Sequence record: MN895436.1
Origin: Escherichia phage teqsoen
Length of the DNA stretch: 64,000 nucleotides
Reading direction: 5' to 3' (one strand)
The number at the start of each line of letters is the position of its first letter. Positions within the stretch are counted from its first letter, which is position 1. The notes beneath the pieces were generated by a model. That model searched no databases, was not told the origin of the DNA, and worked only from the letters and a program-made list of their open reading frames with translations. The position numbers were made by a program, and so were the translations under genes. Of this stretch, positions 1 through 64,000 are shown piece after piece.

Positions 1-188
1 AATTCGACCTGCTTCTCACCATAATCATATCGAATCTCTGCGTTAAATTCAACAGACCCATCTGCGTGCATCATAAATGAATGCACAACAACTTCTGTAG
101 ACCAGGGTTGCAATTCATATTTCTTCATTACATGCCGTGAAATGATAATATCTAAATCTTCATTTGGTTTAATCCAGCGATTTAACAT
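1..188 (-). CDS. hypothetical protein, 5' portion only (continues beyond window start)
   Basis: ATG at 188 preceded by GAGGAG; open to window edge. Confidence 0.4.
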   Translation of the reverse strand, partial: MLNRWIKPNEDLDIIISRHVMKKYELQPWSTEVVVHSFMMHADGSVEFNAEIRYDYGEKQVE

Positions 189-254
189 AGTGCTCTCCTC
201 TATAAGATAATTCTATTATACCATACTCATTTTGGAAAGTAAACCATTTAAATG

Positions 255-278
255 AAAAAAGGACTCCCGAAGGAGTCC
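255..278 (-). terminator. hairpin terminator downstream of soc
   Basis: GGACTCC-CGAA-GGAGTCC stem-loop followed by T-run on minus strand. Confidence 0.7.
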
Positions 279-284
279 TTGAAT

Positions 285-530
285 TTATTCACCAGTTACT
301 TTCCACAAATCTTCGTTTGCAGTAATCCATTCAGTACGTTGATTTTCTTCATATACTGTAGAATATGCTGCTTTTTCTGAAGGGAATATCTGGTAATGAG
401 CGCCAGAAATTTTATGAACGTCAGAATAAAGAGGGAAAGCTACAGAAATTTCCTTTCCTTCAATTTTCTTATTTCCATCTAATTTTTGCTCAAATGTTTT
501 AATATTAACATAACCGCGAGTACTAGCCAT
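285..530 (-). CDS. soc: small outer capsid protein Soc
   Basis: 81 aa; matches T4 Soc as I recall it (MASTRGYVNIKTFEQKLDGNKK...). Confidence 0.9.
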   Translation of the reverse strand: MASTRGYVNIKTFEQKLDGNKKIEGKEISVAFPLYSDVHKISGAHYQIFPSEKAAYSTVYEENQRTEWITANEDLWKVTGE

Positions 531-546
531 GTAATTCTCCTTTTAT

Positions 547-756
547 TTAAATTACATGACTATTTATAATAAATTCTCGCGGAACGTTAAAATACCCAAT
601 TTTAGTTAATATAACAACATCACCGTTAATAATTACCGGAGAATAATCTTCTGGAGCATTAAATTTCCAATGGGCTCTAATATTATATCCATCAGAACCA
701 AATGCTCGAGTAGCCGGTCTCCCGGCTTTTTGCCACGCGTAGAAATCAAATTTCAT
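547..756 (-). CDS. hypothetical protein (soc.1 position)
   Basis: 69-aa ORF tightly packed between soc and next ORF. Confidence 0.55.
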   Translation of the reverse strand: MKFDFYAWQKAGRPATRAFGSDGYNIRAHWKFNAPEDYSPVIINGDVVILTKIGYFNVPREFIINSHVI

Positions 757-947
757 TTTGAATGCTCTATAATTAATTTTAAAGCTTCTTCACTGACAAA
801 AATTTCGTCAGGACCTTCTATAACTTCAACCATACGAAGTTGATTAGTTAAGAGCTCACATACGAGCTCCTTGTTATAATCTTTAAATAGCTGGTCAATA
901 CGTTTCTTATGGGCTTTCTTAAGCTGACGCTTATTTAAACGAGCCAT
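753..947 (-). CDS. hypothetical protein (soc.2 position)
   Basis: 64-aa ORF, start overlaps stop of gene 56. Confidence 0.55.
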   Translation of the reverse strand: MARLNKRQLKKAHKKRIDQLFKDYNKELVCELLTNQLRMVEVIEGPDEIFVSEEALKLIIEHSK

Positions 948-1465
948 TAATAACCTCGGTCTTGACGAGCGAAGTTTTCAGCATTTTTCAGGTAATAAAG
1001 TTTAAAGATTTCTTCAGCTGACATTCCAAGAGCAATAAATTTATTCATGAAAAAATGAAATTGGTCAATAAGTTCAAATTTAATTTCAAGCTGATCTTCG
1101 GGAGATAAATCTTGAATTTTCTTGGATTGCATTTCAGAATAACGTTTCTTCCAAGGTTTCCATACAGCAGAAGCTTCTTTTTCGCCATTACTCATACCAC
1201 CGAGAGAAGTATATAGCTCGCGAGTTTCGTCTGCGATATAATCGTCTTGGTTTCGCAGCCAAGCAAGAACTTCTCCTGCAGTTTCAAGTGAATCAGGATG
1301 ACGATTTGTTTCTGGTTTATCATTAGCCAAACGAATCTGTAAATGCCGCTGCATGTCAAGCATAACCTGCAGTGGGTCAATATTGTGCATAATATTCTCA
1401 GCATATGCACGATTTGCTTTATCAACACCTTCGATCAAATGAGCGCATTCATTAAAGTAAGCCAT
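947..1465 (-). CDS. 56: dCTP/dUTP pyrophosphatase (gene 56)
   Basis: T4 gp56-like from MAYFNECAHLIEG; start set at internal ATG 1465, not the GTG at 1558 of the track. Confidence 0.85.
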   Translation of the reverse strand: MAYFNECAHLIEGVDKANRAYAENIMHNIDPLQVMLDMQRHLQIRLANDKPETNRHPDSLETAGEVLAWLRNQDDYIADETRELYTSLGGMSNGEKEASAVWKPWKKRYSEMQSKKIQDLSPEDQLEIKFELIDQFHFFMNKFIALGMSAEEIFKLYYLKNAENFARQDRGY

Positions 1466-1536
1466 TATTTTTCCTTTCAATTCATGGGTTAGTAGATTAA
1501 TTATACAATAAATATATAAAGCAATAAGGAGGACAT

Positions 1537-1737
1537 ATGGTACAAAAATTAATGGCACTTGTTAATGCCATAAAAGGTAATAAAAAACGTATAGCTTTTA
1601 CTATTTCTGCTATGGTAGGAATTTTACTCTGGAACTTTATTTTATCACCAATTGCAATTGCGCATGGTGTTAATATTCCAGTAGTTACTCTTGATACATT
1701 CGTAGATCTAGCATTTGCTTTAGTTGGGTTAATTTAA
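1537..1737 (+). CDS. small hydrophobic protein
   Basis: 66 aa, two hydrophobic segments, AAGGAGG 6 nt upstream of ATG; plus strand inside a minus-strand early region. Confidence 0.45.
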   Translation: MVQKLMALVNAIKGNKKRIAFTISAMVGILLWNFILSPIAIAHGVNIPVVTLDTFVDLAFALVGLI

Positions 1738-2762
1738 ATCTTGGCATATTTAGATAGCCGCATTTTAGCCATCAACCCCTGGGCAATATTATTTTTCATA
1801 TATTCCATAATTTGTTCAGGGGTTGCACCTTCCTTTCTAATCATATCATTGACATCTTTTGATTTCCAGGGAGATTTATCCCAAAACATAACCCTTTCTC
1901 CTGCATCAACTAATTTAGTCATTCGTTTGATAGTGTCAGGGTGACGAGGTTCATTATCTAAAACCCACACTCGTCTATCTTTAAATGGAACAACTTCTAG
2001 GTCTAATTGACCACCCGTAATAGCTATACCATTTTCAATAAAAAGTGAATCTATAGGTCCTTCTAGAACATATACATCACCATCTTTAACTCGTTCGACT
2101 CCATATATTTTTGTTGCCTCAGGATAAGCTTTAATGGTGATATACTTTTGTGGAGCATCTTTCTTTAATGCGCGTCCTTGAAAAGACTCAGCCTTTCCGT
2201 TAGCATTATAAATTGGAATAACAAGACGAGGCTCAGGTATTTCCTTTTTATATGTTCCCGGTACTATGCTATTAACTAATTTAGGCCATTCGGTTGTAAA
2301 CCAAAGATATTTCCATTTATCCTTTGGAATACAACGAGCTTTTACATATTTTATAATTGGATGGTCTTCCACCAGTTTATCTAATCTAACACATGACGGA
2401 AGAGATTTAATTATTTTCTTCTCAGGATGTTTGGGAAGTTCTTTAGGTTTTTCTACTGGACGACTTTTACCTTTTTCTTTTCTTATTTCAAAGATATACT
2501 CACGATATAAATCAGGTTCAAACTCCTTTAAATATATTCCGATTGGTGCATGATAGTTACAGTTATAACAATGAATATTTCCTTCATTATTATCACCATA
2601 ATACCATCCACGAGCTTTATTCTGGTCGGTTTTTGAATCTCCGCAAACAGGGCATCTAAACCGTAATTTAAAAGTTGAACTATTATTTACTTGTGTGAAT
2701 TTAGGTAAATGAGCTAATGCACGATACGCAAACTCATTATCAATCCAAGGTACTGATGACAT
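1734..2762 (-). CDS. 61: DNA primase (gene 61)
   Basis: 342 aa; Zn-ribbon CPVCGDS...CYNC; N-terminus matches T4 gp61. Confidence 0.93.
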   Translation of the reverse strand: MSSVPWIDNEFAYRALAHLPKFTQVNNSSTFKLRFRCPVCGDSKTDQNKARGWYYGDNNEGNIHCYNCNYHAPIGIYLKEFEPDLYREYIFEIRKEKGKSRPVEKPKELPKHPEKKIIKSLPSCVRLDKLVEDHPIIKYVKARCIPKDKWKYLWFTTEWPKLVNSIVPGTYKKEIPEPRLVIPIYNANGKAESFQGRALKKDAPQKYITIKAYPEATKIYGVERVKDGDVYVLEGPIDSLFIENGIAITGGQLDLEVVPFKDRRVWVLDNEPRHPDTIKRMTKLVDAGERVMFWDKSPWKSKDVNDMIRKEGATPEQIMEYMKNNIAQGLMAKMRLSKYAKI

Positions 2763-2928
2763 TTTTACTCTTCTTTTTCTTTAGATTCCTCTTTTTCTTT
2801 TTAGGAATCTGTTCAGGACCTTTATTTACTACAGCGCCCGACGTTGTTCCAGTAGAGATATTTTCAGGATTACCACCTGAATCTCCAGCTACCATATCTT
2901 CTTTAATAAATTCTTTATATGTTTTCAT
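2740..2928 (-). CDS. small basic protein with capsid-targeting-like N-terminus
   Basis: 62 aa; MKTYKEFIKE then Gly/Thr-rich segment and Lys-rich tail; ATG 4 nt after upstream stop. Confidence 0.5.
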   Translation of the reverse strand: MKTYKEFIKEDMVAGDSGGNPENISTGTTSGAVVNKGPEQIPKKKKRNLKKKKSKNVISTLD

Positions 2929-2974
2929 ATTAACCTCTATTCATAAAAGCATTAAAAATTTGGTCATCAATCGA
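2926..2974. repeat. 49-bp direct repeat copy 1 (gene 3' end + RBS + ATG)
   Basis: 47/49 identical to 3284-3332. Confidence 0.8.
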
Positions 2975-3286
2975 TGGAATAGCAACTTTTTCTGCATCAT
3001 TTAGCAAATCATTAATTTCATCGGATAGCATAACACATGTACCTTTATTTCCTGTAATTGTTACTGCGCAATTACGAACGTTTTCTTTATCAAATTTTAG
3101 GTTAATATTTTCGTAGTGAAAATCCTTTAATGCCGAATATATCTTTAAAATGAAATTGTCTTTTACTACAATAAACCCAACCTCACTATTAAAACGTGGT
3201 TCATGGAAACTGTAATAAACCTTTTCATCTATAAAATCGTATGAAATTTTTTCCATTTTTAAATATGAAAATTCAGAACTATACAT
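2930..3286 (-). CDS. hypothetical protein (61.1 position)
   Basis: 118 aa; C-terminus SIDDQIFNAFMNRG shared with upstream ORF. Confidence 0.6.
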   Translation of the reverse strand: MYSSEFSYLKMEKISYDFIDEKVYYSFHEPRFNSEVGFIVVKDNFILKIYSALKDFHYENINLKFDKENVRNCAVTITGNKGTCVMLSDEINDLLNDAEKVAIPSIDDQIFNAFMNRG

Positions 3287-3332
3287 ATTAACCTTTATTC
3301 ATAAAAGCATTAAAAATTTGGTCATCAATAGA
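3284..3332. repeat. 49-bp direct repeat copy 2
   Basis: 47/49 identical to 2926-2974. Confidence 0.8.
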
Positions 3333-3914
3333 AACATTTACTTTAGACTGTTTTTCTGATGGTAATTCATATCCACATATTACAATTTTGTGATCAATAT
3401 CAAAATACACAGAAGCAATATGATTAATGATGTTTTCAGTAAAGTCTAAATCAACATCAATATCTTTTTGACCACAGCCCAAAGGATAAATAATGCGAGT
3501 AATTCGATTATCTTTAACAAATATTCCACCGACATACTCTGTGCTGCGTTTAAAGTCTACATGCCGACGAAATGAAAAATATTCAGGCTCTCTATGAGCT
3601 CGGCTCATAGGACACAACGAGTAACTAGAATAAGAGATGTCAAATCCTACGCCTTCAATATGAGCCAAAGTGTCATGATTAAACCAATTATAATCGTACG
3701 CCAAATCCATTAGATTATAATATGTAAAAGGCACCGGATTAACATCATTAGTCACAAGCATGTAATTAGCAACTGCTATAATTTCATTGTTTTTAACGAA
3801 TACAAACCGTGATTGATGTGAATGACCTGGACCCACGTTTTCACGATTAATGATATAACACTGGGCACCTTTATATTTGTATGTATCTTTGCATTTGTGC
3901 ATTTGATAGAGCAT
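3288..3914 (-). CDS. hypothetical protein (61.2 position)
   Basis: 208 aa; C-terminus SIDDQIFNAFMNKG; stop/start coupled with sp. Confidence 0.6.
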   Translation of the reverse strand: MLYQMHKCKDTYKYKGAQCYIINRENVGPGHSHQSRFVFVKNNEIIAVANYMLVTNDVNPVPFTYYNLMDLAYDYNWFNHDTLAHIEGVGFDISYSSYSLCPMSRAHREPEYFSFRRHVDFKRSTEYVGGIFVKDNRITRIIYPLGCGQKDIDVDLDFTENIINHIASVYFDIDHKIVICGYELPSEKQSKVNVSIDDQIFNAFMNKG

Positions 3915-4207
3915 TATTCACCTACCACTTCAGCGATGATATTTTTGTTATTAAAGTTTTTATCGCAATACAGAACATAATTATACTGCATTACACCACC
4001 AGACTTAAGCTGTTTTTGCACTTCAGCTTTCATTTCAGGGCGATCGCGCTCAACGATATTCATAATATCTGCTTCAATTTGAGTTTCAACCTCAGTCTGA
4101 TCCGCAGTCATAGACCATTCGCACAAATCTTTATCATAACCTGCCATAGCAGGCTGAGCAGCACAAGAAGCTAAAGCAAAAATTGTGGCAAAGATAAATT
4201 TTTTCAT
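3914..4207 (-). CDS. sp: Spackle periplasmic protein (superinfection exclusion, inhibitor of gp5 lysozyme)
   Basis: 97 aa with signal peptide MKKFIFATIFALASCAAQPAMA; T4 Sp-like. Confidence 0.85.
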   Translation of the reverse strand: MKKFIFATIFALASCAAQPAMAGYDKDLCEWSMTADQTEVETQIEADIMNIVERDRPEMKAEVQKQLKSGGVMQYNYVLYCDKNFNNKNIIAEVVGE

Positions 4208-4235
4208 GATAATCTCCTCAGTAGTTTATGTTTAT

Positions 4236-4265
4236 ATAGTATCTCAATTTCCAACAAAAGTAAAC
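4236..4265 (-). promoter_or_regulatory. early promoter upstream of sp
   Basis: GTTTAC, 18-nt spacer, TACTAT on minus strand; GAGGAG RBS downstream. Confidence 0.6.
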
Positions 4266-4267
4266 AG

Positions 4268-4525
4268 TTATTTTAAAACTTCTGCGTAATCACATGTTAC
4301 AAACTGTTTCTCTAGCTTGACGATTTTACGAAAGTATCTTTTGCATTGGCGAATCTGCCGCTTCGTGGGGCGAACAGCAAACTTAATAAATTCCACTCGA
4401 CCAAATGGAGGACTTTCTTCTGCTGGAATATCTAGCACCAATTCCCACGTATCTGCAATAAGTGCTTTGAATTGCGTATTTTTCCTGACGTTATACGGTG
4501 TAGGTTTAAATAAAACAATATGCAT
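4268..4525 (-). CDS. hypothetical protein (61.4 position, next to dmd)
   Basis: 85 aa from ATG 4525 (GAGGA upstream), 1 nt after dmd stop; track ORF extends to 4567. Confidence 0.6.
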   Translation of the reverse strand: MHIVLFKPTPYNVRKNTQFKALIADTWELVLDIPAEESPPFGRVEFIKFAVRPTKRQIRQCKRYFRKIVKLEKQFVTCDYAEVLK

Positions 4526-4526
4526 A

Positions 4527-4709
4527 TTATCCTCGGCAATCCACTTCACATACTTTCTTGTCATCAATGAAAGCTTTAACTAATGCTTTATTAACTTCAG
4601 CATATTGAGTAGTAGCCCATTGAACGTCATCTTTCATCATTGTGGTTTCTTTAGTAAACATGCTTTCATTCTTAAACCACCCCATAAAAACTACCTTTAC
4701 CAATTCCAT
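4527..4709 (-). CDS. dmd: Dmd, antitoxin against host RnlA/LsoA
   Basis: 60 aa, matches T4 Dmd (MELVKVVFMGWFKNESMFTKE...). Confidence 0.88.
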   Translation of the reverse strand: MELVKVVFMGWFKNESMFTKETTMMKDDVQWATTQYAEVNKALVKAFIDDKKVCEVDCRG

Positions 4710-4737
4710 AACAATCTCCTATTTAACCAACAAGACT

Positions 4738-4767
4738 ACTATACCATAGTCTTGTCAGCTTGTAAAC
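4738..4767 (-). promoter_or_regulatory. early promoter upstream of dmd
   Basis: GTTTAC, 18 nt, TGgTATAGT on minus strand. Confidence 0.7.
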
Positions 4768-6194
4768 TAAAATTTTAATTCATTTGCCAAAGCATCTAAC
4801 TGAGCTCGAGTGGATTCATTTCTTTGATAGCGATTCTGCTCAGCCTGAATCTGTTGTGAACCTGCTACTTCACTCACTTCAGTTGGAGTAGAATCTTGTT
4901 CAATTTCTACCCATTTTTGATTTCCTTTTTGAACACCCATCAAAAACTTATTCCACTTATTCTTATCACCATATCGTGATTTGATTTGCTTAATGAGTTG
5001 CTGTTCAGCAGCTGCTAGCTCCTCGGTTTCAATGACCGCAAGCATAAAATCAGCGGTTGCTGGAAGACCAGCAGATTCTGCAATATCGCTCATGTTAACA
5101 TCGGAAGAGTCCCAAGCTTGTTTACCAACCTGTGCTGCAGTCCAAAGAACAGTTTCGGTTTCAACAGCCAGAGCACGCAATTCCTCTGCGATAGCTTTAA
5201 CAGTTGTGTAACTATTTTCTGAGTAAACTCTAATGCGGCAAGATTTACAAATACCTAGATAGTCGACAATAATGATTGTTGGAACAAAATTCTTCTTGAG
5301 CTTTAATTCATTTAAAAGTGATCGAAATGTATTAGCGTCTGCTCCACCAGTAGGATATTGCTTAACGATTAAACGACCAAGGGTAGATTTCTCACGCCAT
5401 TTTTCCATTTTTCCTTTATATTCAGCGTAAGAAATATGTCCATCATCAATGTCATCAAGAGAAACATCAAGCATGTTAGCGTCAATACGCTTAGCACAGA
5501 CTTCTTCTGCCATTTCCATGGAGATATAAAGAACGTTATGACCAAGCTGCAAATAATCTGCTGCTAATGAACAAAGTCCTAATGATTTACCAACGTTAAC
5601 GCCAGCCATTAAAACGTTCAGTGTTCCAGTTTCAGCTCCGCCTTTAGTAATTTTGTTTAGAATTCTGAGTTTAAATGGAACCTTACGAGCTTTATTCATA
5701 TAAGATAGCCAACGCGCTTCATAGTCATCCATCCAATCATGACCAACGTAGCTATCAAATGAAATTGATAATGCTTGGCGCATGATGTCAGGAATAGCAC
5801 CTACATCTGGCATTTTCTTATTTCGTTTTTCCGGAGGAAGCTCAGCATTAGTTTGAATTTCGATTATTTTAGATGTAGCATTAAACATCGCCCTTTGCTG
5901 AACATATTTTTCTGTTTCTTTTACTAACCAGCTGTGGTCTTCTGGAGAATCAGCCAGTTTTGAAATAAGTGTTTTTACACCAGAATATTCTGTTTCAGTA
6001 AATGAACTATTTTCTAATGCAACATTTAACGCATTAATAGATGGAACGCTATGATACTCATTAACATGAGATTTAATTAATTTGAATGTATTTTTAGCTG
6101 GACCACTTTCAAAATATTCTGAATCCATATATGGCCAAACTTTTGAAAAATAAGCTTGATCAAATATGAGATGAGAAAGAATAATTTCTACCAC
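4767..6194 (-). CDS. 41: replicative DNA helicase (gene 41)
   Basis: 475 aa; DnaB-family Walker A GVNVGKS; T4 gp41 length. Confidence 0.94.
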   Translation of the reverse strand: MVEIILSHLIFDQAYFSKVWPYMDSEYFESGPAKNTFKLIKSHVNEYHSVPSINALNVALENSSFTETEYSGVKTLISKLADSPEDHSWLVKETEKYVQQRAMFNATSKIIEIQTNAELPPEKRNKKMPDVGAIPDIMRQALSISFDSYVGHDWMDDYEARWLSYMNKARKVPFKLRILNKITKGGAETGTLNVLMAGVNVGKSLGLCSLAADYLQLGHNVLYISMEMAEEVCAKRIDANMLDVSLDDIDDGHISYAEYKGKMEKWREKSTLGRLIVKQYPTGGADANTFRSLLNELKLKKNFVPTIIIVDYLGICKSCRIRVYSENSYTTVKAIAEELRALAVETETVLWTAAQVGKQAWDSSDVNMSDIAESAGLPATADFMLAVIETEELAAAEQQLIKQIKSRYGDKNKWNKFLMGVQKGNQKWVEIEQDSTPTEVSEVAGSQQIQAEQNRYQRNESTRAQLDALANELKF

Positions 6195-6203
6195 ACTTAC
6201 TCC

Positions 6204-6560
6204 TTAAAAGAATTTAAATTTTTTCTTTGACCTTTTATTAAATGCATCTTGCAGTTGCATTGTAATACATTTTTCTACATGAGGAGCTAACTCAGCTTTT
6301 CTTTCTTGGTCAAGAACAGCAAAGTCCATTACGACTTTTCCATCAACCCAATCTAATTTTGTCACATACACAATGTGTGTAGAACCATCTTCTAGTTTAA
6401 TGACAATCTCCTGGATAACATTTTCCATGGCAGATTTAATTATCTTAAGAGATTCATTAAAAAGACGTTCTTTTCTTTCTTCTTCCCCCTCCGAAGAGGG
6501 GGATTCATCGATAATTTCTAAATCTAAATCATCTTTACTCATTAAATTCTTCCATATCAC
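6204..6560 (-). CDS. 40: gp40-like protein
   Basis: 118 aa acidic ORF between 41 and uvsX; overlaps uvsX start. Confidence 0.65.
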   Translation of the reverse strand: MIWKNLMSKDDLDLEIIDESPSSEGEEERKERLFNESLKIIKSAMENVIQEIVIKLEDGSTHIVYVTKLDWVDGKVVMDFAVLDQERKAELAPHVEKCITMQLQDAFNKRSKKKFKFF

Positions 6561-7716
6561 TTAACTGCTCGAGGTCAGTTTCTAAATCAGCAGCTGATTT
6601 ACTTTTACTTTCTGGAGATTTAAATTTTTCAACCTTTGAGTTAATCAATTCATCAACTTCAGCTTCAACAATTTCATTACTATCAATAGCACCTAACTGA
6701 TAAGCACGTTTAATAGCATCTCGGAATGGTTGATGCTTAAATAAAGGACCCCAGAATGTAGTGCAGTTGGTATCTTTTGCACGCCAAGATTTTTCTTCGC
6801 GAATCATCTCGCCGGTTTCTTCATCAAGAAATTCACGAGCATACCAGCCATTTTTAGGTTTTACCACGAATCCTAATTCTAGAGCCATATCTAACAATCC
6901 AGAATAAGGATCGATACCACCGTCAAATTTAACATCAATAAAGAATTTACTTTTTTCTTTAACGGTACGAGATTTTTCTACATTTAGAACAAATTGATAC
7001 CCCTGAAGATCAGAACCATCTTTAATCTGACGCTTACCGATAATGAATACAGTATCAGCCGAATACATTACGCCTGTACCACCTGTCATCACGGTTTTAC
7101 TAAACATTTCAATTGTTTCAATTGTATGGTTAACCGCAACACATGGAATATTTTTAATGCTAAAGTAAGGAGTAACAATACGGAATAATGACTTCAGTGA
7201 TTTAGCACGAGTCATATCTGCCACAGATTTTTCATTCAAGGCATCTTCAGTTTCTTTCTTAGAAGCCATATTACCGATTGAGTCGATGAATACAATAACT
7301 TTTTCACCACGCTCAATAGCTTCAAGCTGATTCACCATATCAATTTTCAGCTGTTCAACTGACTGGATTGGCGTATGAATTACTCGTTCCGGGTCAACTC
7401 CCATGGATCGCAAATAAGCTGGAGTAATACCAAATTCGCTATCATAGAATAGACAAACCGCGTCAGGATATTTGTTCAAATACGCCGCAACCATAGTCAA
7501 AGACATATTTGATTTAAAGTGTTTAGAAGGCCCTGCGAAAATAGTTAAACCAGACTGCATACCACCATCAATCGCACCAGAAATAGCAATATTAAGCATT
7601 GGGATTTTTGTACGGATTACATCCTTTTCATTAAAGAATTTAGATGTAGTCAGTTCAGCAGTCATTTTAGAAGTGGAAGCTTTAATCAAACGGGATTTTA
7701 AATCTGCAATAGACAT
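6535..7716 (-). CDS. uvsX: UvsX recombinase (RecA-like)
   Basis: 393 aa; MSIADLKSRLIKASTSK...; P-loop GPSKHFKS. Confidence 0.94.
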   Translation of the reverse strand: MSIADLKSRLIKASTSKMTAELTTSKFFNEKDVIRTKIPMLNIAISGAIDGGMQSGLTIFAGPSKHFKSNMSLTMVAAYLNKYPDAVCLFYDSEFGITPAYLRSMGVDPERVIHTPIQSVEQLKIDMVNQLEAIERGEKVIVFIDSIGNMASKKETEDALNEKSVADMTRAKSLKSLFRIVTPYFSIKNIPCVAVNHTIETIEMFSKTVMTGGTGVMYSADTVFIIGKRQIKDGSDLQGYQFVLNVEKSRTVKEKSKFFIDVKFDGGIDPYSGLLDMALELGFVVKPKNGWYAREFLDEETGEMIREEKSWRAKDTNCTTFWGPLFKHQPFRDAIKRAYQLGAIDSNEIVEAEVDELINSKVEKFKSPESKSKSAADLETDLEQLSDMEEFNE

Positions 7717-7793
7717 TCATTTTTTCCATAGGCATCATTATATTTTCCTCACTGGTTAAAGATAGAGTAATTATAACACAATAAATTTAGGCA

Positions 7794-8642
7794 TTAATCA
7801 ACTGCTATTGGATGAATAGCATTAAACTTATGAAATGCTTCTGATTTTTCTTTGCGCGAAACACACATGCGAAGAACCTTTAATGGCTCGTCTTCTTCAC
7901 CCAACGATTTTCGTTTTTCAATATTAGAAGTTTTCCAACGAGCTTGCTCTGGAAACTCTCTATTGATTTGCTCAAGCGCTCTATTATGTTTAGAATTACT
8001 ACGAATTGAACTGCACCCGCCAGGAGCTTGTGCTTTTCCAGATACAACCAGATATTTGAACAAGGCCAAATGCGGATAACCTTGATTAATTAAATTGAGA
8101 AATGCATACATATCTTCACATAAATCAATTTTTCCATACCCAATTTGTTCTGTCGTAAGTTTTCCGAGGTCATACCATGTATTCGTGAATCCATATGAAT
8201 TTTCACGATAATTACCCCAAGATGAAGTAATTTTAAAAATAGGTAGACGAGCATGACCGTGATAATACCCGCAATCCATAGCATCTTCAACGTATTGAAT
8301 CAATTCGTAGAATTGTTCACGGGTTAATTGATTGACTTTATCTACACAGCGACGATCATCTCTTTTTCGCATTGAGCTCATACGAATCGTAGTATCATCG
8401 TCAATCATCCAGATTCGTTGACCTGCATACATATCAGTAATTGCTTTACGAGTACCGGCAATTCCGTTTACATCATCAGGAATAGTTACAATTTTAGCTC
8501 TAGACCCATAGGCATCATAATAAGCTTTTTCTTCATGTTCACGCACTACAATATGGGGTTCATAATCAGTCGGAAACATATCAAGGGCAGAAACTGCCCC
8601 TACGCGTTGATAGCTTGGAATTACGAATTGAATCATTTCCAC
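7794..8642 (-). CDS. putative glycosyltransferase (DNA glucosyltransferase candidate)
   Basis: 282 aa with DxD-type motif WMIDDDTTI; occupies the position where T4 has beta-gt. Confidence 0.5.
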   Translation of the reverse strand: MEMIQFVIPSYQRVGAVSALDMFPTDYEPHIVVREHEEKAYYDAYGSRAKIVTIPDDVNGIAGTRKAITDMYAGQRIWMIDDDTTIRMSSMRKRDDRRCVDKVNQLTREQFYELIQYVEDAMDCGYYHGHARLPIFKITSSWGNYRENSYGFTNTWYDLGKLTTEQIGYGKIDLCEDMYAFLNLINQGYPHLALFKYLVVSGKAQAPGGCSSIRSNSKHNRALEQINREFPEQARWKTSNIEKRKSLGEEDEPLKVLRMCVSRKEKSEAFHKFNAIHPIAVD

Positions 8643-9373
8643 TCACCGTTATAATCTTTTTTCACAATATGAGTTTCGCCAGTATTCCACCAATGATCAA
8701 CCAAGTAAAAATGACGAGAATATACATGAAGACTTCCAACATTCCATATAATAGAACCTGCTTTATACTGACGAGTTGAATCGCCTGCATTCAAATCAGA
8801 TACTAATTTATCTAATACGTATTTTTGCCATGCATAATCATTACGGAATCCGAAGACCACGTCATTTGAGCGCATGCTTACTACTGCATTGACTTTCTTA
8901 TCACGAATCAGGTACTGTACTGTATTCGTACACATGAAATCTGACATACCATCTTTATTGTAGTCAAATTGCATGGATGGACGAGTATAAATCATGATAC
9001 CACGTCGAGAATCAGGATTTTGACCAAGTTCAGCTAAACACATATCATACTGGGCATAGTTATCTTCTGACCAGATAGCCCAACCGTAATTTGAGTTAAT
9101 TTCACCTTTAGAAGATGCTACTTGTTGCCAAATCTTCGGTGTTTCACCCGGAATATCTTTAACAAACAGACTTTGAGACTTGTACCATTCAAGTTCACGC
9201 TGAATGTATTCATCATTAAGAGCGCCAAAAATAAACGGTTCATCTGCTACAAATGATGCGCCAATAATTTCAATAGTTTTAACACCAGTTTTATCAACTA
9301 CGAAATCTTTTTCCTTTAATGCAGTTCCCAAATGAAGACGGATTTCTTCAACTGTCATAGAGTCACTAATCAT
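8633..9373 (-). CDS. 42: dCMP hydroxymethylase (gene 42)
   Basis: 246 aa, thymidylate-synthase-like; T4 gp42 length and position. Confidence 0.9.
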   Translation of the reverse strand: MISDSMTVEEIRLHLGTALKEKDFVVDKTGVKTIEIIGASFVADEPFIFGALNDEYIQRELEWYKSQSLFVKDIPGETPKIWQQVASSKGEINSNYGWAIWSEDNYAQYDMCLAELGQNPDSRRGIMIYTRPSMQFDYNKDGMSDFMCTNTVQYLIRDKKVNAVVSMRSNDVVFGFRNDYAWQKYVLDKLVSDLNAGDSTRQYKAGSIIWNVGSLHVYSRHFYLVDHWWNTGETHIVKKDYNGEWK

Positions 9374-9526
9374 TTAAACCTCAATTGATACATTCATATT
9401 TAACTTGTAACAGTAATAAACCCCAACCTAAAATAATAGTTGGAATCATAAGAGGAACCGTTACACTATAGTATATACTTATTATAATCATCAAGATTAA
9501 AAGCAATGCTGATATAATTTTGCTTT

Positions 9527-9778
9527 TCATTCCTTCTCTCTGATGATAATTACCTGATTTGGCTGCGCAGACTTTTTAGTTTCACCTGCAATTGACCAAA
9601 TAAATGTAATAAACCAACCAATAATTGACCAGTTAAACAGTAAAGATGTGAAAAAGATTCCTACTGTCGATTTTGACCCACGCATCAAGGCGATAAACCA
9701 TGGAAGCATGTATATAATAATAGCCAACACGCCTGAAACTAAAACCATAAAAATTGAACCTGCTACTAAAGTTTCCAT
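9527..9778 (-). CDS. imm: Imm superinfection immunity membrane protein
   Basis: 83 aa, two TM helices; T4 Imm length and position. Confidence 0.85.
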   Translation of the reverse strand: METLVAGSIFMVLVSGVLAIIIYMLPWFIALMRGSKSTVGIFFTSLLFNWSIIGWFITFIWSIAGETKKSAQPNQVIIIREKE

Positions 9779-9785
9779 GTTTTCC

Positions 9786-10166
9786 TCACTTAGTCAAATT
9801 TTTTACACATGAATTATAAGAATTCACTACATACTCCATCGGAGCATTTTTACCAGTACGCCATTGGTAATTATTAGCCCAATTAGCCCAAAGCTCGGCG
9901 CAGTAGTTTTCAATTTTTTCTTCGCGTGTAATTACATCCGAATTACGATATGCTTGAGCAGATTCATCTGGACGAATAGCTTCGTCAAAATTCGCCTGCA
10001 TTTGTTCGACTGTTTGCTTTGGAGCTTCTTTATAACACTTGACATTAGGATTATAAAATTTGCTTGAACAGTTTACAATTTTTCCTACATCAGACTGATT
10101 TACTACCGGTCCTTGAGCTACACAACCAGTAAGACCTAATGCAATAACCAAAATAGCGATTTTCAT
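9786..10166 (-). CDS. putative lipoprotein
   Basis: 126 aa; signal peptide with lipobox LTGC. Confidence 0.6.
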   Translation of the reverse strand: MKIAILVIALGLTGCVAQGPVVNQSDVGKIVNCSSKFYNPNVKCYKEAPKQTVEQMQANFDEAIRPDESAQAYRNSDVITREEKIENYCAELWANWANNYQWRTGKNAPMEYVVNSYNSCVKNLTK

Positions 10167-10176
10167 AATAATTTCC

Positions 10177-10413
10177 TCAAATGCAAGTAGTAATTACTCC
10201 AGTAGTGCTTATGCAGGTATTACCCATTTGCACACCTAAAGATCCATTTGTATTCACATGAAGATTATCATCAATTTTAACTGATATTTTACCATTAGTG
10301 TGAATAACAGTGCTAGATTCAATCACAGGTTGAGTATCATTTTCAACACTAACAAATGGAACTGCTGCTAATGCAACTAAACAAACTGCTAAGCATCCCA
10401 TAACAATTTTCAT
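10177..10413 (-). CDS. small secreted protein
   Basis: 78 aa from ATG 10413 (GGAGA RBS) downstream of promoter; track ORF extends upstream through the promoter. Confidence 0.5.
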   Translation of the reverse strand: MKIVMGCLAVCLVALAAVPFVSVENDTQPVIESSTVIHTNGKISVKIDDNLHVNTNGSLGVQMGNTCISTTGVITTCI

Positions 10414-10450
10414 TTTATTCTCCAAATCCGTATCAGTAGTTGATAGTTGT

Positions 10451-10480
10451 ATAGTACCATAGAAGAACAGGGATGTAAAC
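10451..10480 (-). promoter_or_regulatory. early promoter cassette
   Basis: GTTTAC, 18 nt, TGgTACTAT; A/T-rich upstream element; near-identical copy at 52879-52908. Confidence 0.7.
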
Positions 10481-10564
10481 AGTTTTGTGAAAAAAATTTT
10501 TAGGGAATCCAAAGGGTCCAGAATCATCTCTTTTTCATAAGTATAGATTTATATTACTTGTATG

Positions 10565-10585
10565 AAAAAGGGACCTGGAGGTCCC
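10565..10585 (-). terminator. hairpin terminator downstream of gene 43
   Basis: GGGACC-TGGA-GGTCCC followed by T-run on minus strand. Confidence 0.65.
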
Positions 10586-10598
10586 TAGATTTATTCTA

Positions 10599-13295
10599 TC
10601 AGCCAAACAGGAAGTCTAACGAAGCTTTTTCTTCATAGTCCATGCCAGCCGATTCACACATACCCGCAAGCGGTTTAACAAACGATTTTTGGAACAAAGT
10701 TGAGTGGTCAATCCAAGATAGCACATCAGAACGAATTTCTTTTGGAAGTTCTGTACCCGATGGCCAAGCAATGCACTTGTCACCAAATGGATTTCCTTCA
10801 CGTAATGGAAGAACCATTACTTTATTTCCATCCAAAATTGGAGCTACACCCAGACCACTAACAGCTCGACGATAAGTTAGCACACCGCGAATATGGAACG
10901 GGCATTTAAATCCTGGCCAACCTTTATCATCATATTTCGCTATATCGTTCGCAGTTTTTACTTCAGCAATAACTTTATAGTCAAGTTGACGATATTCTTT
11001 CTCGAAGTTCTTGTAGTATTCTTGGACAGACTCTTCACCTTCCTGAAGAATACGACGAATACTTTCTTCGAGAGCTTCTTGGACCGCTTTAGGCGTTGAA
11101 CTCTGCTGAGTTTCCATACCCATGATTTTTAGATGTGGTTCAGCAAAACGCTTATCTTCCATATCATAAACGTTCAGAGCATAACGCTTTTTCGCTTTCC
11201 AAAATCCACCAACGCCCTTTGAACCAAGTGGAGGGCAAGAAATAGCTTCACGGTCCATATGCATCAGATGCTCGCGGTTATTCATATAATCACATAACTC
11301 ACGATATGCAACATCAATCATAGGTTCCATCTTTTTCTTACCGAACTGATTCATAAATTCAACCAAATCGTTCTGCTCTTTGAATCGGTCAAGACCTACT
11401 TTTTCAATAACTTTATCTACGCAAACATATACTGAATCAGTATCACCTGCTGCGATGAAATCTTCGCCATTAGTTCCGCATACTTTATTCAGATATTCAT
11501 TAATTTTACGAGCAATCCACTGAATACCAACTTGGCCGAAAATTGTGATAGCAGTAGCATTTCGCAAATCATAGTAACGGAAATGAATATTACCAAGAGC
11601 ACCATAAAGGCTGTTAATGAGAATTTTACGGTTCAGCTGATTTGTATTAGCAAGTGTAGCCGCTTTTTCACATTCCTCAATCAGACTATTGAGAACAGAT
11701 TCAGTATAATTCGATAGTTCATTTAAGAAATCATCACTGAACTTAACATATCGTTCAACTTCAGGTTTAGTTGAACAAGACCCTGCGCCTTTCATAATAA
11801 TCTTTTTAATAGCTTCGGCATTCATTTCTTCAGCGAACATTTTCTTTTTCCAATCTTTACGCTGGAAAAATACTTTAGCGATTTCCTTTGGAATGATACC
11901 TTCTTGATGCTTATCATACATCCATCCATTCGGAGAACAAGAATATTCATCACTTGGTTTAGGAGCTGTTCCTGCGATATATTCATGAATTGGATGAACT
12001 TTAAACTGACCACGAATAGTCTCAGGACTAATGTTAACCTGACGAATAATGCTCGGATACAGAGACGTCAAGTCAAAACTCATAATATATCGACGAGCAA
12101 TTGGTTTAGGTTCAAATACGAATGCACCCGGAAAACTCTGTTTAACGTGCGAACCTTGTTGAGGAATAACCTTATGTTCACCTTTCAATGAGTTAAAAAT
12201 AATGGCATCCCAGGTTTTAATAGGACTCATTACACCAGAAAAAGGCATTTTAGCGTAATAAGACATACTTAAAACTAGATCGATAAACCCGCGAATTTTA
12301 TCAATTGCTTGAACTGATTCTACGTCAATGATGTTATAACTAATGTATCGTTGATGATTAGTCTCACGAAGTTTATTAATAGGACCGTCGTATGGTAATT
12401 TACCTTTTTTGGTTTCATGTTGAGCAACTGATTCCAAAGAGAATGACGGCAAATTAGTAAATGCGAATTTCTTATACAAATCTAAATAATCAAGAATAGA
12501 TACGCCATCAATAGAATAAATTTCTTTGCTACCGTACATATTTTGGATAAGTTTAGATTTTACTCGACCGATTGGAGAGAAGCGTTTCATACTACGTTCA
12601 CCGAGAACCATTTTAACGCGATTCATGATATACGGAACGTCAAATCCCTCAATATTCCAACCAGTAAAAATAGCAGGTCGTTTCTGTTCCCAGAGATTGA
12701 TATATTCCATGAGCATATCACGCTCATTATCGAATGGCATATAAATTACTCGGTCAAGAATTTCTTGAGGAACTTCATCACCACCTTCACAGTCAAGCTT
12801 AGCAGCTAACTTTGCATCCCATTTTGATACTGAACCATACATTGAATTCAAAAGGTCGAAAACATAAAAACGATCATCAATTGAATCGTAATGAGTGATA
12901 GCATCAATTTCATATTCAGCTTTCATTGGGTCAGGAAATTTATCACCAGTAACCTCAATGTCACAGTTAGCTACACGAACAAATTTTCGGTCATAAACAA
13001 TTTCTGAACCGTATGTATCACTGATATAAGCGAGTTTAAAATCGTTCATACCGAGAGCTTCGAGACCGATGTCTTCCATTCGTTTCATCCAATCTCGAGC
13101 ATCTTTCATTGATGGAAATTTTTGAGGAGCGCAGTTTTTACCATAGATGTCTTTGTACTTTGACTCTTCCTTACAATGCCTAAACATAGTTGGAAGATAT
13201 TCTACTTCACGAGTACGTTCCTTTCCATTTTCATCAATATAACGTTCAACAATATTATTTCCGACTGTTTCAATAGAGATATAAAATTCTTTCAT
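10599..13295 (-). CDS. 43: DNA polymerase (gene 43)
   Basis: 898 aa family-B polymerase; T4 gp43 length; motifs DxxSLYPS, YGDTDS. Confidence 0.96.
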   Translation of the reverse strand: MKEFYISIETVGNNIVERYIDENGKERTREVEYLPTMFRHCKEESKYKDIYGKNCAPQKFPSMKDARDWMKRMEDIGLEALGMNDFKLAYISDTYGSEIVYDRKFVRVANCDIEVTGDKFPDPMKAEYEIDAITHYDSIDDRFYVFDLLNSMYGSVSKWDAKLAAKLDCEGGDEVPQEILDRVIYMPFDNERDMLMEYINLWEQKRPAIFTGWNIEGFDVPYIMNRVKMVLGERSMKRFSPIGRVKSKLIQNMYGSKEIYSIDGVSILDYLDLYKKFAFTNLPSFSLESVAQHETKKGKLPYDGPINKLRETNHQRYISYNIIDVESVQAIDKIRGFIDLVLSMSYYAKMPFSGVMSPIKTWDAIIFNSLKGEHKVIPQQGSHVKQSFPGAFVFEPKPIARRYIMSFDLTSLYPSIIRQVNISPETIRGQFKVHPIHEYIAGTAPKPSDEYSCSPNGWMYDKHQEGIIPKEIAKVFFQRKDWKKKMFAEEMNAEAIKKIIMKGAGSCSTKPEVERYVKFSDDFLNELSNYTESVLNSLIEECEKAATLANTNQLNRKILINSLYGALGNIHFRYYDLRNATAITIFGQVGIQWIARKINEYLNKVCGTNGEDFIAAGDTDSVYVCVDKVIEKVGLDRFKEQNDLVEFMNQFGKKKMEPMIDVAYRELCDYMNNREHLMHMDREAISCPPLGSKGVGGFWKAKKRYALNVYDMEDKRFAEPHLKIMGMETQQSSTPKAVQEALEESIRRILQEGEESVQEYYKNFEKEYRQLDYKVIAEVKTANDIAKYDDKGWPGFKCPFHIRGVLTYRRAVSGLGVAPILDGNKVMVLPLREGNPFGDKCIAWPSGTELPKEIRSDVLSWIDHSTLFQKSFVKPLAGMCESAGMDYEEKASLDFLFG

Positions 13296-13355
13296 AGATA
13301 TTCCTTAGTTTATAGCCCGAGTTATTAGGCTCTTGATATATTATACTCCAAATAA

Positions 13356-13369
13356 GGGGCCGAAGCCCC
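13356..13369. terminator. GC hairpin (GGGGC-CGAA-GCCCC), possibly bidirectional
   Basis: perfect hairpin flanked by T-rich sequence on both strands, between regA-side ORF and gene 43. Confidence 0.55.
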
Positions 13370-13375
13370 TTTGCT

Positions 13376-13612
13376 TTAAATTTCTATTGTACGACGCGAT
13401 ATAACGGACTTGCCATCTGTATTTGTGGTTTTGATAATCGCATGAAATGCGCGTTGGCGTGGGTAAACTAATCGTTGGAATTCTTTTTGGAATTCTATTT
13501 GTTTATCTTCCGGGAGGTCAAAAACCAGTTGGGTAGAAGACAGACCATATGTTTGTTTTAGATTTTCGAATATTAGAAAAGCTTCGGTAAACTGAATCTC
13601 TGATTGTGTCAT
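13376..13612 (-). CDS. hypothetical protein
   Basis: 78 aa from internal ATG 13612; track start overlaps regA. Confidence 0.45.
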   Translation of the reverse strand: MTQSEIQFTEAFLIFENLKQTYGLSSTQLVFDLPEDKQIEFQKEFQRLVYPRQRAFHAIIKTTNTDGKSVISRRTIEI

Positions 13613-13622
13613 ATAATTTACC

Positions 13623-13991
13623 TTAATTACCAATCGTATATTTAGGAACGAGTTTCCATTCATGTTTTTGTTTAAAAGAAATAACTCGGAAGTTATTAGT
13701 TAAATCTTTCATAAAAGTTCTTTGACCAGGAACGATTTCAATCAGTCCCCAATCTTCTAACAGCCATGCAATCGAATCACGACGAACTTCATCTTCTTCT
13801 GTCATTTCAACTTGGCGACCATCCATACGAAGCATTTCTTTAAAATGAACGATATAGTATAGTCCTTTTTTCTGAAGAATATGACAGGACTGATACAGAA
13901 CTTTATCTTTATTATTAGCAATTCCCATACGAGTCAAAGTTTCTTTTACTTTCAGAAAATCTTCAGGTTTTTTAAGAGTAATTTCAATCAT
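13623..13991 (-). CDS. regA: RegA translational repressor
   Basis: 122 aa, matches T4 RegA (MIEITLKKPEDFLKVKETLTRMG...). Confidence 0.9.
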   Translation of the reverse strand: MIEITLKKPEDFLKVKETLTRMGIANNKDKVLYQSCHILQKKGLYYIVHFKEMLRMDGRQVEMTEEDEVRRDSIAWLLEDWGLIEIVPGQRTFMKDLTNNFRVISFKQKHEWKLVPKYTIGN

Positions 13992-13992
13992 T

Positions 13993-14556
13993 TTACCATT
14001 CCAATGCTAGTTTTTTGAGTTGTTTCTGTTCTTTTACGTTCTTAGTCACTTCTTTCAAAAAATCATCCGTGACTAAACCTTTTAGTTCTTTTAATACTAA
14101 AGGAAGTTTTCCATTTTTAGTAAGAATTGATTTATAGTTAATTGCATCATTTGTATTAACTTGATACCGCTTAGCAAGTAACTTAATAATCAATACTTCG
14201 GTGGAATCTTCAACCAGTTTTGCCCATTTACCATATCTTTTACCACGAGGAACTGCAGCCATCAGATAATTAAAATGAGCTTCATCACTTAAGCCTGATC
14301 CAATTAAATTCATAGCATATACAGCTGGCATGCACTCTGGAAATTGTGATAATGCATTTTCAACCATGAATTTTGAATAATCTTTTTGAGCAATAGAGCA
14401 TTTAGTTTTATTATTAATAGCTCCAATTATTTCAAAAAATTCATTTTCAGCTTTTTCTTTAAAAGTATCAGCAGCAGATTGGACAGCTGTCCAATCTTTT
14501 GAATACCAAGCAACTTGATGCTCGTTTAATTGAATATCATCTTCAAATAAGCTCAT
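13993..14556 (-). CDS. 62: clamp loader small subunit (gene 62)
   Basis: 187 aa from [14 protein letters not shown]; ATG 1 nt after gp44 stop. Confidence 0.88.
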
Positions 14557-14557
14557 A

Positions 14558-15517
14558 TCACTTCCACTGCATTTCACATGCTAATTGAATGAAAAGATAA
14601 GCTAAATGTAATTCAGTGTTAGCTGCAATACCATGATACTGATTATTTTCGCCGACAATTTCGTACATACGAATAATACTCTGTGGAGTTACACGTGAAT
14701 AGATTTCTTCGGCAAGTTTACCCACGAACCACGAATAATCAGCCGCATATTTTGGTGCTAAAGCTCTGAGTTGTTTAACATCTTTATTTTTGAGAGACTC
14801 AAGAACATCATCAATAGCACCACGATCGTTAGTAACCAGTGATAAAATACCAGCATCCAAAACACCTTTAGATGAATAACTATCGAGCTCGCCAATAGTT
14901 TTACGAAAATCAGGAAAATTCTTTTTAACCAAAGCTGCTACAACTTTCATATCAGCTATAGCAATTCCTTCATGCTTACAGATTTCAGTTAACCGACGAA
15001 TCATCTGCTTCATCATTTCAATTTTATCTTCATCGGTCGGTTGACCGAACGTAATAACTCGGCAGCGTGACTGAAGTGGTTTAATAATACCATCAATATT
15101 GTTAGCAGTAATAATAATACTACAGTTTGAACTATAAGCTTCCATAAAGGAACGAAGATGTCGCTGAGATTCTGCTAAACCTGAACGGTCAAATTCATCA
15201 ATAACAATTACCTTTTGACGACCATCAAATGAAGCTGCACTCGCAAAATTAGTTAAAGGACCACGAACGAAATCAATTTTACAGTCTGATCCATTTACAA
15301 ACATCATATCAGCATTTACATCATGGCACAATGCTTTTGCTACAGTTGTTTTACCTGTTCCTGGAGAAGGAGAATGAAGAATAATATGTGGAATCTTACC
15401 TTTACTTGTAATAGATTTAAAGGTTTCTTTATCAAAGGCGGGAAGAATACATTCATCGATAGTAGATGGACGATATTTCTGTTCAAGAATGTGTTCTTTT
15501 TCATTTACGGTAATCAT
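14558..15517 (-). CDS. 44: clamp loader ATPase subunit (gene 44)
   Basis: 319 aa from MITVNEKEH (GAGGAAA RBS); Walker A GTGKTT. Confidence 0.92.
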
Positions 15518-15552
15518 AATTTCCTCATTCAAGTTTTAGTGTAAATTATAAA

Positions 15553-15564
15553 GGGCCGAAGCCC
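15553..15564 (-). terminator. GC hairpin between 45 and 44
   Basis: GGGC-CGAA-GCCC followed by T-rich run on minus strand. Confidence 0.45.
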
Positions 15565-15568
15565 TCTA

Positions 15569-16255
15569 TTAAAAATCGTGGGTGGAATCAGCTTCAAGAG
15601 CTACTACATAATTCGCATGTTCACCTTCAAATTTAGCAGCGCCTTGTTTACCTTTTGCCCAAAGCAGAAGTTTATAATTTCCTGGTTGCATTTTCATATT
15701 TGCCATATTGATAATGAAATTAAATGTATTTTCACCATCATAATCACCAAGAGTCAAAGAATATTTAACACGAGTCAAAGCAGAATCTTCTACTTTATTA
15801 AAACCGTTAATTACGATTTTACCTTCTTTTACTGTGATAGCAATTGTATCAATCTGCAGACCACGAGATACACGCAACAGTTGTTGAAGGTCTTCAGCTT
15901 TAATTTCAGTAACAACAGATGCTACCGGGAATGGAATTGGTTTATTAGGAGCAACTACTGTACTCGGATCGGCTGCTGGCCAAAAAATTGTTGAACGGGC
16001 ATCAGCAATTTTAATATTTCCATCTTCTGACTGGGAAATTTCTGCATCATCATTAACTAGAGACAGAATACCGAGAAAACCGTTCAAATCGTAAATTGCT
16101 ACATCAAAATCAATAACGTCAGAAATATTTGCTTCCGCATAAGTTGTACCATTAACTGCGCGAGTCATAATAAATTGACCGGATTTAAGCATAATACCGG
16201 AGTTAATAGTAGCGAAATTTTTAAGCAGAGCAGTAGTATCTTTAGACAGTTTCAT
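15569..16255 (-). CDS. 45: sliding clamp (gene 45)
   Basis: 228 aa; T4 gp45 length and position. Confidence 0.92.
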   Translation of the reverse strand: MKLSKDTTALLKNFATINSGIMLKSGQFIMTRAVNGTTYAEANISDVIDFDVAIYDLNGFLGILSLVNDDAEISQSEDGNIKIADARSTIFWPAADPSTVVAPNKPIPFPVASVVTEIKAEDLQQLLRVSRGLQIDTIAITVKEGKIVINGFNKVEDSALTRVKYSLTLGDYDGENTFNFIINMANMKMQPGNYKLLLWAKGKQGAAKFEGEHANYVVALEADSTHDF

Positions 16256-16310
16256 GTAATTTCCTTCAATTCAAATGAGATTTAATTTTATAACTAATTT
16301 AATAAAGCAA

Positions 16311-16700
16311 TTAACGATTAAAATCAGCCGCAATTGTTTCCGCAACAATTTGAGCAGCAACAATTAGACGTTCATCTGCATTACCACAATAATCATCTTC
16401 AAGGCGTTCACCACATGAAGTCATAATAAATTTAGCACCGGCGTTTAGGGATTCTGTAGTATGTTTGCGCATTAGTTCAATCCATTTATTACTTACTTCA
16501 CGATCGATAGCTTCATAATACGCATGACGAGCAGGTGCAGATTTAATTTTGTTCTGAATAACTTCCATTGCGTTATCAGAAAGAGACAAAACCCATGCTC
16601 GACGAATTTTATTTTGGTTTTGTGGATTTGATTCAGAACGCACGTGTTTTGGCTGAATATCTTTTACGTCAACAGTATAATTCACAGTAATTTTAGTCAT
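16311..16700 (-). CDS. rpbA: RNA polymerase binding protein RpbA-like
   Basis: 129-aa ORF immediately after gene 45, T4 RpbA length. Confidence 0.7.
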
Positions 16701-16709
16701 AATACACCT

Positions 16710-16898
16710 TTAGTCATAATAATCAGTAACAGTCCAAGCTTCATTTCTATTGGACATTATTTTTGTATATTCTGCTTTAAATGCATTCCTAAGCATAGAT
16801 TCAGTAACTATATGCTCTTCATTAGAAAAATTATTTCTCAGAATATATCGTTTTATTTCAGGAAAAGTTAATAAATGCTGTCCAGTTGAATATTCCAT
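16710..16898 (-). CDS. hypothetical protein
   Basis: 62-aa ORF between 46 and rpbA. Confidence 0.5.
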   Translation of the reverse strand: MEYSTGQHLLTFPEIKRYILRNNFSNEEHIVTESMLRNAFKAEYTKIMSNRNEAWTVTDYYD

Positions 16899-16953
16899 GT
16901 TTTTCCTCCATAGAGATTATACTCTAATAAATTAAAGCATAATCTCTTATAAA

Positions 16954-18636
16954 TTAAACCATTACAGTAAATCGACCAACTTTCTTCATTTGAAGATGCT
17001 GACCGTATGCTTGTGGGTCATGGTCTCTATGCGAAATAACAAAAACATTAGTATTTTTTAAACTATCTAAAATAGTTGAAATAGCTTTTACACCTTCAAC
17101 GTCGGTCGCTGAATCAAAAACTTCATCAAGAATTAGTGTGTTTATTTTAACACCTGAAACTTTTTCAGCAATATCACGCCAAGTAAATAAAAGAGCAATA
17201 TCAATTCGCGCTTTTTCACCTTGACTGAATGAAGCATAACTAAAATCTTCACGACCACGGGATTTAATTGTCTCATTAAATTCTTCATCTAATGTAAACA
17301 CATAATCCGCTTCCATTATTTTAAGATAATGGTTAATCTGCTTATTAAATAATGGAATGTACTTTTTAATAATAGCACCTTTAATACCAGAATCTTTGAG
17401 CATATCAGTCAAAATTCCTCGGTGGTATTTTTCCATTACTAAATTAGTTTTTGTCTTAACAATTTTATCAAGTTCTTCTTGAAGCAGTGCTATTTCATCA
17501 GCATGGTCAATAAACTCAGAAGATGCTTTTTCTATAGCTGCTTTAACTTTTTTAGCTTTATCTACTGTCGTGATTAGAGATTGCTTTTTATTGCGAATAT
17601 CATTTGCCAACGACTGCTGGGTTTTAATATTATCTCGGTATTCATCAACAAGAACTTTTAAATTATCACGGTGTGTTGAAAGCTGTTCAAACGAATGCGT
17701 GCATTCAGAAACTTTATCTTTAATTTTAGAAACAACTTTATCACCGGAACTCAATTGTGACAAACAGGTTGGACATAATCCACCTTCGTGATACATATTA
17801 ATGACTTTATTATACGAGTCAATTTTTGATTTAATTAAAACTGCTTCTTGACCGATTTTATTAAATGCATCAGTCGGGTCTTCGTCTAAAACAATATTAA
17901 CTAATCTTTCATTAGCTTCTTCTATTTCCGATTTTAGCGTTCTAGCTTCTTTTGCCAAATCATCATACATATTTTGCAGACGAGTAAGATTGTCACCCGT
18001 TAATTTTTTCTGGCGTTCAACGTTATCATTATATATTTTAATTTGTTGGATAATACTATCTTTTTTAACATCAAGCACTTGGTTTTGTGAATTTAATTCA
18101 CGTATTAGTGCTTTATTAAGCTTATCCATTTCAGCTAATGTTCCTACCTCAAGCAGGTCTTCCACAAGCTTTCTTCGTGCAGGGGTCGACAAACCCATGA
18201 AAGGGGTATACCCTGCTGTACCAAGGACAACAATCTGCTTGAAACTGGCATATGACATTCCGATAAGCTGTTCAAATTCTGCTTGGAAATCTTTACTGCT
18301 GGCAGATTCATTAAGACGTGTACCGTTAACGGTGATTTCGAAAACGTTTGGTTTTTGTCCTCTTTTGATATAGTACTTTTTCTCATCATATTCCATCCAC
18401 AGTTCAACTAAAAGTTCTTTCTTATTTGTGCTGTTTATTAATTGACCTTTCTTTACATCACGAAATGGTTTGCCAAAAAGCCCAAATGTGATGGCTTCTA
18501 ACATAGTAGACTTACCACCGCCATTTCGTCCAGTAATAAGAGTTTTTTGAACCTTATCTAATTGAATGTCAATAGGATTTCCACCTACTGACATTATATT
18601 TTGATACCTAACTCGGTTTAGTTTAAAATTCTTCAC
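16954..18636 (-). CDS. 46: recombination nuclease ATPase subunit (gene 46, Rad50/SbcC-like)
   Basis: 560 aa; Walker A GRNGGGKST, coiled-coil middle, CPTC hook. Confidence 0.94.
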   Translation of the reverse strand: MKNFKLNRVRYQNIMSVGGNPIDIQLDKVQKTLITGRNGGGKSTMLEAITFGLFGKPFRDVKKGQLINSTNKKELLVELWMEYDEKKYYIKRGQKPNVFEITVNGTRLNESASSKDFQAEFEQLIGMSYASFKQIVVLGTAGYTPFMGLSTPARRKLVEDLLEVGTLAEMDKLNKALIRELNSQNQVLDVKKDSIIQQIKIYNDNVERQKKLTGDNLTRLQNMYDDLAKEARTLKSEIEEANERLVNIVLDEDPTDAFNKIGQEAVLIKSKIDSYNKVINMYHEGGLCPTCLSQLSSGDKVVSKIKDKVSECTHSFEQLSTHRDNLKVLVDEYRDNIKTQQSLANDIRNKKQSLITTVDKAKKVKAAIEKASSEFIDHADEIALLQEELDKIVKTKTNLVMEKYHRGILTDMLKDSGIKGAIIKKYIPLFNKQINHYLKIMEADYVFTLDEEFNETIKSRGREDFSYASFSQGEKARIDIALLFTWRDIAEKVSGVKINTLILDEVFDSATDVEGVKAISTILDSLKNTNVFVISHRDHDPQAYGQHLQMKKVGRFTVMV

Positions 18637-18896
18637 AAAAGATTCCTTTTAATGTATCTTTTAGACCATTCTATCATATCATCATAATCTAAAAAGTATT
18701 CATCAAATTCAGCCATGCAAACAACACCTTGTGCTGCTTTTGATGTGATATAAATTATTCCAACATATCTAGAATCTTCTTCGGTATAATCAATATTTGC
18801 TATGAATTCATCATTAATGTCAAATGTCGAAAACTTCACAGTATGCATCCTTAATACAAGATACAGCCATATCTTGTAATGATTTAGGTGTGTCAT
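18633..18896 (-). CDS. hypothetical protein
   Basis: 87-aa ORF; true start uncertain (overlaps next ORF). Confidence 0.4.
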   Translation of the reverse strand: MTHLNHYKIWLYLVLRMHTVKFSTFDINDEFIANIDYTEEDSRYVGIIYITSKAAQGVVCMAEFDEYFLDYDDMIEWSKRYIKRNLL

Positions 18897-19083
18897 TATC
18901 TAAAATGTTGAAGTTAAAAGATACAGCCCAGTCAGTGCAGACCGTAACCTTTTTAATACAATTATCTTCAACCTCTAACGGTTCAAACCAATATTCAATA
19001 ATTTCTTTATGACCAATATCATCTTTTACTTCGCATTCAAAATGCTGACTCATCATAACATTTTTAAATTCATCAAAAGTCAT
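18820..19083 (-). CDS. hypothetical protein
   Basis: 87-aa acidic ORF, start overlaps gene 47 stop. Confidence 0.5.
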   Translation of the reverse strand: MTFDEFKNVMMSQHFECEVKDDIGHKEIIEYWFEPLEVEDNCIKKVTVCTDWAVSFNFNILDNDTPKSLQDMAVSCIKDAYCEVFDI

Positions 19084-20099
19084 TGTGTTGCCTCTACATA
19101 TAACTGATTTGCATATTGAATAAGTGCTTCACGGTCAGAATCAGTGATGTCTGGAATTGCATTAATGTATTCTTCCATCAACGTCTGAAGAGATTGAACT
19201 TCAACTTCTTCACTGTCATCTGACTCGACAGAGTTATCAATCTTTGACACAACTCGTAATGAATGCACAACTTTTTCTAGTTCAGATTCGAACTTCGTCA
19301 GATTTTTGTCTACTTCAGTTACTATAACACGTACTGATAGATTTGTAAAATCTTTATAGTCAATTTTTCCTTTAAATGGATAATGAATTCTACGATGCCA
19401 GGTAGTATTGTTTGGAATAAATTCCATTCGTTCTGTTTCTGTATCAAACATCCAGAACCCACGAGGGTCATTCTCGTCACCTGCAGTTAGTGTCCATGGT
19501 GTCCCAATATATCTGACGTTAGCAGCCTCAGAGATAGTATGGAAGTGACCAGACCACACTTCCTTATAAGTCTTAAGGAAATCAGGTTCAAGACCGTGAG
19601 ATTTCATTCCTTTATAAAAATAAAATCCGTTCAGTTCCCAGTGACCAACGCAAAAAGAAGCAGATGAAGTTTTGATGTGTTCAAGAATTTCACCAGTATT
19701 TTCTTCACACATCCAAGGAATTAAATCAATTAAACATCCGTCAAAATCTACTGTAGTAGGCTTATCATATACTTTAACATTAGGATATTTAGCCAAAAGC
19801 TCAGTAGAGGCATTTGGAGTTAAAGTATTTTTAAAGTGCATATCATGGTTTCCTACAACAGTATGTAGGGTAATACCAGCATCATCAAGCATTTGAACTA
19901 TTTCACGAGCAAACTCCATAGTTTTATGCGTGATTGCTTTTCGCACATCAAAAATATCGCCGTATTGAATCCAGGTAGTAATTCCATTTTTCTTAGAATA
20001 TTCTATTGCTTGTTTAATTCCATCCAACTGAATGGATTGAACCCACTCATCATCGGCTTTAACACCTAAATGCCAATCACCTAAATTTAAAATTTTCAT
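19080..20099 (-). CDS. 47: recombination nuclease subunit (gene 47, Mre11/SbcD-like)
   Basis: 339 aa; metallophosphatase motifs DWHLG, GNHD. Confidence 0.94.
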   Translation of the reverse strand: MKILNLGDWHLGVKADDEWVQSIQLDGIKQAIEYSKKNGITTWIQYGDIFDVRKAITHKTMEFAREIVQMLDDAGITLHTVVGNHDMHFKNTLTPNASTELLAKYPNVKVYDKPTTVDFDGCLIDLIPWMCEENTGEILEHIKTSSASFCVGHWELNGFYFYKGMKSHGLEPDFLKTYKEVWSGHFHTISEAANVRYIGTPWTLTAGDENDPRGFWMFDTETERMEFIPNNTTWHRRIHYPFKGKIDYKDFTNLSVRVIVTEVDKNLTKFESELEKVVHSLRVVSKIDNSVESDDSEEVEVQSLQTLMEEYINAIPDITDSDREALIQYANQLYVEATQ

Positions 20100-20236
20100 A
20101 TATCAAGAACCGTCATTGAAATGCAAAATAAAATTATTGAAATAAACCCATCTGGTGTGCTAAAGAACCCAATCCAACATGCTCTAGTGAATAGATAAAA
20201 TGCAAGAAAAAGTATCACATATCCAAGAAATATCAT
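20096..20236 (-). CDS. small hydrophobic protein (46 aa)
   Basis: MIFLGYVILFLAFYLF...; stop overlaps gene 47 ATG (ATGA); below track cutoff. Confidence 0.4.
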   Translation of the reverse strand: MIFLGYVILFLAFYLFTRACWIGFFSTPDGFISIILFCISMTVLDI

Positions 20237-20262
20237 TATATCAAACTCCGTATAAAGCTAAA

Positions 20263-20274
20263 GGGCCGAAGCCC
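20263..20274. terminator. GC hairpin (GGGC-CGAA-GCCC)
   Basis: perfect hairpin with T-runs on both sides, after a-gt. Confidence 0.5.
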
Positions 20275-20275
20275 T

Positions 20276-21478
20276 TTATTTTGTAATAATGTCAAACTGT
20301 TCTTTAAAGCAGAAGCTTGAATCTTGATGCTGATACAAAAATTCATAAGCTTTTTCGCGTTCGCGGTCATAAAGAGCTCGGTCAGATGACAGTTCTTTAA
20401 TACGTTCAAATGTTGATTCCATATCATTTTCATCAAACCAAATGATACCGCTATCATGCGAGGTCAAAGGAGTATTATCAACACGGAATTTTAAATTTTC
20501 GCCAGTAGATTTCCAAAATACCGGAATTGTTCCACATGCACCAAGCTCGAGATGAGTATATTCTAAAGAGCGCTGTAGATATTTTTTATCCAACTTACTC
20601 AACTGATAACCAAATCCGGATTTACTCATACGTTCAAGCATTTCGCTATTTACATAACGATCGAGAATTTGCGTTGGTAAATTAGGAGCAATTTTAATTT
20701 GGTCTACTTGATGAAGACGATAATACTCGTATGGAATTCCTTTTTCTTTAATAGGAATGAACGCTGGAGAACGTTCCAGACCTTCCATAATAGTACTTAG
20801 TCCTGCAGGTTTAAGATGTTTTTCGTGAAAATCAAACATCTGATAAAAACCTTTCCATGTAGTCGTACGACCAATCCAACGGTTGACATTCATGTTAATT
20901 TCAGAAACATCTTTCCAGTAGGTTGACCGAACCTTCGCAATATCCATAGGAGGCTGAAAGTTATATACGGTCGGCGCTTCTTCAATATCATCAAACAGAG
21001 AAACAGTTTCTGGATACCATTCTTTCATCAGAACTTTATTAAAATCACCATTATCAGAATGGCTAAAAATAACATCAGCTCGACGAACAGTTTCTTCTAA
21101 TCCCAAATTTCGACGCAAAGAAAGAGAAGAATGGTCATGTTGATAAACTACAACACGAACCGAAGGTTTAATGTTATCAATAATTTTTTTATAGTTATTA
21201 ATAGTGTCTTCTTCAACTGAAGTAGCAGGAACTGAATTGATAATTAGAATATCACAATCATTTACCAGCTTAAGTGTTTTATCGTATTCTTTTGCCAATA
21301 AAATCGGAATTGAAAATGATTTATAATCATGCGCACAGTTACGAGTAAATGATTTATCTTTGGCATAAACCAAAGTTACTTCATGACCATTTTTAATAAA
21401 CCAATCACGTTGCTCAAGAGAAAATTTAGTTACACCGCAACCTTCAAGACCTCGAGCCATAAAAATACATACTTTCAT
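20276..21478 (-). CDS. agt: DNA alpha-glucosyltransferase
   Basis: 400 aa; matches T4 a-gt as I recall it (..CIFMARGLEGCGVTKFSLEQRDW..). Confidence 0.88.
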   Translation of the reverse strand: MKVCIFMARGLEGCGVTKFSLEQRDWFIKNGHEVTLVYAKDKSFTRNCAHDYKSFSIPILLAKEYDKTLKLVNDCDILIINSVPATSVEEDTINNYKKIIDNIKPSVRVVVYQHDHSSLSLRRNLGLEETVRRADVIFSHSDNGDFNKVLMKEWYPETVSLFDDIEEAPTVYNFQPPMDIAKVRSTYWKDVSEINMNVNRWIGRTTTWKGFYQMFDFHEKHLKPAGLSTIMEGLERSPAFIPIKEKGIPYEYYRLHQVDQIKIAPNLPTQILDRYVNSEMLERMSKSGFGYQLSKLDKKYLQRSLEYTHLELGACGTIPVFWKSTGENLKFRVDNTPLTSHDSGIIWFDENDMESTFERIKELSSDRALYDREREKAYEFLYQHQDSSFCFKEQFDIITK

Positions 21479-21530
21479 TTAATATCCTCTTTGTTTTGGT
21501 TTATTTTACCAAAAATTTATAAAGCAATAT

Positions 21531-21546
21531 AGGAGCCGAAGCTCCT
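21531..21546 (-). terminator. GC hairpin
   Basis: AGGAGC-CGAA-GCTCCT. Confidence 0.4.
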
Positions 21547-21721
21547 ATCCGCATAATACGCCATACAAAGGCTCATTAGAACTTCTAAATTTTATGCGCT
21601 TATATGTTATAGTTCCTTCTGCTTTAGCTTTATCATAAGACTCTTTAAAGCGTCTCATCATTTCCTCTTTAGAGGAACGAATTTTATTATAATCTATTTC
21701 AGAAGTCTGGATGTTCATCTT

Positions 21722-21928
21722 TCACAGTTGCCACCATTTTTTAACTTGATAAGAATCAACCCACACTTTCATATTAGGGTCTGCTCTTACAATAGGAGGA
21801 TTAACTTCTTTAATTGAACTATCATGGTATTCTTTTTCAGAAATTTTCACACAAAGATGACCATTCAAAGATTCAGTAAATCCTGCATTAATTTTAAGAC
21901 GCTTGAATTTTACGTGTGTAAGCATCAA
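21722..21928 (-). CDS. hypothetical protein
   Basis: 68-aa ORF. Confidence 0.5.
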   Translation of the reverse strand: MMLTHVKFKRLKINAGFTESLNGHLCVKISEKEYHDSSIKEVNPPIVRADPNMKVWVDSYQVKKWWQL

Positions 21929-22211
21929 TCATATCCTCAATTTGCGATCTAGTAGTCTTCCAAAGAATACTGATGAGTTCATCGTTATATGGCTGTTTTA
22001 GAATATCCCGACTTTTCTTGATAGCATATTCGTATTGAGCAAAATTATTGTTTTCAGCTGCAATCTGAGCGTGCTTATAAAGACGGTTCAATTCGCGTTT
22101 GTTTTTAGACAATAACTTATTTGCTTTTCTTTCTGCTTCAAGACGGTTCTTTTCTTCAATAGAAGAAATAAGCTTTTCCACTTCATCATTAATTTCGGGT
22201 TTATCAGTCAT
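21894..22211 (-). CDS. hypothetical protein
   Basis: 105-aa helical ORF. Confidence 0.55.
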   Translation of the reverse strand: MTDKPEINDEVEKLISSIEEKNRLEAERKANKLLSKNKRELNRLYKHAQIAAENNNFAQYEYAIKKSRDILKQPYNDELISILWKTTRSQIEDMIDAYTRKIQAS

Positions 22212-22212
22212 A

Positions 22213-22431
22213 TTATTTCTCTAATATAAAATAAAAATCATCATCTGTTAAATGATATCGATAGTTTAATTCTACACCATTAGATTTAAAAGCGGTATCA
22301 TACGGATTTTCTGGATCAATATCAATGTCAAGAGCTAAAACTTCCCTGAGATACATTTTAAGTAAATAGGGAATAGCTTCAACTTCAGGTATTTCTTCCA
22401 AGAATCCGGAGAGGTTAATCGTTAGCCTCAT
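22213..22431 (-). CDS. hypothetical protein
   Basis: 72-aa ORF, overlaps gene 55 stop. Confidence 0.55.
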
Positions 22432-22972
22432 ATAAAAAATCCAAACTAGGAGAATCGTCTACAACACTTTTCTTTTCAGCCCCCGGTGTTCTATAGGTTG
22501 ATTCTTCGTAATGCGTCATTTTATCATAGATGTCTTGAATAAAAGTTTCATCTACTAACGCAACCATATCGTCGTCACGGCTGTCATAGACATTGTGAAC
22601 GAAGTAACTATATTTCTTTGCAACTTCCTTACGTTCTTTTTTAATACGCTGGACGAATGCATTAAAACAAGCTTGAGTTATATATGCATGTGGGTTTTTA
22701 TATTTCGTTTCATCAAAATTGTGAAGCCCCTTAATAGAAGCTTCTATACCATCTGCAATCATTTCTTGTTTCCAAGACTGGGTGTATCCTGAAAAGTTGA
22801 AACGTTTAGATAAGCCTTCTGCAATAAGCATAATGGCTAATCCGATAGTATCATTCTGACGAACTACTTTATTTGGGTCTTTATTATTTGCTAATTCTGT
22901 TTTCCAATCAATAATAGCTTGTAAAAGCTCTTTATTGTTTACGTAATTATATTTAGGCTTAGTTTCTGACAT
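22415..22972 (-). CDS. 55: late sigma factor gp55
   Basis: 185 aa from [24 protein letters not shown]. Confidence 0.9.
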
Positions 22973-23050
22973 TTTCACCTCTTAGCTCAATTCATAGATC
23001 TATTATATCATAATATTTGAAGATCTATCTTAAAGCATAGAGGATATCAG

Positions 23051-23320
23051 TTATCTAAGTAAACAGTATGCTTGAAACACTTTCTCCATCATCTTTTTAA
23101 ATTCATGAATATCTATATAATGACTAGTTAGATCAGCATGATATAAAAAGTCTAAAAACTTTTCATGTGTACTAACATATTCACTTTCATTTAATTCAGA
23201 AACATGGCTTTCCCAATATCCAACACCAGTCTTATTTGGGAAAAATGAAATTTTCATGTATTGGTCAACATAGAAAATGCCATAATTTTCAATAGTAATA
23301 GAAATATTAATAAATTTCAT
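23051..23320 (-). CDS. hypothetical protein
   Basis: 89-aa ORF. Confidence 0.5.
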   Translation of the reverse strand: MKFINISITIENYGIFYVDQYMKISFFPNKTGVGYWESHVSELNESEYVSTHEKFLDFLYHADLTSHYIDIHEFKKMMEKVFQAYCLLR

Positions 23321-23532
23321 ACATTCATCAACTTAGCCGCTTCAAGAGCTGCATCTAGTGAATCAAATTGGTCAACGTATTCAATCAATTCGCCGTAATT
23401 GGCATATAACCACCATTGGCTAAATTCATACTCAAGGATGAATCCGTTTCCTTCAATTTGAGTTAAACCAATGCCATTTGTATTTACTTCATATCCAGCA
23501 AGACGCAAATCGTTAATAAGAGCTTCGTTCAT
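23317..23532 (-). CDS. hypothetical protein
   Basis: 71-aa acidic ORF. Confidence 0.5.
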   Translation of the reverse strand: MNEALINDLRLAGYEVNTNGIGLTQIEGNGFILEYEFSQWWLYANYGELIEYVDQFDSLDAALEAAKLMNV

Positions 23533-23534
23533 AA

Positions 23535-23861
23535 TTATACCTTAGTAATTTTCAGGTCTGCAAATTTTTTCTTGCGTTGATTTTTCATGCGACGAATAGT
23601 TTTATCAGAAATTTCATGCTTTTGATAAGCTTTAGATTCTACACCAAAAGCTTTAACATCAAATTCTGACAAGATATATTGAACCAACAATTCACGGACA
23701 GTATTACGTCCAATCTTCTGATCATTCTGTTTCATCGTCTGATGAAGCTCTTTTTCCCATTTATCCAAAATTTGAGGAGTTACAATATCGCCTTTTTCTA
23801 GCAAAGAAACTACTTTATCATATGCGTAAGAATTAATGACGTTTTTAATTTGAATAGTCAT
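23535..23861 (-). CDS. hypothetical protein
   Basis: 108-aa ORF. Confidence 0.55.
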   Translation of the reverse strand: MTIQIKNVINSYAYDKVVSLLEKGDIVTPQILDKWEKELHQTMKQNDQKIGRNTVRELLVQYILSEFDVKAFGVESKAYQKHEISDKTIRRMKNQRKKKFADLKITKV

Positions 23862-23894
23862 ACATTATCCTCAATTACGTTAAAATTTTATTAT

Positions 23895-23916
23895 CCAAAA
23901 AAGGGCCGAAGCCCTT
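23895..23916 (-). terminator. hairpin terminator
   Basis: AAGGGC-CGAA-GCCCTT followed by 6-T run on minus strand. Confidence 0.7.
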
Positions 23917-24115
23917 AGCTAAACTTTTTGGCACCCTTCCAGCCTTCATACATCATTGCGGCTGATATTAATATTGCTCCTGAGCAACTTGAATATTTGT
24001 GATTCCAAAACCAGTTTAGAAAAACTTCATCATCAATACCTTGGGCTATCATATTTTCAAAGAACTGACGACGAGATTCGGCAATTCGTTGTGATAATTT
24101 AGATTCAGGATTCAT
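23915..24115 (-). CDS. hypothetical protein
   Basis: 66-aa ORF. Confidence 0.5.
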   Translation of the reverse strand: MNPESKLSQRIAESRRQFFENMIAQGIDDEVFLNWFWNHKYSSCSGAILISAAMMYEGWKGAKKFS

Positions 24116-24331
24116 TTAAATTTTCCAGTTACCATTTTCATCAATAAATTTAATCCAGTCATTTACTGACCACTTAGTTGTATCACCTTTTGGAGTAACA
24201 TTTAAAGTATATAGCCCTTGCTTAAAAAGCATTCGTTTGATATTCATAATTTCCTCAGCTGTAACGATAACACTCGTTTGATTTACGTTTAGCAACTCGT
24301 TGAGAAGTATTATAATCAAAATCATCGTCAA
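24116..24331 (-). CDS. hypothetical protein
   Basis: 71-aa ORF with TTG start in track; overlaps next ORF, start uncertain. Confidence 0.4.
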   Translation of the reverse strand: MTMILIIILLNELLNVNQTSVIVTAEEIMNIKRMLFKQGLYTLNVTPKGDTTKWSVNDWIKFIDENGNWKI

Positions 24332-24587
24332 TGTAAACTGATTTTTTCAACTTTCTTACTTCACCACGTAATTGGCGATTTAGCTCATCTTTAACTTCTG
24401 AATCAATACCTTTCATTCTACGCCATTTATCTGAGCGAAAAATGTTTTCAACCATATCTTTATGACTTACACCATCAGGAGCTTTACGCTTTCCGAAATA
24501 GTCATAATCACGTACTTTTAAATCTTTACGACGATACGTTTTACCCATGGAGTTTAATTTCCTTAGCAACTGAACTAAATGCAGCAC
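24255..24587 (-). CDS. hypothetical basic protein
   Basis: 110-aa Lys/Arg-rich ORF, GTG start. Confidence 0.5.
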   Translation of the reverse strand: MLHLVQLLRKLNSMGKTYRRKDLKVRDYDYFGKRKAPDGVSHKDMVENIFRSDKWRRMKGIDSEVKDELNRQLRGEVRKLKKSVYIDDDFDYNTSQRVAKRKSNECYRYS

Positions 24588-24723
24588 GATCGCAAATCAT
24601 GCGTTTATGTAACTTGAGTATAATATAGCAAACTTCAAAACTATTTACATGAGTAACACGAACAGCATTATCATTAATGAGATAATACTGTCCCTTTTTA
24701 ATTTCTTTATCAACCATAACCAT
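24541..24723 (-). CDS. hypothetical protein
   Basis: 60-aa ORF downstream of promoter at 24754-24783. Confidence 0.45.
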   Translation of the reverse strand: MVMVDKEIKKGQYYLINDNAVRVTHVNSFEVCYIILKLHKRMICDRAAFSSVAKEIKLHG

Positions 24724-24753
24724 ATCAATTCCTCAAAGGTAATTCATATGTTA

Positions 24754-24783
24754 ATAATACCACGGTTTGAACTTGTTGTAAAC
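24754..24783 (-). promoter_or_regulatory. early promoter
   Basis: GTTTAC, 18 nt, TGgTATTAT on minus strand. Confidence 0.7.
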
Positions 24784-24864
24784 AACTTTGTGAAAAATAT
24801 TTTAGGGAATGACAAGAAGGGAACGATAGCTTAGAATGGTAATATACAGAATGCGAGAAAGAAA

Positions 24865-24877
24865 GGCCCAGAGGGCC
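24865..24877 (-). terminator. hairpin terminator downstream of nrdH
   Basis: GGCCC-AGA-GGGCC followed by T-rich run on minus strand. Confidence 0.6.
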
Positions 24878-24881
24878 CGTC

Positions 24882-25190
24882 TTAATCTTCTATGATATCT
24901 CTATCATATCCAAGTGAAATGAGAGTTTCTTTGAAGTGTTTAATGTTCTTTTGTCTAGAATCATTAATGAAAATGACCGGATAACGAATGTTAAGAGATG
25001 TGAATCCAGCGCGTTTAGCAAGAGATACAATCAGTGGACGATCATACTCAATCTTACCATTATTTGTAAGAACTTTATAGAAAGTAAAAGGAGCATTGAG
25101 CTCCTTTAGAAGTTTTGTAACTGATTGACATCCAGGACAACGACCTACTTCATCTGGAATTCCATAGACTTCAATCTTATTTTGTTTCAC
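24882..25190 (-). CDS. nrdH: glutaredoxin-like NrdH
   Basis: 102 aa with CPGC redox motif; position next to nrdG. Confidence 0.8.
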   Translation of the reverse strand: MKQNKIEVYGIPDEVGRCPGCQSVTKLLKELNAPFTFYKVLTNNGKIEYDRPLIVSLAKRAGFTSLNIRYPVIFINDSRQKNIKHFKETLISLGYDRDIIED

Positions 25191-25192
25191 AA

Positions 25193-25405
25193 CTATTCCT
25201 TACTAAGAGCAGCATTCAGCTTGTTAGTAATTTTATCCAGACGCTTATTGAACTCACTAGAAGATAAGCCTTTTTCTGGAGAAATTAAGCTAATCACGAA
25301 AAATATAGCAATAAAAGGAATAAGAAAAATAGCACCAACTGCCATAAACAAAAAGAACGTTACAGTTGTAAGAAAATCAGCTAAACCTTTACGAAATTTA
25401 TACAT
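25193..25405 (-). CDS. small membrane protein
   Basis: 70 aa with one long hydrophobic segment. Confidence 0.5.
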   Translation of the reverse strand: MYKFRKGLADFLTTVTFFLFMAVGAIFLIPFIAIFFVISLISPEKGLSSSEFNKRLDKITNKLNAALSKE

Positions 25406-25520
25406 ATTTTACCCTTAATTGATTAACCAAGCATTGATAAGCACTAAACTATATTGCGAATAAAATTCTGGACCAAAATGAAAAATCATATCATTTATAG
25501 TATCCATAATGTAATTCAAT

Positions 25521-25991
25521 TTAATCATGTGTCCACACCCCATCGGTATTTGACCAAAGTCGCTGATTATCTGATCCTCGCCACAGCTTTTTGGTCGGAA
25601 GATTTTTCTCATACTTCCCATCAATAATAACATCAACATATTTAAGCATTTCTAGTTGTTTAATATCTTCAAACTTATATCCTGTCCACAACCAAATGCT
25701 TTTATTGGGATAAAGATTTTTAATAGTTTGAACCACAGAGTGAATCACGTCTCTGTTATCAGGATAGAGAGGGTCACCTCCGGTTATAGTCAATCCTTCT
25801 ATATAATCATTATTCAAACATTCAATTAATTGCTCTAGTGTCTCTCCAGTGAATGGAATACCATTTCTAGCATTCCATGTTGATTTATTATAACACCCTT
25901 CGCATTTATGCAAACAACCTGTAACGAAAAGAACGACCCTGCAACCAGGGCCATTCACAAAATCGCAAGGATAAAATCTATCATAATTCAT
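25521..25991 (-). CDS. nrdG: anaerobic ribonucleotide reductase activase NrdG
   Basis: 156 aa; radical-SAM-type cysteine cluster CLHKCEGC. Confidence 0.92.
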   Translation of the reverse strand: MNYDRFYPCDFVNGPGCRVVLFVTGCLHKCEGCYNKSTWNARNGIPFTGETLEQLIECLNNDYIEGLTITGGDPLYPDNRDVIHSVVQTIKNLYPNKSIWLWTGYKFEDIKQLEMLKYVDVIIDGKYEKNLPTKKLWRGSDNQRLWSNTDGVWTHD

Positions 25992-27805
25992 TGGTGTTTA
26001 ACCCTATGCATGATTTCTTTATTTTTACCGAGATTAAATCCGCGCTCGTTCGGATTTCCCAAATAACCACATGTTCTTCTTATGGTATTCATCTTTTTAG
26101 GATCAGTTTCTCCACAAATAGAACAAACAAATCCGTTTTCAGTAGGAGTCATTTCATGGGTACTTCCGCATGTAAAACACTTATCTACTGGCATGTTAAC
26201 ACCAAAATAATCTAAATGTTGTGCAGCATAATCCCACACGGCCTCAAGACCTTTTAAGTTATTTTTCATATCAGGAAGTTCAACATAAGAAATGTGACCA
26301 CCTGTCGCAATGAAATGATATGGCGCTTCACGAGAAATCTTTTCAAACGGAGTAACATTTTCTTCTACTGAAACGTGGAAACTGTTAGTGTACCAGCCTT
26401 TATCAGTAACATCCTTTACACTTCCATATTTTTCTGTATCAAGTTTACAGAAGCGATAACAAAGGTTTTCAGCAGGAGTAGAATACAAGCTAAAAGCAAA
26501 TCCGGTTCTTTCAGTCCACTGTTTAAGACGAGCATTCATTTTAGTTAAAATTTCTTGCCCAATATCACGACCGACAAGAATATTCAATTCGTGAATACCA
26601 ATGTATCCTAAAGACACTGAACTTCTACCGTTTTTAAATAACTCAATTATGTCGTCATCAGGTTTAAGACGAACCCCGAATGCACCTTCTTGGTAAAGAA
26701 TAGGAGCAACAGTCGCTTTAACTCCTTTTAAGGAACTAATTCTACACATCAATGCTTCAAAACATAAATCCATTCGTTCATTGAACAATTCAACAAATTT
26801 CTGTTCATTGAATTGTGTTCCAATATAAGAATCTAACGCGATACGAGGAAGATTCAGTGTTACAACACCGAGATTATTACGTCCATCAAGAATTTCATTA
26901 CCAGTCGAATCTTTCCATACGCTCAAGAAACTACGGCAACCCATTGGAGAAACAGGAATAGATGAGCCAGTGATAGCTTTATTGTTCTTAGCTGAAATAA
27001 TATCAGGATACATTCTTTTGCTTGCGCACTCTAGAGCAAGCTGTTTAATATCATAGTTCGGATCGTCTTTATAAAGATTAACACCTTCTTCAACAAACAT
27101 AACAAGCTTAGGGAAAATAGGAGTTATCCCATCACGACCAAGACCTTTAATACGATTTTTCAGAATTGCTTTCTGAATCATTCGTTCAGTCCAGTCAGTT
27201 CCTGTACCAAATGTAATTGTTACAAAAGGTGTTTGTCCGTTTGAACTAAAGAGAGTATTTACTTCATATTCATAAGCTTGGAATGCATCGTATACGTCTT
27301 TTTCTGTTTTAGACTGGGCATAATTCAACGCATCAGCGATTTGCCATTTTTCTGCATCCTCAATATGTTTTGCATAGGTGCGTTTAACATAAGGAGAAAG
27401 TACTTTATCTACATTAGCAAAAGTCGTTCCGCCGTATTGATGGGAAGCAACCTGTGCAGTAATTTGTGCCATAATTGCAGTAGCAACACCGATTGATTTA
27501 GGAGTTTCAATCTGTGCATTACCAAGCTTAAATCCATTCTCAAGCATTCCTTTTAAATCTACTAAACAACAATTAGTAAATGGAAGAGCAGGGGAATAAT
27601 CAATATCGTGAAAATGGATAATTCCGCTTTCATGCGCTTTCATAATAAAAGACGGGACCATATTTTTGGCAATGTGTTTAGACACAATACCAGCCATAAG
27701 GTCCCGTTGAGTTGGAAAAACACGAGAATCTTTATTAGCATTCTCGTTTAAAAGGTCTTTATTAGTTTTATGAATCAATCCTTCAATTTCTTTTTCAATT
27801 GTCAT
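25988..27805 (-). CDS. nrdD: anaerobic ribonucleotide reductase NrdD
   Basis: 605 aa uninterrupted; C-terminal glycyl-radical motif RRTCGYLG and Zn-ribbon cysteines. Confidence 0.95.
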   Translation of the reverse strand: MTIEKEIEGLIHKTNKDLLNENANKDSRVFPTQRDLMAGIVSKHIAKNMVPSFIMKAHESGIIHFHDIDYSPALPFTNCCLVDLKGMLENGFKLGNAQIETPKSIGVATAIMAQITAQVASHQYGGTTFANVDKVLSPYVKRTYAKHIEDAEKWQIADALNYAQSKTEKDVYDAFQAYEYEVNTLFSSNGQTPFVTITFGTGTDWTERMIQKAILKNRIKGLGRDGITPIFPKLVMFVEEGVNLYKDDPNYDIKQLALECASKRMYPDIISAKNNKAITGSSIPVSPMGCRSFLSVWKDSTGNEILDGRNNLGVVTLNLPRIALDSYIGTQFNEQKFVELFNERMDLCFEALMCRISSLKGVKATVAPILYQEGAFGVRLKPDDDIIELFKNGRSSVSLGYIGIHELNILVGRDIGQEILTKMNARLKQWTERTGFAFSLYSTPAENLCYRFCKLDTEKYGSVKDVTDKGWYTNSFHVSVEENVTPFEKISREAPYHFIATGGHISYVELPDMKNNLKGLEAVWDYAAQHLDYFGVNMPVDKCFTCGSTHEMTPTENGFVCSICGETDPKKMNTIRRTCGYLGNPNERGFNLGKNKEIMHRVKHQ

Positions 27806-28275
27806 TTTAAACTCTTTCTAAGCTGCTTCTTAAATGAAGCTATTAATTGTGTTTTAGTGTCAGATTCATTATATTCAAATCCTCTTTGAAGCATCTCAGC
27901 CATCATTTCCTCTTTTCCTAAACGAGAAAATTCCTTTGATTTATCTCCAACGAAGTTAGGGTGAATATTATTTTGGGTGTAATCGGATTTTAAATAAGTA
28001 AGTAAATTTTCTAACCATTCAAGATAATCAACACCTTGTCCCTTTAAGCCAGAACGATTAAATTTATGCTTCATTTGACCTTCTGCGGCATTGCAGAGAT
28101 TACAAAGCAATCCACGCACCTTTCCTGCTTTTGGTCCATTTAATTCATGGTCATGGTCGAGGTGATTAGCTTGAACGTCAGGATTTAGTTCTCGTTGGCA
28201 AATTAAGCATTTACCGTTTTGTGCATTATAAAATTTTTGTTTTTCTTCTTTGTATAATTTGCCAGTCAATAACAT
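27802..28275 (-). CDS. 49: endonuclease VII (gene 49), Holliday junction resolvase
   Basis: 157 aa; matches T4 endo VII as I recall it (MLLTGKLYKEEKQKFYNAQNGKCLIC...). Confidence 0.9.
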   Translation of the reverse strand: MLLTGKLYKEEKQKFYNAQNGKCLICQRELNPDVQANHLDHDHELNGPKAGKVRGLLCNLCNAAEGQMKHKFNRSGLKGQGVDYLEWLENLLTYLKSDYTQNNIHPNFVGDKSKEFSRLGKEEMMAEMLQRGFEYNESDTKTQLIASFKKQLRKSLK

Positions 28276-28324
28276 AATAAAATCCTTACCTTAAATAGAT
28301 AAGGGTATTTATTATTTTCAAGTA

Positions 28325-28789
28325 TTAAAATGCTCGGTCAGAAAAAGAAATTTGAGTTTCAAGCCATTCAATATATTCTGCCGCAGCTTGCATCAAATTT
28401 CCTTCGTAATCATCAATATCTTTTTTCAACGCCGATTTAGCTAATGCGTATGAAATACGTTCACCTTGAAAACCGGCTTTAGGCTTCTGAACAACTTGAT
28501 TAGTTCGCTCTACAACTTCTTCAATTTCGCCATTTTCTACTGATTCAGTATTCCACAAGCACCAATACGTAATTGGCTTATCGTAGATGTTAATAATCTT
28601 TCCATCAGAAAGTTCAATTTCAATAATTCCAGTATCAGGCTCTATATCATCTTCACATTCTTTTGCAAGTTCACGAACTTTAAAGACAGTACCTGCACTA
28701 AGTTCCGGCCAGTAATTACACAGCCCTGTATCAGCACGATTAATTCTAAACCACTTATCTACTGTAATCATGTCCCATCTCCATATCAA
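28325..28789 (-). CDS. hypothetical protein (pin position)
   Basis: 154-aa ORF; position only. Confidence 0.5.
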   Translation of the reverse strand: MIWRWDMITVDKWFRINRADTGLCNYWPELSAGTVFKVRELAKECEDDIEPDTGIIEIELSDGKIINIYDKPITYWCLWNTESVENGEIEEVVERTNQVVQKPKAGFQGERISYALAKSALKKDIDDYEGNLMQAAAEYIEWLETQISFSDRAF

Positions 28790-28894
28790 TTAAGTCATTT
28801 ATCGTTGGTTCATTATACACCGTTTCTTCATCAGTGTAAACCGGTTCTTCCGGCTCTGGCTCTACAGTTTCCCATCTAGCCGCCCACCAAGGTT

Positions 28895-29215
28895 TTATAG
28901 CGTAATCCATTCTCGTACTATCTGAGTTACTACACGTTCACGGGGCTCGACTAGTTCAACAGTCGGAACTGCATAATACCAGTCAGAATGATAAGAACCT
29001 GACCGAGATTCATTTACCGCTACATGTACATTATGTTTTGGACTAAAGTAAACACACTGACGATATTGGCATTTACCATCTTGCACCCAGTCTTCTATTT
29101 CGATAGGTTTAAGATAGTCGGAAAAATCGAAATCATAGTTTTCTGAAAATGCATCATGGTCTTCAATGATTTCACTCAGAACTGCATCAACATCTAATTT
29201 ATTTTCAATAGTCAT
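28895..29215 (-). CDS. hypothetical protein
   Basis: 106-aa acidic ORF. Confidence 0.5.
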   Translation of the reverse strand: MTIENKLDVDAVLSEIIEDHDAFSENYDFDFSDYLKPIEIEDWVQDGKCQYRQCVYFSPKHNVHVAVNESRSGSYHSDWYYAVPTVELVEPRERVVTQIVREWITL

Positions 29216-29225
29216 TTTTCACCAA

Positions 29226-29435
29226 TTAATTTCGCAATTTATTAAGTTCTTCATAATCAATCCAGGATTCTAATCCTGATGGCAAATCAGATTCAATTTC
29301 CCAAAGAAGTTCTTCAATTTTATGAAGACGATCTAGTTCTTCAGCAGGAATAGTAACCATTGACGGAGCTCTTGCTACATTAATATCGTAAATCATATTT
29401 ACCCCAGTTTGACCATACAATCGCCGTATTTCCAC
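29226..29435 (-). CDS. hypothetical protein
   Basis: 69-aa ORF. Confidence 0.5.
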   Translation of the reverse strand: MEIRRLYGQTGVNMIYDINVARAPSMVTIPAEELDRLHKIEELLWEIESDLPSGLESWIDYEELNKLRN

Positions 29436-29614
29436 TTAGAAATAGACTTTTCACCGTTAGAATAATAAACTTCAAGTTTAGCACGATTATTTTTAATTTG
29501 AATAACCTTTGCTGTCATCAAAGTTCCATACCCATAATAAACTGCAACTTCATCACCTACATATACCGCGCTTCCGCGGTAATCGTGAATATAGTCAGTT
29601 CCTTCGAGCATCAT
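29399..29614 (-). CDS. hypothetical protein
   Basis: 71-aa ORF. Confidence 0.5.
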   Translation of the reverse strand: MMLEGTDYIHDYRGSAVYVGDEVAVYYGYGTLMTAKVIQIKNNRAKLEVYYSNGEKSISKWKYGDCMVKLG

Positions 29615-29874
29615 TTAAAATATTCTCGCAGTTGGTCAAATCCACCAATATGACTTCCATCAGGAGCAAATACTTGTGGCATTGTCAAACCAATTTGAGT
29701 ATCACGACCTAGTTTAGTCAGAAGCTCAGCGATTTTCTCATCATCAAAAACACCTTTTTCCGGCATAATGTTGATAAATTCAAACGGCTGTTTCTTCACG
29801 GTCAAAAGACGTTTTGCATTATCGCAATACACACATTTATGAATGTTGCTATCATAACCATATACTTTAAACAT
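29611..29874 (-). CDS. nrdC: thioredoxin/glutaredoxin NrdC
   Basis: 87 aa; CVYC active site; T4 NrdC length. Confidence 0.88.
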   Translation of the reverse strand: MFKVYGYDSNIHKCVYCDNAKRLLTVKKQPFEFINIMPEKGVFDDEKIAELLTKLGRDTQIGLTMPQVFAPDGSHIGGFDQLREYFK

Positions 29875-29875
29875 A

Positions 29876-30118
29876 TTATTCCTTAATTCCTAGTACTTGT
29901 TTAAAAGTCTCGTCGTAATCAAGACTTTGGCCCGTTTGTTCTTTATGTTTGTATATAATATCACTTACTTCTGATAGCATATTTTTATATGAACGAGTTA
30001 AAGCAGATTTAAGCACGCTGTATCTATCAGGAAATTTACCATGTTCATTATAATAAGCTATTGCTAATTCACGGACTGCCTTTTCAGCAGTCTCCATATA
30101 TTCTTTACGCTTGGTCAT
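29876..30118 (-). CDS. hypothetical protein
   Basis: internal ATG taken; track ORF (to 30277) overlaps upstream gene by 173 nt. Confidence 0.45.
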
Positions 30119-30422
30119 TTTCTTCTCGGTCAAATCGGTGTTTACAATGGCGACATTTATAACGAAGATTACTAGTCTGCCAATGGACCAATTGCACCTG
30201 TTCAGTTCCACATTCAGGGCAATTAGGAACGTTTTTAGAAGCCCTTTCACGACGCTTAACCATAGCCATAATGGCATCCCATGCTGGAGGTTTAAAATCT
30301 AAATCGTCACAACCATGAATCTTTCCACGCATTTCCATATCATCTTCCTCACCAGCCATAATAATTTTAATTAAACTGGAATTACTTGAAGCTGCAATGT
30401 CTTCTAATAAACGCTTTTTCAT
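30105..30422 (-). CDS. zinc-ribbon protein
   Basis: 105 aa with CPECG...CRHCKH. Confidence 0.55.
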
Positions 30423-31348
30423 TTCAATACCTCAATAGCATTACGTAAACCATTTGCTTTTGCATTAAGAGCTTTTAACAATTTGGTGTGTTCTGTAATT
30501 TGGGCTTCAACTTCAATCAAACGGGCATTGAGATATTCACGTTCTTCACTCAGATTATCAACCTTTTCTACTTTAGGCTCTTTTACAACTGTCTTATATG
30601 TATTAGGGTTCTTCAGTTTAATTAGAATGCGTGAACTGTATAACATTGAACCATTATCTTCGGTTTCGTCATACATTTCCACTACGTCCATAATTTTTAA
30701 CATCATGCGGAGTTTATAAGACAACGAACGAATAGTTTTGTTGTGCTTATTAATTTCTTTAGCTGTCATGGTGCCAAGATTACGTGAGTAATAATAAGGA
30801 ACCTGGATATTAATTAATACTGATGAACCACCTGGCTTGTGTGTTACTTCATCAGCAATAACCCAGTCCTTAACATGAACTGTATTTGTACGGTCATCGC
30901 CCGCGGTAAATAGTTTGCGAGCATGCTTAAAAAGCATATTCACTTGGTCATTGAATTGACAAGCAAATTTATCAGCAAATTTAGTTTCAGGAATGGTAGA
31001 AAACCAATCAGCCAAATGAGTCTTTTTAACATCATTAACAATAGTAAATTCAACCAAATCGGTTATAGATGTCTCAGATTTAATGAAGCTCGGCTTCATA
31101 AAGTTTTTAATGTTCTCATGAGCTACAGTAGAAGATAACATACGAGAACGTTTAAACCATTCAAGCAAATTGCCTAACGAATGAGAATAAGCGTTTTGAG
31201 TATCTTTACAGATATGATTTTCCTGACCAACATATTGAAGGAAATCACGAAGAATATTATTGATTACTACTCTGTGTCCGATCTGATAATTACGGTGTTT
31301 AGTAATAAGACTGTCAAAATAATCAATATAATGTTTACGAGTTTTCAT
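30419..31348 (-). CDS. hypothetical protein with C-terminal coiled coil
   Basis: 309 aa; helical heptad-like tail. Confidence 0.6.
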   Translation of the reverse strand: MKTRKHYIDYFDSLITKHRNYQIGHRVVINNILRDFLQYVGQENHICKDTQNAYSHSLGNLLEWFKRSRMLSSTVAHENIKNFMKPSFIKSETSITDLVEFTIVNDVKKTHLADWFSTIPETKFADKFACQFNDQVNMLFKHARKLFTAGDDRTNTVHVKDWVIADEVTHKPGGSSVLINIQVPYYYSRNLGTMTAKEINKHNKTIRSLSYKLRMMLKIMDVVEMYDETEDNGSMLYSSRILIKLKNPNTYKTVVKEPKVEKVDNLSEEREYLNARLIEVEAQITEHTKLLKALNAKANGLRNAIEVLK

Positions 31349-31400
31349 ATTCTTCTCACTTGGTTAATGGTTTATACTCCGAGCCATCCTTGGCTTTAAA

Positions 31401-32402
31401 TTACTTAATTAACTGTAAAGCTTGTTCAAGACGATCAAGACGATTAACGGATTCTTCCCAAATCTTTTTAGCCTGCTCATATTCTTTCTGCGCTTTATTA
31501 GAAATTTCTAGAACTTCTTTATAAGCTTTTTCTAGTGCAATAACTTCTGGACGAATTTCTACCGGTTCAGGTGAATCATCAAGATTATCCATTAGTTCCT
31601 CAAGGGTAGTTTCTTCTTTAGAAGTATTCACAATTTCCTCACATTTTTGTTGATAAATTTCTTTATCAGTAGGTGAATAAGCACATTTCACTTCACGAAG
31701 ACTAATTACATTTTTATATCCTTCCCATCCGCATATATTCTTAAAAGGATATGTATGAATATTTTCTACTGTTTCCATACAAAGTAATGCAGTCTCTAAC
31801 TGACGAGTTATAGTGCTAGCAATTGAGAAAAATTTATTAATATTCTTTTGGTTAGCGTTTGGTGTAAAAAATCCATAATTCACAAAAATAGCTACTTTAT
31901 TTTCATCAAGCTCATATTCTTTTACGATAATCATATCAGAAGCCAAAGGATGAATTTGACGATAATCGCCATAACATAATTTAGAAGCTGATTTTAGAAT
32001 TTGTCCTTTGAAAAGTCTGAAATTACTAATCCAACGACGAGTAAAAATATTCTCAGGGTCTTCTTTATTATTAAGATGATAAGAATTAACATCACCGAAC
32101 CAATTATATCCTACTACATCTTTGGTTCGTTTAATTTCTTTCCCAAAATTACCAAGAATATCCCGATTAACCAAATATGAAAGAAGACGAGACTCTTTAA
32201 AAGTTTTCTTGATAACATCTTTATCTACACGGCTAGAAATTTTACGAATTTCATGAATAAATTTAGTAGAAGAAACAATACTTGCATCAACACTATTGAG
32301 CCATTGATTGATAATAGAAAGAACGATATTTTGACCAAACATCGGTATAGCTTTATCATCAATAACGCTATTGAATGATTTGATATATTCGTTACGAGTC
32401 AT
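31401..32402 (-). CDS. hypothetical protein with C-terminal coiled coil
   Basis: 333 aa from ATG 32402 (GAGGAG RBS) downstream of promoter; track start 32453 lies upstream of the -10. Confidence 0.6.
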   Translation of the reverse strand: MTRNEYIKSFNSVIDDKAIPMFGQNIVLSIINQWLNSVDASIVSSTKFIHEIRKISSRVDKDVIKKTFKESRLLSYLVNRDILGNFGKEIKRTKDVVGYNWFGDVNSYHLNNKEDPENIFTRRWISNFRLFKGQILKSASKLCYGDYRQIHPLASDMIIVKEYELDENKVAIFVNYGFFTPNANQKNINKFFSIASTITRQLETALLCMETVENIHTYPFKNICGWEGYKNVISLREVKCAYSPTDKEIYQQKCEEIVNTSKEETTLEELMDNLDDSPEPVEIRPEVIALEKAYKEVLEISNKAQKEYEQAKKIWEESVNRLDRLEQALQLIK

Positions 32403-32430
32403 AATAATCTCCTCAGTAGAAAGTAAGAAC

Positions 32431-32460
32431 ATTATACCACATCCTTGTGGCAAAGTAAAC
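32431..32460 (-). promoter_or_regulatory. early promoter
   Basis: GTTTAC, 18 nt, TGgTATAAT on minus strand. Confidence 0.7.
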
Positions 32461-33479
32461 TAGTTCAGTGCATTTAGTGCATTGTTCAGTTTAGAACGTT
32501 GTTTTGTCAGATTTTGAATCCTCGATTGAGCTTGTTCTAACGCCTTTTCAGCTTCTAGCACTTCATTGGTCGCTTTAACGAGTTCATCATCTACTGCCTT
32601 GATAGACTTCTCAATCGCATCCGCGTGCCATTTTTCAACAGGTTTAAGACTCGGATTTTCAACAGGAAGAAAATTCACTTTATTGAATTTCCATGCATCA
32701 TTATTACCTGAACTATACATCCAAAATTTAGGATCGTTTGATAAGTAATTGGATAAATTTAAGTTATCTTGCACTTCCTGCTTTTTCTCTTGCGGGACTT
32801 CGTCCTTTCTCAAAAAATCGTATTTAAATGAAACGATCATATCAAGTTCATATGATGTTGTATCTAACTTAAATCGTTCAAAACGAGGTAAAATCTTAGA
32901 TTGAACAGCAGCAACAACATCCATATACTTAAATGCTTCTGTCAGCTGTGATTTAAGACATTCACAAATTGAAAGAGAATTTTTTGTATTAGGTTTAAAG
33001 CTAATTCGTGCAGTTCTATTATTTTCTTTTAATGGTCTTACTTCCATCTGAAGAGTATAACCATCAAATTTCAGATTCTTTAAGTTAATATCAGAGCCTT
33101 TTAATCGACTAGCAGTAGACAAAATTTGCTTTAATTGTTTACGAAATAGAGCAATAAATCTCCATTCAATACGATAATGATTTGGATTAAAAAATCCTGT
33201 TGATAAATCGACCTTACTCTGACCAACACCTTGAACAAATAGAGGATTTTTATAATCAATAGTTTTACAGAAATCGGTGAGCTGCTCACGAGCAGTCATT
33301 TGTGTAATATATCCCGCTTTACTAAAATGACGTAACCATTCACTGCTATTCATATACTTAAAGTGAATGGAACTATTAACTCTATCAGGGTCTAAATTAT
33401 TTTGGCACAAAAATGTCATAACATTACGGGTATAGCTGGCATTACGAACCATATCTTCAATTTGAGAACGAGTTTTCAT
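32460..33479 (-). CDS. hypothetical protein with C-terminal coiled coil
   Basis: 339 aa. Confidence 0.6.
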   Translation of the reverse strand: MKTRSQIEDMVRNASYTRNVMTFLCQNNLDPDRVNSSIHFKYMNSSEWLRHFSKAGYITQMTAREQLTDFCKTIDYKNPLFVQGVGQSKVDLSTGFFNPNHYRIEWRFIALFRKQLKQILSTASRLKGSDINLKNLKFDGYTLQMEVRPLKENNRTARISFKPNTKNSLSICECLKSQLTEAFKYMDVVAAVQSKILPRFERFKLDTTSYELDMIVSFKYDFLRKDEVPQEKKQEVQDNLNLSNYLSNDPKFWMYSSGNNDAWKFNKVNFLPVENPSLKPVEKWHADAIEKSIKAVDDELVKATNEVLEAEKALEQAQSRIQNLTKQRSKLNNALNALN

Positions 33480-33487
33480 AGTGTTCC

Positions 33488-34396
33488 TTAAGATTTAAGT
33501 AAATCAACAATTTTAATTAATTTTTCACGCTCAGATTTAGCTTTACTACTCAATCCAGATAGTCTGAAAATTTCATCGTCATACTGTTGAATAGAAATAT
33601 TCAGCTCTTCAATTTGCTTATTAAAATAATCAATTTGCTCAGAATGTTTTTCATTACTGCGAACTGGTACAGGTTTTGTAGGCAATTTAGTTAAACTGGA
33701 TTCATCCGGGCGATAAATTAAAATACAACTTGAACCAATCGGGCATTTAGCACCAGACACATATTCTAATGTTCCGGCTTCTTTTAAAACTTCAAAAGCT
33801 AAACAGAGATGATGCCCCATATTAACATAATCTGTAGAGCGAGCTCTGACGTAATAATCATCGCCGCGAATACTAAATTTAAAGCATTTAAGGTCTTCTG
33901 TATTATTGGTCTTAAAAATCATTTGTTTATCTAGACCTTTAGCTAATCTAGCGCCTAATGCTAATAATCGTCGTTGATTTTCCCACAAATCTGCGATCAT
34001 TTGGTCAAATGATAATTTCGGCATTAGTCGACCGTAAAGGTCATATCCTTTATTATAATTACGAAGGATTTCACTCGCGTTAATACGAGACAATGCTCCA
34101 ATTTTATTAAGGGCTTTCATAATGCGATTAGATAAACCCATTCCAGACCCGTTTGTTCGTTGTAAATGTTTATCTAATCCAAACCCAATATCAACTTTAA
34201 ATTTATCTAAAATTTCAGCATGAACATCTCTGTCAATAACATTCAAATCCAAAGTTGGGTTAAATCTATGAAAAAATTTATCTGGTTCTCCACGACGAAG
34301 TACAGTCCATTCATTCAATTTTTTATTAACTAAAGATTTAATTACTGCATTGACATTATTAATTACTACTGACATATTTTCCTCACTCAATTTCAA
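33488..34396 (-). CDS. hypothetical protein with C-terminal coiled coil
   Basis: 302 aa. Confidence 0.6.
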   Translation of the reverse strand: MKLSEENMSVVINNVNAVIKSLVNKKLNEWTVLRRGEPDKFFHRFNPTLDLNVIDRDVHAEILDKFKVDIGFGLDKHLQRTNGSGMGLSNRIMKALNKIGALSRINASEILRNYNKGYDLYGRLMPKLSFDQMIADLWENQRRLLALGARLAKGLDKQMIFKTNNTEDLKCFKFSIRGDDYYVRARSTDYVNMGHHLCLAFEVLKEAGTLEYVSGAKCPIGSSCILIYRPDESSLTKLPTKPVPVRSNEKHSEQIDYFNKQIEELNISIQQYDDEIFRLSGLSSKAKSEREKLIKIVDLLKS

Positions 34397-34790
34397 TTTT
34401 ACTAAATATACAGAATAAGATGGAACAGACTATATAAGCACCACACACAGATTGAACTAATACCATTCCAAAGAACCAAACAATATTATCAAACAATGTC
34501 TGTTTTACGTCGAAAGGACGTAAACTTACAGTAATATTATCGCCTTTTTCTATTGATGAATACATCTCTGGTGAAATATATTCGCTAAATCTATAACCGT
34601 CTTTGAGTTCATATACAGCAATAAACGATAAACTAGACCCCTTTCCTTGAGTTCCTGTAAAGGTATTAACTACAGTAACATCATAATCTTTATAATGCAT
34701 ATAATCATTAATAGCATAATAACCATATGCAACTACTACACATAAACAACATATCAATAAATTCAATCTTTTAATTATCAACTGTTTCAT
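34383..34790 (-). CDS. membrane protein
   Basis: 135 aa; N- and C-terminal hydrophobic helices. Confidence 0.55.
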   Translation of the reverse strand: MKQLIIKRLNLLICCLCVVVAYGYYAINDYMHYKDYDVTVVNTFTGTQGKGSSLSFIAVYELKDGYRFSEYISPEMYSSIEKGDNITVSLRPFDVKQTLFDNIVWFFGMVLVQSVCGAYIVCSILFCIFSKIEIE

Positions 34791-34819
34791 AATAATCTCA
34801 ATTAAAAGGGCTTAGAACC

Positions 34820-34843
34820 ATTATACCATCCTTGGTATAAAGC
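34820..34843 (-). promoter_or_regulatory. candidate middle (MotA-type) promoter
   Basis: GCTTTA box, 12 nt, TGgTATAAT on minus strand. Confidence 0.35.
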
Positions 34844-34845
34844 GG

Positions 34846-35373
34846 TTATGCGAGTACCGTCTTTAACCGTTCTTCAAACTTCCGAAGAGTATTCTGGCGT
34901 TCAGCTCTTTGCTTTTTATAAGTTTCAATACGCTCTGAAATGAGAGTGTATCGTTCATTTACTGATTCTTTCATAAAATCAGGAATTTCACGAGAAGCTT
35001 TAATCTCATCAAATTTATCAATAACAGCTTGCTCTTCGGCAATTAAGTTATCATACATCAAAATATCTTTCTTGATGAACTCAATATCTTCTTGAGTTAC
35101 ACGAGATAATTTAGATGCTTTATCCTTTTTGTACTGTTCATTAGTATCACGAGACCAGTGTAATGTACGATTTTTATTCGTATTCTTGTAAATTTCTACA
35201 ATACCAATCTCATCAATAATAACGATCCAATTCCAACGGGATTTGTAAATCTGCCCTCCATCAACCGTGATTTCACCTTCGATTGAGATGTCATTAAAGA
35301 ACTTGCTTTGTGCTTCAGATTTAAATTTACCATCGTTATAATTTACCAGGTTGAAAATATCTTTAGCGTTCAT
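34846..35373 (-). CDS. hypothetical protein with C-terminal coiled coil
   Basis: 175 aa; GGAGGAACAG RBS. Confidence 0.6.
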   Translation of the reverse strand: MNAKDIFNLVNYNDGKFKSEAQSKFFNDISIEGEITVDGGQIYKSRWNWIVIIDEIGIVEIYKNTNKNRTLHWSRDTNEQYKKDKASKLSRVTQEDIEFIKKDILMYDNLIAEEQAVIDKFDEIKASREIPDFMKESVNERYTLISERIETYKKQRAERQNTLRKFEERLKTVLA

Positions 35374-35401
35374 TTTCTGTTCCTCCGTAGTTGATAGTTG
35401 T

Positions 35402-35431
35402 ATAGTACCACAGAGGAACAGTCTTGTAAAC
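35402..35431 (-). promoter_or_regulatory. early promoter cassette
   Basis: GTTTAC, 18 nt, TGgTACTAT. Confidence 0.7.
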
Positions 35432-35433
35432 CA

Positions 35434-35748
35434 CTAAAAGAAACTTCTTTCACAATTTTTTCCACTGAACCAAGCGCTCACTGCTTTCTTAGTCTCAGGA
35501 GCAGTGTTATCCATAAACCATTCAAAGGCAGCCTTTTTATGATTCTGGAGGGCTTCTCGGGCTTTAATCTGCTCACGGTCTATTAACACTAACATATGAG
35601 CCTTTCTTGTCACCAAGGGCTTCTTATGATTCTTGGAGTATTCCCAGTCATTTGTCCAACGCATTGTCGTTGCGAACTGATGAACCGCGTCTTTAATTTT
35701 AGTTTCATAAATTTCACGAGCCTTTGAGTATAACATCATTACCTCCAT
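35434..35748 (-). CDS. hypothetical protein
   Basis: 104-aa ORF. Confidence 0.5.
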   Translation of the reverse strand: MEVMMLYSKAREIYETKIKDAVHQFATTMRWTNDWEYSKNHKKPLVTRKAHMLVLIDREQIKAREALQNHKKAAFEWFMDNTAPETKKAVSAWFSGKNCERSFF

Positions 35749-35837
35749 TTACCAGTTTAATTCTAGTCATCTTTTTAATGGCAGTCCATATAATCTATTT
35801 CTGAACTGCCTTTTTGTCATAGAAGGCCTCTTATGAA

Positions 35838-36818
35838 TTATTTCAGAAGAGTAACCTCAGCGATTTCTTCCCAACCGTTTTTGTCGGTCATAATAAAGTC
35901 AGCAAGATAAAGCGCAGTACGCAGTGAAACATTGCGTAAACGATTAACATTAACTTTCATCCATGATAATGCTTTATAAGTTTCTTCATCAGAAAGACCG
36001 CGCTTTTGCATCATGTCAGTTGAAAGAATAACATCTTCAACCCTGACCATAATTTCTTCATTAGTGTGAACACCCAAATCTAAATAAACTGAGCGGGACA
36101 CTAATGCTTGTAAATGTGGAGCAAGTTTAGTACCACGGTCTAATTCGCGGTCAATGTCAACGTTTGTGATAAAAACAATCGTTCCTTTAAATTCAAACTC
36201 ACGCTCAATGCCTTTTTCTTCTAAGTAAGAAGATGCAGTGCTCCAGCAGACTTTACGGGTCTCTCCAGTGTCCAGAGCAGCTTTCAGAAGATTAAGAATG
36301 TCCATATCAGAGAAAACATCCACATCATCAATCAAAAGTACAGAATTCTCTTCACGATTATTCCAAAGCTGTTCATAAAGACCGATACCGGAGATTTTAC
36401 CGTTAATGCTTTTATATTCAATGTATCCAATATCATTTGCTTTATTTAAAGCTTTATCTAAAGAATACGTTTTACCAATACCTGCTGCTCCCGAGATAAT
36501 TAATGAACGAATGTTTCCGTTAATAATACCATTCGTCATCATTCCCATAACATTAAATCTTTTATTAATGCGGGTTTTCATATCTTCATATGATTCTTTA
36601 ACTTCTTCAACTTTTACACCATCATATGAAATGTCTGATTTGTAAACCCAAACACCGCGACGCTTACCGTCAATTTCAACAAAAACTTTACCATCTCCTT
36701 GTGCATCTACCGGAGCATTATCTGGGAACCATTCGCCTAAGAGCTCAAAAGTTCCAGAGATTTCTTTACCGAAGTAGATACCCTTATTGATAGTTACAGT
36801 TTTCATTTTATTCTCCAA
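35838..36818 (-). CDS. P-loop NTPase
   Basis: 326 aa; Walker A GAAGIGKT, Walker B LLIDDVD. Confidence 0.65.
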   Translation of the reverse strand: MENKMKTVTINKGIYFGKEISGTFELLGEWFPDNAPVDAQGDGKVFVEIDGKRRGVWVYKSDISYDGVKVEEVKESYEDMKTRINKRFNVMGMMTNGIINGNIRSLIISGAAGIGKTYSLDKALNKANDIGYIEYKSINGKISGIGLYEQLWNNREENSVLLIDDVDVFSDMDILNLLKAALDTGETRKVCWSTASSYLEEKGIEREFEFKGTIVFITNVDIDRELDRGTKLAPHLQALVSRSVYLDLGVHTNEEIMVRVEDVILSTDMMQKRGLSDEETYKALSWMKVNVNRLRNVSLRTALYLADFIMTDKNGWEEIAEVTLLK

Positions 36819-36840
36819 ATCCGTATCAGTTGATAGTTGT

Positions 36841-36870
36841 ATAGTACCATAAAGCTTTATGCTTGTAAAC
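36841..36870 (-). promoter_or_regulatory. early promoter cassette
   Basis: GTTTAC, 18 nt, TGgTACTAT; leader shares about 45 bp with the 10414-10460 copy. Confidence 0.7.
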
Positions 36871-36892
36871 CATTTTGTGAAAAATTTTTGAA

Positions 36893-36918
36893 ATAAAAAA
36901 GGGAGCCCGAAGGCTCCC
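36893..36918 (-). terminator. hairpin terminator
   Basis: GGGAGCC-CGAA-GGCTCCC followed by T-run on minus strand. Confidence 0.7.
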
Positions 36919-36920
36919 TA

Positions 36921-37934
36921 TCATTTATAATAACTTCGGTGGTTTTCAAGATAGACCTTCTCAAGGAAGTCATCCCAGAAACTCATGTCTACTTTTTGCT
37001 GCATACCGTTCTTAGAAGCTTCAGTAGATGCTGCTTCTACTTGATCGACCACATCTTCCAAAAACTCTTGAACTGTTTTAAATGGATGTTTACCCAACTT
37101 CACGTCGAGAATAAATGGAGCATCTTTGAGTGGATAAACCAAGTCACCAGTTTTGTAAATTTCCAATAGTTGGAGTCCACCACGGCAAGCATGACTCAGA
37201 GCTTTCCAGTCAATACCTTCATTGGCTTCGGCCTTACGAGCACGTTCACCATATTCAGCATCTAATTTGTTCAGTGACTGCTTAAGCTCAATAAGAGAAA
37301 GCGTTGTCTGATATTTACGACCCAACACAGTGTAGAACGTTTGTGGGCCTGTTTTCTCATGATTATGGAACACCCATTCACAGAATTCGTTTTCTGGAAG
37401 ACGATGCTTAATATCTTCAACTTTAGTACGACGCTGCTTAATGGAACCGTCTTCTTGGTAATCAACCCATTGCTCAGGGATTTGATTAACTACTTTCAAT
37501 ACATCGCGTAATGCAGCCAAACGAGAACCCTTGACACCGTATTTAGAAGCTTGCTTGCGGACATATCCTAAATAGGATTTCATGTTAGTCGTATAAAAAC
37601 GAGAACGGTTGTCTTGAATAAACTTCCACACATCAGGCAAATCAGATTTAACCACTAGTTTAGGTGGAGTATGAAGCATATCCAATGCTACAGTTTCACC
37701 ATCTGCTGCTAATTTAAAGAAATATTTAAGACTGTATAGTTCATGGTCAATATCATCTTTAGTGTTTTTAGATGATGTATTGTTAGTATTTTTACTCATA
37801 TGCTCTTTAACATTTCCGACAAGAATATCGCGAGCAGGAGGAACAAAGATTTCTTTAAAATCTACATCAGATTCTGGGGTAGAAGTTCCATAAAGATGAC
37901 TACCAAAATAGCTTTTCATTACTGTTTTCATCAT
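36921..37934 (-). CDS. Pol-beta-superfamily nucleotidyltransferase-like protein
   Basis: 337 aa; N-terminal GS-x10-DVD motif (YFGSHLYGTSTPESDVDF). Confidence 0.55.
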   Translation of the reverse strand: MMKTVMKSYFGSHLYGTSTPESDVDFKEIFVPPARDILVGNVKEHMSKNTNNTSSKNTKDDIDHELYSLKYFFKLAADGETVALDMLHTPPKLVVKSDLPDVWKFIQDNRSRFYTTNMKSYLGYVRKQASKYGVKGSRLAALRDVLKVVNQIPEQWVDYQEDGSIKQRRTKVEDIKHRLPENEFCEWVFHNHEKTGPQTFYTVLGRKYQTTLSLIELKQSLNKLDAEYGERARKAEANEGIDWKALSHACRGGLQLLEIYKTGDLVYPLKDAPFILDVKLGKHPFKTVQEFLEDVVDQVEAASTEASKNGMQQKVDMSFWDDFLEKVYLENHRSYYK

Positions 37935-38392
37935 TCAGCCTTATATTCAATAACAGGACATACTTTAGCTTTACGAGCTTTTAAAAATTCAACGATAATC
38001 GATTTCTTGGGTTGAATAGGAGGTAAACCTTTATACGCCCTATCAATATTTTCTACGTGTAAAGCATAATCCTTTTTCCATTTATAATCTTTATATTTTT
38101 CACGCAAATGTACAGGAATAACAAATGAACCAATAATAAGTAAAACAACCAAAAGCGCAAGTATAAATGCTAATGGAAGCAAAGTCCATAAACTACCAAA
38201 AATAAGCCAACGCTGTAAACTTTCTGCACAAATAATTGTTAGCCCTACGAGTATAGCACACCCAAAAATAGAAACGAAAAATGTAGGGATAACAATAGAC
38301 CAAAAATATGCGCATAGTGTCTTAGGTCGTTGCCATTCATCGTTAAACAATTTGAATAATTTATAGTGCCAAGAGTTTTCATTAATAATCAT
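37931..38392 (-). CDS. polytopic membrane protein
   Basis: 153 aa with about four hydrophobic helices. Confidence 0.55.
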   Translation of the reverse strand: MIINENSWHYKLFKLFNDEWQRPKTLCAYFWSIVIPTFFVSIFGCAILVGLTIICAESLQRWLIFGSLWTLLPLAFILALLVVLLIIGSFVIPVHLREKYKDYKWKKDYALHVENIDRAYKGLPPIQPKKSIIVEFLKARKAKVCPVIEYKAE

Positions 38393-38394
38393 AA

Positions 38395-38916
38395 CTATCC
38401 TTTCATTGAAGGCGTAACAGTTGTTAAATACTTAATCATAGCTTCAGCTTCTGATTTTGATAGTGAAATTTCTTCACCGTTTTGGCGAATAGAAACAAAA
38501 TCTGGATGACGATCACCACCAGCTTTTAAAACACACATATAAGTATCAGCTTCGCCTTCAATATTTGAAATGATTGAAGCAGTTCCACATGAATGCGGTT
38601 TTTGATAAATCAATACAGCTTTTCTTCCACCATTTGACTGTTCATAGGCTTTTAATACATCAAGCAAATCAGTTCTTTTATCAATAGCTAAGATGTTATT
38701 TTCATCTTCAATATTAAATCCTTCGGATACTTCATAAAGAGTTACCCATAAATCACCAATGTCAATAACAGCATTTACTTTTCCACGGCTTTCAAGAGTA
38801 TGACAAATTTTCTTGATTTCGTCATAACTCATTTTAATAATATCATCTCCTTGACTAAGGAAGATGTCATTTTTAAATTCAACACGAATTAAACCACTTC
38901 CACTTGAAATAAACAT
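38395..38916 (-). CDS. hypothetical protein (paralog of next ORF)
   Basis: 173 aa; C-terminus VSIRQ...KSEAEAMIKYLTTVTPSM. Confidence 0.55.
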   Translation of the reverse strand: MFISSGSGLIRVEFKNDIFLSQGDDIIKMSYDEIKKICHTLESRGKVNAVIDIGDLWVTLYEVSEGFNIEDENNILAIDKRTDLLDVLKAYEQSNGGRKAVLIYQKPHSCGTASIISNIEGEADTYMCVLKAGGDRHPDFVSIRQNGEEISLSKSEAEAMIKYLTTVTPSMKG

Positions 38917-38922
38917 ATTTCC

Positions 38923-39477
38923 TCACTTTGAAATCATAATTGGAATGACAGAATCAAGATAAGTCTTTAGCGCAATAGCTTCGTCTTTGGTAAATGTGAC
39001 AATATGTGCTCGAAAATCGTCAATTTGACGAATAGATACTACATCTCCCTCTTCATAGCATTTTGACACATTTAAAATAGTTTCATCATTCTGATTGCAA
39101 GCGTTAGTAATAATAGCATTGCAATTTTTAAACCATTTTAAACTGCGTTTTCTTTCATTAGAATAATAAAAATATTTAATCTTATCTATAAAACTATCCC
39201 AATGGATAACTGATAAGCATATTGACTCGCTTTCAATATTAAATCCTGGGCATGAAGAATAAAAATGAATTTTATGCTCATCATTAATGCTTACAATTTT
39301 ATCAGTATAAGGATTTTCAATTTGGGTTAAATGAATGATTTCACTAGGCGTAAAATATAGCATATCGTCTTCTTGTGTCAAACGATACATATTATTTACT
39401 TTTTCTATAGCCAATTCACCAAAAAGTGAACTAACTTCTAATACTAATCGTTTCATATTAATCCTTTTTATTGGCAC
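38923..39477 (-). CDS. hypothetical protein (paralog of previous ORF)
   Basis: 184 aa; C-terminus VSIRQ...KDEAIALKTYLDSVIPIM. Confidence 0.55.
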   Translation of the reverse strand: MPIKRINMKRLVLEVSSLFGELAIEKVNNMYRLTQEDDMLYFTPSEIIHLTQIENPYTDKIVSINDEHKIHFYSSCPGFNIESESICLSVIHWDSFIDKIKYFYYSNERKRSLKWFKNCNAIITNACNQNDETILNVSKCYEEGDVVSIRQIDDFRAHIVTFTKDEAIALKTYLDSVIPIMISK

Positions 39478-39736
39478 GAATTTGTTCTAAAATTTTAGAG
39501 TATTCCTTTGTATCAGATTTACGTACAATCGATACACTATACGGCATACTATCGGTGTCTTTTATAAAGCGTTCCAAATGACACTCTAATAAAATTTCTG
39601 GATTATAAATCGTGTACATCAAATTACCTGTTGCTCCACGATATTGACAGATTTCTACTGATTGAACACCATTCCATAATTTTGTTAAGACCAAATCACC
39701 TACTTCTAATTTAGGAAAGCCCATGTTATTCACCAA
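39458..39736 (-). CDS. hypothetical protein
   Basis: 92-aa ORF. Confidence 0.5.
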   Translation of the reverse strand: MVNNMGFPKLEVGDLVLTKLWNGVQSVEICQYRGATGNLMYTIYNPEILLECHLERFIKDTDSMPYSVSIVRKSDTKEYSKILEQIRANKKD

Positions 39737-39911
39737 TTAAAGTTTCAATATAAGAATCAAGATTTACTTTAGCTTCTTCCATAAGAGTTTTGTATTTAAT
39801 CTTGTTAGCATGTCCGGAGAAAGCTGATTCATCAATAACTGTTGATGTATGAACAGCTCTACTATACGTCTCAATTAATTCTCTTAATTTAAAAGCCTGC
39901 TCACTTGTCAT
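39726..39911 (-). CDS. hypothetical protein
   Basis: 61-aa ORF. Confidence 0.5.
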   Translation of the reverse strand: MTSEQAFKLRELIETYSRAVHTSTVIDESAFSGHANKIKYKTLMEEAKVNLDSYIETLIGE

Positions 39912-40043
39912 TACATACTCCTTTGAATCATATCAATAATATTGTTCACCAGATTATAGGTAAACATTGGGTAATTATATTGAATCATCACATATATAAC
40001 AAACAAAACTTTCATTCTCTTCTCCTTGACAGTTGACAAGATT

Positions 40044-40073
40044 ACTATACCATAACCTTGCCAACTTGTAAAC
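40044..40073 (-). promoter_or_regulatory. early promoter
   Basis: GTTTAC, 18 nt, TGgTATAGT. Confidence 0.7.
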
Positions 40074-40238
40074 CGTTAAATGTTGTTTTCAATAAAATTC
40101 TGAAGCTTTGTGTGAGCATCAACCATGATTTTCATTTCTTCCTTTGCGAAAGCTGTACCTCTTTCCCGAGCAGAATACTCATAGTCAGAAACTGCATTAG
40201 CATATTCTTCAATTAGCTTCATTAAAAACATCTGCTTT

Positions 40239-40433
40239 TCAGTTTTCATTATTCCACCTAATCATTTCAAGATATTGAACTAACTTAGCTTTAGATTTAT
40301 CCAAATCCTTTTTAGCTGCTTCTATACCGTCGTATGAATATCCTTCACAATGCTCAACTGCTAATTGATATGAATCTATTTCAATATCACGTGCTAATTT
40401 AATGATTTTTTCAAACTGTTCGCGTGTTAGCAT
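40239..40433 (-). CDS. hypothetical protein
   Basis: 64-aa ORF. Confidence 0.45.
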   Translation of the reverse strand: MLTREQFEKIIKLARDIEIDSYQLAVEHCEGYSYDGIEAAKKDLDKSKAKLVQYLEMIRWNNEN

Positions 40434-40435
40434 AA

Positions 40436-40639
40436 TTAAACTCTCGTATTATGATCGATAATTTCATCAAGAAACATATCTAACGCTTCTACAGCATTGT
40501 TAACTTTATCTTCAAATTCTTCAATACTTTTATTTGCAATGCCTGACGAAAACCAAGCAAAGTCACTAAGTTCCTCATCTGCTTTACGAATTAAAGCTAC
40601 CAATTCCTTAATTTTATCAGCTTGTTCGATACTAATCAT
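40436..40639 (-). CDS. hypothetical protein
   Basis: internal ATG taken; TAATG overlap with upstream stop. Confidence 0.45.
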   Translation of the reverse strand: MISIEQADKIKELVALIRKADEELSDFAWFSSGIANKSIEEFEDKVNNAVEALDMFLDEIIDHNTRV

Positions 40640-40827
40640 TATTCCACCACATATGAAAGAGAGAATATTGCACACGCCATGTGAGTTGCAACTTCATCAC
40701 ACATATTATAACGTTTCTTAAGAAGTTCTACAAGTTCTTCACTAGTAACTTCATCCATGTCGACGAAAAAATCACCATTAATGATGACGTAGATATTTCC
40801 TTCTTGATTGAGTGCTTCAATTTTCAT
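40639..40827 (-). CDS. hypothetical protein
   Basis: 62 aa from ATG 40827 with AGAGGAGAA RBS downstream of promoter. Confidence 0.5.
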
Positions 40828-40855
40828 GATGTTCTCCTCTTTATCCGATAGTTGT

Positions 40856-40885
40856 ATAGTACCACAGCTCAAACGGAAAGTAAAC
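40856..40885 (-). promoter_or_regulatory. early promoter cassette
   Basis: GTTTAC, 18 nt, TGgTACTAT. Confidence 0.7.
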
Positions 40886-40893
40886 CGGTAAAA

Positions 40894-40919
40894 TGAAAAA
40901 AGTCTCCCGAAGGAGACTA
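40894..40919 (-). terminator. hairpin terminator
   Basis: GTCTCC-CGAA-GGAGAC followed by T-run on minus strand. Confidence 0.65.
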
Positions 40920-40922
40920 ATG

Positions 40923-41309
40923 TTATTCGAGGGAAAGAAGATACTTACTTTGGTAAAACATCCCAGTAATATCATCTATCGTGCTTTGAATGGCTGGAGG
41001 CATTTCTTTATAAATGCTGTTAGATTGGTCTAGTATGCGATCAATCATTTTAATTGTGTCGGTAGGAAGTTTACTGGCATCTGGAATTGAAGGCGTGTAT
41101 TTTCTACCAGAATACCCCAAATATTGCTCACCAAATTTATCAATCAAATCTGGCAACTCGGAGAAAATAAAATCGTATGCTTTGTGTCTAGCATAACTTT
41201 TAGTTTCAAAATGTGCAGAATGAAAATAAGCTTGTGCAGCCATTAATAAACCTAAGTATTCATCTGCCTTTGAAGGTTTTCCACTTTGTGAAAAGTCGCT
41301 GAATTTCAT
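40923..41309 (-). CDS. hypothetical protein
   Basis: 128-aa ORF. Confidence 0.5.
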
Positions 41310-41599
41310 TCAGTCTCCAATTTAATGTTCATAATTCTAGCGTATGATTGTGCCATCTCCGCGCCTCGCTCTATACATTCAAAATCAGAAGAGCACGGGT
41401 CATTTTTATAGGTCGTTCTCATAAAACTATAGAATTGTTCAGACGATTCTACGCTTTTATTTTCAAAAAGCATATAAACGTGCCTAATACCAGATTCCAT
41501 AAATTTATCAAAATGAGGATCGACATTCGCTTCAATCGATGGAGATAAAACAAATGACAATCCTAGCATGGCAAATAGTGCCGTTGCTTTTAAGGCCAT
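41306..41599 (-). CDS. rI: lysis inhibition regulator RI (antiholin)
   Basis: 97 aa with signal-anchor; T4 RI length and position. Confidence 0.85.
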   Translation of the reverse strand: MALKATALFAMLGLSFVLSPSIEANVDPHFDKFMESGIRHVYMLFENKSVESSEQFYSFMRTTYKNDPCSSDFECIERGAEMAQSYARIMNIKLETE

Positions 41600-41611
41600 A
41601 AAGGCCTCCTA

Positions 41612-41824
41612 TCATTTTTGTCCTGTATTTACTTTATGCCGATGCACGGCCTTAACTTTATCAAGGTATTTTTCAAAATTTCGCAATCTAGTATAGTCTG
41701 CCGGAGATTGGTTGAGTGATACCTCTCGACGCAAAGCTGAAATAACATTTCCAACTTCCCTACGAATTTCATCTAATTGAAGAACAGTAAGATTGCGAAG
41801 TTGCTTTTCAGTTAATTGTAGCAT
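41612..41824 (-). CDS. hypothetical protein
   Basis: 70-aa basic ORF. Confidence 0.5.
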
Positions 41825-41866
41825 ATATACCCCTTTAGTTAGATAAACCTATTTATAACTTTTGCA

Positions 41867-42448
41867 CTAACCGAGCTTTTTAGTTAATTCATTCCAATGT
41901 TTTCTACACAAAGAAACATAAATTTCATCACCAATACAGATTTGATTACCTTCTTTAACTGGTGTTCCATCTTCCATTAATCGAGCTGTCATAATCGCTT
42001 TTTTGCCGCAATGACAAACTGCCTTTAGTTCAATAAGTTTATCTGCAATCGCTAAAAGTTCTTTAGAACCTTCAAACAATTTTCCAGCGAAATCAGTCCT
42101 TAATCCATAAGCCATAACAGGAACATTATATGTATCAACAATTCGACTTAATTGATGCACTTGTTCAGTTTTTAAAAACTGAGCTTCATCTACAAATACG
42201 CAATGAATATCTTTTTGTGCTTCAGCCCATTTATAGAACTCGAAAATATCCATATCATCTGTAATAATATTCGCTTCCTGTTTAATTCCAATGCGAGAAA
42301 CAACTTCACAGACAGAATCGCGAGTATCAATAGCAGGCTTAAGAACTAATACACTCATTCCACGTTCTTTATAATTATGTGCAGCAGTCAAAAGAGAAGC
42401 AGATTTTCCAGCATTCATTGCTGCATAAGTAAAAATTAAACTCGCCAT
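41867..42448 (-). CDS. tk: thymidine kinase
   Basis: 193 aa; P-loop NAGKSAS and C-terminal Zn-binding cysteines. Confidence 0.92.
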   Translation of the reverse strand: MASLIFTYAAMNAGKSASLLTAAHNYKERGMSVLVLKPAIDTRDSVCEVVSRIGIKQEANIITDDMDIFEFYKWAEAQKDIHCVFVDEAQFLKTEQVHQLSRIVDTYNVPVMAYGLRTDFAGKLFEGSKELLAIADKLIELKAVCHCGKKAIMTARLMEDGTPVKEGNQICIGDEIYVSLCRKHWNELTKKLG

Positions 42449-42457
42449 ATCACCTTC

Positions 42458-42643
42458 TTAAAGCGTATTCACATAAGCTATTAATTCATTTTCTTTCTTA
42501 TCAAACCGATCAGCAAATTCTTCCTGCTGTTCGGGAGATAGCGGGCCGTATTCATCATAAAAGGTGTTTGCTTCTATATGCTCATCTAGAAGTTCATGGA
42601 TAAGCTCAAACAATTTATCTTTTTGTTCTTTACTCAGACTCAT
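42458..42643 (-). CDS. hypothetical protein
   Basis: 61-aa acidic ORF. Confidence 0.5.
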   Translation of the reverse strand: MSLSKEQKDKLFELIHELLDEHIEANTFYDEYGPLSPEQQEEFADRFDKKENELIAYVNTL

Positions 42644-42809
42644 ATATTAATTTCCAGGAGTTTTAAAATAATTCGCTTTTGCTTAAATATTTCCATAGTT
42701 AAATGACCAGTATCTTTTTGACCGATTCCAATGGCAAAACCTTTATTAACAGCGAGTTCAATTAAATTATCAAGCTCACGTAACACTTCGTATTGTAACT
42801 CAAAACTAT

Positions 42810-43037
42810 TCATTTTGATTTACCTTCTTTAACGAAATCAGGATAAGGATAAAATCCTGAATAAAATCCTTCACCTTTATGATTGATGCATCCTTTATTA
42901 GAACAATAGCACCAATAATCGAAATCACAAGCCATTTCATCATTACATAAAGCAAAAACAACAGGCCATTTACACTTTTCACAATGGGCATTTTTAAGAA
43001 TACTAGTTTGGCTCATAACCATGTAACCTTTAAGCAA
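42810..43037 (-). CDS. cysteine-rich small protein
   Basis: 75 aa with 10 Cys. Confidence 0.45.
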   Translation of the reverse strand: MLKGYMVMSQTSILKNAHCEKCKWPVVFALCNDEMACDFDYWCYCSNKGCINHKGEGFYSGFYPYPDFVKEGKSK

Positions 43038-43225
43038 TATTCTTCTACATGTTGTTTACGACCTTTCTTATCAATAAAGGTATATTCAACGAATGTTCCA
43101 ATGTAGTCTTTATCTACATCATGTGGACTATTAATTGGACATTTAGTACGGCAAATGCGTTCCCATTGACGAATAATTTCCACTTTGTTTTTAGGATCAA
43201 ACGGATGTGGGTAATGTACTTTCAT
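43013..43225 (-). CDS. hypothetical protein
   Basis: 70-aa ORF. Confidence 0.45.
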   Translation of the reverse strand: MKVHYPHPFDPKNKVEIIRQWERICRTKCPINSPHDVDKDYIGTFVEYTFIDKKGRKQHVEEYCLKVTWL

Positions 43226-43676
43226 AATCCACCACTATTAAATCAATATCAGGAGTAAACATGTCGATTAATTTAGAAACCTTATCCCAATCGCCGCCAG
43301 CAATACCACAACCTATGCGTGGAATGTAAATTACTGGTTTAAACAAAAGGGTTTCTGCCTGTAGATTTAATTCTATCATGCAGTTTACTAAAGCACCATA
43401 ATCAAGATTAGGACCTGGTTCGTATTGCGTATACAGGTTATAGCATATACCAAAACCATTAGGTTTATGTTTAAAAACAATAGACATATCGCCTAATTTA
43501 TCACGAGAACCGTACTCAGTAGTGGTTTTATCTATTTCTAAAATTTTGGGATAGGCTCTTGCTAATTGACCAGCTACACCTGAACCCATAGTATGAAAAC
43601 AATTGCACCCGTGCGCAATAATATTACCTTGAAGAAATAGGGCGACAATATCGCCCTTGATATATTTTACAATCAT
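43197..43676 (-). CDS. macro-domain-like protein
   Basis: 159 aa; N-x6-GSGVAG and IGCGIAGG motifs resembling macro-domain ADP-ribose-binding loops. Confidence 0.6.
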   Translation of the reverse strand: MIVKYIKGDIVALFLQGNIIAHGCNCFHTMGSGVAGQLARAYPKILEIDKTTTEYGSRDKLGDMSIVFKHKPNGFGICYNLYTQYEPGPNLDYGALVNCMIELNLQAETLLFKPVIYIPRIGCGIAGGDWDKVSKLIDMFTPDIDLIVVDYESTLPTSV

Positions 43677-44014
43677 CTAGTACTCAATCCTCGATTATAA
43701 GAATCTACCAAACGGTCAACCATTGAATGACAAGCGGCTTTATCTTTCTCCTCCGCAACTGAACATTCTAAGGTATTCCACTTTTTAGCATATCGTTTTA
43801 ACAATGTATCATTTTTGTATCTGCTTGATTTATCTCTTTCTCCGTCTTTATATGCATATATTAATTTCTGCGCAAATTCAGCTTGGCATGCTTTATTTTT
43901 CCCGCAATAATCCGCTGCAGTACGGTTTACATACTCTCTAATTTCAGTATATGATGTATCTGCTAACGCAGAAAATGAAATTAATCCTATACATAAAACC
44001 AAAATTTTAGTCAT
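43673..44014 (-). CDS. secreted protein
   Basis: 113 aa with cleavable signal peptide, 4 Cys. Confidence 0.5.
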   Translation of the reverse strand: MTKILVLCIGLISFSALADTSYTEIREYVNRTAADYCGKNKACQAEFAQKLIYAYKDGERDKSSRYKNDTLLKRYAKKWNTLECSVAEEKDKAACHSMVDRLVDSYNRGLSTR

Positions 44015-44552
44015 TTACTATTTCCAAAAGTTTATTATTTTTAAGGTAATTAGCCTTTTCTAGGACTTCAGAAGCATATTTAGAACCTGCTTTAACATTC
44101 CATCCCGAATTATAAGAGGATATTGCTTTTCTTATATCGCCCTTATGTATATTTAACCAATAAGAAAGTTCAATGTACGCCCAGGAAGCTGAATTGGACC
44201 GTTTATTCAACATTCTTTTTATTTCAGCATCGGTCATATTATAACCAAGTTCCTTAACTCTTGCTCGCATAGTAGGCAAATAATTTTGGAACATTCCGTA
44301 GGCGTGATGCTTTGCTTTAGATTTTAAATTAACTCCGCCAGAGCTTTCTTGCCATAAAATAGCAGCCATTATATGACCCAATCCGCTCTTGTGGATATTT
44401 TTGTGTGTTTTATATTTTCCATCCTTAGAAAATTGTTCCCCGAATTGATACGCGTAACGCATGTTATCGAGTTGGACATTACTGAAAGTATGCTCGGAGC
44501 TATGTGCCATCATTGAAATGGCCAATAGACCAGCGAGTAGTGCTTTTCTCAT
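44007..44552 (-). CDS. periplasmic lytic transglycosylase (SLT domain)
   Basis: 181 aa; signal peptide; motifs WQESSGG, AYGMFQ, SYNSG. Confidence 0.75.
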   Translation of the reverse strand: MRKALLAGLLAISMMAHSSEHTFSNVQLDNMRYAYQFGEQFSKDGKYKTHKNIHKSGLGHIMAAILWQESSGGVNLKSKAKHHAYGMFQNYLPTMRARVKELGYNMTDAEIKRMLNKRSNSASWAYIELSYWLNIHKGDIRKAISSYNSGWNVKAGSKYASEVLEKANYLKNNKLLEIVND

Positions 44553-44559
44553 GCTTACC

Positions 44560-45021
44560 TCATTGAGTTTTAATTACTGCTTTAGAAGCCTTTCCTGGTA
44601 AACGACGACTGTTGATAATTGCCATCCTGCATTGAAGTGACGGGTCTTTGAACTTCTCATTAGGCTTACAAACCGTAAATCCAAGCCAAAGATTTCCATC
44701 TGTGATTTCTAAACGTCCAGGACGATATTCAACCCCATCAATAAAATCCTCGTCAATGTCAGGACGCGGAGGCATACTCAGGAATTCATTAACTTCTAAA
44801 ACATGGTCTTTTATTTTATGGAATAATTCAAAAACATATGTCTCATCAATCTCCCGTTGAATTGCACGATCAAGAAGATGTTGAGAATATTTTAGATGAA
44901 ACGATGAGACTCCTGCTGCTTTTGATGCCTCACGAATCTCATTGTTAATTTGACGAAACTCCGACTCAAAGTGACGACGAAGCTTATTTCGACGGATAAA
45001 AACTTCTGTATTGATAGTCAT
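44560..45021 (-). CDS. regB: RegB endoribonuclease
   Basis: 153 aa; T4 RegB length and position; own early promoter. Confidence 0.85.
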   Translation of the reverse strand: MTINTEVFIRRNKLRRHFESEFRQINNEIREASKAAGVSSFHLKYSQHLLDRAIQREIDETYVFELFHKIKDHVLEVNEFLSMPPRPDIDEDFIDGVEYRPGRLEITDGNLWLGFTVCKPNEKFKDPSLQCRMAIINSRRLPGKASKAVIKTQ

Positions 45022-45048
45022 GTTGTTCTCCTCTTAACTGATAGAAAA

Positions 45049-45078
45049 ATTATACCACAGTCAAGAGGAAAAGTAAAC
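45049..45078 (-). promoter_or_regulatory. early promoter upstream of regB
   Basis: GTTTAC, 18 nt, TGgTATAAT; AGAGGAG RBS follows. Confidence 0.75.
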
Positions 45079-45080
45079 AG

Positions 45081-45401
45081 TTATTCTTTAAATCTAATCA
45101 ATTTATTCATAGACTTTGAAACTTCTGCACGAACCTCATGTAAGTTTTTAAGCTGTTCAAGACGCTGCTCATAGTAAGCAATTTCATCTTCTTCGAGACA
45201 GTCCTGTGAATCTTCTTTAAGATAGCGTGCATAGTCCTGGAAAGCTTTACGGACTACTTCCTGGAAGTCATCAAGACTTTGAATTTTCTTAGGAGCGGCA
45301 GATACACGACGAGGGGCAGTATAATACTCATAACCAAACCCTGCACTTAATTGAGCCATTAGTATTTTTCCTCTGGTTGGAACACAGCACGGCAAGCCCA
45401 C
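45081..45401 (-). CDS. hypothetical protein
   Basis: 106-aa ORF. Confidence 0.5.
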
Positions 45402-45661
45402 ATACTTGCTTCTTTGAGTTTCGTTTTAGCAATAGTTAACTGATCGAGGCTTTCGGCGTAATTCTTCGCGAGTTCATCATCTTCACAGCTATCAAATGCT
45501 TCCCAGAATTCATCGTATAAAGCGTCAAAGATAAGTCCTAAACGAACTTCAGCGTCTTTGATAGCATTCACTTTACCGATTTTCTCTTCAGTATGCGGCT
45601 TATAACCTTTAATGTCTTCAATCATATTTGACTTCCTCACCAGTACATAAATCGTATTCAA
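45359..45661 (-). CDS. hypothetical protein
   Basis: 100-aa acidic ORF. Confidence 0.5.
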
Positions 45662-45839
45662 CTAAACGAATAGGTTCATGAATGCCATATCCCTGAACAG
45701 AAATTTCTGTAGTAGGATAAATTCCATCAATATCACCCATATTCCACGCTTCGTTAAATTGCTGTTCGCCTGAATTACTAAACCACTCGGCGAAAGCATT
45801 TAGCACATCTTTAGAACCTTCAATAATTATCTTTGCCAT
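45618..45839 (-). CDS. hypothetical protein
   Basis: 73-aa ORF. Confidence 0.5.
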   Translation of the reverse strand: MAKIIIEGSKDVLNAFAEWFSNSGEQQFNEAWNMGDIDGIYPTTEISVQGYGIHEPIRLVEYDLCTGEEVKYD

Positions 45840-46201
45840 TATAAGCTCTCAGTAAAGGTACGAGCAATAACGTCGCGCTGCTGTTCCGGAGTCAGAGAGT
45901 TAAAGCGAACTGCATAACCGGATACACGGATGGTCAGCTGCGGATATTTTTCCGGATGCTTAACTGCATCTTCCAGAGTTTCACGACGCAGAACGTTAAC
46001 GTTCAGGTGTTGACCACCTTCAATTTTAACTGTAGGCTGTGGCTCAATTTCAATTTCACGAGCATGCAAACCGTAGAAAATTTCTGGGTCTACAAAAGAG
46101 TCCTCTTTAAAGGTTTTAGAGACAATAATTCGTGCTTGAATACCATCTTCAAAATAAATAGTACCTTTATGTGTGCCTTCAAGAATTTGATATGCTTTCA
46201 T
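45839..46201 (-). CDS. autonomous glycyl-radical cofactor-like protein (GrcA/YfiD-like)
   Basis: 120 aa; glycyl-radical motif RVSGYAVRF near C-terminus. Confidence 0.7.
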
Positions 46202-46208
46202 ATAAACC

Positions 46209-46589
46209 TCAATTAGAAAATAAATTTATCCAAGATTGTTCTTTAATTAAAAATGGCTCAGAATCATATGCCATTAAACTTTGGGTGATTAGTCCTTTAA
46301 AAGGTCCATCAATAAATTCCATGGTAAAATATGGAATTTTATTCATTAACTGTGCGTTAGGAGCAGTGCACAAAACTCTGCATCCTTTGAATACACCTTT
46401 TTGTAATTTGTATTGCTTGGGATAAAATTCGCTTAAAATGTTGTTATTTGCCAAAATTTCAAAATGATTTACCAATTTATTTTTAATAGTTTTTGGCGAA
46501 AAATAGAGATATTCGAAAAGCTGTGTGTCTGTCATTATTGCATTCCGATTACGAAAAACTGTGGACGAGTAATACCACCAATGCAACAT
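46209..46589 (-). CDS. hypothetical protein
   Basis: 126-aa ORF. Confidence 0.5.
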
Positions 46590-47131
46590 TTACTATTACA
46601 GCAGTAGTGTACAGTGTCAATATGGACGCTATAAATCTTATCCATATCAGGAGATTTGACAGGCTCATCAATTATATACAAAATTCGCGAAAGCGATAAA
46701 CCTCTGAACTTGCTTCCTTTATTACCAATAAAACTGCGTACAGAATCAGTAAATAAACGAAAACGTATATCATCATTAGAATAACGCGAAAATTCCTTTT
46801 TAATGTTATTTGCAGAAATTTTAGCGTAAGCTGAAGTATTAGAAAGAACAATAACTGTTCCGCCATCATACAGCCAATTAGCAGCAAAGTTAGTCACAGC
46901 AATTGATTTACCAGATTGACGTCCACCATCTATACGAAGTGTGCAGTACTGTTTAAGTAATTCTTCAAATGGCGGGATATATTCGTTTTTACAAATTTCT
47001 TCTACTCTAGCATCAGAATGGTGTGTAAAAGCATTCATCAGGGATAGATACGGGCCAGTTAAAAATGTTCTCATATTTTCTCTCTTAATTTTTGGGCCAT
47101 TCCATGGCACATGAGTTGTCCATTCCTGCAT
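46535..47131 (-). CDS. P-loop NTPase-like protein
   Basis: 198 aa; Walker A GGRQSGKS, Walker B ILYIIDEP. Confidence 0.55.
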   Translation of the reverse strand: MQEWTTHVPWNGPKIKRENMRTFLTGPYLSLMNAFTHHSDARVEEICKNEYIPPFEELLKQYCTLRIDGGRQSGKSIAVTNFAANWLYDGGTVIVLSNTSAYAKISANNIKKEFSRYSNDDIRFRLFTDSVRSFIGNKGSKFRGLSLSRILYIIDEPVKSPDMDKIYSVHIDTVHYCCNSKCCIGGITRPQFFVIGMQ

Positions 47132-47209
47132 TACCCATTACCGCGCTTTGGCTCGACCTTATCACAGGTTGACGGGAATACCTCAAATGAGGTCCAGGCT
47201 GTTCCCATA

Positions 47210-47683
47210 TTATTTGAACGATTTAACGTACTGAATAGAACCTTTACTATTTACAAAGGCAATTTTACCATTTTTATTATACATGGTAGCAGTACGTTGA
47301 TAACCATAAGTTTGTTTACCAGATTGATAACCAACTAATGCGAAATTATCTTCGCCCATTTTATTCTGTTTAGCGCGAATGCGTTCATGACCATGTGCCA
47401 TAAGAACCTTAGCATCACCGGTTGCAATGGATCGACGAGTTTTTTCATCTTCAACTGTATTAACAAAGTCGTCAAATGAATCAAATTTAGCATGAGATTT
47501 ATTATACAGTTTTCCATCTACTGCATAATTATATCCCTGTACATCCATCTCAACTTCTGTACCATCATCCAATACAGCAGTGATTTTTTGACCTTTTTTA
47601 AATTTCAAAAGATCAGTAAAAGATTCAGCAATAATTTGAGAATTAATAGCTGCTTCAGTGATAAATTCTTGATATGTTTTCAT
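47210..47683 (-). CDS. internal protein with capsid targeting sequence
   Basis: 157 aa; N-terminus MKTYQEFITEA. Confidence 0.7.
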   Translation of the reverse strand: MKTYQEFITEAAINSQIIAESFTDLLKFKKGQKITAVLDDGTEVEMDVQGYNYAVDGKLYNKSHAKFDSFDDFVNTVEDEKTRRSIATGDAKVLMAHGHERIRAKQNKMGEDNFALVGYQSGKQTYGYQRTATMYNKNGKIAFVNSKGSIQYVKSFK

Positions 47684-47699
47684 ATGATTCCTTTAATTT

Positions 47700-48017
47700 T
47701 TATTCTTTAGGAAAATTTTTAGAATATGCGTCGTAAAGCTTATTTCCAATACGACGAAAAACTCTAGCTGCAAAACGATTTTCTGGGTTTTTAATCATAA
47801 TTTGCATCATATAAGTACCCGCGTCTGAAAGAGCTTCTTCATAGTACCCGTTAATTTCTTTAAGAGTCCTACGTTTACCACCAGGACCATCAACAGTGAT
47901 TTTCCATTTACCTGTAGAAGTGCGACTCGGCGGCTCAACTTGTTCAATCCAAATATAACCGCCTTCTACACGTTGTCCTGCAGCAGATTCTGCAATAAAT
48001 TCTTGATATGTTTTCAT
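47700..48017 (-). CDS. internal protein with capsid targeting sequence
   Basis: 105 aa; N-terminus MKTYQEFIAES. Confidence 0.7.
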   Translation of the reverse strand: MKTYQEFIAESAAGQRVEGGYIWIEQVEPPSRTSTGKWKITVDGPGGKRRTLKEINGYYEEALSDAGTYMMQIMIKNPENRFAARVFRRIGNKLYDAYSKNFPKE

Positions 48018-48026
48018 ATGTTTCCT

Positions 48027-48443
48027 TTAAATGTAAATATTTTTACCGTAATACTTATACCAATGTGGTTTCATTAAAATTTTTTCATCAAGTCGTTGTT
48101 GACTCAATTTAATAGCTGATTTGCATGGATTATAATCATTTTTCCATTCTACTGGAATATCGCTGATGTCAGGAACTTCAGTATCTTTTATACTGAACCC
48201 TCGTTTTAAGCATTCCGTTATAATGTCTAATTGACGCTTTCGCAAAAATTCTAACTTATCGTAAAAGAACGTAACATGACCAGAACCTAAAATAAACTCG
48301 GAAGATATTTTAAAATCTTTAACGCGCTTACCGTTTGCCACATGCTTACGAACTATACCAAAAACACGTGGCAATTCACGGTATTCTGCGATTAAATGTT
48401 GATCAGCAAGTTCAGATACTAAAGTCAAATTAATACGAGTCAT
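48027..48443 (-). CDS. denV: endonuclease V, pyrimidine-dimer DNA glycosylase
   Basis: 138 aa; matches T4 DenV as I recall it ([27 protein letters not shown]). Confidence 0.9.
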
Positions 48444-48468
48444 TTTATCCCTCCAAGTAACTGTGAAT

Positions 48469-48498
48469 ATACTATCACAATTCTAGGAGAAAGTAAAC
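48469..48498 (-). promoter_or_regulatory. early promoter upstream of denV
   Basis: GTTTAC, 18 nt, TAGTAT on minus strand. Confidence 0.65.
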
Positions 48499-48502
48499 AA
48501 CT

Positions 48503-49471
<969 letters not shown>

Positions 49472-49490
<19 letters not shown>

Positions 49491-49960
49491 TCAGTGATAA
49501 AGCTATTTAAATTTTGGGTATATTTCTTTTCATCAAAAATCTTTTGTTGTCTGCGTAAACGCCATGGCATTTCAATGAACGTGTACCATATCCCAGATAA
49601 TATTGCTGCTGTAAAAATATTAACAAGTATGGTTAAAATAATCCAATCTCCCGTTCTGTCTACTGGACTTTCTCCAAAGAAGCAAAATACAAATGATGTC
49701 ACAGGAAAACTAATAATGTACCACAGAATCATAATTTTATCTGTGAACCAATCAGCATTTGTTAACTTAGCACGACCATTATGAATACACACGAATTTAT
49801 CATCTGTTATAATAGATGGCTTAGCTGCTTGATATCCCATTCTAAACTCCCTAATCAACAAATTTTTCATATCTTCGGAACAACCATTCCAGTCAACTCT
49901 ATTAACTGAAATGCCATCATCCCCATCATCTAAATCATACCAGCGAGTTTTTAAAATCAT
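49472..49960 (-). CDS. membrane protein (paralog family)
   Basis: 162 aa; TM helices; C-terminus FITECRKLK. Confidence 0.5.
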
Positions 49961-50319
49961 TTAATTTTCCTACAATCACTCACAAACTCTTCCATTGATT
50001 CTTTTTCAATATAAGACATGTAGCTATTATATTCCTTTAATTGTATTTTGTAATCCTTTTTTCTTTGCCAATTTATTTTAAAATTATCATAATGAAAATA
50101 TAACATGGTACCAAAGAATGAAAATAATGAAATAATTTTAGTATAGTGAAGTTCACTCCAAACTTCTATTATATTTACTGTGCCGTCAATGTTTAAAATA
50201 AGACAGTCAATTAACAATCCAAAAAGACTACCCGCAAGAGCTGCAGCCAACGCTACAGCAAAAATTAAAAATGACTCAGGAAGAGAATATTTGACTTTAT
50301 TTAGTTTTGGCTTTTGCAT
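49957..50319 (-). CDS. membrane protein (paralog family)
   Basis: 120 aa; C-terminus FVSDCRKIK. Confidence 0.5.
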   Translation of the reverse strand: MQKPKLNKVKYSLPESFLIFAVALAAALAGSLFGLLIDCLILNIDGTVNIIEVWSELHYTKIISLFSFFGTMLYFHYDNFKINWQRKKDYKIQLKEYNSYMSYIEKESMEEFVSDCRKIK

Positions 50320-50714
50320 CGTGATTCCTTAACAAATTTCATAATTTCATCAAATTCATGCGCAGCAAGTTTAAGCTGATGTTCCTTTTTAATCTTTTTA
50401 CACTGAGCTTTCCAATCACGTACACGTTTACGATAGTGTCTTCCTTGATACCAGTATCCTATCCAATTTATAGGTACTAATAAAAGCGGAACTACCAATG
50501 GAAGAATTAGTGTTGCTCCAAATATTGCACCAGATTCAATATCAGTCATAACGTCTATAACTATTCCAGCAATCAGCAGAATCACAAATGATACGGCTAC
50601 CACAGGACCTATTAACACATCAGTAGAAATTATCTGACGCTTTAATTCATACTTCAACGGTTTACTTGGAAGGTATAGTGATGGCTTTGACATATTCTCT
50701 ACATTCCTTAACAA
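50301..50714 (-). CDS. membrane protein (paralog family)
   Basis: 137 aa; C-terminus FVKESRCKSQN. Confidence 0.5.
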   Translation of the reverse strand: MLRNVENMSKPSLYLPSKPLKYELKRQIISTDVLIGPVVAVSFVILLIAGIVIDVMTDIESGAIFGATLILPLVVPLLLVPINWIGYWYQGRHYRKRVRDWKAQCKKIKKEHQLKLAAHEFDEIMKFVKESRCKSQN

Positions 50715-51267
50715 ATTTTTCTAATAATAAATCGCTTTCAAAATTGGGATTTTCTACGAATTTATCAAAAAGATCATCAACAATAGTTAAGATATTCTTT
50801 TTACTAAGAATACGTTTATTTTCATGCTTTGTTTCAGAATCAACTATAAGAGTAAAGAAATATTTCTTGCCCTGAAATTTTACAGTAGTATCAATATAGA
50901 ATAAATTTGACTTTTGTAAATTACGTTTAAACCATGCATCACTTAAACTATAAACACCAAGATAATCATAATCGTCGTTTAAATAACATACTGTCCATTC
51001 AGGAGAAATGAAATCAGTAAATTCAACATCAAAATCACATGTTAATGAATGAATTGATTCAATACTGTTAATAAGTATTCCAGGACGTATTAAAGACTTT
51101 TTACCTTTATAAAATCCAGAAAGACTTTCATCAGTTTCATATGAAGAACCCCAATAATAATTACGTCCTTCTGCCATACGTTTAAGAGCATTTAATAATT
51201 GGTCTGGAACATCAACCTGTCTTTGGAACTCTTCAAACATTGAATTGAAATCACTTTGCATTTTCAT
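50662..51267 (-). CDS. hypothetical protein
   Basis: 201-aa ORF. Confidence 0.5.
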   Translation of the reverse strand: MKMQSDFNSMFEEFQRQVDVPDQLLNALKRMAEGRNYYWGSSYETDESLSGFYKGKKSLIRPGILINSIESIHSLTCDFDVEFTDFISPEWTVCYLNDDYDYLGVYSLSDAWFKRNLQKSNLFYIDTTVKFQGKKYFFTLIVDSETKHENKRILSKKNILTIVDDLFDKFVENPNFESDLLLEKFVKECREYVKAITIPSK

Positions 51268-51288
51268 TCCTACTTACTCCAAGTAATA

Positions 51289-51302
51289 GGGGCCGAAGCC
51301 CC
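51289..51302. terminator. GC hairpin (GGGGC-CGAA-GCCCC)
   Basis: perfect hairpin in intergenic gap. Confidence 0.45.
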
Positions 51303-51308
51303 TTATCA

Positions 51309-51902
51309 TTATTTCAGAGAATTAATGTATTCCTGAACATCGGCAGAGGTAGTTTCAACCCCAGAAATATTGCCATTAAAGGTTTCAACTCGAGCAAGAG
51401 TATCTTCAATATCAACCTTAGTCAGTGCTGCAATTTCAACTACATCATCAGCAGTACTAATTCCAAGGGCATTTGCTGCACGAGTTTCACGGATATATTC
51501 CAATTTAACTGCAAGTTCTTGGCGAGCATCATCCAATTCAACTACTTTCTTGGCGATTTCAATTCGCATTTCAGCATAACCATCAGCTTTAGTAGTCAAC
51601 TGTTCAGCTGTTCGACGATATAGCAAGCCGAGTTTAGCATGCATTGTTACATCTTGACCTTCCGAAAGAAGCTTGCGAATTTCACGCTCTTTTGATTTGG
51701 CCTGCTTATTCTTTTCGACAATAAGTTCACGAATACGCTTTTCTTCATTAATAGATTTAACAGAAGCAGTTTTTAGATCTTTAATTTTATCAAGCAATTT
51801 TGCTGCTGCGGCAGTATACTGCTCTTCAACAGATAGATTTTTAGCCATAGCAGAACCAAGTTTAGTGCGAATAAACTCAACAATTTTCTTCAGTGTGTTC
51901 AT
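51309..51902 (-). CDS. coiled-coil protein
   Basis: 197 aa, largely helical with heptad-like pattern. Confidence 0.5.
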
Positions 51903-51958
51903 AGTATTTCCTTAGGTTGGTATAATTAGATAATATCACGTTTTAATAGATTGTAAAC

Positions 51959-52294
51959 TTATTCTTCGTCTAGCTCGTCGATAAAGACGTTGATGGCCTC
52001 GATAACGGCATCATTGATAGCTAATAAAATAAAATCATCGTCAGTACCTTTAGAAGATTCTAAAGCATTGATATATGCTTGGTTGGCGAGTTCCCAAGCC
52101 TTTTTAAAATAAGGAGCTTCATCATCAGGACAAATATCCCGCACGCCTTCAAAGATACGTTTGGCATAATCTAACACCCATTGTACAGGCATGTTTTGAG
52201 AACGTTCGTTAAACTCTTTAAAGTCCTTAGATTCAAAAAGCTCTTCAGGATAATTATTTCTATTACAAAAAGCTTTACTAAAGTTACGTTTCAT
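51959..52294 (-). CDS. hypothetical protein
   Basis: 111-aa acidic ORF. Confidence 0.5.
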   Translation of the reverse strand: MKRNFSKAFCNRNNYPEELFESKDFKEFNERSQNMPVQWVLDYAKRIFEGVRDICPDDEAPYFKKAWELANQAYINALESSKGTDDDFILLAINDAVIEAINVFIDELDEE

Positions 52295-52338
52295 AATGTT
52301 TTCCTTGTGATGATAAGTCTATAGTAACGCCTTCATAC

Positions 52339-52503
52339 TTAGATGTAAACTATTTCAACATCGCCTTTTGCTGTTTTATAACCTTCAGCCCAAGATACAA
52401 CCGAGTTTTTATCTGAAGATTCAAATTCTGGCATTGGGCTTTCGCCAATGTTCACGCAGTATGTTTCTTCATTTTCGTCGAACCAAATAATTAAAGTAGT
52501 CAT
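52339..52503 (-). CDS. small acidic protein (54 aa)
   Basis: MTTLIIWFDENEETYCV...; GGAGAAATAA RBS; below track cutoff. Confidence 0.35.
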   Translation of the reverse strand: MTTLIIWFDENEETYCVNIGESPMPEFESSDKNSVVSWAEGYKTAKGDVEIVYI

Positions 52504-52571
52504 TTATTTCTCCGTTTCTGTATTTGTTTTGATAAGTCTATAATAACACCATCCTTGGTGTTTGTACACAA

Positions 52572-52847
52572 TTATTTCATATTATTGAAATATTCTTCTG
52601 CGATTTCGTCGTTATCATGGTAAACTTTAGAAGACAGTTTAACATAACCTTCAGCAGTGAACATGTTAATCACAACCTTTACAGTATACCACTGACCATC
52701 TTCATTACCCATTACTGCGTAAGTTTCAAACATCGGATGGTCAGGACCGATAACTTTAATATCATTCACTGTACGACCGAAATCTTCTGAAACACATTTC
52801 ATAAAGAAGTTGAACAGTTCGCCGTAATTATCCATTTTATTCTCCAA
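52572..52847 (-). CDS. hypothetical protein
   Basis: 91-aa ORF directly downstream of promoter cassette. Confidence 0.5.
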   Translation of the reverse strand: MENKMDNYGELFNFFMKCVSEDFGRTVNDIKVIGPDHPMFETYAVMGNEDGQWYTVKVVINMFTAEGYVKLSSKVYHDNDEIAEEYFNNMK

Positions 52848-52878
52848 GTTGTTTTCTGTATCAGTAGTTGATATTGAT

Positions 52879-52908
52879 ATAGTACCATGGAAGAACAGGG
52901 ATGTAAAC
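52879..52908 (-). promoter_or_regulatory. early promoter cassette
   Basis: GTTTAC, 18 nt, TGgTACTAT; about 65 bp near-identical to 10435-10500. Confidence 0.7.
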
Positions 52909-53041
52909 AGTTTTGTGAAAAAATTTTTTAAAAAGTTTTGGGGAATTCTGGGGCAGGGAGGGGCAATTAAAGGATAGGATAATATATTATAACGGGTAGA
53001 AACTAAATGATGTCTGGAGAGGCCCAGAAAGGCCTAGATGC

Positions 53042-53069
53042 CAAAAAGCCCCAATCTTTCGGTCGGGGC
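53042..53069 (-). terminator. hairpin terminator
   Basis: GCCCCGACC-GAAA-GAUUGGGGC followed by T-run on minus strand. Confidence 0.7.
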
Positions 53070-53077
53070 TAAGAATG

Positions 53078-53551
53078 TTATTTGATTTGTTTAGCAGACC
53101 AAATGCGGTCTTTGATAATTTTTTGGATGTCTTCAACATACTCAAGAGAGTGAACATGTGGATTATCTTTGAAACTATGAGCTCGCGCAAGTTTCTGGCC
53201 TTCAGTTTTGATTACTAAAAGCTCTTTAAGGATAGCTTCATATTTGGAGATAATTCCTTTAACAATATTTTTCTCTTGTGCGACTTTAGGATCTGCTTTA
53301 GGAGCAGGTTTACCCGAAGCCTTTGCAAAAGCAGCGCCAGTAGCAACTAAACTTTTCCAGGCCATACTAACTGCATTTCCCGTAAATCCTTCCGCTTTCA
53401 TGTCGCGTGCGAACTGGAATCGCGATTCATCAGAAGCATCTTTATAGGAATATTTACCCGCTGCAATGGCTGCTTTTGCGACAGCTTGAATTTCGGTGCT
53501 AGATGCTTCATTTAACACCGCTTCATTTAAAAATTGAGTATATGATTTCAT
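53078..53551 (-). CDS. protein with capsid-targeting-like N-terminus
   Basis: 157 aa; N-terminus MKSYTQFLNEA; Ala/Lys-rich; TATAAATA upstream. Confidence 0.65.
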   Translation of the reverse strand: MKSYTQFLNEAVLNEASSTEIQAVAKAAIAAGKYSYKDASDESRFQFARDMKAEGFTGNAVSMAWKSLVATGAAFAKASGKPAPKADPKVAQEKNIVKGIISKYEAILKELLVIKTEGQKLARAHSFKDNPHVHSLEYVEDIQKIIKDRIWSAKQIK

Positions 53552-53591
53552 CTTATTTCCTGTTTTAATTCGTGGATTTAATATACTACTA

Positions 53592-53599
53592 TATTTATA
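53592..53599 (-). promoter_or_regulatory. late promoter motif
   Basis: TATAAATA on minus strand about 40 nt upstream of ATG 53551. Confidence 0.55.
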
Positions 53600-53600
53600 C

Positions 53601-53628
53601 CAAAAAGCCCCAACCTTTCGGTCGGGGC
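53601..53628 (-). terminator. hairpin terminator downstream of tRNA/stable-RNA cluster
   Basis: GCCCCGACC-GAAA-GGUUGGGGC (9-bp stem) followed by T-run on minus strand. Confidence 0.75.
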
Positions 53629-53669
53629 TAAGCCTTGCGGCAACCTTGTCGGGGTTCCACCTGCTAAGG

Positions 53670-53943
53670 CAAGTGTTTGTACGAAACGCCGGGATTCGAA
53701 CCCGGTTATTAAGCAGTTGACGCTACTCAATATTTTTAAAAGGCCATATCTCGACCATATCCGAACGTTCCGTCAAAAACGCTACTCGGCTTACGGCAAA
53801 GATATTTCCTCGAATCGATAATTCGGTGCGCCGTTTCTGCTGTGATGTAAGAGGGCATCAATAAACGCAAGGATTATTAACGCAATTCCTTACTCAGGGA
53901 ACATCAGTCCGACGACTTGCCGGTAGCGACCCGGCTTCTTGTC
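53670..53943 (-). ncRNA. candidate structured stable RNA(s) with tRNA-like 3' domain
   Basis: T-arm-like CCGGG-TTCGAAT-CCCGG and 8-bp acceptor-like stem but no canonical cloverleaf or CCA; no ORF. Confidence 0.35.
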
Positions 53944-54019
53944 TGGTCGAGGCAGTAGGGATCGAACCTACGACCCAGGACTTAGAAGGTCCTTGCTCTT
54001 CCTTCTGAGCTATGCCTCG
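53944..54019 (-). tRNA. tRNA-Arg: tRNA-Arg (anticodon UCU)
   Basis: hand-folded cloverleaf, 76 nt, acceptor CGAGGCA/TGCCTCG, CCA encoded. Confidence 0.85.
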
Positions 54020-54023
54020 TATT

Positions 54024-54098
54024 TGGCGGACGTGATAGGATTCGAACCTATAACCAATCGCTTAACAGGCGATCGCTCTGCCATTGAGCTACACATCC
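54024..54098 (-). tRNA. tRNA-Asn: tRNA-Asn (anticodon GUU)
   Basis: hand-folded cloverleaf, 75 nt, anticodon loop CUGUUAA, T-loop TTCGAAT, CCA encoded. Confidence 0.75.
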
Positions 54099-54102
54099 AA
54101 AT

Positions 54103-54189
54103 TGGTGGGGAGTGGTGGAGTCGAACCACCCGAGTCGCAATGACAATGAATTTACAGTCCACACCGCTACCTCTACGGGATAACTCCCC
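54103..54189 (-). tRNA. tRNA-Tyr: tRNA-Tyr-like (anticodon GUA), class II
   Basis: 87 nt; perfect acceptor GGGGAGT/ACTCCCC, T-arm, variable-arm hairpin, loop CUGUAAA, CCA encoded; D-arm pairing imperfect. Confidence 0.6.
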
Positions 54190-54201
54190 TAATTCATAAT
54201 T

Positions 54202-54276
54202 TGGTGGCCCTGGGTGGAATTGAACCACCATCTGGCGATTATGAGTCGCTTGCTTGAACCTTCCAGCTACAGGGCC
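54202..54276 (-). tRNA. tRNA-Ile: tRNA-Ile (anticodon CAU, Ile by analogy with T4; could be Met)
   Basis: 75 nt cloverleaf, acceptor GGCCCTG/CAGGGCC, CCA encoded. Confidence 0.75.
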
Positions 54277-54277
54277 T

Positions 54278-54353
54278 TGGTGCTGATTGACGGAATCGAA
54301 CCGCCGACGTCCTCATTACAAGTGAGGTGCTCTACCTACTGAGCTAAATCAGC
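54278..54353 (-). tRNA. tRNA-Thr: tRNA-Thr (anticodon UGU)
   Basis: 76 nt cloverleaf, acceptor GCTGATT/AATCAGC, CCA encoded. Confidence 0.9.
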
Positions 54354-54359
54354 AAAAAC

Positions 54360-54449
54360 TGGCGGAGGCGATAGGATTTGAACCTATGAGTCGCCGGAGC
54401 GACTGCCGGTTTTCAAGACCGGTGCATTAAACCACTCTGCCACGCCTCC
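54360..54449 (-). tRNA. tRNA-Ser: tRNA-Ser (anticodon UGA), class II
   Basis: 90 nt with long variable arm, acceptor GGAGGCG/CGCCTCC, CCA encoded. Confidence 0.9.
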
Positions 54450-54451
54450 AG

Positions 54452-54525
54452 TCTCCATACAAGGATTTGAACCTTGGACCTCCTGATCCCAAATCAGGCG
54501 CTCTACCAAACTGAGCTACACGGAG
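54452..54525 (-). tRNA. tRNA-Pro: tRNA-Pro (anticodon UGG)
   Basis: 74 nt cloverleaf, loop UUUGGGA; acceptor stem has two G-U pairs; CCA not encoded. Confidence 0.75.
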
Positions 54526-54535
54526 TAAATTAAAT

Positions 54536-54609
<74 letters not shown>

Positions 54610-54614
54610 AAATT

Positions 54615-54701
54615 TGGTGCGAGAAGTGGGACTCGAACCCACAAGGAAATCATTCCGCAGCATTTTAAGTGCTGTGCCTTTACCAATTTGACCATTCTCG
54701 C
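54615..54701 (-). tRNA. tRNA-Leu: tRNA-Leu (anticodon UAA), class II
   Basis: 87 nt with long variable arm, acceptor GCGAGAA/TTCTCGC, CCA encoded. Confidence 0.9.
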
Positions 54702-54702
54702 G

Positions 54703-54775
54703 CTGGGAATAAAGGACTCGAACCTTTGCATCCTGGAATCAAAATCCAGTGCCTTACCAACTTGGCTAATTCCCA
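54703..54775 (-). tRNA. tRNA-Gln: tRNA-Gln (anticodon UUG)
   Basis: 73 nt; D-arm GCCAAGUUGGUAAGGCA as in bacterial tRNA-Gln; CCA not encoded. Confidence 0.85.
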
Positions 54776-54872
54776 ATTATTAACAAAGGCTCTCAAACAA
54801 GAACCCTTGATGATAGAGGGTATTAATCAGTGCGGTATGAGTTAATAATAACAAATAATTCTTAAAGCATAT

Positions 54873-55166
54873 TTACCATTTATGATAATACATATTTACG
54901 ATGCATTCAAGACCCAAAGGATTCTTGAAAATATCATATTCAAGAGGACCTTTTTCTGTTTCAATAAAGAAATCAAAATTTACTGTATTAAATTTACGGT
55001 CTTCCTTCACTAATTTAACTTGAGAAGATGAACGGTCAACATAAACCTTTTCAACTTCAAAACATGTTAAAATGCCATAATCATCAATCAAGGCTTTAGC
55101 TGCTTCTTGATCATATTTATATCCATTTTCAATGGATGATACTTTAGCATAAAGAATCATTATCAA
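54873..55166 (-). CDS. hypothetical protein
   Basis: 97-aa ORF. Confidence 0.5.
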   Translation of the reverse strand: MIMILYAKVSSIENGYKYDQEAAKALIDDYGILTCFEVEKVYVDRSSSQVKLVKEDRKFNTVNFDFFIETEKGPLEYDIFKNPLGLECIVNMYYHKW

Positions 55167-55585
55167 CCTTCATCAACAATAGTATGAGTATGGGCATTTA
55201 CAATTTGCCACCAATCAAAGCGATTAGAACCATACATCGGTTTGTTTTCATTTTCTTTGATAATATCACGAAGTTCATCTTCAGTAGCGGCTTTCGCGAT
55301 TAAATCAGCATATCCACCACGAGGATAATAATTATCACCTGCAAAAAGTAAAAAGTTTGGTTTAATGTTATTGAACTCTTCAAGAGTAATAACTGTTCCT
55401 GATGGTAGTTGAACAATCTCTACATATTTATATCCTAATTTTTGAGCAGCATCTACTGCTTCAAGCAAAGTATCATGAGCCCATCCAATTTGACAACCTG
55501 GCTTTTCAGATGGATTAGCCTGATAATCCGCGTACACTTTATACATTCTATTCACCTTTAGAAATTTTATCCATAACGACAGCAA
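55163..55585 (-). CDS. hypothetical protein
   Basis: 140-aa ORF. Confidence 0.5.
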   Translation of the reverse strand: MLSLWIKFLKVNRMYKVYADYQANPSEKPGCQIGWAHDTLLEAVDAAQKLGYKYVEIVQLPSGTVITLEEFNNIKPNFLLFAGDNYYPRGGYADLIAKAATEDELRDIIKENENKPMYGSNRFDWWQIVNAHTHTIVDEG

Positions 55586-55733
55586 TTAAACCAATTAAAA
55601 ATGCTACTACAAGTGAAAACACATTTTCTGCTGTAGTTAATAATCCGCATATAAATCCAACAAACATTGAAAAACTAAAAGCGGAAGCAGAAATTGCAAT
55701 AGCAACATTTCGAATTAATTCACAACGTTTCAT
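55548..55733 (-). CDS. small membrane protein
   Basis: 61 aa, two hydrophobic helices; AGGAGAA RBS downstream of promoter. Confidence 0.45.
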   Translation of the reverse strand: MKRCELIRNVAIAISASAFSFSMFVGFICGLLTTAENVFSLVVAFLIGLIAVVMDKISKGE

Positions 55734-55761
55734 TTTATTCTCCTCAGTAGTTGATAGGGTA

Positions 55762-55791
55762 ATAGTATCACCACCCTATCTAAAAGTAAAC
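55762..55791 (-). promoter_or_regulatory. early promoter with -10 inside an inverted repeat
   Basis: GTTTAC, 18 nt, TACTAT; flanked by GATAGGGT/ACCCTATC. Confidence 0.6.
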
Positions 55792-56025
55792 TTATTTTTT
55801 ACGAAAAATTGATTTATTTTCTGCTGCCCATTTTTCAATAACTGCAGCAGGACCAGTAACAACAATTTTATCACCGTAATCTTCTGCGGCGAGTTGACCG
55901 AAATTATCTAATGCATCACGAAGAACTCCATGAGGCATTTCACCCATTTTATCTTTCTTGCCGGTGTAAATAAACTCAACTTTTACATCAGAAGATTCAG
56001 CGATAAACTCTTTGAAAGTTTTCAT
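55792..56025 (-). CDS. protein with capsid-targeting-like N-terminus
   Basis: 77 aa from internal ATG: MKTFKEFIAES...; track ORF starts further upstream. Confidence 0.6.
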   Translation of the reverse strand: MKTFKEFIAESSDVKVEFIYTGKKDKMGEMPHGVLRDALDNFGQLAAEDYGDKIVVTGPAAVIEKWAAENKSIFRKK

Positions 56026-56059
56026 TTTGATTTCCATTTGGTTTTGTTTTGATAGAGTA

Positions 56060-56089
56060 ATAGTATCACTACTAAAACCCTGTGTAAAC
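56060..56089 (-). promoter_or_regulatory. early promoter
   Basis: GTTTAC, 18 nt, TACTAT. Confidence 0.65.
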
Positions 56090-56101
56090 AACTTTGTGAA
56101 A

Positions 56102-56359
56102 TTATTTTAAATCTTCTAATCGTTTCTTCATCTTAGAACCATTTTTAGCAATTTCTCCTGCATCTGAGCATAATGCTAAAAGTGCTTTAACTTTAGTTTG
56201 GTCTCCTTTAAAAGATGAAGGATCGACTGCAGCAGCAAGTTCTTTAATACGAGAGAAAAGACGCTCAGCTTCAGCTAAAGCCATTCCAAGCTTTACTTCC
56301 ATACCGTGGGAAGATTCGGTGATAGTAGTTTTTGTAGCAAACTCTTTGAAAGTTTTCAT
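56102..56359 (-). CDS. protein with capsid-targeting-like N-terminus
   Basis: 85 aa; MKTFKEFATKTTITES; AGGAAAA RBS. Confidence 0.6.
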   Translation of the reverse strand: MKTFKEFATKTTITESSHGMEVKLGMALAEAERLFSRIKELAAAVDPSSFKGDQTKVKALLALCSDAGEIAKNGSKMKKRLEDLK

Positions 56360-56389
56360 TTTATTTTCCTAATTAATTTTGATGAGATA

Positions 56390-56419
56390 ATAGTATCACT
56401 ACCTCATCAGCGTGTAAAC
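56390..56419 (-). promoter_or_regulatory. early promoter with -10 inside an inverted repeat
   Basis: GTTTAC, 18 nt, TACTAT; flanked by GATGAG/CTCATC; upstream element identical to the 56091-56113 copy. Confidence 0.65.
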
Positions 56420-56431
56420 AACTTTGTGAAA

Positions 56432-57128
<697 letters not shown>

Positions 57129-57129
<1 letters not shown>

Positions 57130-57854
57130 TATAGTACCTTTAGTGTATTTTTAATTTTAGAAAAAAGTTCTTCAAGAGAACCATCGTTTGTAATTACTAA
57201 ATCGCCATCACGAATTGGCAATCCAGCTTCTGTAATATGTGTATCATTGGATTTTTGACCAGGACGAACTACATGAATTACTGTAGCACCCATCGCCCTA
57301 GCCGCATCCATTTCATGATCTTGACGAGTATCAGGAACGATATAATAATCATAACCTGAGTTAAATTTATCAAGATAATCTAAAGCAAATAATTTTACCC
57401 AGTACATGCGGTCGAAGTTATTAACAATCAAATCCGTACCTAGGGCTTGCATCAGACGACGGACTGACCATTGATCTTCAATATTATTTATAACGTCAAT
57501 AATCTTGTTAAATGCTACGGAATTAACTGATTCTTGTCCTTCGTCATCAAAAACAAACACACCCTTAATTGGGCTTTTACCGTTAAGATAGCAAAATGCT
57601 TGTTCCATAATCGTGATTACTTCTGATTTAGTCAGATTTAAATTAGTCTCACGATCATAGTCAATTCCTTCAAACTCTTTACGAGTTAAGCAAGGATAGT
57701 CAGTGTTTTCTGCAAATACGCCCCATGCATAAGCCAATGCATCCTTAATAGGACCAGCAAGTTGGTATTTAACTGCAGAATAATTGCTCATGATAAAATC
57801 AGCAGTAGTATCTTTTCCACTACGCTTTACACCGCTTAAAAAGATTAGTTTCAT
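57129..57854 (-). CDS. 1: dNMP kinase (gene 1)
   Basis: 241 aa from MKLIFLSGVKRSGKDT (P-loop); track GTG start 57893 is upstream. Confidence 0.9.
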
Positions 57855-57903
57855 GTGTTTCTCCTCAAATTTAATTAAGATTATAACACACAAAACTGAA
57901 GCA

Positions 57904-58434
57904 TTAAACTTCTGCTATAATTTTTCCATCTTTTTCTACTTGAAAATATGTGTAAGGAATCGTTGCAGTACATACTAAAGCCGGGTCTGAATCTTCTGTG
58001 TAGCTAAATTCTACTTCAGATAGGTCAGAAACCCAAGGCTTATAAAAATTTATTGACATCACGATTTCAGTTTTGCTATTATCTAAGATGTAAAGCGTAA
58101 TGTACTCAGGACCTGTTTTTTGGGCAGTATTTTCACCTGTAAGATAGTTGCTAGTTCCTAGCATCCATTCATACATTCCTATCCACGACTTAAGTTCTTC
58201 ATCAACTATAAATCTCACAATGAGTGGATCATACTCAAATGTAACACCTGGACGTTGTGCTCGGCCCAGTCCAAACGGCCCAGTCACGGTATCAGTAACA
58301 GGTATTCTAATTCCTGGAATAGGAACTGACTGAGCATTTAAAGTAAAAGCAGATGTAGTATTACTATGTGGTATTGATACTACAAAGTTAGTTGTATTTG
58401 CTTGGTTAAAAATTTGTTGCAGAGCTTGCGACAT
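57904..58434 (-). CDS. 3: tail completion / sheath stabiliser (gene 3)
   Basis: 176 aa from ATG 58434 (GAGGAA RBS); T4 gp3 length. Confidence 0.85.
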   Translation of the reverse strand: MSQALQQIFNQANTTNFVVSIPHSNTTSAFTLNAQSVPIPGIRIPVTDTVTGPFGLGRAQRPGVTFEYDPLIVRFIVDEELKSWIGMYEWMLGTSNYLTGENTAQKTGPEYITLYILDNSKTEIVMSINFYKPWVSDLSEVEFSYTEDSDPALVCTATIPYTYFQVEKDGKIIAEV

Positions 58435-58540
58435 ATATTCCTCATAATGCTTTATAACTGTTGGTGGTATAATGGGTCTAAGTCCCTTCCATTCAATTCC
58501 ATTTAGAACAAACAACAGAAAAGAATGGAAGATAATAGAA

Positions 58541-59365
58541 TTAGATATTTGACCAGACTTTGTTTGTAGAGAAACGTTTTCCTTTTGAAACGAACTGCTG
58601 AAGTGGCATCAACACAACGTTCGCCCAGTCTTTCGGGGCGATTTCAACAAGGCTACCCATAATATTACCAGGTATATATGCCTTAATCATTTGGTCTGCA
58701 CCCCTAAATCCTTTCACTTGACTCCAATCAATTTTTAATTTCGTTTTATTAGTAATAGTAGGTGTATTTGCATATTGCTTTAAAAGCTCTTCTAGGAATT
58801 GCTGACGAGCTTTAGGTGGAATATAGTGCAAGTTTAATCCGTACATTAAGTTATGCTTACCTAAACCAAGATAAATTATCAAAGGAAATTTATCCCAGTA
58901 AGGAAGAGTTTCCTTGTGTTTAGCATCATAAGCAAAAGCATATATTCGTCCCGGCTGCGGGCGAACAACTTTATGTCCTTTTACTTGCTTAATAGTTTCA
59001 GCAAACCATTTTCTGGTTTTATTATTAATTGCTGCACCTTCATTACGAATTTTATCACGCAATGTTTGTCTGAATGAATTTATCATAAGCAGTTGTCTTT
59101 CTTGCTTATTGAGTTTATTCATTGGTTTTGATTCAAGCTTTTGAATCTTTTCAGCTGTTTTAATTCCTGAAGCATATTTTGACATCGCTGAAGTAAACGT
59201 AGAGTATTTGATTCCTCTTTCTTCAGCAAATTGCTTTCCTGTCATTCCTTTTGCTTTGGCCTTTTTATATTCAAGACCTATTTGAATCCATTTCTTTTCG
59301 TTTAATGATTGCTTAACCTTTGGAACTTGGGGAGTGCTTTCATTAATTATTTGAAAAATAGCCAT
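58541..59365 (-). CDS. 2: DNA end protector (gene 2)
   Basis: 274 aa, T4 gp2 length and position. Confidence 0.88.
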
Positions 59366-59817
59366 TATGCCCCCTTAAAGCCAAGAGCTCGTAATCCATC
59401 TTCTGTTAGAATTCTAAATTTTATTCTACGCTTTTCAGCTAAAGCTTGCGCTGCTTTCCATTTGTCGGTATTAACGGAATATGTATAAATTTCATTCATA
59501 AATCTTTTCTTCGCTGCGGTTGTTAGATGTGCTGGTTTAACTGGTGGTTGTGTTTCTTTTTTAGGTTTTATTTCAATAAAAAATTCTTGTCCAGAAGAAT
59601 CTTTCATCCAAATATCCATGAAGTATCTACGTTTTTTCCCTTCTGCATTACAAAAATAAGGAATTACTGCTGTTTCACTACCCCATGCAATAATTTCTGG
59701 ATTTTTATCTAACCATTCAAAAAAGAATTTTTCCCAATTTGATCTATACGTAATTTTTTTAGGGTCACCTCTATACTTTGATATATTTTTAGGAACCCAT
59801 TTTCCAGAATATGCCAT
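59365..59817 (-). CDS. 4: head completion protein (gene 4)
   Basis: 150 aa, T4 gp4 length and position. Confidence 0.88.
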
Positions 59818-59828
59818 TGGATTCTCCT

Positions 59829-59836
59829 TATAAATA
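59829..59836 (+). promoter_or_regulatory. late promoter motif for 53-5 operon
   Basis: TATAAATA on plus strand 29 nt upstream of gene 53 ATG; CAGGAGG RBS. Confidence 0.7.
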
Positions 59837-59843
59837 GATAATA

Positions 59844-59851
59844 TATTTATA
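59844..59851 (-). promoter_or_regulatory. late promoter motif for gene 4/2/3 direction
   Basis: TATAAATA on minus strand, divergent from the plus-strand motif. Confidence 0.65.
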
Positions 59852-59864
59852 AACAGGAGGGCCC

Positions 59865-60455
59865 ATGCTCTTTACATTTTTTGATCCGATTGAATATGCG
59901 GCCAAAACGGTGAATAAAAACGCGCCGACTATTCCTATGACAGATATTTTTAGAAACTATAAAGACTATTTTAAACGCGCTCTTGCGGGATACCGCTTAC
60001 GTACTTATTATATTAAAGGTTCACCACGCCCGGAAGAATTAGCAAATACTATATATGGAAATCCACAGTTGTATTGGGTTTTATTGATGTGTAATGATAA
60101 TTATGACCCGTATTATGGATGGATTACTTCGCAAGAAGCTGCTTATCAAGCATCTATACAAAAATACAAAAACGTAGGTGGAGACCAAATAGTATATCAT
60201 GTAAATGAGAACGGTGAAAAATTTTATAATTTAATATCATACGATGATAATCCATATGTTTGGTATGATAAAGGCGATAAAGCTAGAAAATATCCTCAAT
60301 ACGAAGGAGCACTTGCTGCGGTCGATACGTATGAAGCGGCTGTTCTTGAAAATGAAAAACTTCGTCAAATAAAAATAATAGCAAAATCAGACATTAATTC
60401 ATTTATGAACGACCTTATACGTATAATGGAGAAATCTTATGGAAATGATAAGTAA
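59865..60455 (+). CDS. 53: baseplate wedge protein gp53
   Basis: 196 aa, T4 gp53 length; first plus-strand late gene. Confidence 0.9.
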   Translation: MLFTFFDPIEYAAKTVNKNAPTIPMTDIFRNYKDYFKRALAGYRLRTYYIKGSPRPEELANTIYGNPQLYWVLLMCNDNYDPYYGWITSQEAAYQASIQKYKNVGGDQIVYHVNENGEKFYNLISYDDNPYVWYDKGDKARKYPQYEGALAAVDTYEAAVLENEKLRQIKIIAKSDINSFMNDLIRIMEKSYGNDK

Positions 60456-62166
60456 TAACCTTAATTGGTTTGTTGGTGTTGTTGAAGATAGAATGGACCC
60501 ATTAAAATTAGGTCGTGTTCGTGTTCGTGTTGTTGGTCTGCATCCACCACAAAGAGCGCAAGGTGATGTAATGGGTATTCCAACTGAAAAATTACCATGG
60601 ATGTCAGTTATTCAACCTATAACTTCTGCAGCAATGTCAGGAATTGGAGGTTCTGTTACTGGACCAGTAGAAGGAACTAGAGTTTATGGTCATTTTTTGG
60701 ACAAATGGAAAACTAACGGAATTGTCCTTGGCACGTATGGTGGAATAGTTCGCGAAAAACCGAATAGACTTGAAGGATTTTCTGACCCAACTGGGCAATA
60801 TCCTAGACGTTTAGGAAATGATACTAACGTACTAAACCAAGGCGGAGAAGTAGGATATGATTCCTCTTCTAATGTTATTCAAGATAGTAACTTAGACACC
60901 GCAATAAATCCTGATGATAGACCACTATCAGAGATTCCAACTGATGATAATCCAAACATGTCAATGGCTGAAATGCTTCGCCGTGATGAAGGGTTAAGAC
61001 TAAAAGTTTATTGGGATACTGAAGGATATCCGACAATTGGTATTGGTCATCTTATCATGAAGCAGCCAGTTCGTGATATGGCTCAAATTAATAAAGTTTT
61101 ATCAAAACAAGTTGGTCGTGAAATTACTGGAAACCCAGGTTCTATTACAATGGAAGAAGCGACGACTCTATTTGAACGTGATTTGGCTGATATGCAACGC
61201 GACATTAAATCACATTCTAAAGTAGGACCAGTCTGGCAAGCTGTCAACCGTTCTCGTCAAATGGCATTAGAAAATATGGCATTTCAGATGGGTGTTGGCG
61301 GTGTAGCTAAATTTAACACAATGTTAACTGCCATGTTAGCAGGAGATTGGGAAAAAGCATATAAAGCCGGTCGTGATTCATTGTGGTATCAACAAACAAA
61401 AGGCCGTGCATCCCGTGTTACCATGATTATTCTTACGGGGAATTTGGAATCATATGGTGTTGAAGTGAAAACTCCAGCTAGGTCTTTATCGGCAATGGCT
61501 GCGACTGTAGCTAAATCTTCTGACCCTGCTGACCCTCCTATTCCAAATGACTCGAGAATTTTATTCAAAGAACCAGTTTCTTCATATAAAGGCGAATATC
61601 CTTATGTGCATACAATGGAAACTGAAAGTGGACATATTCAGGAATTTGATGATACCCCTGGGCAAGAACGATACAGATTAGTTCATCCAACTGGAACTTA
61701 TGAAGAAGTATCACCGTCAGGAAGAAGAACAAGAAAAACTGTTGATAATTTGTATGATATAACCAACGCTGATGGTAATTTTTTGGTAGCCGGTGATAAA
61801 AAGACTAACGTCGGTGGATCAGAAATTTATTACAACATGGATAATCGTCTTCACCAAATAGATGGAAGCAATACGATATTTGTTCGAGGCGATGAAACTA
61901 AGACGGTTGAAGGTAATGGAACTATCCTAGTTAAAGGTAATGTTACTATTGTAGTTGAAGGTAATGCTGACATTACAGTTAAAGGAGATGCTACCACTTT
62001 AGTTGAAGGAAATCAGACTAATACAGTAAATGGAAATCTTTCTTGGAAAGTTGCTGGGACAGTTGATTGGGACGTTGGTGGTGATTGGACAGAAAAAATG
62101 GCATCTATGAGTTCTATTTCATCTGGTCAATACACAATTGATGGATCGAGGATTGACATTGGCTAA
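60439..62166 (+). CDS. 5: baseplate hub and tail lysozyme gp5
   Basis: 575 aa; internal lysozyme domain (MAEMLRRDEGLRLKVYWDTEGYPTIGIGH) and C-terminal VxGxxxxxV beta-helix repeats. Confidence 0.96.
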   Translation: MEMISNNLNWFVGVVEDRMDPLKLGRVRVRVVGLHPPQRAQGDVMGIPTEKLPWMSVIQPITSAAMSGIGGSVTGPVEGTRVYGHFLDKWKTNGIVLGTYGGIVREKPNRLEGFSDPTGQYPRRLGNDTNVLNQGGEVGYDSSSNVIQDSNLDTAINPDDRPLSEIPTDDNPNMSMAEMLRRDEGLRLKVYWDTEGYPTIGIGHLIMKQPVRDMAQINKVLSKQVGREITGNPGSITMEEATTLFERDLADMQRDIKSHSKVGPVWQAVNRSRQMALENMAFQMGVGGVAKFNTMLTAMLAGDWEKAYKAGRDSLWYQQTKGRASRVTMIILTGNLESYGVEVKTPARSLSAMAATVAKSSDPADPPIPNDSRILFKEPVSSYKGEYPYVHTMETESGHIQEFDDTPGQERYRLVHPTGTYEEVSPSGRRTRKTVDNLYDITNADGNFLVAGDKKTNVGGSEIYYNMDNRLHQIDGSNTIFVRGDETKTVEGNGTILVKGNVTIVVEGNADITVKGDATTLVEGNQTNTVNGNLSWKVAGTVDWDVGGDWTEKMASMSSISSGQYTIDGSRIDIG

Positions 62167-62200
62167 TATACTTCCAATGAGCGCTGATTTAGGAGAATCC

Positions 62201-62695
62201 ATGGAAGGTTCTTCTATCGACGTCACCTTTACCGCTCAATTAGAAACAGGTGAAACGTTAGTATCTATAAATATAACTAGTTACGAAGAAACTCCTGGGG
62301 TTTTAGTAGAAGAAAATCGCTTATATGGAACATATGAATCTGTATTTGGTTTCGGAAATGACGCGTTGAAATATCGTTTAGGCGATGAATTTAAAACTGC
62401 TGCTTCATGGGAAGAACTTCCTACTGATTCTGACACTCAGTTGTATTTGTGGAAAGCTCCTCAGAATCTCCAGAAGACATTCACTTACGAAGTAACATTA
62501 ATATATGACTACCAAGAACAAAGTGAATCTGGAGGTTCTGGTAGTAATTCTAGGTCATCTTCTGATACTACTGAACCAACAGATCCTCCTGCTCCAGTAA
62601 GAAAAACTCTCGTTAAAAATTATACTAAAACTATAGTTGGAAATTGGAGTCGTTGGGCTAATAAATTGAGAAGCTATGTGTATGAGAGGCCATAA
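62201..62695 (+). CDS. 5.1: gp5.1-like protein
   Basis: 164 aa from ATG 62201 with AGGAGA RBS; track ORF starts 62138 inside gene 5. Confidence 0.7.
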
Positions 62696-62989
62696 ATGTC
62701 AGGATTAAGTTATGATAAGTGTGTTACTGCTGGCCATGAAGCGTGGCCTCCAACAGTTGTGAATGCTACACAAAGTAAAGTATTCACTGGAGGAATTGCT
62801 GTTCTCGTAGCAGGTGATCCAATTACAGAACATACAGAAATTAAAAAGCCATATGAAACACATGGCGGAGTGACACAACCTAGAACTTCTAAGGTATATG
62901 TCACTGGAAAGAAAGCTGTTCAAATGGCTGATCCAATATCATGCGGTGATACTGTGGCTCAGGCATCATCTAAAGTATTCATTAAATAG
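62696..62989 (+). CDS. 5.4: PAAR-repeat tail spike tip protein gp5.4
   Basis: 97 aa, T4 gp5.4 length and position. Confidence 0.88.
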
Positions 62990-62997
62990 GATTTAAA

Positions 62998-64000
62998 ATG
63001 GCAAATACCCCTGTAAATTATCAATTAACAAGAACAGCAAATGCTATTCCCGAGATATTCGTCGGGGGTACGTTTGCTGAAATAAAACAAAACCTCATTG
63101 AATGGCTTAATGGCCAAAATGAATTTTTGGATTATGATTTTGAAGGCTCAAGATTAAACGTTCTGTGTGACCTTTTGGCTTATAATACGCTGTACATTCA
63201 ACAGTTTGGTAATGCTGCTGTGTATGAAAGCTTTATGCGTACTGCTAACTTACGAAGTTCAGTTGTTCAAGCTGCACAAGATAACGGATATTTACCTACT
63301 TCAAAATCCGCTGCGCAGACCGAAATTATGTTAACATGCACCGACGCATTGAATAGGAATTACATTACTATTCCTCGCGGAACTCGCTTTTTAGCATATG
63401 CAAAAGATACTTCTGTTAATCCATATAACTTCGTTTCTACCGAAGACGTTATTGCCATTCGTGATAAAAATAACCAATATTTTCCGCGTTTAAAATTGGC
63501 CCAGGGACGTATAGTAAGAACTGAAATCATTTATGATAAATTAACACCTATTATCATTTATGACAAAAATATAGATAGAAACCAGGTTAAATTATATGTT
63601 GATGGAGCGGAATGGATTAACTGGACGAGAAAGTCAATGGTTCATGCTGGTTCAACATCAACGATTTACTATATGCGTGAAACTATTGATGGAAACACTG
63701 AATTCTATTTTGGTGAAGGTGAAATTTCTGTTAATGCTTCTGAAGGAGCTTTGACCGCTAATTATATCGGAGGTCTTAAACCTACTCAGAACTCTACGAT
63801 TGTTATTGAGTACATCAGTACTAATGGTGCTGACGCGAACGGAGCAGTCGGATTTTCATACGCAGATACATTAACAAATATAACTGTCATCAATATTAAT
63901 GAAAATCCAAACGATGACCCAGATTTTGTTGGGGCAGATGGCGGCGGTGATCCAGAAGATATTGAACGTATTCGCGAATTGGGTACTATTAAACGCGAAA
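62998..64000 (+). CDS. 6: baseplate wedge protein gp6 (N-terminal part, continues beyond window)
   Basis: ATG 62998, open to window end; MANTPVNYQLTRTANAIPE... Confidence 0.88.
   Translation, partial: MANTPVNYQLTRTANAIPEIFVGGTFAEIKQNLIEWLNGQNEFLDYDFEGSRLNVLCDLLAYNTLYIQQFGNAAVYESFMRTANLRSSVVQAAQDNGYLPTSKSAAQTEIMLTCTDALNRNYITIPRGTRFLAYAKDTSVNPYNFVSTEDVIAIRDKNNQYFPRLKLAQGRIVRTEIIYDKLTPIIIYDKNIDRNQVKLYVDGAEWINWTRKSMVHAGSTSTIYYMRETIDGNTEFYFGEGEISVNASEGALTANYIGGLKPTQNSTIVIEYISTNGADANGAVGFSYADTLTNITVININENPNDDPDFVGADGGGDPEDIERIRELGTIKRE

Follow-up and report, generated by a model that had tools for sequence, protein, structure and literature searches.

The stretch of DNA analysed here (the window) comprises 64,000 nt of Escherichia phage teqsoen (MN895436.1), a T4-type phage (Tequatrovirus), and holds a gene in the position of T4 vs.6, with the gene order vs.5-vs.6-vs.7-vs.8-denV found in T4 (Table 1). 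Over the 1 kb around this gene, Escherichia phages FriedrichMiescher and FriedrichZschokke match the window at 100 % and hundreds of Tequatrovirus genomes match it at 95-99 %. The open reading frame that a first-pass annotation had singled out for an RVSGYAVRF motif is real, as judged from the list of open reading frames and the sequence, and the motif occupies residues 92-100 of the product. The gene is closely packed with its neighbours: its ribosome-binding site extends into the stop codon (TGA) of vs.7, the gene upstream, and its own stop codon shares one base with the ATG of the next gene, an arrangement typical of the packed T4 early-gene string. A scan of positions 44900..48500 returned 13 promoter-like sites where 12.0 were expected, none of them above chance upstream of vs.6, and 3 terminator-like sites where 2.3 were expected.

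Table 1. Positions of vs.6, its segments and other features of the window
Feature	Position	Strand	Basis or remark
vs.6 (phage grcA) coding sequence	45839..46201	-	ATG start, 120 aa, TAA stop; PF01228, TIGR04365, 6OWR, T4 synteny
Gly95 codon (GGT), predicted radical glycine	45917..45919	-	motif position; alignments to GrcA and PFL
GAGG Shine-Dalgarno sequence (ribosome-binding site) of vs.6	46207..46210	-	5 nt before ATG; sequence
TAATG overlap of vs.6 stop and next ATG	45837..45841		sequence
5' half of vs.6, phage-type, AT-rich	46024..46201	-	gene nt 1-178, aa 1-59/60; GC3, alignment, hhalign
Host-identical patch of vs.6	45867..46023	-	gene nt 179-335, 157 nt, aa 60-112; alignment to E. coli grcA
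3' tail of vs.6, variable patch end	45839..45866	-	gene nt 336-363; 4 synonymous differences from E. coli grcA
nrdD, class III anaerobic ribonucleotide reductase, second glycyl-radical enzyme	25988..27805	-	PF13597 (E=2e-171), PF01228
nrdG, radical-SAM activase of NrdD	25521..25991	-	PF13353 (E=7e-49), PF04055
ORF in T4 vs.4 position	45359..45661	-	100 aa; PF24729
ORF in vs.7 position	46209..46589	-	126 aa from first start codon
ORF in vs.8 position	46535..47131	-	198 aa from first start codon
MKTYQEFI ORF, first	47210..47683	-	157 aa
MKTYQEFI ORF, second	47700..48017	-	105 aa
denV	48027..48443
e	48503..48997
Plasmid-like segment in tRNA region	about 54038..54192		similar to plasmid tRNA-Tyr/tRNA-Thr genes

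Several neighbours of vs.6 differ from their T4 counterparts. Measured from the first start codon of each, the ORFs in the vs.7 and vs.8 positions are of different length than in T4 (109 and 219 aa there) and overlap each other by 55 nt; the actual start of vs.7 is probably further downstream than listed. The first of these ORFs has no credible Pfam match, and the second has a sub-threshold match to Toxin_19 alone (E=0.0034, 17.9 bits against a cutoff of 23.2). Two genes 3' of vs.6, the ORF in the vs.4 position matches the Acb2/Tad1 hairpin family (E=1.2e-19), and this match identifies its product as the cyclic-nucleotide sponge with which T4-type phages counter CBASS. Between vs.8 and denV are two adjacent ORFs that both start with MKTYQEFI, which we take to be the capsid-targeting sequence of T4 internal proteins. 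In the T4 reference, ipII and ipIII are located between denV and e, whereas in the window e follows directly after denV; relative to T4, this phage has thus undergone a rearrangement or a replacement at the internal-protein locus.

The product of vs.6 was initially described as a stand-alone glycyl-radical cofactor resembling GrcA/YfiD, and alignments, T4 synteny and the published work on the T4 protein Y06I all support this description. The protein matches the Pfam family Gly_radical (PF01228; E=2.8e-18, 66.8 bits, cutoff 22.2), carries no other Pfam domain and, at 120 aa and 14 kDa, as compared to 127 aa for E. coli GrcA, is a small stand-alone protein. The C-terminal domain contains the RVSGY loop and is related to the C-terminus of pyruvate formate-lyase (PFL), with residues 58-120 matching residues 697-759 of PFL (1H16; E=5e-26, 81 % identical over 63). 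Similarity to E. coli GrcA, whose alignment had been proposed as a check, extends well beyond the motif: BLASTP gives 74 % identity across 100 residues (E=3e-52), and the top solved structure in a phmmer search is E. coli GrcA (PDB 6OWR; E=8.6e-42, residues 22-120). In these alignments, Gly95 is equivalent to Gly102 in GrcA and Gly734 in PFL. A GrcA-type N-terminal region is also present. Profiles of 15 phage and 12 bacterial GrcA N-terminal halves were aligned with hhalign, which returned a probability of 98.6 % (E=8.4e-16) over 58 columns spanning bacterial GrcA residues 2-65, at about 29 % identity. The top NCBIfam model is GrcA (TIGR04365; InterPro IPR011140), well ahead of others at 153.3 bits; the equivalog cutoff of 170 bits is not reached because the N-terminal half has diverged. 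These comparisons indicate that vs.6 is homologous to GrcA over its full length, although the N-terminal region has diverged strongly. The N-terminal homology rules out a captured C-terminal fragment fused to unrelated sequence.

It is important to distinguish this protein from the enzyme with which it shares a domain. GenBank records of phages variously name the product of vs.6 as a hypothetical protein, pyruvate formate-lyase, formate acetyltransferase, 2-ketobutyrate formate-lyase or GrcA. None of the enzyme names fits a 120-aa protein without the catalytic barrel. PflB (1H16, 2PFL) shares the RVSGYAVRF loop around Gly734 but has a ten-stranded barrel and a Cys418/Cys419 active site, neither of which is present in vs.6, and only the last 63 of its 759 residues are matched. 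Assignment as a pyruvate formate-lyase (formate C-acetyltransferase) was also rejected on the score of the corresponding model, TIGR01255, which was 88.9 bits against a cutoff of 994 and covered positions 680-744 of 744. E. coli GrcA/YfiD (WP_000627804.1; NMR structure 6OWR), in contrast, is likewise a stand-alone glycyl-radical protein, of 14 kDa, and has a homologous N-terminal region and a C-terminus whose last 61 residues are identical to those of vs.6. The phage protein differs in being 7 residues shorter and in its N-terminal ~59 residues, which are weakly similar and encoded by AT-rich, phage-like codons. Furthermore, vs.6 sits in a string of phage genes whereas E. coli grcA is under the host's own regulation.

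The closest characterized relative is the T4 orthologue (vs.6, NP_049730.1), whose RefSeq product name is GrcA. This protein, Y06I, is encoded in the same slot, has the same length and is identical to the window protein at 119 of 120 residues; the exception is residue 73, which is histidine in T4 and arginine in the window, the latter being the residue of E. coli GrcA. Near the stop codon the situation is reversed, with T4 having the E. coli-type ATC and GAA alleles and the window the phage-type ATT, GAG and TTA. Andorfer et al. (2021; PMC8683613) name E. coli YfiD and T4 Y06I as the sole experimentally validated spare-part proteins of PFL. In their account, which credits the discovery to the Knappe laboratory and cites Wagner et al. 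2001 (pmid 11444864), PFL-AE installs a glycyl radical on both Y06I and YfiD, each of which forms a complex with PFL that has been cleaved by oxygen and makes it functional again. A 2026 review gives the same account of the two proteins (PMC13450708). Both articles also describe the N-terminal ~60 residues of YfiD as disordered, as required for efficient radical installation and complex formation, and as dispensable for catalysis after the radical is in place (PMC8683613, PMC13450708). The suggestion in the first-pass annotation that the protein might repair oxygen-damaged host PFL thus coincides with the published function of a protein that is almost identical (PMC8683613). A spare-part role for vs.6 is, therefore, already known: it has been validated for T4 Y06I since 2001 and is reflected in the RefSeq name.

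We consider, with a probability of about 85 %, that vs.6 is a phage GrcA/YfiD orthologue that restores oxygen-cleaved host PFL during infection. For the mechanism we rely on what has been published about Y06I and YfiD. When infection takes place at low oxygen, the host PFL-activating enzyme PflA, a radical SAM protein, would take a hydrogen from Gly95, and the radical-bearing vs.6 protein would dock on host PFL from which the C-terminal radical domain had been cut off by oxygen. The repaired PFL could then again turn pyruvate into acetyl-CoA and formate, and fermentative carbon and energy flow would thereby be kept up for phage production. Use of the protein in vivo and a benefit to the phage are what we infer from this scheme; the searchable literature yielded no report of how a vs.6 mutant behaves in vivo. 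The phage protein could also differ quantitatively from YfiD because the diverged N-terminal half is the part that affects activation and complex formation in YfiD.

The same divergence could be taken to mean that vs.6 acts against PFL, as a decoy or modulator that titrates PflA or occupies PFL and so redirects or stops host fermentation. Mimics of host proteins are commonly encoded by phages, and the half of the protein that governs activation and complex formation in YfiD retains only about 29 % identity in the phages. However, the radical domain is identical to that of the host at Gly95 and at all flanking residues, vs.6 co-occurs with nrdD, which encodes an enzyme of anaerobic growth, and T4 Y06I is reported to restore cleaved PFL rather than to inhibit it (PMC8683613). 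We regard such an inhibitory role as highly unlikely.

A link between vs.6 and anaerobic infection has support from comparisons among phages. The nrdD and nrdG genes noted in the first-pass annotation are indeed present, about 18 kb from vs.6 in the window. Straboviridae, Demerecviridae and jumbo phages together account for 1,588 phage records with an intact homologue of vs.6, the T4-type carriers infecting Escherichia, Klebsiella, Enterobacter and Aeromonas. Several of these homologues are found next to the anaerobic reductase genes: Aeromonas phage PX29 has the order nrdD-nrdG-vs.6-nrdC-nrdH (L009 1023..1878), Yersinia jumbo phage fHe-Yen9-04 carries the homologue between nrdD and nrdG (L010 1..3345), and in Salmonella phage 7t3 it is directly beside nrdD/nrdG. 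The T5-type Escherichia phage HildyBeyeler (L173-L176) has a vs.6 homologue within a tRNA cluster (L173 20001..20369) and an nrdD gene (L175 2728..4554) whose product is 50 % identical to the window NrdD, and nrdG was undetected in this phage (top tblastn E=4.0). The occurrence of vs.6 and nrdD without nrdG implies that a phage activase is not required, which fits activation by host PflA; in this phage, both NrdD and the GrcA-like protein presumably depend on host activases. The gene is associated with nrdD across phage families, and T-even, T5-type and jumbo phages of enterobacteria carry a small anaerobic toolkit consisting of NrdD, sometimes NrdG, and GrcA. This toolkit bears on how phages infect cells in the gut and on phage therapy at low oxygen.

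Proximity to nrdD and nrdG in PX29, fHe-Yen9-04 and 7t3 also raises the question of whether vs.6 is a spare part for another glycyl-radical enzyme, either the NrdG-activated NrdD of the phage or TdcE of the host. The C-terminus of TdcE resembles that of PFL. Nolan et al. (2006), on the basis of a Pfam hit alone, suggested that the vs.6 product takes part in nucleotide metabolism. However, vs.6 has no significant similarity to the NrdD of the window (best BLASTP E=2.6) and is, therefore, not expected to repair this enzyme; PFL is matched at 81 % over the last 63 residues and GrcA at 100 % over the last 61, and the T5-type phage has vs.6 and nrdD without nrdG. Repair of TdcE is conceivable, but it would amount to an unchanged mechanism directed at a paralogue of PFL. 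We know of no family of NrdD spare parts and give this alternative a very slight chance.

The most unusual feature of vs.6 is at the DNA level. No DNA match to the 5' half was detected in E. coli genomes, and a forced alignment of this half with E. coli grcA gives about 45 % identity. The adjoining patch, in contrast, is identical to chromosomal E. coli grcA at 157 consecutive bases and encodes the glycyl-radical domain, including RVSGYAVRF. When one mismatch is allowed, the patch reaches nt 353 of the gene (window position 45849); the ATT, GAG and TTA alleles of the 3' tail are common to other phage lineages. The 3' half of vs.6 has a 97.8 % match in grcA of all 5,426 complete E. coli genomes, and a megablast comparison of the whole 64-kb window with these genomes returned no second chromosomal match. 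The run of 157 identical bases recurs in hundreds of independent genomes, T4 among them. Base composition changes at the same point, with GC3 rising from 20.3 % in the 5' half to 41.5 % in the patch, close to the 42.6 % of E. coli grcA. Given the ~82 % background identity of patch-free phages, the probability of 157 matches running is about 3e-14. Among bacteria, the patch is nearest to E. coli (97.3 %), followed by another Escherichia species (96.2 %) and Citrobacter (89.8 %). The patch boundary falls where the N-terminal activation module gives way to the radical domain; the 5' junction is constant among patches because DNA homology starts there, at the EGGQHLN codons.

Three other origins for this identity were considered and rejected. 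Selection on codons or protein does not account for it: on viral contigs L102-L104, the same 61 residues are encoded by DNA that is only 82.5 % identical. The pflB gene is excluded as donor by GrcA-specific residues encoded in the patch where those of PflB differ (MNREMLLDAMEN). Transfer from phage to host is contradicted by E. coli grcA itself, both halves of which diverge to a similar extent from Citrobacter, Salmonella and Klebsiella, as in vertical descent; the patch must, therefore, have moved from host to phage.

Patches of this kind are not confined to the window. In the RB69-type Mosigvirus phages (phiE142, Av-05, RB69), the flanks of vs.6 are 64-75 % identical to the window and the 5' half 89 %; the patch is nonetheless 98.7-100 % identical to E. 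coli grcA despite these diverged flanks. The dS between the window and the RB69 lineage is 0.45 in the 5' half of the gene and just 0.07 in the 3' half. Isolates (the window, T4 and L091-L096) differ in where the E. coli-type sequence stops on its 3' side, and alleles of E. coli type and phage type are mixed differently there in T4 and other isolates. Phages of Klebsiella show a corresponding patch from a different source. The Jiaodaviruses Kpn6N and L116 have the same 5' junction followed by 164 nt with 4-5 mismatches (4 in Kpn6N itself) to a Klebsiella grcA allele, whereas their best segment against E. coli grcA is just 103 nt with 8-11 mismatches. GC3 rises at the junction from 24 % to 62 %, as compared to 67 % in Klebsiella grcA, and these phages carry the Klebsiella-type sequence LLDAVEH where the E. 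coli phages have LEDAVKH. The patch is absent from Slopekvirus, Karamvirus, Krischvirus, Aeromonas phages, T5-type phages and the Yersinia jumbo phage, whose genes are 65-87 % identical to 82 bacterial grcA genes.

A gene with so much host DNA might be thought a functionless passenger, a fragment acquired by illegitimate or homologous recombination and not lost yet. The 3' half is essentially host DNA, with 157 nt of 100 % identity and host-like codon usage. The pattern of substitution, however, argues otherwise. Both halves are under purifying selection: omega between phages is 0.11-0.28 in the 5' half, which is old and phage-type, and <=0.1 in the 3' half. Lineages without the patch maintain an unchanged radical-domain protein, as in viral contig L102, where the 61-aa C-terminus is the same as in E. 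coli with a dN of 0 at a saturated dS of about 2.1. The ORF is intact in 1,588 phage records, which span several families, and neither frequent frameshifts or stops in natural isolates nor an omega near 1 was seen. Purifying selection on both halves implies that vs.6 is functional and not a passenger, and we find the latter scarcely credible.

Our results show that vs.6 is an old phage-resident homologue of grcA whose radical-domain half has been overwritten by host grcA via homologous recombination. The identity of the donors is well supported by the allele comparisons, which point to E. coli for Tequatrovirus and Mosigvirus and to Klebsiella for Jiaodavirus. As E. coli and Klebsiella patches each occur in phages of their own host, there have been at least two independent conversions from host to phage. 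The E. coli patch may have been gained separately by Tequatrovirus and Mosigvirus, or it may have been shared between them by phage-phage recombination. The patch is, on the divergence of the surrounding DNA, younger than the phage lineages, and it is matched to the host.

A fit to host PFL and PflA may be advantageous because the boundary of the patch lies at a module border and the LLDAVEH and LEDAVKH residues are of the host type. Under this proposal, the radical domain is repeatedly recopied from the current host in order to fit its PFL cavity and activase, while the phage N-terminus is retained. We view such adaptive tracking of host alleles as conceivable but doubtful. Neutral conversion, in which this half alone is conserved enough to recombine, accounts for the data equally well.

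Host-phage recombination within a gene has reportedly been described for psbA of cyanophages, in work from 2005 and 2006 attributed to Zeidner et al. and Sullivan et al., respectively. The psbA mosaics are also phage copies of a host metabolic gene with segments exchanged with the host, and they too exhibit patchy identity and compositional jumps. The system observed here differs in that a 363-nt gene of enterobacterial phages is involved, the patch corresponds to exactly one functional module, the radical domain, the 5' junction is fixed at the start of homology and two hosts have each given their own allele to their own phages. We found no description of the vs.6 mosaic in the searchable literature; key T4 papers are outside its reach, so an earlier report is possible. 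As a gene call, vs.6 adds nothing new, and the interest of the patch, though genuine, is modest. From the patch it is evident that phages which are strictly lytic and break down the DNA of their host do nevertheless recombine with that DNA. With its short length (363 nt), fixed junction and host-specific alleles, vs.6 is a compact natural system in which gene conversion from host to phage can be measured, and its alleles permit one to ask whether the radical domain must match the PFL and PflA of the host.

Two further similarities to bacterial DNA emerged from these comparisons. A segment in the tRNA region of the window is 83-84 % identical to tRNA-Tyr/tRNA-Thr genes of ~90-110-kb E. coli plasmids; this match was found in 212 genomes, never on a chromosome, and the plasmids are possibly phage-plasmids. 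The second concerns IMG/VR metagenome contigs. Bacterial-looking sequences on viral-classed contigs were set aside, namely L119 (91 % to Yersinia grcA) and L159-L169 (PflB-type C-termini). On two contigs, L111 and L113 (91 and 152 kb), the 3' half contains runs against Haemophilus grcA (L074 and L071) of 74 nt with 1 mismatch and 68 nt with 3, inside sequence that is ~75-80 % identical. These runs may represent a third host-matched patch, derived from Haemophilus grcA and carried by phages of Pasteurellaceae.

Follow-up and report, generated by a model that had tools for sequence, protein, structure and literature searches.

Internal head proteins of T4-type phages are small and basic in their mature form, and they are made with a 10-residue propeptide in which an aromatic residue at position 4, Phe at position 7 and an (L/I)-x-E motif at positions 8-10 precede a small residue. 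According to work of the Black laboratory, IPIII requires no more than its first 10 residues to be incorporated (reviewed in PMC9026906). Within this capsid targeting sequence (CTS), residues 4 and 7, in IPIII Tyr4 and Phe7, mainly drive targeting and residues 8 and 10 processing, and foreign proteins enter T4 heads when fused to the first 10 residues of IPIII (PMC9026906). IPI* inhibits the GmrSD restriction system, and IPIII is needed on ECOR17 (PMC9391042). In T-even phages, alternative genes of this class (ipI/Ip5/Ip6/Ip7) with a conserved propeptide at their 5' ends occupy the hypervariable ipI locus between trna.4 and 57B. A second system of relevance is given by the promoter-early stem-loop (PeSL) cassettes of T4-type phages (Arbiol et al. 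2010, PMC2839356; Comeau et al. 2014, PMC4122927). Here, composite terminator/promoter repeats flank small accessory ORFs in hyperplastic regions, and relatives precisely gain or lose an ORF plus one repeat, as by repeat recombination.

The locus described here is part of a 64,000-nt stretch of Escherichia phage teqsoen (MN895436.1), a T4-like Tequatrovirus; this whole stretch is referred to as the window. Between the terminator following rnaC and the e.8 gene it carries a minus-strand ORF of 157 codons (Table 1). The best explanation of this ORF, which we regard as probably correct, is that its product is the precursor of a further internal head protein, made late, packaged by means of its CTS, cleaved and injected. 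Among the CTS-bearing internal proteins, a known class, it is best regarded as a new and almost unannotated member, situated at a second polymorphic IP locus. Similar to the T4-type internal head proteins, it shows the propeptide pattern given above and a small and basic predicted mature part, its gene is read from the counter-clockwise strand in the neighbourhood of the tRNA/e/57 region, its presence varies among close relatives, and an ortholog was detected in virion preparations, albeit impure ones. It differs from them in that similarity to the named IPs is restricted to the propeptide, and in its assignment to a separate PHROG family.

Table 1. Location of the 157-aa gene, its control elements and neighbouring features (window coordinates, unless a relative is named).
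Feature	Coordinates	Strand	Basis or remark
CDS, 157 aa, putative internal head protein precursor	53078..53551	(-)	phrog_2280; dN/dS; identity to Lutter F10A_0139
CTS-like propeptide MKSYTQFLNE with L-x-E cleavage motif, codons 1-10	53522..53551	(-)	IPIII critical-residue rules (PMC9026906)
15-nt tandem duplication, TTAAATGAAGC at 53530-53520 and 53515-53505	53505..53530	(-)	second LNE-A site (E15)
Shine-Dalgarno AGGAA	53557..53561	(-)	direct sequence reading; ATG 5 nt further on
TATAAATA, T4-type late promoter octamer	53592..53599	(-)	40 nt before ATG; abuts terminator T-run; conserved in relatives
Upstream repeat copy, 36 nt; intrinsic terminator following rnaC	53597..53632	(-)	identical hairpin after rnaC in T4
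Downstream repeat copy, 36 nt; terminator of cassette	53038..53073	(-)	repeat comparison and folding
Early-type promoter TTTACA-17-TACTAT	52907-52879	(-)	after downstream hairpin; serves e.8
e.8 homolog, next transcription unit downstream	52572-52835, ATG at 52835	(-)	T4 comparison
rnaC homolog	about 53818-53680	(-)	comparison with T4 sequence and annotation
rnaD homolog	about 53943-53825	(-)	comparison with T4; rnaD and rnaC span 53680..53943, adjoin tRNA-Arg downstream
tRNA cluster, ten genes	53944-54775	(-)	
IpV-like gene	56359-56102	(-)	ipI-locus equivalent
IpVI-like gene	56025-55792	(-)	ipI-locus equivalent; CTS starts at ATG 56025
Second slot gene Shfl2p135	L008 665-1231 (Shigella phage Shfl2)	(-)	also L009 2100-2663

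Composition (25 Ala, 21 Lys) and coordinates of the ORF agree with the Ala/Lys-rich 157-aa protein of the original prediction; the protein is basic (pI 9.48), and the other CTS proteins of the window are likewise small and basic. The AGGAA Shine-Dalgarno sequence is present in most of the homologous loci compared. A 1051-bp query around the locus matched 721 phage records, with Yersinia phage phiD1/fD1 as best match (97.6% identity over the full query) and 97.7% identity over 99% of the query in case of Escherichia phage Lutter. At the protein level, Lutter F10A_0139 is 100% identical, and g140 of fD1 is a 97% identical ortholog. A homology search had been proposed as a check together with the original prediction, and by tblastn homologs were found in 511 phage records, comprising Escherichia, Shigella, Yersinia, Salmonella, Citrobacter, and Klebsiella phages. 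The gene is genuine, and purifying selection acts on it: in pairwise comparison with alleles from Tequatrovirus and Mosigvirus, dN/dS amounts to 0.07-0.15 at a dS of 0.7-2.0.

The family is very narrow, since a profile searched against 1.84 billion representative proteins gave no more than 13 matches at E <= 0.001, of which the traceable ones belong to T4-like phages or short metagenomic contigs. The PHROGs family phrog_2280, listed there with unknown function, matches residues 1-157 (E 1.3e-60), and the sole Pfam match is a sub-threshold chance match (Shikimate_dh_N, E 0.12). In nearly all of the 500+ records the gene is labelled 'hypothetical protein'; the name 'Internal head protein' is given to one UniRef entry, a homolog from a Klebsiella phage, and to no other. 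RB32ORF131c/132c/133c are mentioned in no paper found by literature search. Due to its absence from T4, T2, T6, and PST, the gene has never been studied or named, and it is also missing from the PST genome of the Krisch laboratory with its curated Ip names.

The AlphaFold2 model of the protein is all-helical (pLDDT 75). Three helices form an N-terminal domain (residues about 18-71; pLDDT 88 if modelled alone), which a linker rich in Lys, Pro and Ala joins to a helical hairpin at the C-terminus. Conserved motifs of the N-terminal domain are GKYSY, SRFQFARDM, and AWKS; the C-terminal half varies more between subfamilies, ending in ...DRIWSAKQIK in one and in ...VGDVGRHYKKL in another. The best hit of a sequence-profile search against the PDB has an E-value of 2.2, Foldseek with the full model found none below E 0.7 in the PDB, and in BFVD it found members of the same family and a Serratia phage PS2 relative, nothing else. 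Similarity to the mature parts of known IPs was not found either, so that a function in the host is assigned purely by analogy.

Virion proteomics, another check named in advance, is available for fD1, whose virions were purified by ultracentrifugation and analysed by LC-MS/MS (Skurnik et al. 2021, PMC8309999). In Table S3 of that study, the strict threshold assigns the mark 'PPAP' (particle-associated) to the ortholog g140 (67942-68415, 157 aa, 17.3 kDa, without T4 homolog), as it does to g129 and g146, which are annotated as head proteins, but not to the neighbour g139 (e.8) (PMC8309999). This preparation was not pure, since 113-137 phage proteins, among them the non-structural DenV, NudE, lysozyme e, dNMP kinase, and gp57A, were scored together with 672 proteins of the host (PMC8309999). 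Due to this impurity, detection of g140 in virions, as predicted, is supportive rather than decisive. [quoted passage not shown] That the ORF arose by chance between two terminators and is non-functional would fit the missing Pfam match and the prevailing 'hypothetical protein' label, but selection and proteomic data refute this reading, which we consider extremely improbable: dN/dS stays at 0.07-0.15 with dS up to 2, the homologs in 511 phage records of several genera are always located just downstream of the tRNA cluster, peptides were detected by mass spectrometry, and the N-terminal domain is modelled with confidence.

The N-terminus of the protein (MKSYTQFLNEAVLNEASS) was originally recognised as a variant of the CTS, and the comparison with IPIII bears this out. 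Its first ten residues, MKSYTQFLNE, contain all residues critical in IPIII, namely Y4, F7, L8, and E10. With MKTYQEFIAE, an IP propeptide of T4 that is also present in the window at 48017, M1, K2, Y4, and F7 are shared; both decapeptides have an aliphatic residue at position 8, and in both E10 is followed by Ala. The motif of the gp21 prohead protease, (L/I)-x-E plus a small residue, occurs as L8-N9-E10 before A11 and, due to the 15-nt tandem duplication, a second time as L13-N14-E15 before A16. From the intact N-terminus MKSYTQFLNEAVLNEASSTEIQAVAK, cleavage at the first site would leave AVLNEASSTEIQAVAK from A11 onward, and the two LNE-A motifs predict alternative mature N-termini, A11 and A16. 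Alleles of 153-154 aa are devoid of the duplication. An alignment of 13 family members has six invariant columns; one of them is the Glu at the boundary of the propeptide, and it aligns with E15 of the window protein, so that the mature N-terminus is probably A16.

No other feature of the family persists as far as the decapeptide pattern, which still occurs in relatives at E about 1e-4. An aromatic residue at position 4 and Phe at position 7 were observed in most of the family members examined, and the majority of the distant relatives retain M-x-x-[FY]-x-x-F-[LV]-x-E (MLKFNEFLAE, MINFSDFLNE, MKSFSSFLNE, MLEYSEFLKE), with a mature part that falls to 28-42% identity. Exceptions are given by a 153-aa allele with MKTYAQFLMTE (Met at P3, Glu at position 11), by Klebsiella phage homologs with MKFKEFLAE, which is one residue shorter, and by P0019 with MISFNEFVDG, where the cleavage motif is solely found at I-T-E 13-15. 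Since the Klebsiella phage form is shorter and the propeptide of P0021 longer by one residue, the register of the motif is shifted in these proteins. Codons within the motif differ synonymously (TAT/TAC, TTA/TTG/CTA/CTG, GAA/GAG), which indicates that selection acts on the peptide.

This bears on a different reading of the N-terminus, namely that the protein is late and cytoplasmic and stays unpackaged, with the CTS-like end as a passenger kept as a region of recombination homology or translation initiation. In line with it, the stretch from Shine-Dalgarno sequence through ATG to CTS is 74% identical at DNA level over 42 nt (family D4) between the 157-aa gene and a second gene type found at the same position (Shfl2p135, see below), and in hhalign the 10 CTS residues of the two proteins align and nothing more, although PHROGs places both in phrog_2280; the low specificity of the fD1 proteome would suit it as well. 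We nevertheless judge it very unlikely, since synonymous changes leave the amino acids of the motif intact across genera, the boundary Glu does not vary, and g140 passed the strict proteomic threshold at which the neighbouring e.8 product failed. Moreover, fusions to 10 residues of IPIII are packaged (PMC9026906), and a late-made protein with a CTS is expected to be packaged whether 'intended' or not.

A loose CTS-like regular expression matched five times in the six frames of the window, in all cases at the start of a minus-strand ORF, and two of the four matches other than the 157-aa gene belong to PHROG families annotated as internal virion proteins. At 47210-48017 (-), an IpIV-like protein of 157 aa with a near-canonical CTS is assigned to phrog_3155 (internal virion protein), and next to it a 105-aa protein, also with a near-canonical CTS, to phrog_3966 (unknown function). 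Despite the equal length of the IpIV-like protein (47683-47210), paralogy with the protein studied here was rejected, because similarity is absent. A 62-aa ORF starting with MKTYKEFIKE (2740-2928 (-); phrog_1823, unknown function) is distant from the other IP genes.

For the gene an own late promoter had been claimed, and the octamer TATAAATA is indeed located in front of it, with a placement that is conserved in relatives. The Lutter record annotates this octamer as 'promoter'. Nine copies on the minus and two on the plus strand were counted in the window, compared to about 8 per strand expected for AT-rich DNA; hence the octamer is not rare, and placement and conservation carry the weight. 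The chance of finding it in the 48-nt intergenic gap right after the terminator was estimated at about 0.006. Between upstream hairpin and ATG no sigma-70-like promoter was found.

Conservation was assessed in 18 loci with a family-A member. In 10 of them a hairpin is followed directly by the exact TATAAATA, at 34-48 nt from the ATG; these include Tequatrovirus, Jiaodavirus with another hairpin sequence, and an IMG/VR contig with a Mosigvirus-type allele. Five further loci have a one-mismatch octamer, [ACG]ATAAATA, which is AATAAATA instead of TATAAATA in the Mosigvirus loci and CATAAATA or GATAAATA in two metagenomic contigs. The remaining three, all distant, are without an own promoter because the gene overlaps an upstream ORF; for Cronobacter phage VP8 and a metagenomic contig, two of the three, that upstream ORF is itself preceded by a hairpin and the exact TATAAATA. 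Taken together, a hairpin followed by (T/A/C/G)ATAAATA before the gene or its operon was observed in 17 of 18 loci, and the late octamer behind a terminator is shared by Tequatrovirus, Jiaodavirus, Muldoonvirus, and metagenomic loci. In Cronobacter phage vB_Cdu_VP8 (OQ361773) a putatively late operon with TATAAATA at -34 has the family member as its second gene; the first gene (L020 2286-2504) encodes 72 aa and starts with the CTS MKSFTEFLTE. The upstream ORF of Yersinia phage fHe-Yen9-01 (L017) resembles a paralog, with a common TPDLY motif and a Lys/Pro/Ala-rich linker.

The cassette was originally described as insulated by two near-identical hairpins with 9-bp stems and GAAA loops. Near-identity was observed, as the 36-nt direct repeats agree in 34 of 36 positions (94%) at a distance of 559 nt; the stem length is approximate. 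The upstream hairpin (53629-53606) has a stem of 10 bp including one G-U pair, a GAAA loop and a T5 run at 53605-53601, and the surrounding 51-nt segment folds at -21.6 kcal/mol (z -3.2). The downstream hairpin (53070-53047) is composed of 8 bp, a C/A mismatch and 1 bp, with T5 at 53046-53042, and its 51-nt segment folds at -16.3 kcal/mol (z -2.2). All 18 family-A loci terminate in a hairpin followed by T's. Insulation by terminators thus holds, with the refinement that the upstream hairpin also follows rnaC in T4 and the downstream one is its repeated copy, which accounts for the insertion/deletion behaviour of the cassette. From the octamer, the flanking hairpins and a gap without sigma-70-like promoter, a monocistronic, putatively late cassette between the tRNA/rnaC and e.8 units is deduced. 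A partial copy of the terminator is located at 53640-53670 (-), just upstream of the terminator (AACCCCGACAAGGTTG compared to AGCCCCGACCGAAAGGTTGGGGC), and the terminator of a Mosigvirus locus (L003) is apparently built straight from the first partial copy (CCCCGACAAGGTTGGGG). These sequences suggest that the terminator itself may have undergone a past duplication or deletion.

In T4, the gene is absent and a single hairpin is located between rnaC and e.8, the left flank of which corresponds to the flank of the upstream copy in the window and the right flank to that of the downstream copy. The slot is likewise empty in T2, T6, and PST. With the T4 junction as query, 60 of 728 matching records were sampled: about 7 junctions are empty and match in one contiguous piece, most others are interrupted by about 555-560 bp, corresponding to the 157-aa gene, a few by about 660-695 bp, and about 9 by larger inserts. 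The insert of about 690 bp is a different gene, Shfl2p135, which encodes 188 aa and starts with MKTYAEFLTEAAKLPSE. Genes of this type (187-188 aa, CTS MKTYAEFLTE) occur in 165 phage records, and Shfl2p135 also matches phrog_2280 (E 1.7e-53). At the Shfl2 locus (L008), which carries this gene only, AATAAATA does not adjoin the hairpin but is located about 46-50 nt ahead of the ATG; a hairpin and T's terminate this locus as well. Tandem arrangements of the 157-aa and 188-aa genes were observed in L009, L011, and L015 and, among others, in phages sb3 and PYps32T; in L009 three hairpins bound the two cassettes. The slot is therefore found in four states, namely empty, with the 157-aa gene, with the second CTS gene, or with both.

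A recent insertion into the phage studied here was rejected. Homologs in Mosigvirus, Jiaodavirus, Muldoonvirus, fHe-Yen9-01, and metagenomic contigs are all situated within about 1 kb downstream of tRNA genes, and the position, being common to several genera, is considered old. Recombination between the terminator repeats could delete or add cassettes, and the empty slot of T4, T2, and T6 probably reflects a loss by this route.

The variability of the slot also bears on the possibility that the protein is packaged via its CTS and is no effector, but serves head assembly or DNA condensation without a specific host target. Its basic character (pI 9.5) and the Lys/Pro/Ala-rich linker would be in agreement with such a role, as would the head-assembly aberrations of T4 IPIII mutants (PMC9026906). 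However, the gene is dispensable in nature, as seen from T4, T2, T6, and PST, and variation of the slot among very close relatives is more typical of adaptive host-range genes; in addition, the conserved motifs of the mature N-terminal domain suggest a specific interaction. A purely structural role is thus regarded as unlikely.

Considering the preferred reading of a packaged and injected internal protein, the following course is envisaged. Late in infection, its own TATAAATA promoter would drive monocistronic transcription of the gene up to the hairpin terminator. The decapeptide MKSYTQFLNE, acting as CTS, would direct the protein to the scaffolding core (gp22) of the prohead, and the gp21 prohead protease is predicted to cut after the Glu of L-N-E, at E10 and probably at E15. 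The released basic helical protein of about 15.5-16 kDa would remain in the DNA-filled head and be ejected with the DNA into the next host. There, in analogy to IPI* and IPIII, it might act before any phage gene expression, most likely against host defence.

Compared to the ipI locus, the 157-aa gene is located on the opposite side of the tRNA cluster. The original prediction had placed an internal protein gene of T4 on the other side of the tRNAs, and the T4 annotation confirms the upstream location of ipI; in the window, the 57A/57B genes and two internal-protein genes (IpV-like and IpVI-like) are found upstream of the tRNAs, too. Both loci are fixed slots with varied CTS genes (0, 1 or 2). 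The ipI locus is bounded by early-promoter repeats, whereas terminator and late promoter bound the slot between rnaC and e.8, and, unlike at the ipI locus, both alleles of this slot belong to the single family phrog_2280. The IpV-like and IpVI-like genes of the window follow early-type promoters, while the 157-aa gene has a putative late promoter only, and no exact TATAAATA was found before the former two. A repeated block, TTAAAATAATTTCACAAAGTTGTTTACAC, with an early-type promoter precedes both genes (55792-56440) and is PeSL-like. The listed ORF of the IpVI-like gene begins at an upstream TTG (99 aa), that is, ahead of the ATG at which its CTS begins. It is tentatively proposed, as a possibility of lower probability than the packaging of the protein, that the interval between rnaC terminator and e.8 represents an unrecognised second hypervariable IP locus of late, terminator-bounded cassettes, with injected anti-defence effectors against host immunity systems as products, and that the classical T-evens lost these cassettes and for this reason left them unstudied.

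With regard to PeSLs, the pattern of gain and loss and the flanking repeats are alike. PeSLs carry a sigma-70-type early promoter, whereas the 157-aa cassette carries the late octamer TATAAATA and its repeated part is the G+C-rich terminator itself; on the coding strand, no sigma-70-like site was found beside either hairpin. The cassette is therefore a late-gene analogue of PeSLs and not a PeSL by definition, and it carries the idea of modular shuffling over to late genes. As a swappable late cassette absent from T4, T2, and T6, it extends a known theme and does not constitute a new kind of system.

Internal proteins enter the host ahead of phage gene expression, and those T4 examples with examined roles bear on host range. 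The 157-aa family occurs in >500 sequenced T4-like phages, many of them candidates for therapy or biocontrol. As a probably injected protein, it represents a concrete candidate for a host-range or anti-defence factor that is absent from the model phages T4, T2, and T6. This candidate is testable with existing phages (Lutter, fD1, RB32/RB51) and with the public fD1 virion proteomic dataset PXD026812.

Further observations concern the tRNA region upstream of the slot. Rfam holds no families for rnaC and rnaD, and in this region it yields tRNAs only. The tRNA cluster of the window includes Asn and Tyr, which are missing from T4, and is without segB or another endonuclease gene. An extra ORF of 116 aa between rnaD and tRNA-Arg is present in Lutter and T2 (L001 5038-5382; L007 5013-5363), but not in the window, and it is at this rnaD/tRNA-Arg junction that the window departs from Lutter, its closest relative.

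Follow-up and report, generated by a model that had tools for sequence, protein, structure and literature searches.

The interval 53670–53943 of the window (the whole 64,000-nt stretch of the Escherichia phage teqsoen record MN895436.1 that was analysed) very probably encodes orthologues of two small stable RNAs of phage T4, rnaD (118 nt) and rnaC (139 nt), an assessment that includes the explanation of the fold and maturation of rnaC set out below. For rnaC, comparative modelling suggests a four-way junction, made up of an 8-position terminal stem, a long arm P2, a 10-bp arm P3 and a T-arm. Because the interval was matched to T4 rnaD and rnaC by alignment, this is a re-identification of RNAs known for about fifty years: the two T4 RNAs date from the 1970s, and only the structural model of rnaC and its wider family may be new.

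In this region ten tRNA genes, all on the minus strand, run from 54775 down to 53944 by the ARAGORN call, in the order Gln, Leu, Gly, Pro, Ser, Thr, Met, Tyr, Asn and Arg. Nine of the ten are also called by Rfam at gathering score. Since these genes are on the minus strand, transcription runs toward lower coordinates, and 53943→53670 lies downstream of tRNA-Arg. The features from the last tRNA to the end of the unit are as follows.

53944–54019, minus strand: tRNA-Arg(UCU), last of the ten-gene cluster, with encoded CCA (ARAGORN; Rfam tRNA model 65.8 bits).
53825–53942, minus strand: rnaD (species 2 RNA) orthologue, 118 nt, aligned to T4 71053–71171 with one deletion; it starts 2 nt past the CCA of tRNA-Arg.
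53819–53824, minus strand: A/U-rich spacer GAAUUA, 6 nt, between rnaD and rnaC.
53680–53818, minus strand: rnaC (species 1 RNA) orthologue, 139 nt, aligned to T4 70908–71046; it ends ...CGUUUCGUA and scores 160.9 bits with covariance model R1.
53630–53676, minus strand: 3′ trailer of three small hairpins, from rnaC to the terminator, conserved in Tequatrovirus only.
53596–53629, minus strand (hairpin 53629→53606): intrinsic terminator of the tRNA/rnaD/rnaC unit, with a 10-bp stem, a GAAA loop and a U tract.

A second, near-identical copy of the terminator is found at 53038–53073. The open reading frames that overlap 53670–53943 are mechanical ones of 24–50 amino acids only, in agreement with the statement of an earlier note on this DNA that the interval has no ORF.

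The 401 nt around the interval are 100% identical to Yersinia phage phiD1 (Tequatrovirus) and have close matches in 720 phage records, while the interval itself is conserved in 801 phage records. The phiD1 record carries no annotation of any kind in the interval, and many other phage records have a 'hypothetical protein' or a tRNA annotated over it. Naming the two RNAs is therefore a useful correction, as the phiD1 record and many others of T4-like phages either do not mark rnaC and rnaD or give them as hypothetical proteins or tRNAs.

With T4 rnaD followed by rnaC, as annotated in NC_000866, the interval shares about 97% identity, and the order and place are the same. Of the possibilities listed in the earlier note, the one that pointed to T4's small stable RNAs is thus the correct choice. 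That note had treated the DNA as a single tRNA-like interval; the tRNA-like 3′ domain stands, but it belongs to one of two separate RNAs. On the minus strand, the alignment to T4 has a mean identity of 93% over 438 columns, with the divergent tRNA-Arg included. The tRNA-Arg genes differ more, and the two phages are near-identical from just past tRNA-Arg through the terminator, including almost every position of rnaD and rnaC. The T4 record places rnaD ('small, stable RNA; species 2 RNA') at 71053–71171, directly after tRNA-Arg, and rnaC ('species 1 RNA') at 70908–71046, six bases beyond rnaD. The limits given here for the two RNAs are these annotated coordinates, carried over by alignment. The rnaC orthologue is homologous to its T4 counterpart over the full length, and is the last element of the tRNA unit, with the same strand as the tRNAs and the intrinsic terminator after it; the rnaD orthologue is likewise homologous to that of T4 and located directly after tRNA-Arg.

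The two phages therefore share the order tRNA-Arg, rnaD, 6-nt spacer, rnaC, trailer and terminator, as well as the strand and the lengths of the RNAs (118/119 and 139 nt). They differ by a few substitutions in the RNAs, and at the end of rnaD, which here reads ...CACC and then G, whereas T4 has CACCA. The T4 3′ end ...CACCA, followed by a spacer of about 5–6 nt to rnaC, resembles the tRNA 3′ ends of these clusters. The tRNA sets also differ, in that the set here lacks segB and tRNA-Ile and has Met, Tyr and Asn. In T4, the tRNAs are co-transcribed with the stable RNAs, and termination occurs after species I RNA (PMC2330249). The species 1 and 2 RNAs of T4 were seen again in more recent RNA-seq and Northern blot work, which assigned them to the 'late RNA' class (PMC9697503), and they belong to the small set of T4 gene products that still lack a known function (PMC3014915, PMC9697503).

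The structure of rnaC was compared across 29 homologues, which represent 10 or more phage genera. The parts of the resulting model, from the 5′ end to the 3′ end, are listed here.

53811–53818, minus strand: rnaC nt 1–8 (UCGAUUCG), 5′ strand of the terminal acceptor-like stem, covarying with nt 131–138.
53808–53810 and 53741–53743, minus strand: junction helix A9–G11/C76–U78, 3 bp, which carries P2 in the fold model.
53746–53806, minus strand: arm P2 (nt 13–73), a long irregular hairpin in the D-arm position (RNAalifold).
53771–53776, minus strand: P2 hexaloop UUGACG (nt 43–48), complementary to the P3 loop in 29/29 sequences.
53766–53773, minus strand: ACGGAACG (nt 46–53), which in the comparative model covers the 3′ side of the P2 loop and continues into the P2 apical stem.
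53707–53732, minus strand: arm P3 (nt 87–112), a 10-bp stem with hexaloop CGUCAA (53717–53722), and compensatory change in 10/10 pairs.
53689–53705, minus strand: T-arm (nt 114–130) CCGGG-UUCGAAU-CCCGG, whose middle stem pair covaries (UA in 13, GC in 12, CG in 2).
53681–53688, minus strand: rnaC nt 131–138 (CGUUUCGU), 3′ strand of the terminal stem, directly 3′ of the T-arm with no gap.
53677–53679, minus strand: CAA following A139 of rnaC, in place of CCA, invariant in 29/29 homologues regardless of the downstream sequence.

The earlier note saw no cloverleaf here. There is indeed no canonical tRNA, but a cloverleaf-like four-way junction does exist, and it is closed by the 139-nt RNA's own ends. 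It is already present in the single-sequence minimum-free-energy fold of rnaC (−50.2 kcal/mol, z = −4.55; 0/200 shuffles as good), where the 5′ end pairs with the 3′ end and not with an internal stretch. The middle third of rnaC comes in two versions that cannot be aligned with each other, designated type A and type B. RNAalifold predicted the same four-way junction for the two types apart and then for all 27 distinct sequences together. Pair counts over the MAFFT alignment of the 27 sequences gave 97.9% of cells paired and 16 compensatory pairs, with none of 500 shuffles as good and slid controls at 33–47% pairing; with the Jiaodavirus homologues added, making 29 sequences, the number of compensatory pairs is 29. 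Conserved secondary structure in relatives, which had been named beforehand as a test of the interval, is thereby found for rnaC.

The terminal stem covaries at 4:135 (GC in 18 sequences, AU in 11) and at 7:132 (CG in 27, UA in 2). In Jiaodavirus it is fully Watson–Crick from position 2 inward, with the tandem U.U replaced by U-A and A-U and a C-G replaced by U-A, and in the Jiaodavirus homologue that scores 72.9 bits with the covariance model position 1 is paired too, which gives a perfect 8-bp stem ACGGUAUG/CAUACCGU. The terminal stem is not a textbook acceptor, because it has a conserved tandem U.U and, in 22 of the 29 sequences, a further U.U at the outer position. Together with the T-stem it makes up 13 layers, not 12. 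The canonical T-arm described in the earlier note is present (53705→53689 on the minus strand), with the 5-bp stem and UUCRANY loop expected of such an arm. A few relatives have a non-canonical T-loop (UGCAUCC or UGCAUGC), so the T-loop is not universally required.

The same note had closed the T-arm with an internal acceptor-like stem. The complementarity at 8 positions between CGUUUCGU (53688→53681) and ACGGAACG (53773→53766) is there, with 7 Watson–Crick pairs and 1 G.U; ACGGAACG lies 60 nt upstream of the T-arm, close to the claimed spacing of about 59 nt, and CCA is absent, CGUUUCGU being followed by ACAA. The pairing is real in this sequence, yet the comparative data do not support it as an acceptor, since it is the terminal stem that covaries. 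Among the 27 sequences the internal pairing (nt 46–53 with 131–138) shows no compensatory change, and 14 of them are unpaired at 49:139, 8 at 50:138 and 4 at 53:135. In type B homologues the internal strand is missing altogether, and likewise the D-arm-like sequence. The G/A polymorphism in the ACGGAACG strand is explained by the closing pair of the P2 apical stem, formed by U42 with G49 or A49. Judged from the aligned homologues, the internal acceptor stem was probably mis-assigned.

The helices of P2 (helices 2–4 of the model) are 97–100% paired, with compensatory change in 14 of 16 pairs, and in the 72.9-bit Jiaodavirus homologue the junction helix is CAC/GUG instead of AGG/CCU. The linker between the P2 helix and P3 is 9 nt long and A-rich, and a single unpaired nucleotide, A113, separates P3 from the T-arm. 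The hexaloops of P2 and P3 are exact complements in all 29 sequences and occur in three variants: UUGACG/CGUCAA in most genera, UUGGCG/CGCCAA in Marfavirus-like phages and UUGCAG/CUGCAA in Jiaodavirus. The chance that two given hexaloops are complementary is about 1 in 4096. Covariation between the loops is seen at 47:105 (A-U, G-C and C-G) and at 48:104 (C-G and A-U), and comes from two independent lineages only, the Marfavirus-like phages and Jiaodavirus. The kissing pairs are outside the covariance model, so the alignment is not biased toward loop complementarity. Kissing loops are indicated because the hexaloops are complementary in all three variants, and a P2–P3 kissing-loop interaction is likely from these sequence data.

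Homologues of rnaC were gathered by distant BLAST, pattern scans of IMG/VR and the covariance model, and are found in Tequatro-, Mosig-, Gapriver-, Karam-, Winkler-, Gelderland-, Kanagawa-, Moon-, Marfa- and Jiaodavirus. The phages that carry it are T4-like phages of Enterobacterales, from at least 10 genera. The two RNAs occur independently: Dhakavirus IME08 carries rnaD without rnaC, and in most other genera rnaC is present without rnaD. The length of rnaC is held at about 139–143 nt up to the CAA (about 141–146 nt including it), despite complete turnover of the P2 sequence. A tRNA gene flanks rnaC on either side in Karam-, Gelderland-, Moon- and Winklervirus, and in Jiaodavirus rnaC comes after the last tRNA of a block. 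The upstream tRNA varies (Trp, Met, Pro or Phe), and the distance from its 3′ end to nt 1 of rnaC is 5–6 nt in Karam-, Gelderland-, Moon- and Jiaodavirus and 8 nt in Winklervirus. The constant 5–6-nt gap resembles tRNA–tRNA junctions.

The Jiaodavirus homologues were found by the covariance model only (72.9 and 67.9 bits), and the one at 72.9 bits could not be linked by BLAST. In gp4-anchored regions, the covariance search gave nothing convincing in Morganella Rgz1, Proteus PM2, Acinetobacter MD-2021a, E. coli C6, IME08 (Dhakavirus), Aeromonas AS-zj, Klebsiella p4515 or Cronobacter leB. A pattern for the rnaC 3′ domain had 0 matches in 185,579 bacterial and archaeal genomes (species representatives). 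The first pattern applied to viral contigs returned mostly chance matches together with 12 true homologues. A two-anchor pattern applied to metagenomes returned at least 120 stretches, of which all the matches listed were chance ones on nhmmer filtering, and no new homologue. The Rfam covariance search that had been proposed for the interval was run and matched no family; at both gathering and permissive thresholds, over the window and four related loci, there is no family for rnaC or rnaD.

It is quite possible, though somewhat short of an even chance, that rnaC represents an uncatalogued RNA family confined to phages, with a tRNA-shaped junction where two arms locked by a 6-bp kiss take the place of the D- and anticodon arms. 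In this view the compact kissing module, carried on an acceptor/T-arm handle, would be the functional face of a tRNA mimic that binds a tRNA-handling factor of the host or the phage, or that self-associates. If the fold has not been described before, it provides concrete, testable mutants for the 50-year-old question of species 1 RNA. As handles for experiments the model offers the terminal stem in place of the internal acceptor, a pair of kissing loops that covary, and a CAA tail that does not vary.

A different reading would make rnaC a pseudo-tRNA or a degenerate tRNA similar to class II, extended by 45 nt at its 5′ end. Here ACGGAACG would be the 5′ strand of the acceptor, UCGGAUAUGGUCGA the D-arm and P3 the long variable arm. 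The 8-bp internal pairing exists in the window, and a weak match of rnaC to the Rfam model for tRNA-Sec makes use of it (16.6 bits, E = 1.8; gathering score 47). P3 adjoins the T-arm via a 1-nt linker, like a class II variable arm. In three relatives ARAGORN calls the internal part a 95-nt 'tRNA-Phe' or 'tRNA-Met', and some GenBank records put a tRNA there; Rfam, however, finds none in the relatives where ARAGORN does. In 53670–53943 itself there is no ARAGORN call for a canonical tRNA and no RF00005 match at E <= 10, and the degenerate tRNA entertained in the earlier note gets no meaningful score from ARAGORN or from the Rfam tRNA model. The 7-nt anticodon loop is absent, the internal stem shows no compensatory change and is mismatched at 49:139 in 14/27, type B homologues lack both the internal strand and the D-arm-like sequence, and the substitutions in nt 13–73 are compensated inside P2. 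We consider this reading very unlikely. A class II tRNA may be the evolutionary origin of rnaC, and the internal cloverleaf is best seen as a look-alike. It is more improbable still that a tRNA gene, split or interrupted by an intron, or a gene of the tmRNA type occupies the interval. Such a gene would account for the large insertion that precedes the T-arm and the acceptor-like 3′ strand, but the models for group I and II introns, tRNA and tmRNA are all below threshold (the Rfam tmRNA models give 9–10 bits in the interval), ARAGORN calls no tmRNA there, and there is no G3.U70, encoded CCA or tag reading frame; the third terminal pair of rnaC is G-C. The intron-containing tRNA suggested earlier matches no intron family in Rfam at a meaningful score, the halves do not make a tRNA when the middle is taken out, and the T4 annotation keeps the whole 139 nt in the mature RNA.

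Hardly more credible is the proposal that the interval codes for a small protein, or is a structured 3′ UTR or terminator region without a product of its own. It draws on the mechanical ORFs, among them those of 34–50 amino acids, that overlap the interval, and on the 'hypothetical protein' features that lie under the match in many records. The strand and frame of these ORFs vary between records, though, and the substitutions obey base-pairing and not codon constraints. The homologous T4 DNA yields discrete stable RNAs (PMC9697503), and rnaC can be located between tRNAs, where the 3′ end of an mRNA is not expected. A more closely related reading, which is a variant of the four-way junction model, is that the loops pair in trans, and that rnaC forms dimers or multimers through P2-loop/P3-loop contacts, as phi29 pRNA does. 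The complementarity and covariation of the loops fit pairing in cis and in trans equally. In the model P2 is much longer than P3 (about 25 bp-equivalents compared with 10 bp), so a kiss in cis would need a sharp bend at the P2 bulges. Against this, the bulges and internal loops of P2 could allow it to bend, the A-rich 9-nt linker frees P3, and the holding of rnaC at 139–143 nt suggests a closed intramolecular geometry. Pairing in trans is rather unlikely, although on steric grounds a kiss within one molecule is itself only a possibility.

In design, the four-way junction of rnaC is closest to the tRNA-like domain of tmRNA. In both RNAs the ends pair, and an acceptor-like stem stacks on a T-arm before the 3′ strand; the remainder, including a tertiary pairing of pseudoknot type, is inserted at the place of the D- and anticodon arms. 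Unlike tmRNA, rnaC has no G3.U70, no encoded CCA and no tag ORF, and is only 139 nt long. Class II tRNAs and tRNA-Sec (8/5) resemble rnaC in having an 8-position acceptor-like stem, a 5-bp T-stem and a long arm with a 1-nt linker to the T-arm, whereas rnaC has no D-arm, no 7-nt anticodon loop and no encoded CCA. YrlA (RF02553) has no match in the interval at E <= 10, and its weak matches in the related loci sit on true tRNAs.

Two further systems show partial likeness. The mascRNA of MALAT1 is a tRNA-shaped element within a longer transcript, excised by tRNA-processing enzymes and stable; it is eukaryotic and a near-canonical cloverleaf. By analogy, rnaC is likely to share with it the use of tRNA mimicry for excision and stability, with the difference that rnaC has a kissing pair in place of two arms. 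In phi29 pRNA, two loops are complementary and covary among related phages; their pairing is intermolecular and builds a ring on the packaging motor. Both rnaC and pRNA are thus small phage RNAs with a complementary, covarying loop pair. Unlike phi29, T4 is not known to need an RNA for packaging.

We propose that rnaD and rnaC would be excised from the polycistronic tRNA transcript. The acceptor/T-arm mimic of rnaC could recruit tRNA maturation, with cleavage by RNase P at nt 1 and then trimming of the 3′ end. By analogy with tRNA, a terminal stem that abuts a T-arm would be the minimal shape for RNase P, for 3′-end enzymes and for T-loop enzymes, and maturation of the tRNA type would give rnaC a tRNA-like stability. 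The GAAUUA spacer is a probable cut site of the RNase E type, as in the 'p2Sp1' precursor that the Apirion laboratory reportedly used as a substrate. As it lacks an anticodon loop and an encoded CCA, rnaC is probably no decoder. Its functional face would probably be the P2–P3 kissing module and not an anticodon, and this module might bind a protein or a second rnaC molecule. The likeliest role for the modelled RNA, though a guess well short of an even chance, is that of a tRNA mimic which occupies or titrates a tRNA-binding factor during infection, or which self-associates. What counts against the proposal is that deletions spanning the T4 tRNA region are reportedly viable in laboratory hosts.

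The consensus of rnaD, from 14 distinct homologues, opens with a leader of 7 nt; a small 5′ hairpin follows, and then a long irregular one. The small hairpin is located as follows.

53919–53935, minus strand: rnaD 5′ hairpin, with a 5-bp stem and an invariant loop GUCGCUA; the closing pair covaries (AU in 9, GC in 4).

This hairpin scored as terminator-like when read on the plus strand. The long hairpin has an invariant basal stem, GUCGUCG with CGGCG(C)AC, which closes one nucleotide from the 3′ end of the RNA, and its tip is hypervariable. The most conserved parts of rnaD are the internal-loop strands GGACUGAU and CACAGCAGAAAC. The single-sequence fold is mildly unusual (z = −1.81). A tRNA-like feature was looked for in rnaD and none was found. 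A hammerhead (CUGANGA...GAAA) and a kink-turn were considered for rnaD and rejected on inspection by eye, as the strand topology and key positions do not fit. Pairing between rnaD and rnaC amounts to nothing beyond a 5-nt match, which is taken as chance.

The one functional hint found comes from a 2025 evolution experiment in which a T4-like phage was adapted to a semi-permissive host, and every line acquired the same rnaD SNP, around position 41 (PMC12685909). This hints that the stable RNAs affect host-specific fitness.

The annotated 3′ end of rnaC (species 1 RNA) is adjoined by the trinucleotide CAA (53677-53679), which takes the place of CCA and is invariant at this position across all 29 homologues, regardless of what comes next (tRNA, ORF or terminator). 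The CAA could either belong to the mature RNA or be a signal for processing or CCA repair. Serratia phage LC53 and three IMG/VR contigs (L010, L030 and L035) have UGCAUCC or UGCAUGC in place of the canonical T-loop UUCGAAU of rnaC, but retain a 5-bp stem and a loop of 7 nt. Because of these replacements, the T-loop sequence is not universally required for rnaC.

In three relatives, ARAGORN predicts that the 3′ two-thirds of rnaC is a 95-nt tRNA-Phe(GAA) or tRNA-Met:

L042, 7816-7911: ARAGORN tRNA call over rnaC
L126, 573-668: ARAGORN tRNA call over rnaC
L088, 8491-8585: ARAGORN tRNA call over rnaC

Some GenBank annotations likewise place a tRNA here (features under database matches H92, H187 and H193), and many other records cover rnaC or rnaD (species 2 RNA) with ORFs labelled "hypothetical protein". 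The Rfam tRNA model gives no match to the 3′ two-thirds of rnaC where ARAGORN calls a tRNA. Both kinds of label are probably mis-annotations. A terminator scan also flagged a plus-strand site that resembles a terminator (53919-53935); it is really the 5′ hairpin of rnaD as seen on the opposite strand, followed by a T-rich run.

The terminator hairpin that follows rnaC is present in two copies in the window (53038-53073 and 53597-53632), which are 36 nt long and 94% identical. Between them is an ORF:

53078-53551, minus strand: ORF of 157 aa

A T4 late-promoter-like sequence, TATAAATA, is found upstream of it. T4 has no ORF at this place, whereas Yersinia phage fPS-90 has one, g136c, which lies between two annotated terminators. 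The ORF resembles a gene cassette that has been inserted between two copies of the terminator.

The tRNA cluster (53944-54775) lacks both segB and tRNA-Ile; between tRNA-Thr and tRNA-Arg it has tRNA-Met, tRNA-Tyr and tRNA-Asn. T2L, RB1 and RB3 are reported to have this arrangement, and in these phages the target site of the SegB homing endonuclease lies inside tRNA-Asn (PMC2330249).

In more distant T4-like phages, the tRNA genes of Morganella phage Rgz1 and Proteus phage PM2 are separated by several gaps of 150-440 nt, with ORFs of 40-60 aa. The rnaC covariance model has no match in these gaps, which could hold other unannotated small RNAs. The tRNA region of the T4-like Acinetobacter phage MD-2021a (L251) contains an amber-reading tRNA with anticodon CUA (14198-14272, annotated as tRNA-Pyl), close to a 78-aa ORF (15628-15864) that is labelled peptide chain release factor 2.

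Follow-up and report, generated by a model that had tools for sequence, protein, structure and literature searches.

Gene content and position of the locus

The stretch of Escherichia phage teqsoen DNA analyzed here (64,000 nucleotides of MN895436.1, hereafter the window) very probably includes the hypervariable ipI locus known classically from T-even phages, occupied by two internal-protein cassettes, ip5 and ip6; we put the probability of this reading at roughly 85%. The window is Tequatrovirus DNA with 98.6% identity to phage GiZh across the locus, and the genes concerned are as follows.

56432 to 56887, minus strand: 57B, Acb1 anti-CBASS family (Pfam PF23474 Acb1, E 2.6e-60); gp57B in GiZh and PST
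56102 to 56359, minus strand: ip5 (IpV), 85 aa; ipV in GiZh and PST
55792 to 56025, minus strand: ip6 (IpVI), 77 aa; ipVI in GiZh and PST
55548 to 55733, minus strand: trna.4 homologue, a 61-aa predicted membrane protein (PHROG 1692); tRNA.4 in GiZh and PST

A sequence-only reading of this DNA had placed two small CTS-bearing ORFs where T4 has ipI, between the tRNA cluster and 57B. Both ORFs are present on the minus strand, with the N termini MKTFKEFIAE|S (ip6) and MKTFKEFATKTTITE|S (ip5), and the gene order bears out their placement: they are flanked by 57B and the trna.4 homologue, with a cluster of 10 tRNAs downstream, which is the ipI position of T4. Together with the propeptides described below, this position supports their assignment as internal-protein genes, whose loci lie either between 57B and trna.4, as here, or beside gene e. 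The closest known system, the T4 ipI locus with the T-even internal proteins Ip1 to Ip10+ (Repoila et al. 1994, EMBO J 13:4181), has the same 57B-trna.4 position. Both ip5 and ip6 are named members of that family in T2, T6, RB70, PST, and GiZh, but T4 carries one cassette at this locus whereas the window carries two.

The 57B gene is the conserved left anchor of this variable locus and the trna.4 homologue is its conserved right anchor; across 36 related loci, the interval between them holds from 0 to about 5 CTS-type ORFs. Relatives were better collected by locating loci via 57B than by a pattern scan of IMG/VR with the exact promoter core, which returned only 17 stretches. GenBank records of T4 annotate no regulatory features at the ipI locus, and an Rfam scan of 55400 to 56700 gave only a chance snoRNA match (E 0.54, far under the gathering score).

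Identity of Ip5 and Ip6

Full-length identity places the two ORFs in the Ip5 and Ip6 orthologue groups. Ip5 is 92 to 99% identical to T2 and RB70 proteins that UniRef names "Ip5 internal head protein" and matches PHROG 3499 ("internal head protein", 1.2e-49), and Ip6 is 73 to 95% identical to proteins named Ip6 or internal (core) protein and matches PHROG 8111 ("internal virion protein", 3.3e-51). Rules for the CTS, MKT(Y/F)(Q/K)EF, and for gp21 cleavage at (L/I)-x-E within residues ~8 to 19 have been published (PMC9026906); both proteins begin with MKTFKEF and carry the gp21 motif, as I-T-E(15)|S in Ip5 and I-A-E(10)|S in Ip6. Predicted cleavage after I-T-E would remove the Ip5 propeptide MKTFKEFATKTTITE and leave a mature protein of 70 aa (pI 9.2), and cleavage after I-A-E would remove the Ip6 propeptide MKTFKEFIAE and leave 67 aa (pI 6.5). 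The Ip5 site is backed by a homologue with a 10-residue propeptide, MQTYQTFITE|SSHG. The MKTFKEF start and the I-x-E motif are common to T4 ipI and to both proteins, and similarity among Ip5, Ip6, and T4 IPI is limited to the propeptide, the mature domains of Ip5 and Ip6 being unrelated to IPI.

The model of Ip5 is a two-helix hairpin (pLDDT 71), a fold too generic to be informative, and that of Ip6 is a small alpha/beta fold (pLDDT 80.8). A Foldseek search with the Ip6 model found no PDB match at E <= 0.001, returning only generic small alpha/beta folds, and IPI* was absent among the 50 matches listed. A PDB sequence search with both proteins gave nothing under E 0.7, no Pfam family was matched by either, and a literature search on Ip5/Ip6 function or virion proteomics found nothing.

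Early promoters and the timing of expression

The pattern GTTTAC-N18-TAYWAT has 17 matches in the window, all on the minus strand, against 0.12 expected. Those at the locus are the following.

56390 to 56419, minus strand: ip5 early promoter, with -35 GTTTAC at 56419-56414, TGn, and -10 TACTAT at 56395-56390; near-identical to the T4 ipI promoter
56060 to 56089, minus strand: ip6 early promoter, with -35 at 56089-56084 and -10 at 56065-56060
55762 to 55791, minus strand: early promoter of the trna.4 homologue, with -35 at 55791-55786 and -10 at 55767-55762

Promoters of the form GTTTAC/TACTAT had been proposed ahead of both ORFs, and both are present as GTTTAC-N18-TACTAT. The -35 of the trna.4-homologue promoter abuts the ip6 stop codon TAA. 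All three promoters are also annotated in phage fPS-65, the ip5 one as "predicted early promoter". They have the anatomy of T4 early promoters (PMC2988021; consensus features also in PMC4122927), with an A/T-rich UP region, -35 GTTTAC, TGn, and -10 TAnnAT at the appropriate spacing on the coding strand.

The sequence-only reading had called early promoters on CTS proteins unexpected, but T4 itself argues otherwise. The T4 ipI promoter and leader are near-identical to those of ip5, and the same promoter/hairpin element stands ahead of both ipI and trna.4 in T4. Because T4 multi-omics assigns ipI, ipII, and ipIII to an "early-RNA_late-Protein" class (PMC9697503, supplementary file 6), early promoters on CTS genes are not unexpected. 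Early-promoter/stem-loop elements at T-even IP loci are, moreover, credited to Repoila et al. 1994 in the accounts of Arbiol et al. 2010 (PMC2839356) and Comeau et al. 2014.

A late promoter is absent immediately ahead of the ip genes; going upstream along the coding strand, the first TATAAATA is met at 57485-57492, within gene 1. If T4 biology is a guide, host RNA polymerase would transcribe ip5 and ip6 straight after infection, and late supply may come partly by read-through, for example from this late-promoter-like sequence in gene 1. The proteins would then accumulate, reach the prohead core via the CTS, lose their propeptides to the gp21 protease, which would cut after the Glu of I-x-E, and be injected with the DNA at the next infection. 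Once injected, they would probably neutralize a host defense, by analogy to T4 Ip1-3 acting against GmrSD-type restriction enzymes. Ip1-3 are GmrSD inhibitors (PMC12373910), with IPI, Ip2, and Ip3 each inhibiting specific GmrSD enzymes.

We infer packaging of Ip5 and Ip6 from CTS homology. It could be argued instead that they are ordinary early cytoplasmic proteins that stay unpackaged and whose CTS-like N terminus is vestigial, given that only early promoters lie directly upstream and that mature Ip6 (pI 6.5) is not basic, unlike the classical internal proteins. We regard this as very improbable: the CTS and the I-x-E motif are kept in all homologues while the mature parts vary, and T4 IPI, with the same promoter arrangement, is packaged at ~360 copies (PMC9026906).

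Hairpins over the -10 regions

Each of the three promoters belongs to a promoter/hairpin element of one repeat family (55751-55791, 56049-56089, and 56379-56419; family D1). The hairpins themselves are listed here with the energies of their RNA folds.

56380 to 56409, minus strand: ip5 promoter hairpin, overlapping the -10; 13 pairs with an AUAC loop; -14.8 kcal/mol, z -3.18, 0/200 shuffles as good
56054 to 56081, minus strand: ip6 promoter hairpin, weaker and interrupted, overlapping the -10; -13.2 kcal/mol, z -2.81, 3/200 shuffles
55753 to 55780, minus strand: hairpin over the -10 of the trna.4 promoter, GATAGGGT/ACCCTATC; 12 pairs; -16.0 kcal/mol, z -3.65, 0/200 shuffles

The inverted repeats first noticed at 55753-55780 and 56381-56408 are thus real, forming stable RNA folds that no shuffle equaled. 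They had been described as two elements, one enclosing the -10 of each ORF's promoter, which is correct for ip5, but the elements number three. The repeat GATAGGGT/ACCCTATC had been wrongly assigned to the ORF at 55792-56025: it is found past the stop codon of this ORF, ahead of the trna.4 homologue, and ip6 has a weak, interrupted hairpin over its own -10. Among the window's strict early-promoter matches, a strong hairpin enclosing the -10 is confined to the three elements of the locus. The stems are GAUGAGG/CCUCAUC-like and AT-rich, with G·U making up 3 of the 12 to 13 pairs.

Occlusion of the ip5 ribosome-binding site by the hairpin was considered and rejected (P unpaired 0.93 vs 0.92), and the effect on the ip6 site is weak (0.52 vs 0.82).

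Conservation of the hairpin despite divergent arms

In 37 distinct IP-locus elements from relatives, the hairpin persists while its arms differ: they represent at least seven sequence types in no fewer than three registers, and pairing is kept. Differing arms remain paired (e.g., GAGGGCTATG/TATAGCCCT and GAGGGTTATG/TATAACCCT), and compensatory C-G to T-A changes are seen. Because the hairpin persists while the arm sequences differ, we favor a structural role, probably at the level of RNA, over a sequence-specific operator. The latter had been suggested by the sequence-only reading, and would have a phage or host DNA-binding protein switching the early promoters at these sites. The repeats are indeed palindromic, overlap the -10, and sit at a constant position at all three promoters, and AsiA does not fully account for the early shut-off of T4 promoters (PMC2988021). 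A conserved palindromic recognition sequence common to the regulated promoters is, however, not found: the arms vary from one element to another and from phage to phage, what stays invariant, GTGATACTATTA, is simply the TGn/-10 of the promoter, and the window's other early-promoter matches have no such repeat. Sense folds are also significantly more stable than antisense folds (p = 0.004, 37 elements) owing to the G·U pairs, which form in sense RNA only. On this evidence, an operator is very improbable.

A second alternative is that the inverted repeats are functionless, arising from promoter constraints or as a by-product of repeated template switching or recombination within the promoter core. 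The promoter dictates the bases of the five innermost pairs (GTG...TAT), and naturally occurring chimeras remain viable with shortened stems. The right arm (CCCTATC/CCTCATC) is fairly conserved and overlaps TATCAAC, a motif often present on the downstream side of the window's other early promoters as well; consequently, part of the pairing could reflect promoter constraints. Covariation counted in a single register is also weak, at 67.6% paired across the 37 elements against 65.9% in shuffles, 25 of 500 of which were as high. Since the hairpins use at least three registers, we replaced this count with an energy comparison against other early promoters. The median MFE is -12.6 kcal/mol for the 37 IP-locus elements against -3.4 kcal/mol for 17 other early promoters, which share the -10 and the downstream motif yet do not fold (Mann-Whitney p = 6e-6). 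Together with the continued pairing of unrelated outer arms and the compensatory changes noted above, this makes a by-product origin unlikely.

Possible roles of the hairpin

The hairpins may act as terminators or attenuators that insulate the cassettes, each gene being expressed essentially from its own early promoter only. In keeping with this, the stems lie 11 to 23 nt past the upstream gene's stop codon, the stem-loop of an RB49 PeSL cut lacZ expression like a strong terminator (PMC2839356), and Comeau et al. 2014 call the PST and T4 elements promoter-terminator motifs. No U-run follows any of the three stems, however, where the tails are CAAAAUUAAUUA, CAAAACAAAACC, and CAACUACUGAGG, and a terminator scan made no call at any of the three hairpins. 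The stems are AT-rich with G·U pairs, and Arbiol et al. 2010 describe IP-locus elements as weaker analogues of PeSLs. Full termination would further leave the ip genes without a late transcript, as there is no TATAAATA between 57B and trna.4. The published terminator role is therefore not supported by the sequence at the ip5/ip6 locus, and we hold insulation by these hairpins to be a possibility of perhaps modest weight, short of likely.

RNAs started at the embedded promoter lack the 5' arm. The hairpin most likely works at the RNA level, in transcripts that come in from upstream, either as an attenuator or as a protector of 3' ends after processing. A more specific and rather doubtful proposal is that it is a sense-selected RNA element that tells upstream read-through transcripts (middle/late) from those of the embedded early promoter. 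For the ip genes, it would be a point of RNA processing or of 3' stabilization, or else a weak attenuator, giving each cassette a separate RNA fate. Some relatives have an additional outer stem, by which the Shine-Dalgarno of the trna.4 homologue is occluded, but only in read-through RNA.

If true, this "early-promoter-in-hairpin" arrangement would parallel the translational switch of T4 e, soc, 49, and I-TevI, in which a late promoter sits in the hairpin. In those genes the promoter reportedly lies inside a hairpin and only transcripts started there are translatable, findings said to go back to McPheeters in 1986, Macdonald in 1984, Barth in 1988, and Gott in 1988. The likeness lies in a promoter embedded in a hairpin, with promoter-proximal and read-through RNA differing in structure. 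The embedded promoter is late there but early in the window, and the ip5 ribosome-binding site is left unoccluded by its hairpin, as seen above.

Direct repeats and proposed cassette exchange

Two kinds of repeated segment accompany the promoter/hairpin elements.

56412 to 56443, minus strand: copy 1 of a 32-nt exact direct repeat, GATTTAAAATAATTTCACAAAGTTGTTTACAC, covering the 57B terminus (D-L-K-stop) together with the A/T-rich UP region and -35 belonging to the ip5 promoter
56082 to 56113, minus strand: copy 2, covering D-L-K-stop of ip5, the UP region, and the -35 of the ip6 promoter
56339 to 56369, minus strand: 31-nt segment of ip5 with the ribosome-binding region and first seven codons (RBS/CTS start; family D3)
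56005 to 56035, minus strand: corresponding 31-nt RBS/CTS-start segment of ip6, matching that of ip5 at 94% (family D3)

The ~25-bp stretch said to be shared by the two upstream elements is real and corresponds to the 32-nt exact repeat, but it is more than an upstream element, since it also holds the last three codons and stop of 57B or ip5. The 31-nt RBS/CTS segment is a second homology patch between the two cassettes.

Breakpoints in comparisons with T4 and with the ip6-only phage L052 fall inside the repeated elements. Homology to T4 ends at 56325 and restarts at 55771 within the promoter core, from which point onward the trna.4 promoter element is 98% identical to T4. By BLAST, window positions 56107..56049 match the T4 trna.4 upstream region at 91.5%, and the left half of the ip6 hairpin element is homologous to the T4 trna.4 promoter element. 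Relative to L052, the window has one additional 330-bp unit (ip5) bounded by the 32-nt exact repeats, and natural chimeric elements occur in the relatives L044 and L037.

These breakpoints and the 330-bp ip5 unit fit the published PeSL-like model of cassette shuffling. Each cassette is self-contained and consists of a strong T4 early promoter with its -10 in a hairpin, a short unstructured leader, a conserved CTS start MKTFKEF...(I)xE, an unrelated mature domain, and a conserved 3' flank already carrying the UP region and -35 of the next promoter. The promoter/hairpin and CTS repeats may serve as short homology patches for the phage recombination system, and recombination at them would insert, delete, or swap cassettes.

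Relation to known systems and significance

PeSLs (promoter-early stem-loop) are mobile regulatory cassettes of T4-type phages (Arbiol et al. 2010, PMC2839356; Comeau et al. 2014). The window shares with them strong early promoters with stable intergenic stem-loops beside variable small ORFs of a region that is hyperplastic, breakpoints of indels and replacements within the elements, and a stem overlapping the -10, which is a described sub-class. PeSL stems, however, are G/C-rich (polyG...polyC), whereas those of the window are AT-rich with G·U pairs and no U-run, and PeSL promoters approach a near-perfect sigma-70 consensus, whereas those of the window are of the T4 type GTTTAC/TAYWAT. Arbiol et al. 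2010 (PMC2839356) term the IP-locus elements analogues, not homologues, of PeSLs, and terminator activity and mini-circle formation are described for PeSLs.

The architecture of the ip5/ip6 cassettes is already known, having been reported for T-even phages in 1994 (Repoila et al., as credited in later work) and generalized as PeSLs in 2010 and 2014, and the early report makes it an ordinary one. The locus illustrates how T-even phages shuffle injected anti-defense proteins as ready-made cassettes, each equipped with a promoter and a packaging signal and flanked by short repeats open to use by phage recombination. Such shuffling is of relevance to host-range evolution and to the engineering of protein-delivering phages. 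With 57B encoding an Acb1 (anti-CBASS) protein alongside, this short stretch looks like a counter-defense islet.

Two internal protein genes at the ipI position

Two ORFs lie between 57B and the homologue of T4 trna.4, and all of the genes around them are on the minus strand:

57129-57893, minus: dNMP kinase (gene 1)
56887-57129, minus: 57A
56432-56887, minus: 57B
56102-56359, minus: 85-aa ORF (ip5)
55792-56025, minus: 77-aa ORF (ip6)
55548-55733, minus: 61-aa membrane ORF (trna.4 homologue)
downstream of the 61-aa membrane ORF, minus: two further small ORFs
53944-54775, minus: ten tRNA genes (Arg, Asn, Tyr, Met/Ile-CAU, Thr, Ser, Pro, Gly, Leu, Gln)

Gene order is identical in T4, where the single gene ipI stands between 57B and trna.4, so both ORFs are real and sit at the T4 ipI position, as a sequence-only reading had placed them. 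The locus is 98.6% identical to that of phage GiZh and 97-98% identical to those of T6 and PST; 780 phage records match it in total, and at least 158 share its two-cassette arrangement. The tRNA cluster lacks the homing endonuclease gene segB, which in T4 accompanies eight tRNA genes; T6 has an endonuclease gene and seven tRNA genes listed within the fetched region.

The ORFs are annotated ipV and ipVI in GiZh and PST. In a large protein database, the 85-aa product is 92-99% identical to the "Ip5 internal head protein" of T2 and RB70 and the 77-aa product is 73-95% identical to "Ip6 putative internal head protein" or "internal (core) protein," and PHROGs assigns both to internal head/virion protein families (E = 1e-49 for Ip5 and 3e-51 for Ip6). 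Both proteins begin with MKTFKEF, and similarity among Ip5, Ip6, and T4 IPI is confined to the propeptide. Its ends, I-A-E|S in Ip6 (residue 10) and I-T-E|S in Ip5 (residue 15), conform to the T4 prohead protease and capsid targeting sequence (CTS) rule summarized in PMC9026906, and a homologue whose propeptide is shorter (MQTYQTFITE|SSHG) supports the Ip5 site. The predicted mature proteins are 70 aa (Ip5, pI 9.2) and 67 aa (Ip6, pI 6.5). The predicted Ip5 model is a two-helix hairpin; Pfam and PDB sequence searches gave no functional lead for either protein, nor did Foldseek with a fair Ip6 model (pLDDT 80.8).

In T4, Ip1, Ip2, and Ip3 are inhibitors of GmrSD-type type IV restriction enzymes, each blocking a specific one (PMC12373910; PMC3012670). 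57B, which many phage records label "RNA ligase" or "hypothetical," has a Pfam match to the anti-CBASS nuclease Acb1 (PF23474, E = 2.6e-60), so the ip cassettes lie directly downstream of another counter-defense gene. By analogy with the T4 proteins, and given this neighbor, Ip5 and Ip6 are most likely injected counter-defense proteins.

Three further ORFs in the window have CTS or CTS-like N termini:

47700-48017, minus: CTS ORF, 105 aa, MKTYQEFIAE|S
47210-47683, minus: CTS ORF, 157 aa, MKTYQEFITE|A; PHROG 3155, internal virion protein
2740-2928, minus: 62-aa ORF, MKTYKEFIKEDMVAGDSGG...KKKKRNLKKKKSKNVISTLD; CTS-like N terminus, lysine-rich tail

The first two make up a second IP locus (47210-48017, minus), which has an operon layout with no promoter/hairpin element between its ORFs. 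The 62-aa ORF lies outside both classical IP loci, directly upstream of primase gene 61 and overlapping its start; it is 95-99% conserved across some 500 Tequatrovirus records and falls in PHROG 1823, a family of unknown function.

Early promoters embedded in hairpins

Three promoter/hairpin elements, E1 to E3, occur at the locus:

56379-56419, minus: E3, precedes ip5; RNA fold -14.8 kcal/mol, z = -3.18, 0/200 shuffles as good
56049-56089, minus: E2, precedes ip6; RNA fold -13.2 kcal/mol, z = -2.81, 3/200 shuffles as good
55751-55791, minus: E1, precedes the trna.4 homologue; RNA fold -16.0 kcal/mol, z = -3.65, 0/200 shuffles as good

The E2 stem is interrupted. Each element contains GTTTAC, 14 bases, and GTGATACTATTA, a layout of -35, TGn, and -10 TACTAT at T4 early-promoter spacing; GTTTAC-N18-TAYWAT has 17 matches in the window, where 0.12 would be expected, and every one is on the minus strand. 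Judged by sequence, these are bona fide T4-type early promoters as defined for T4 (PMC2988021) and by the PST/T4 consensus TTTACW-N17-TAYWAT (PMC4122927), and the same three sites are annotated "predicted early promoter" in phage fPS-65.

The sequence-only reading had described two such elements, each placing a -10 inside an inverted repeat before its ORF, and this observation was partly confirmed. Both elements are real, but the family (D1) numbers three and the third was missed; the arrangement holds for ip5, but the repeat assigned to ip6 (55753-55780) belongs to E1 and in fact lies downstream of that gene. The shared stretch, put at about 25 bp, proves to be an exact 32-nt repeat in direct orientation (56082-56113 = 56412-56443) that takes in the -35, the UP region, and the closing D-L-K-stop of whichever gene lies upstream. 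Another conserved patch, 31 nt long and 94% identical between ip5 and ip6, spans the ribosome-binding region and the first seven codons of the CTS.

Cassette exchange

Relative to T4, colinear homology (97.6%) extends from 57A via 57B, E3, and the first ip5 codons to 56325, where it stops, and resumes at 55771 inside the E1 core (98.2%). The T4 trna.4 promoter is a mosaic whose left half matches E2 (56107-56049, 91.5%) and whose right half matches E1, which places the ip6 unit between two halves of one ancestral element. Compared with L052, the locus of an ip6-only phage, the window differs by precisely one additional unit of 330 bp, which carries ip5 and is edged by the 32-nt exact repeats. 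In 36 related loci obtained through 57B, the number of CTS-type ORFs between 57B and trna.4 ranges from zero to about five; some have their own promoter element and others are coupled directly to the upstream gene. Natural chimeric elements, whose left and right arms belong to different types, occur in related loci L044 (4802-4853 and 4469-4520) and L037 (5174-5225); a GATAGGG-type left arm with a CCTCATC-type right arm, for example, gives a shorter stem. At the sequence level, these chimeras are direct evidence that crossovers have occurred within the GTGATACTATTAC core. Together, the breakpoints, 330-bp unit, chimeras, and variable ORF number match the published model in which promoter/stem-loop elements are linkers in modular shuffling (PMC2839356, PMC4122927); according to the same papers, such elements had already been seen at the two IP loci by Repoila et al. 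(1994).

Probable selection on hairpin pairing

Of the window promoters that match the strict early consensus, a strong hairpin taking in the -10 is present at the three locus promoters only. The 36 loci, T4, and the window together yielded 37 different promoter elements from the 57B-trna.4 interval, most of which fold well despite differing arms, in at least three registers. Arm pairs include GATGAGG/CCTCATC, GATAGGG/CCCTATC, and GAGGGCTATG/TATAGCCCT with its compensated variant GAGGGTTATG/TATAACCCT, as well as AGGTCTATAG/CTATAGACCT and GATGATGG/CCATCATC-like pairs. Median MFE was -12.6 kcal/mol for the 37 elements versus -3.4 for 17 other window early promoters (Mann-Whitney p = 6e-6). Sense strands give more stable folds than antisense strands, a difference due to G·U pairs (medians of -12.6 and -10.5; Wilcoxon p = 0.004). 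A strict single-register pair count was marginal (67.6% paired versus 65.9% in shuffles; 25/500), owing partly to the differing registers and partly to a fairly conserved right arm. The pairing is probably selected, probably acting in RNA, and the statistical case is moderate. Several window early promoters (GTTTAC beginning at 52908, 36870, 35431, and 10480, minus strand) share an extended downstream consensus, GGTACTATA(C/T)(A/C)A(C/T)TATCAACT..., whose TATCAAC also closes the right hairpin arm at IP-locus promoters. The hairpin may be under constraint from a conserved initial transcribed sequence.

Role of the hairpin and timing of expression

The proposal that the inverted repeats are operator-like was not borne out, since arm sequences vary among relatives, which argues against a sequence-specific operator. 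Termination was another candidate: stem-loops of RB49 PeSLs (promoter-early stem-loop cassettes) terminated transcription in a reporter, and in the account of Arbiol et al. the T-even IP-locus elements are analogues of PeSLs that are weaker and AT-rich (PMC2839356). No U-run follows the stem at E1, E2, or E3 and a terminator scan reported nothing there, so we rejected all three as canonical intrinsic terminators.

Transcripts from the embedded promoters start inside the 3' arm and therefore lack the hairpin, which would form only in RNA arriving from upstream. Occlusion of the ip5 ribosome-binding site was rejected (P unpaired of 0.93 in read-through versus 0.92 in promoter-started RNA), and the effect at ip6 was weak (0.52 versus 0.82). 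In four related loci, an outer stem extends the promoter hairpin upstream of the trna.4 homologue:

L044, 5178-5260
L037, 5569-5650
L050, 6323-6400
L054, 6270-6350

Here the promoter spacer (UUUCCUUG or CUCCUUU) pairs with the Shine-Dalgarno (SD) sequence of the trna.4 homologue (CAAGGAG or AAAGGAG), whose predicted P(unpaired) is 0.11-0.21 in read-through versus 0.60-0.86 in early-promoter-started RNA. The T4 late genes e, soc, and 49 are known for this logic of SD occlusion in read-through RNA, but their embedded promoter is late and that of the relatives is early.

Early promoters on packaged proteins had also been considered unexpected. However, T4 ipI has the same promoter as the window ip genes, and ipI, ipII, and ipIII are classed as "early-RNA_late-Protein" in a time-resolved T4 transcriptome/proteome (PMC9697503, supplementary file 6), so in T4 this surprise has already been explained. 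Between 57B and trna.4, no late-promoter motif was found. The nearest upstream late-promoter-like TATAAATA on the coding strand (57485-57492, minus) lies inside gene 1, upstream of 57A-57B-ip5-ip6, and is no more than a candidate origin of late read-through, because TATAAATA occurs in the window at chance frequency (11 found versus 10.3 expected).

The interpretation offered from sequence is thus partly supported: CTS genes do have early promoters inside repeats, but these are neither unexpected nor operator-like. Both ip5 and ip6, as well as PeSL-like IP-locus elements, were already known; what is added, on a small and modest scale, is the hairpin's sense-strand bias, explicit breakpoints, and an SD-occluding outer stem in some relatives.
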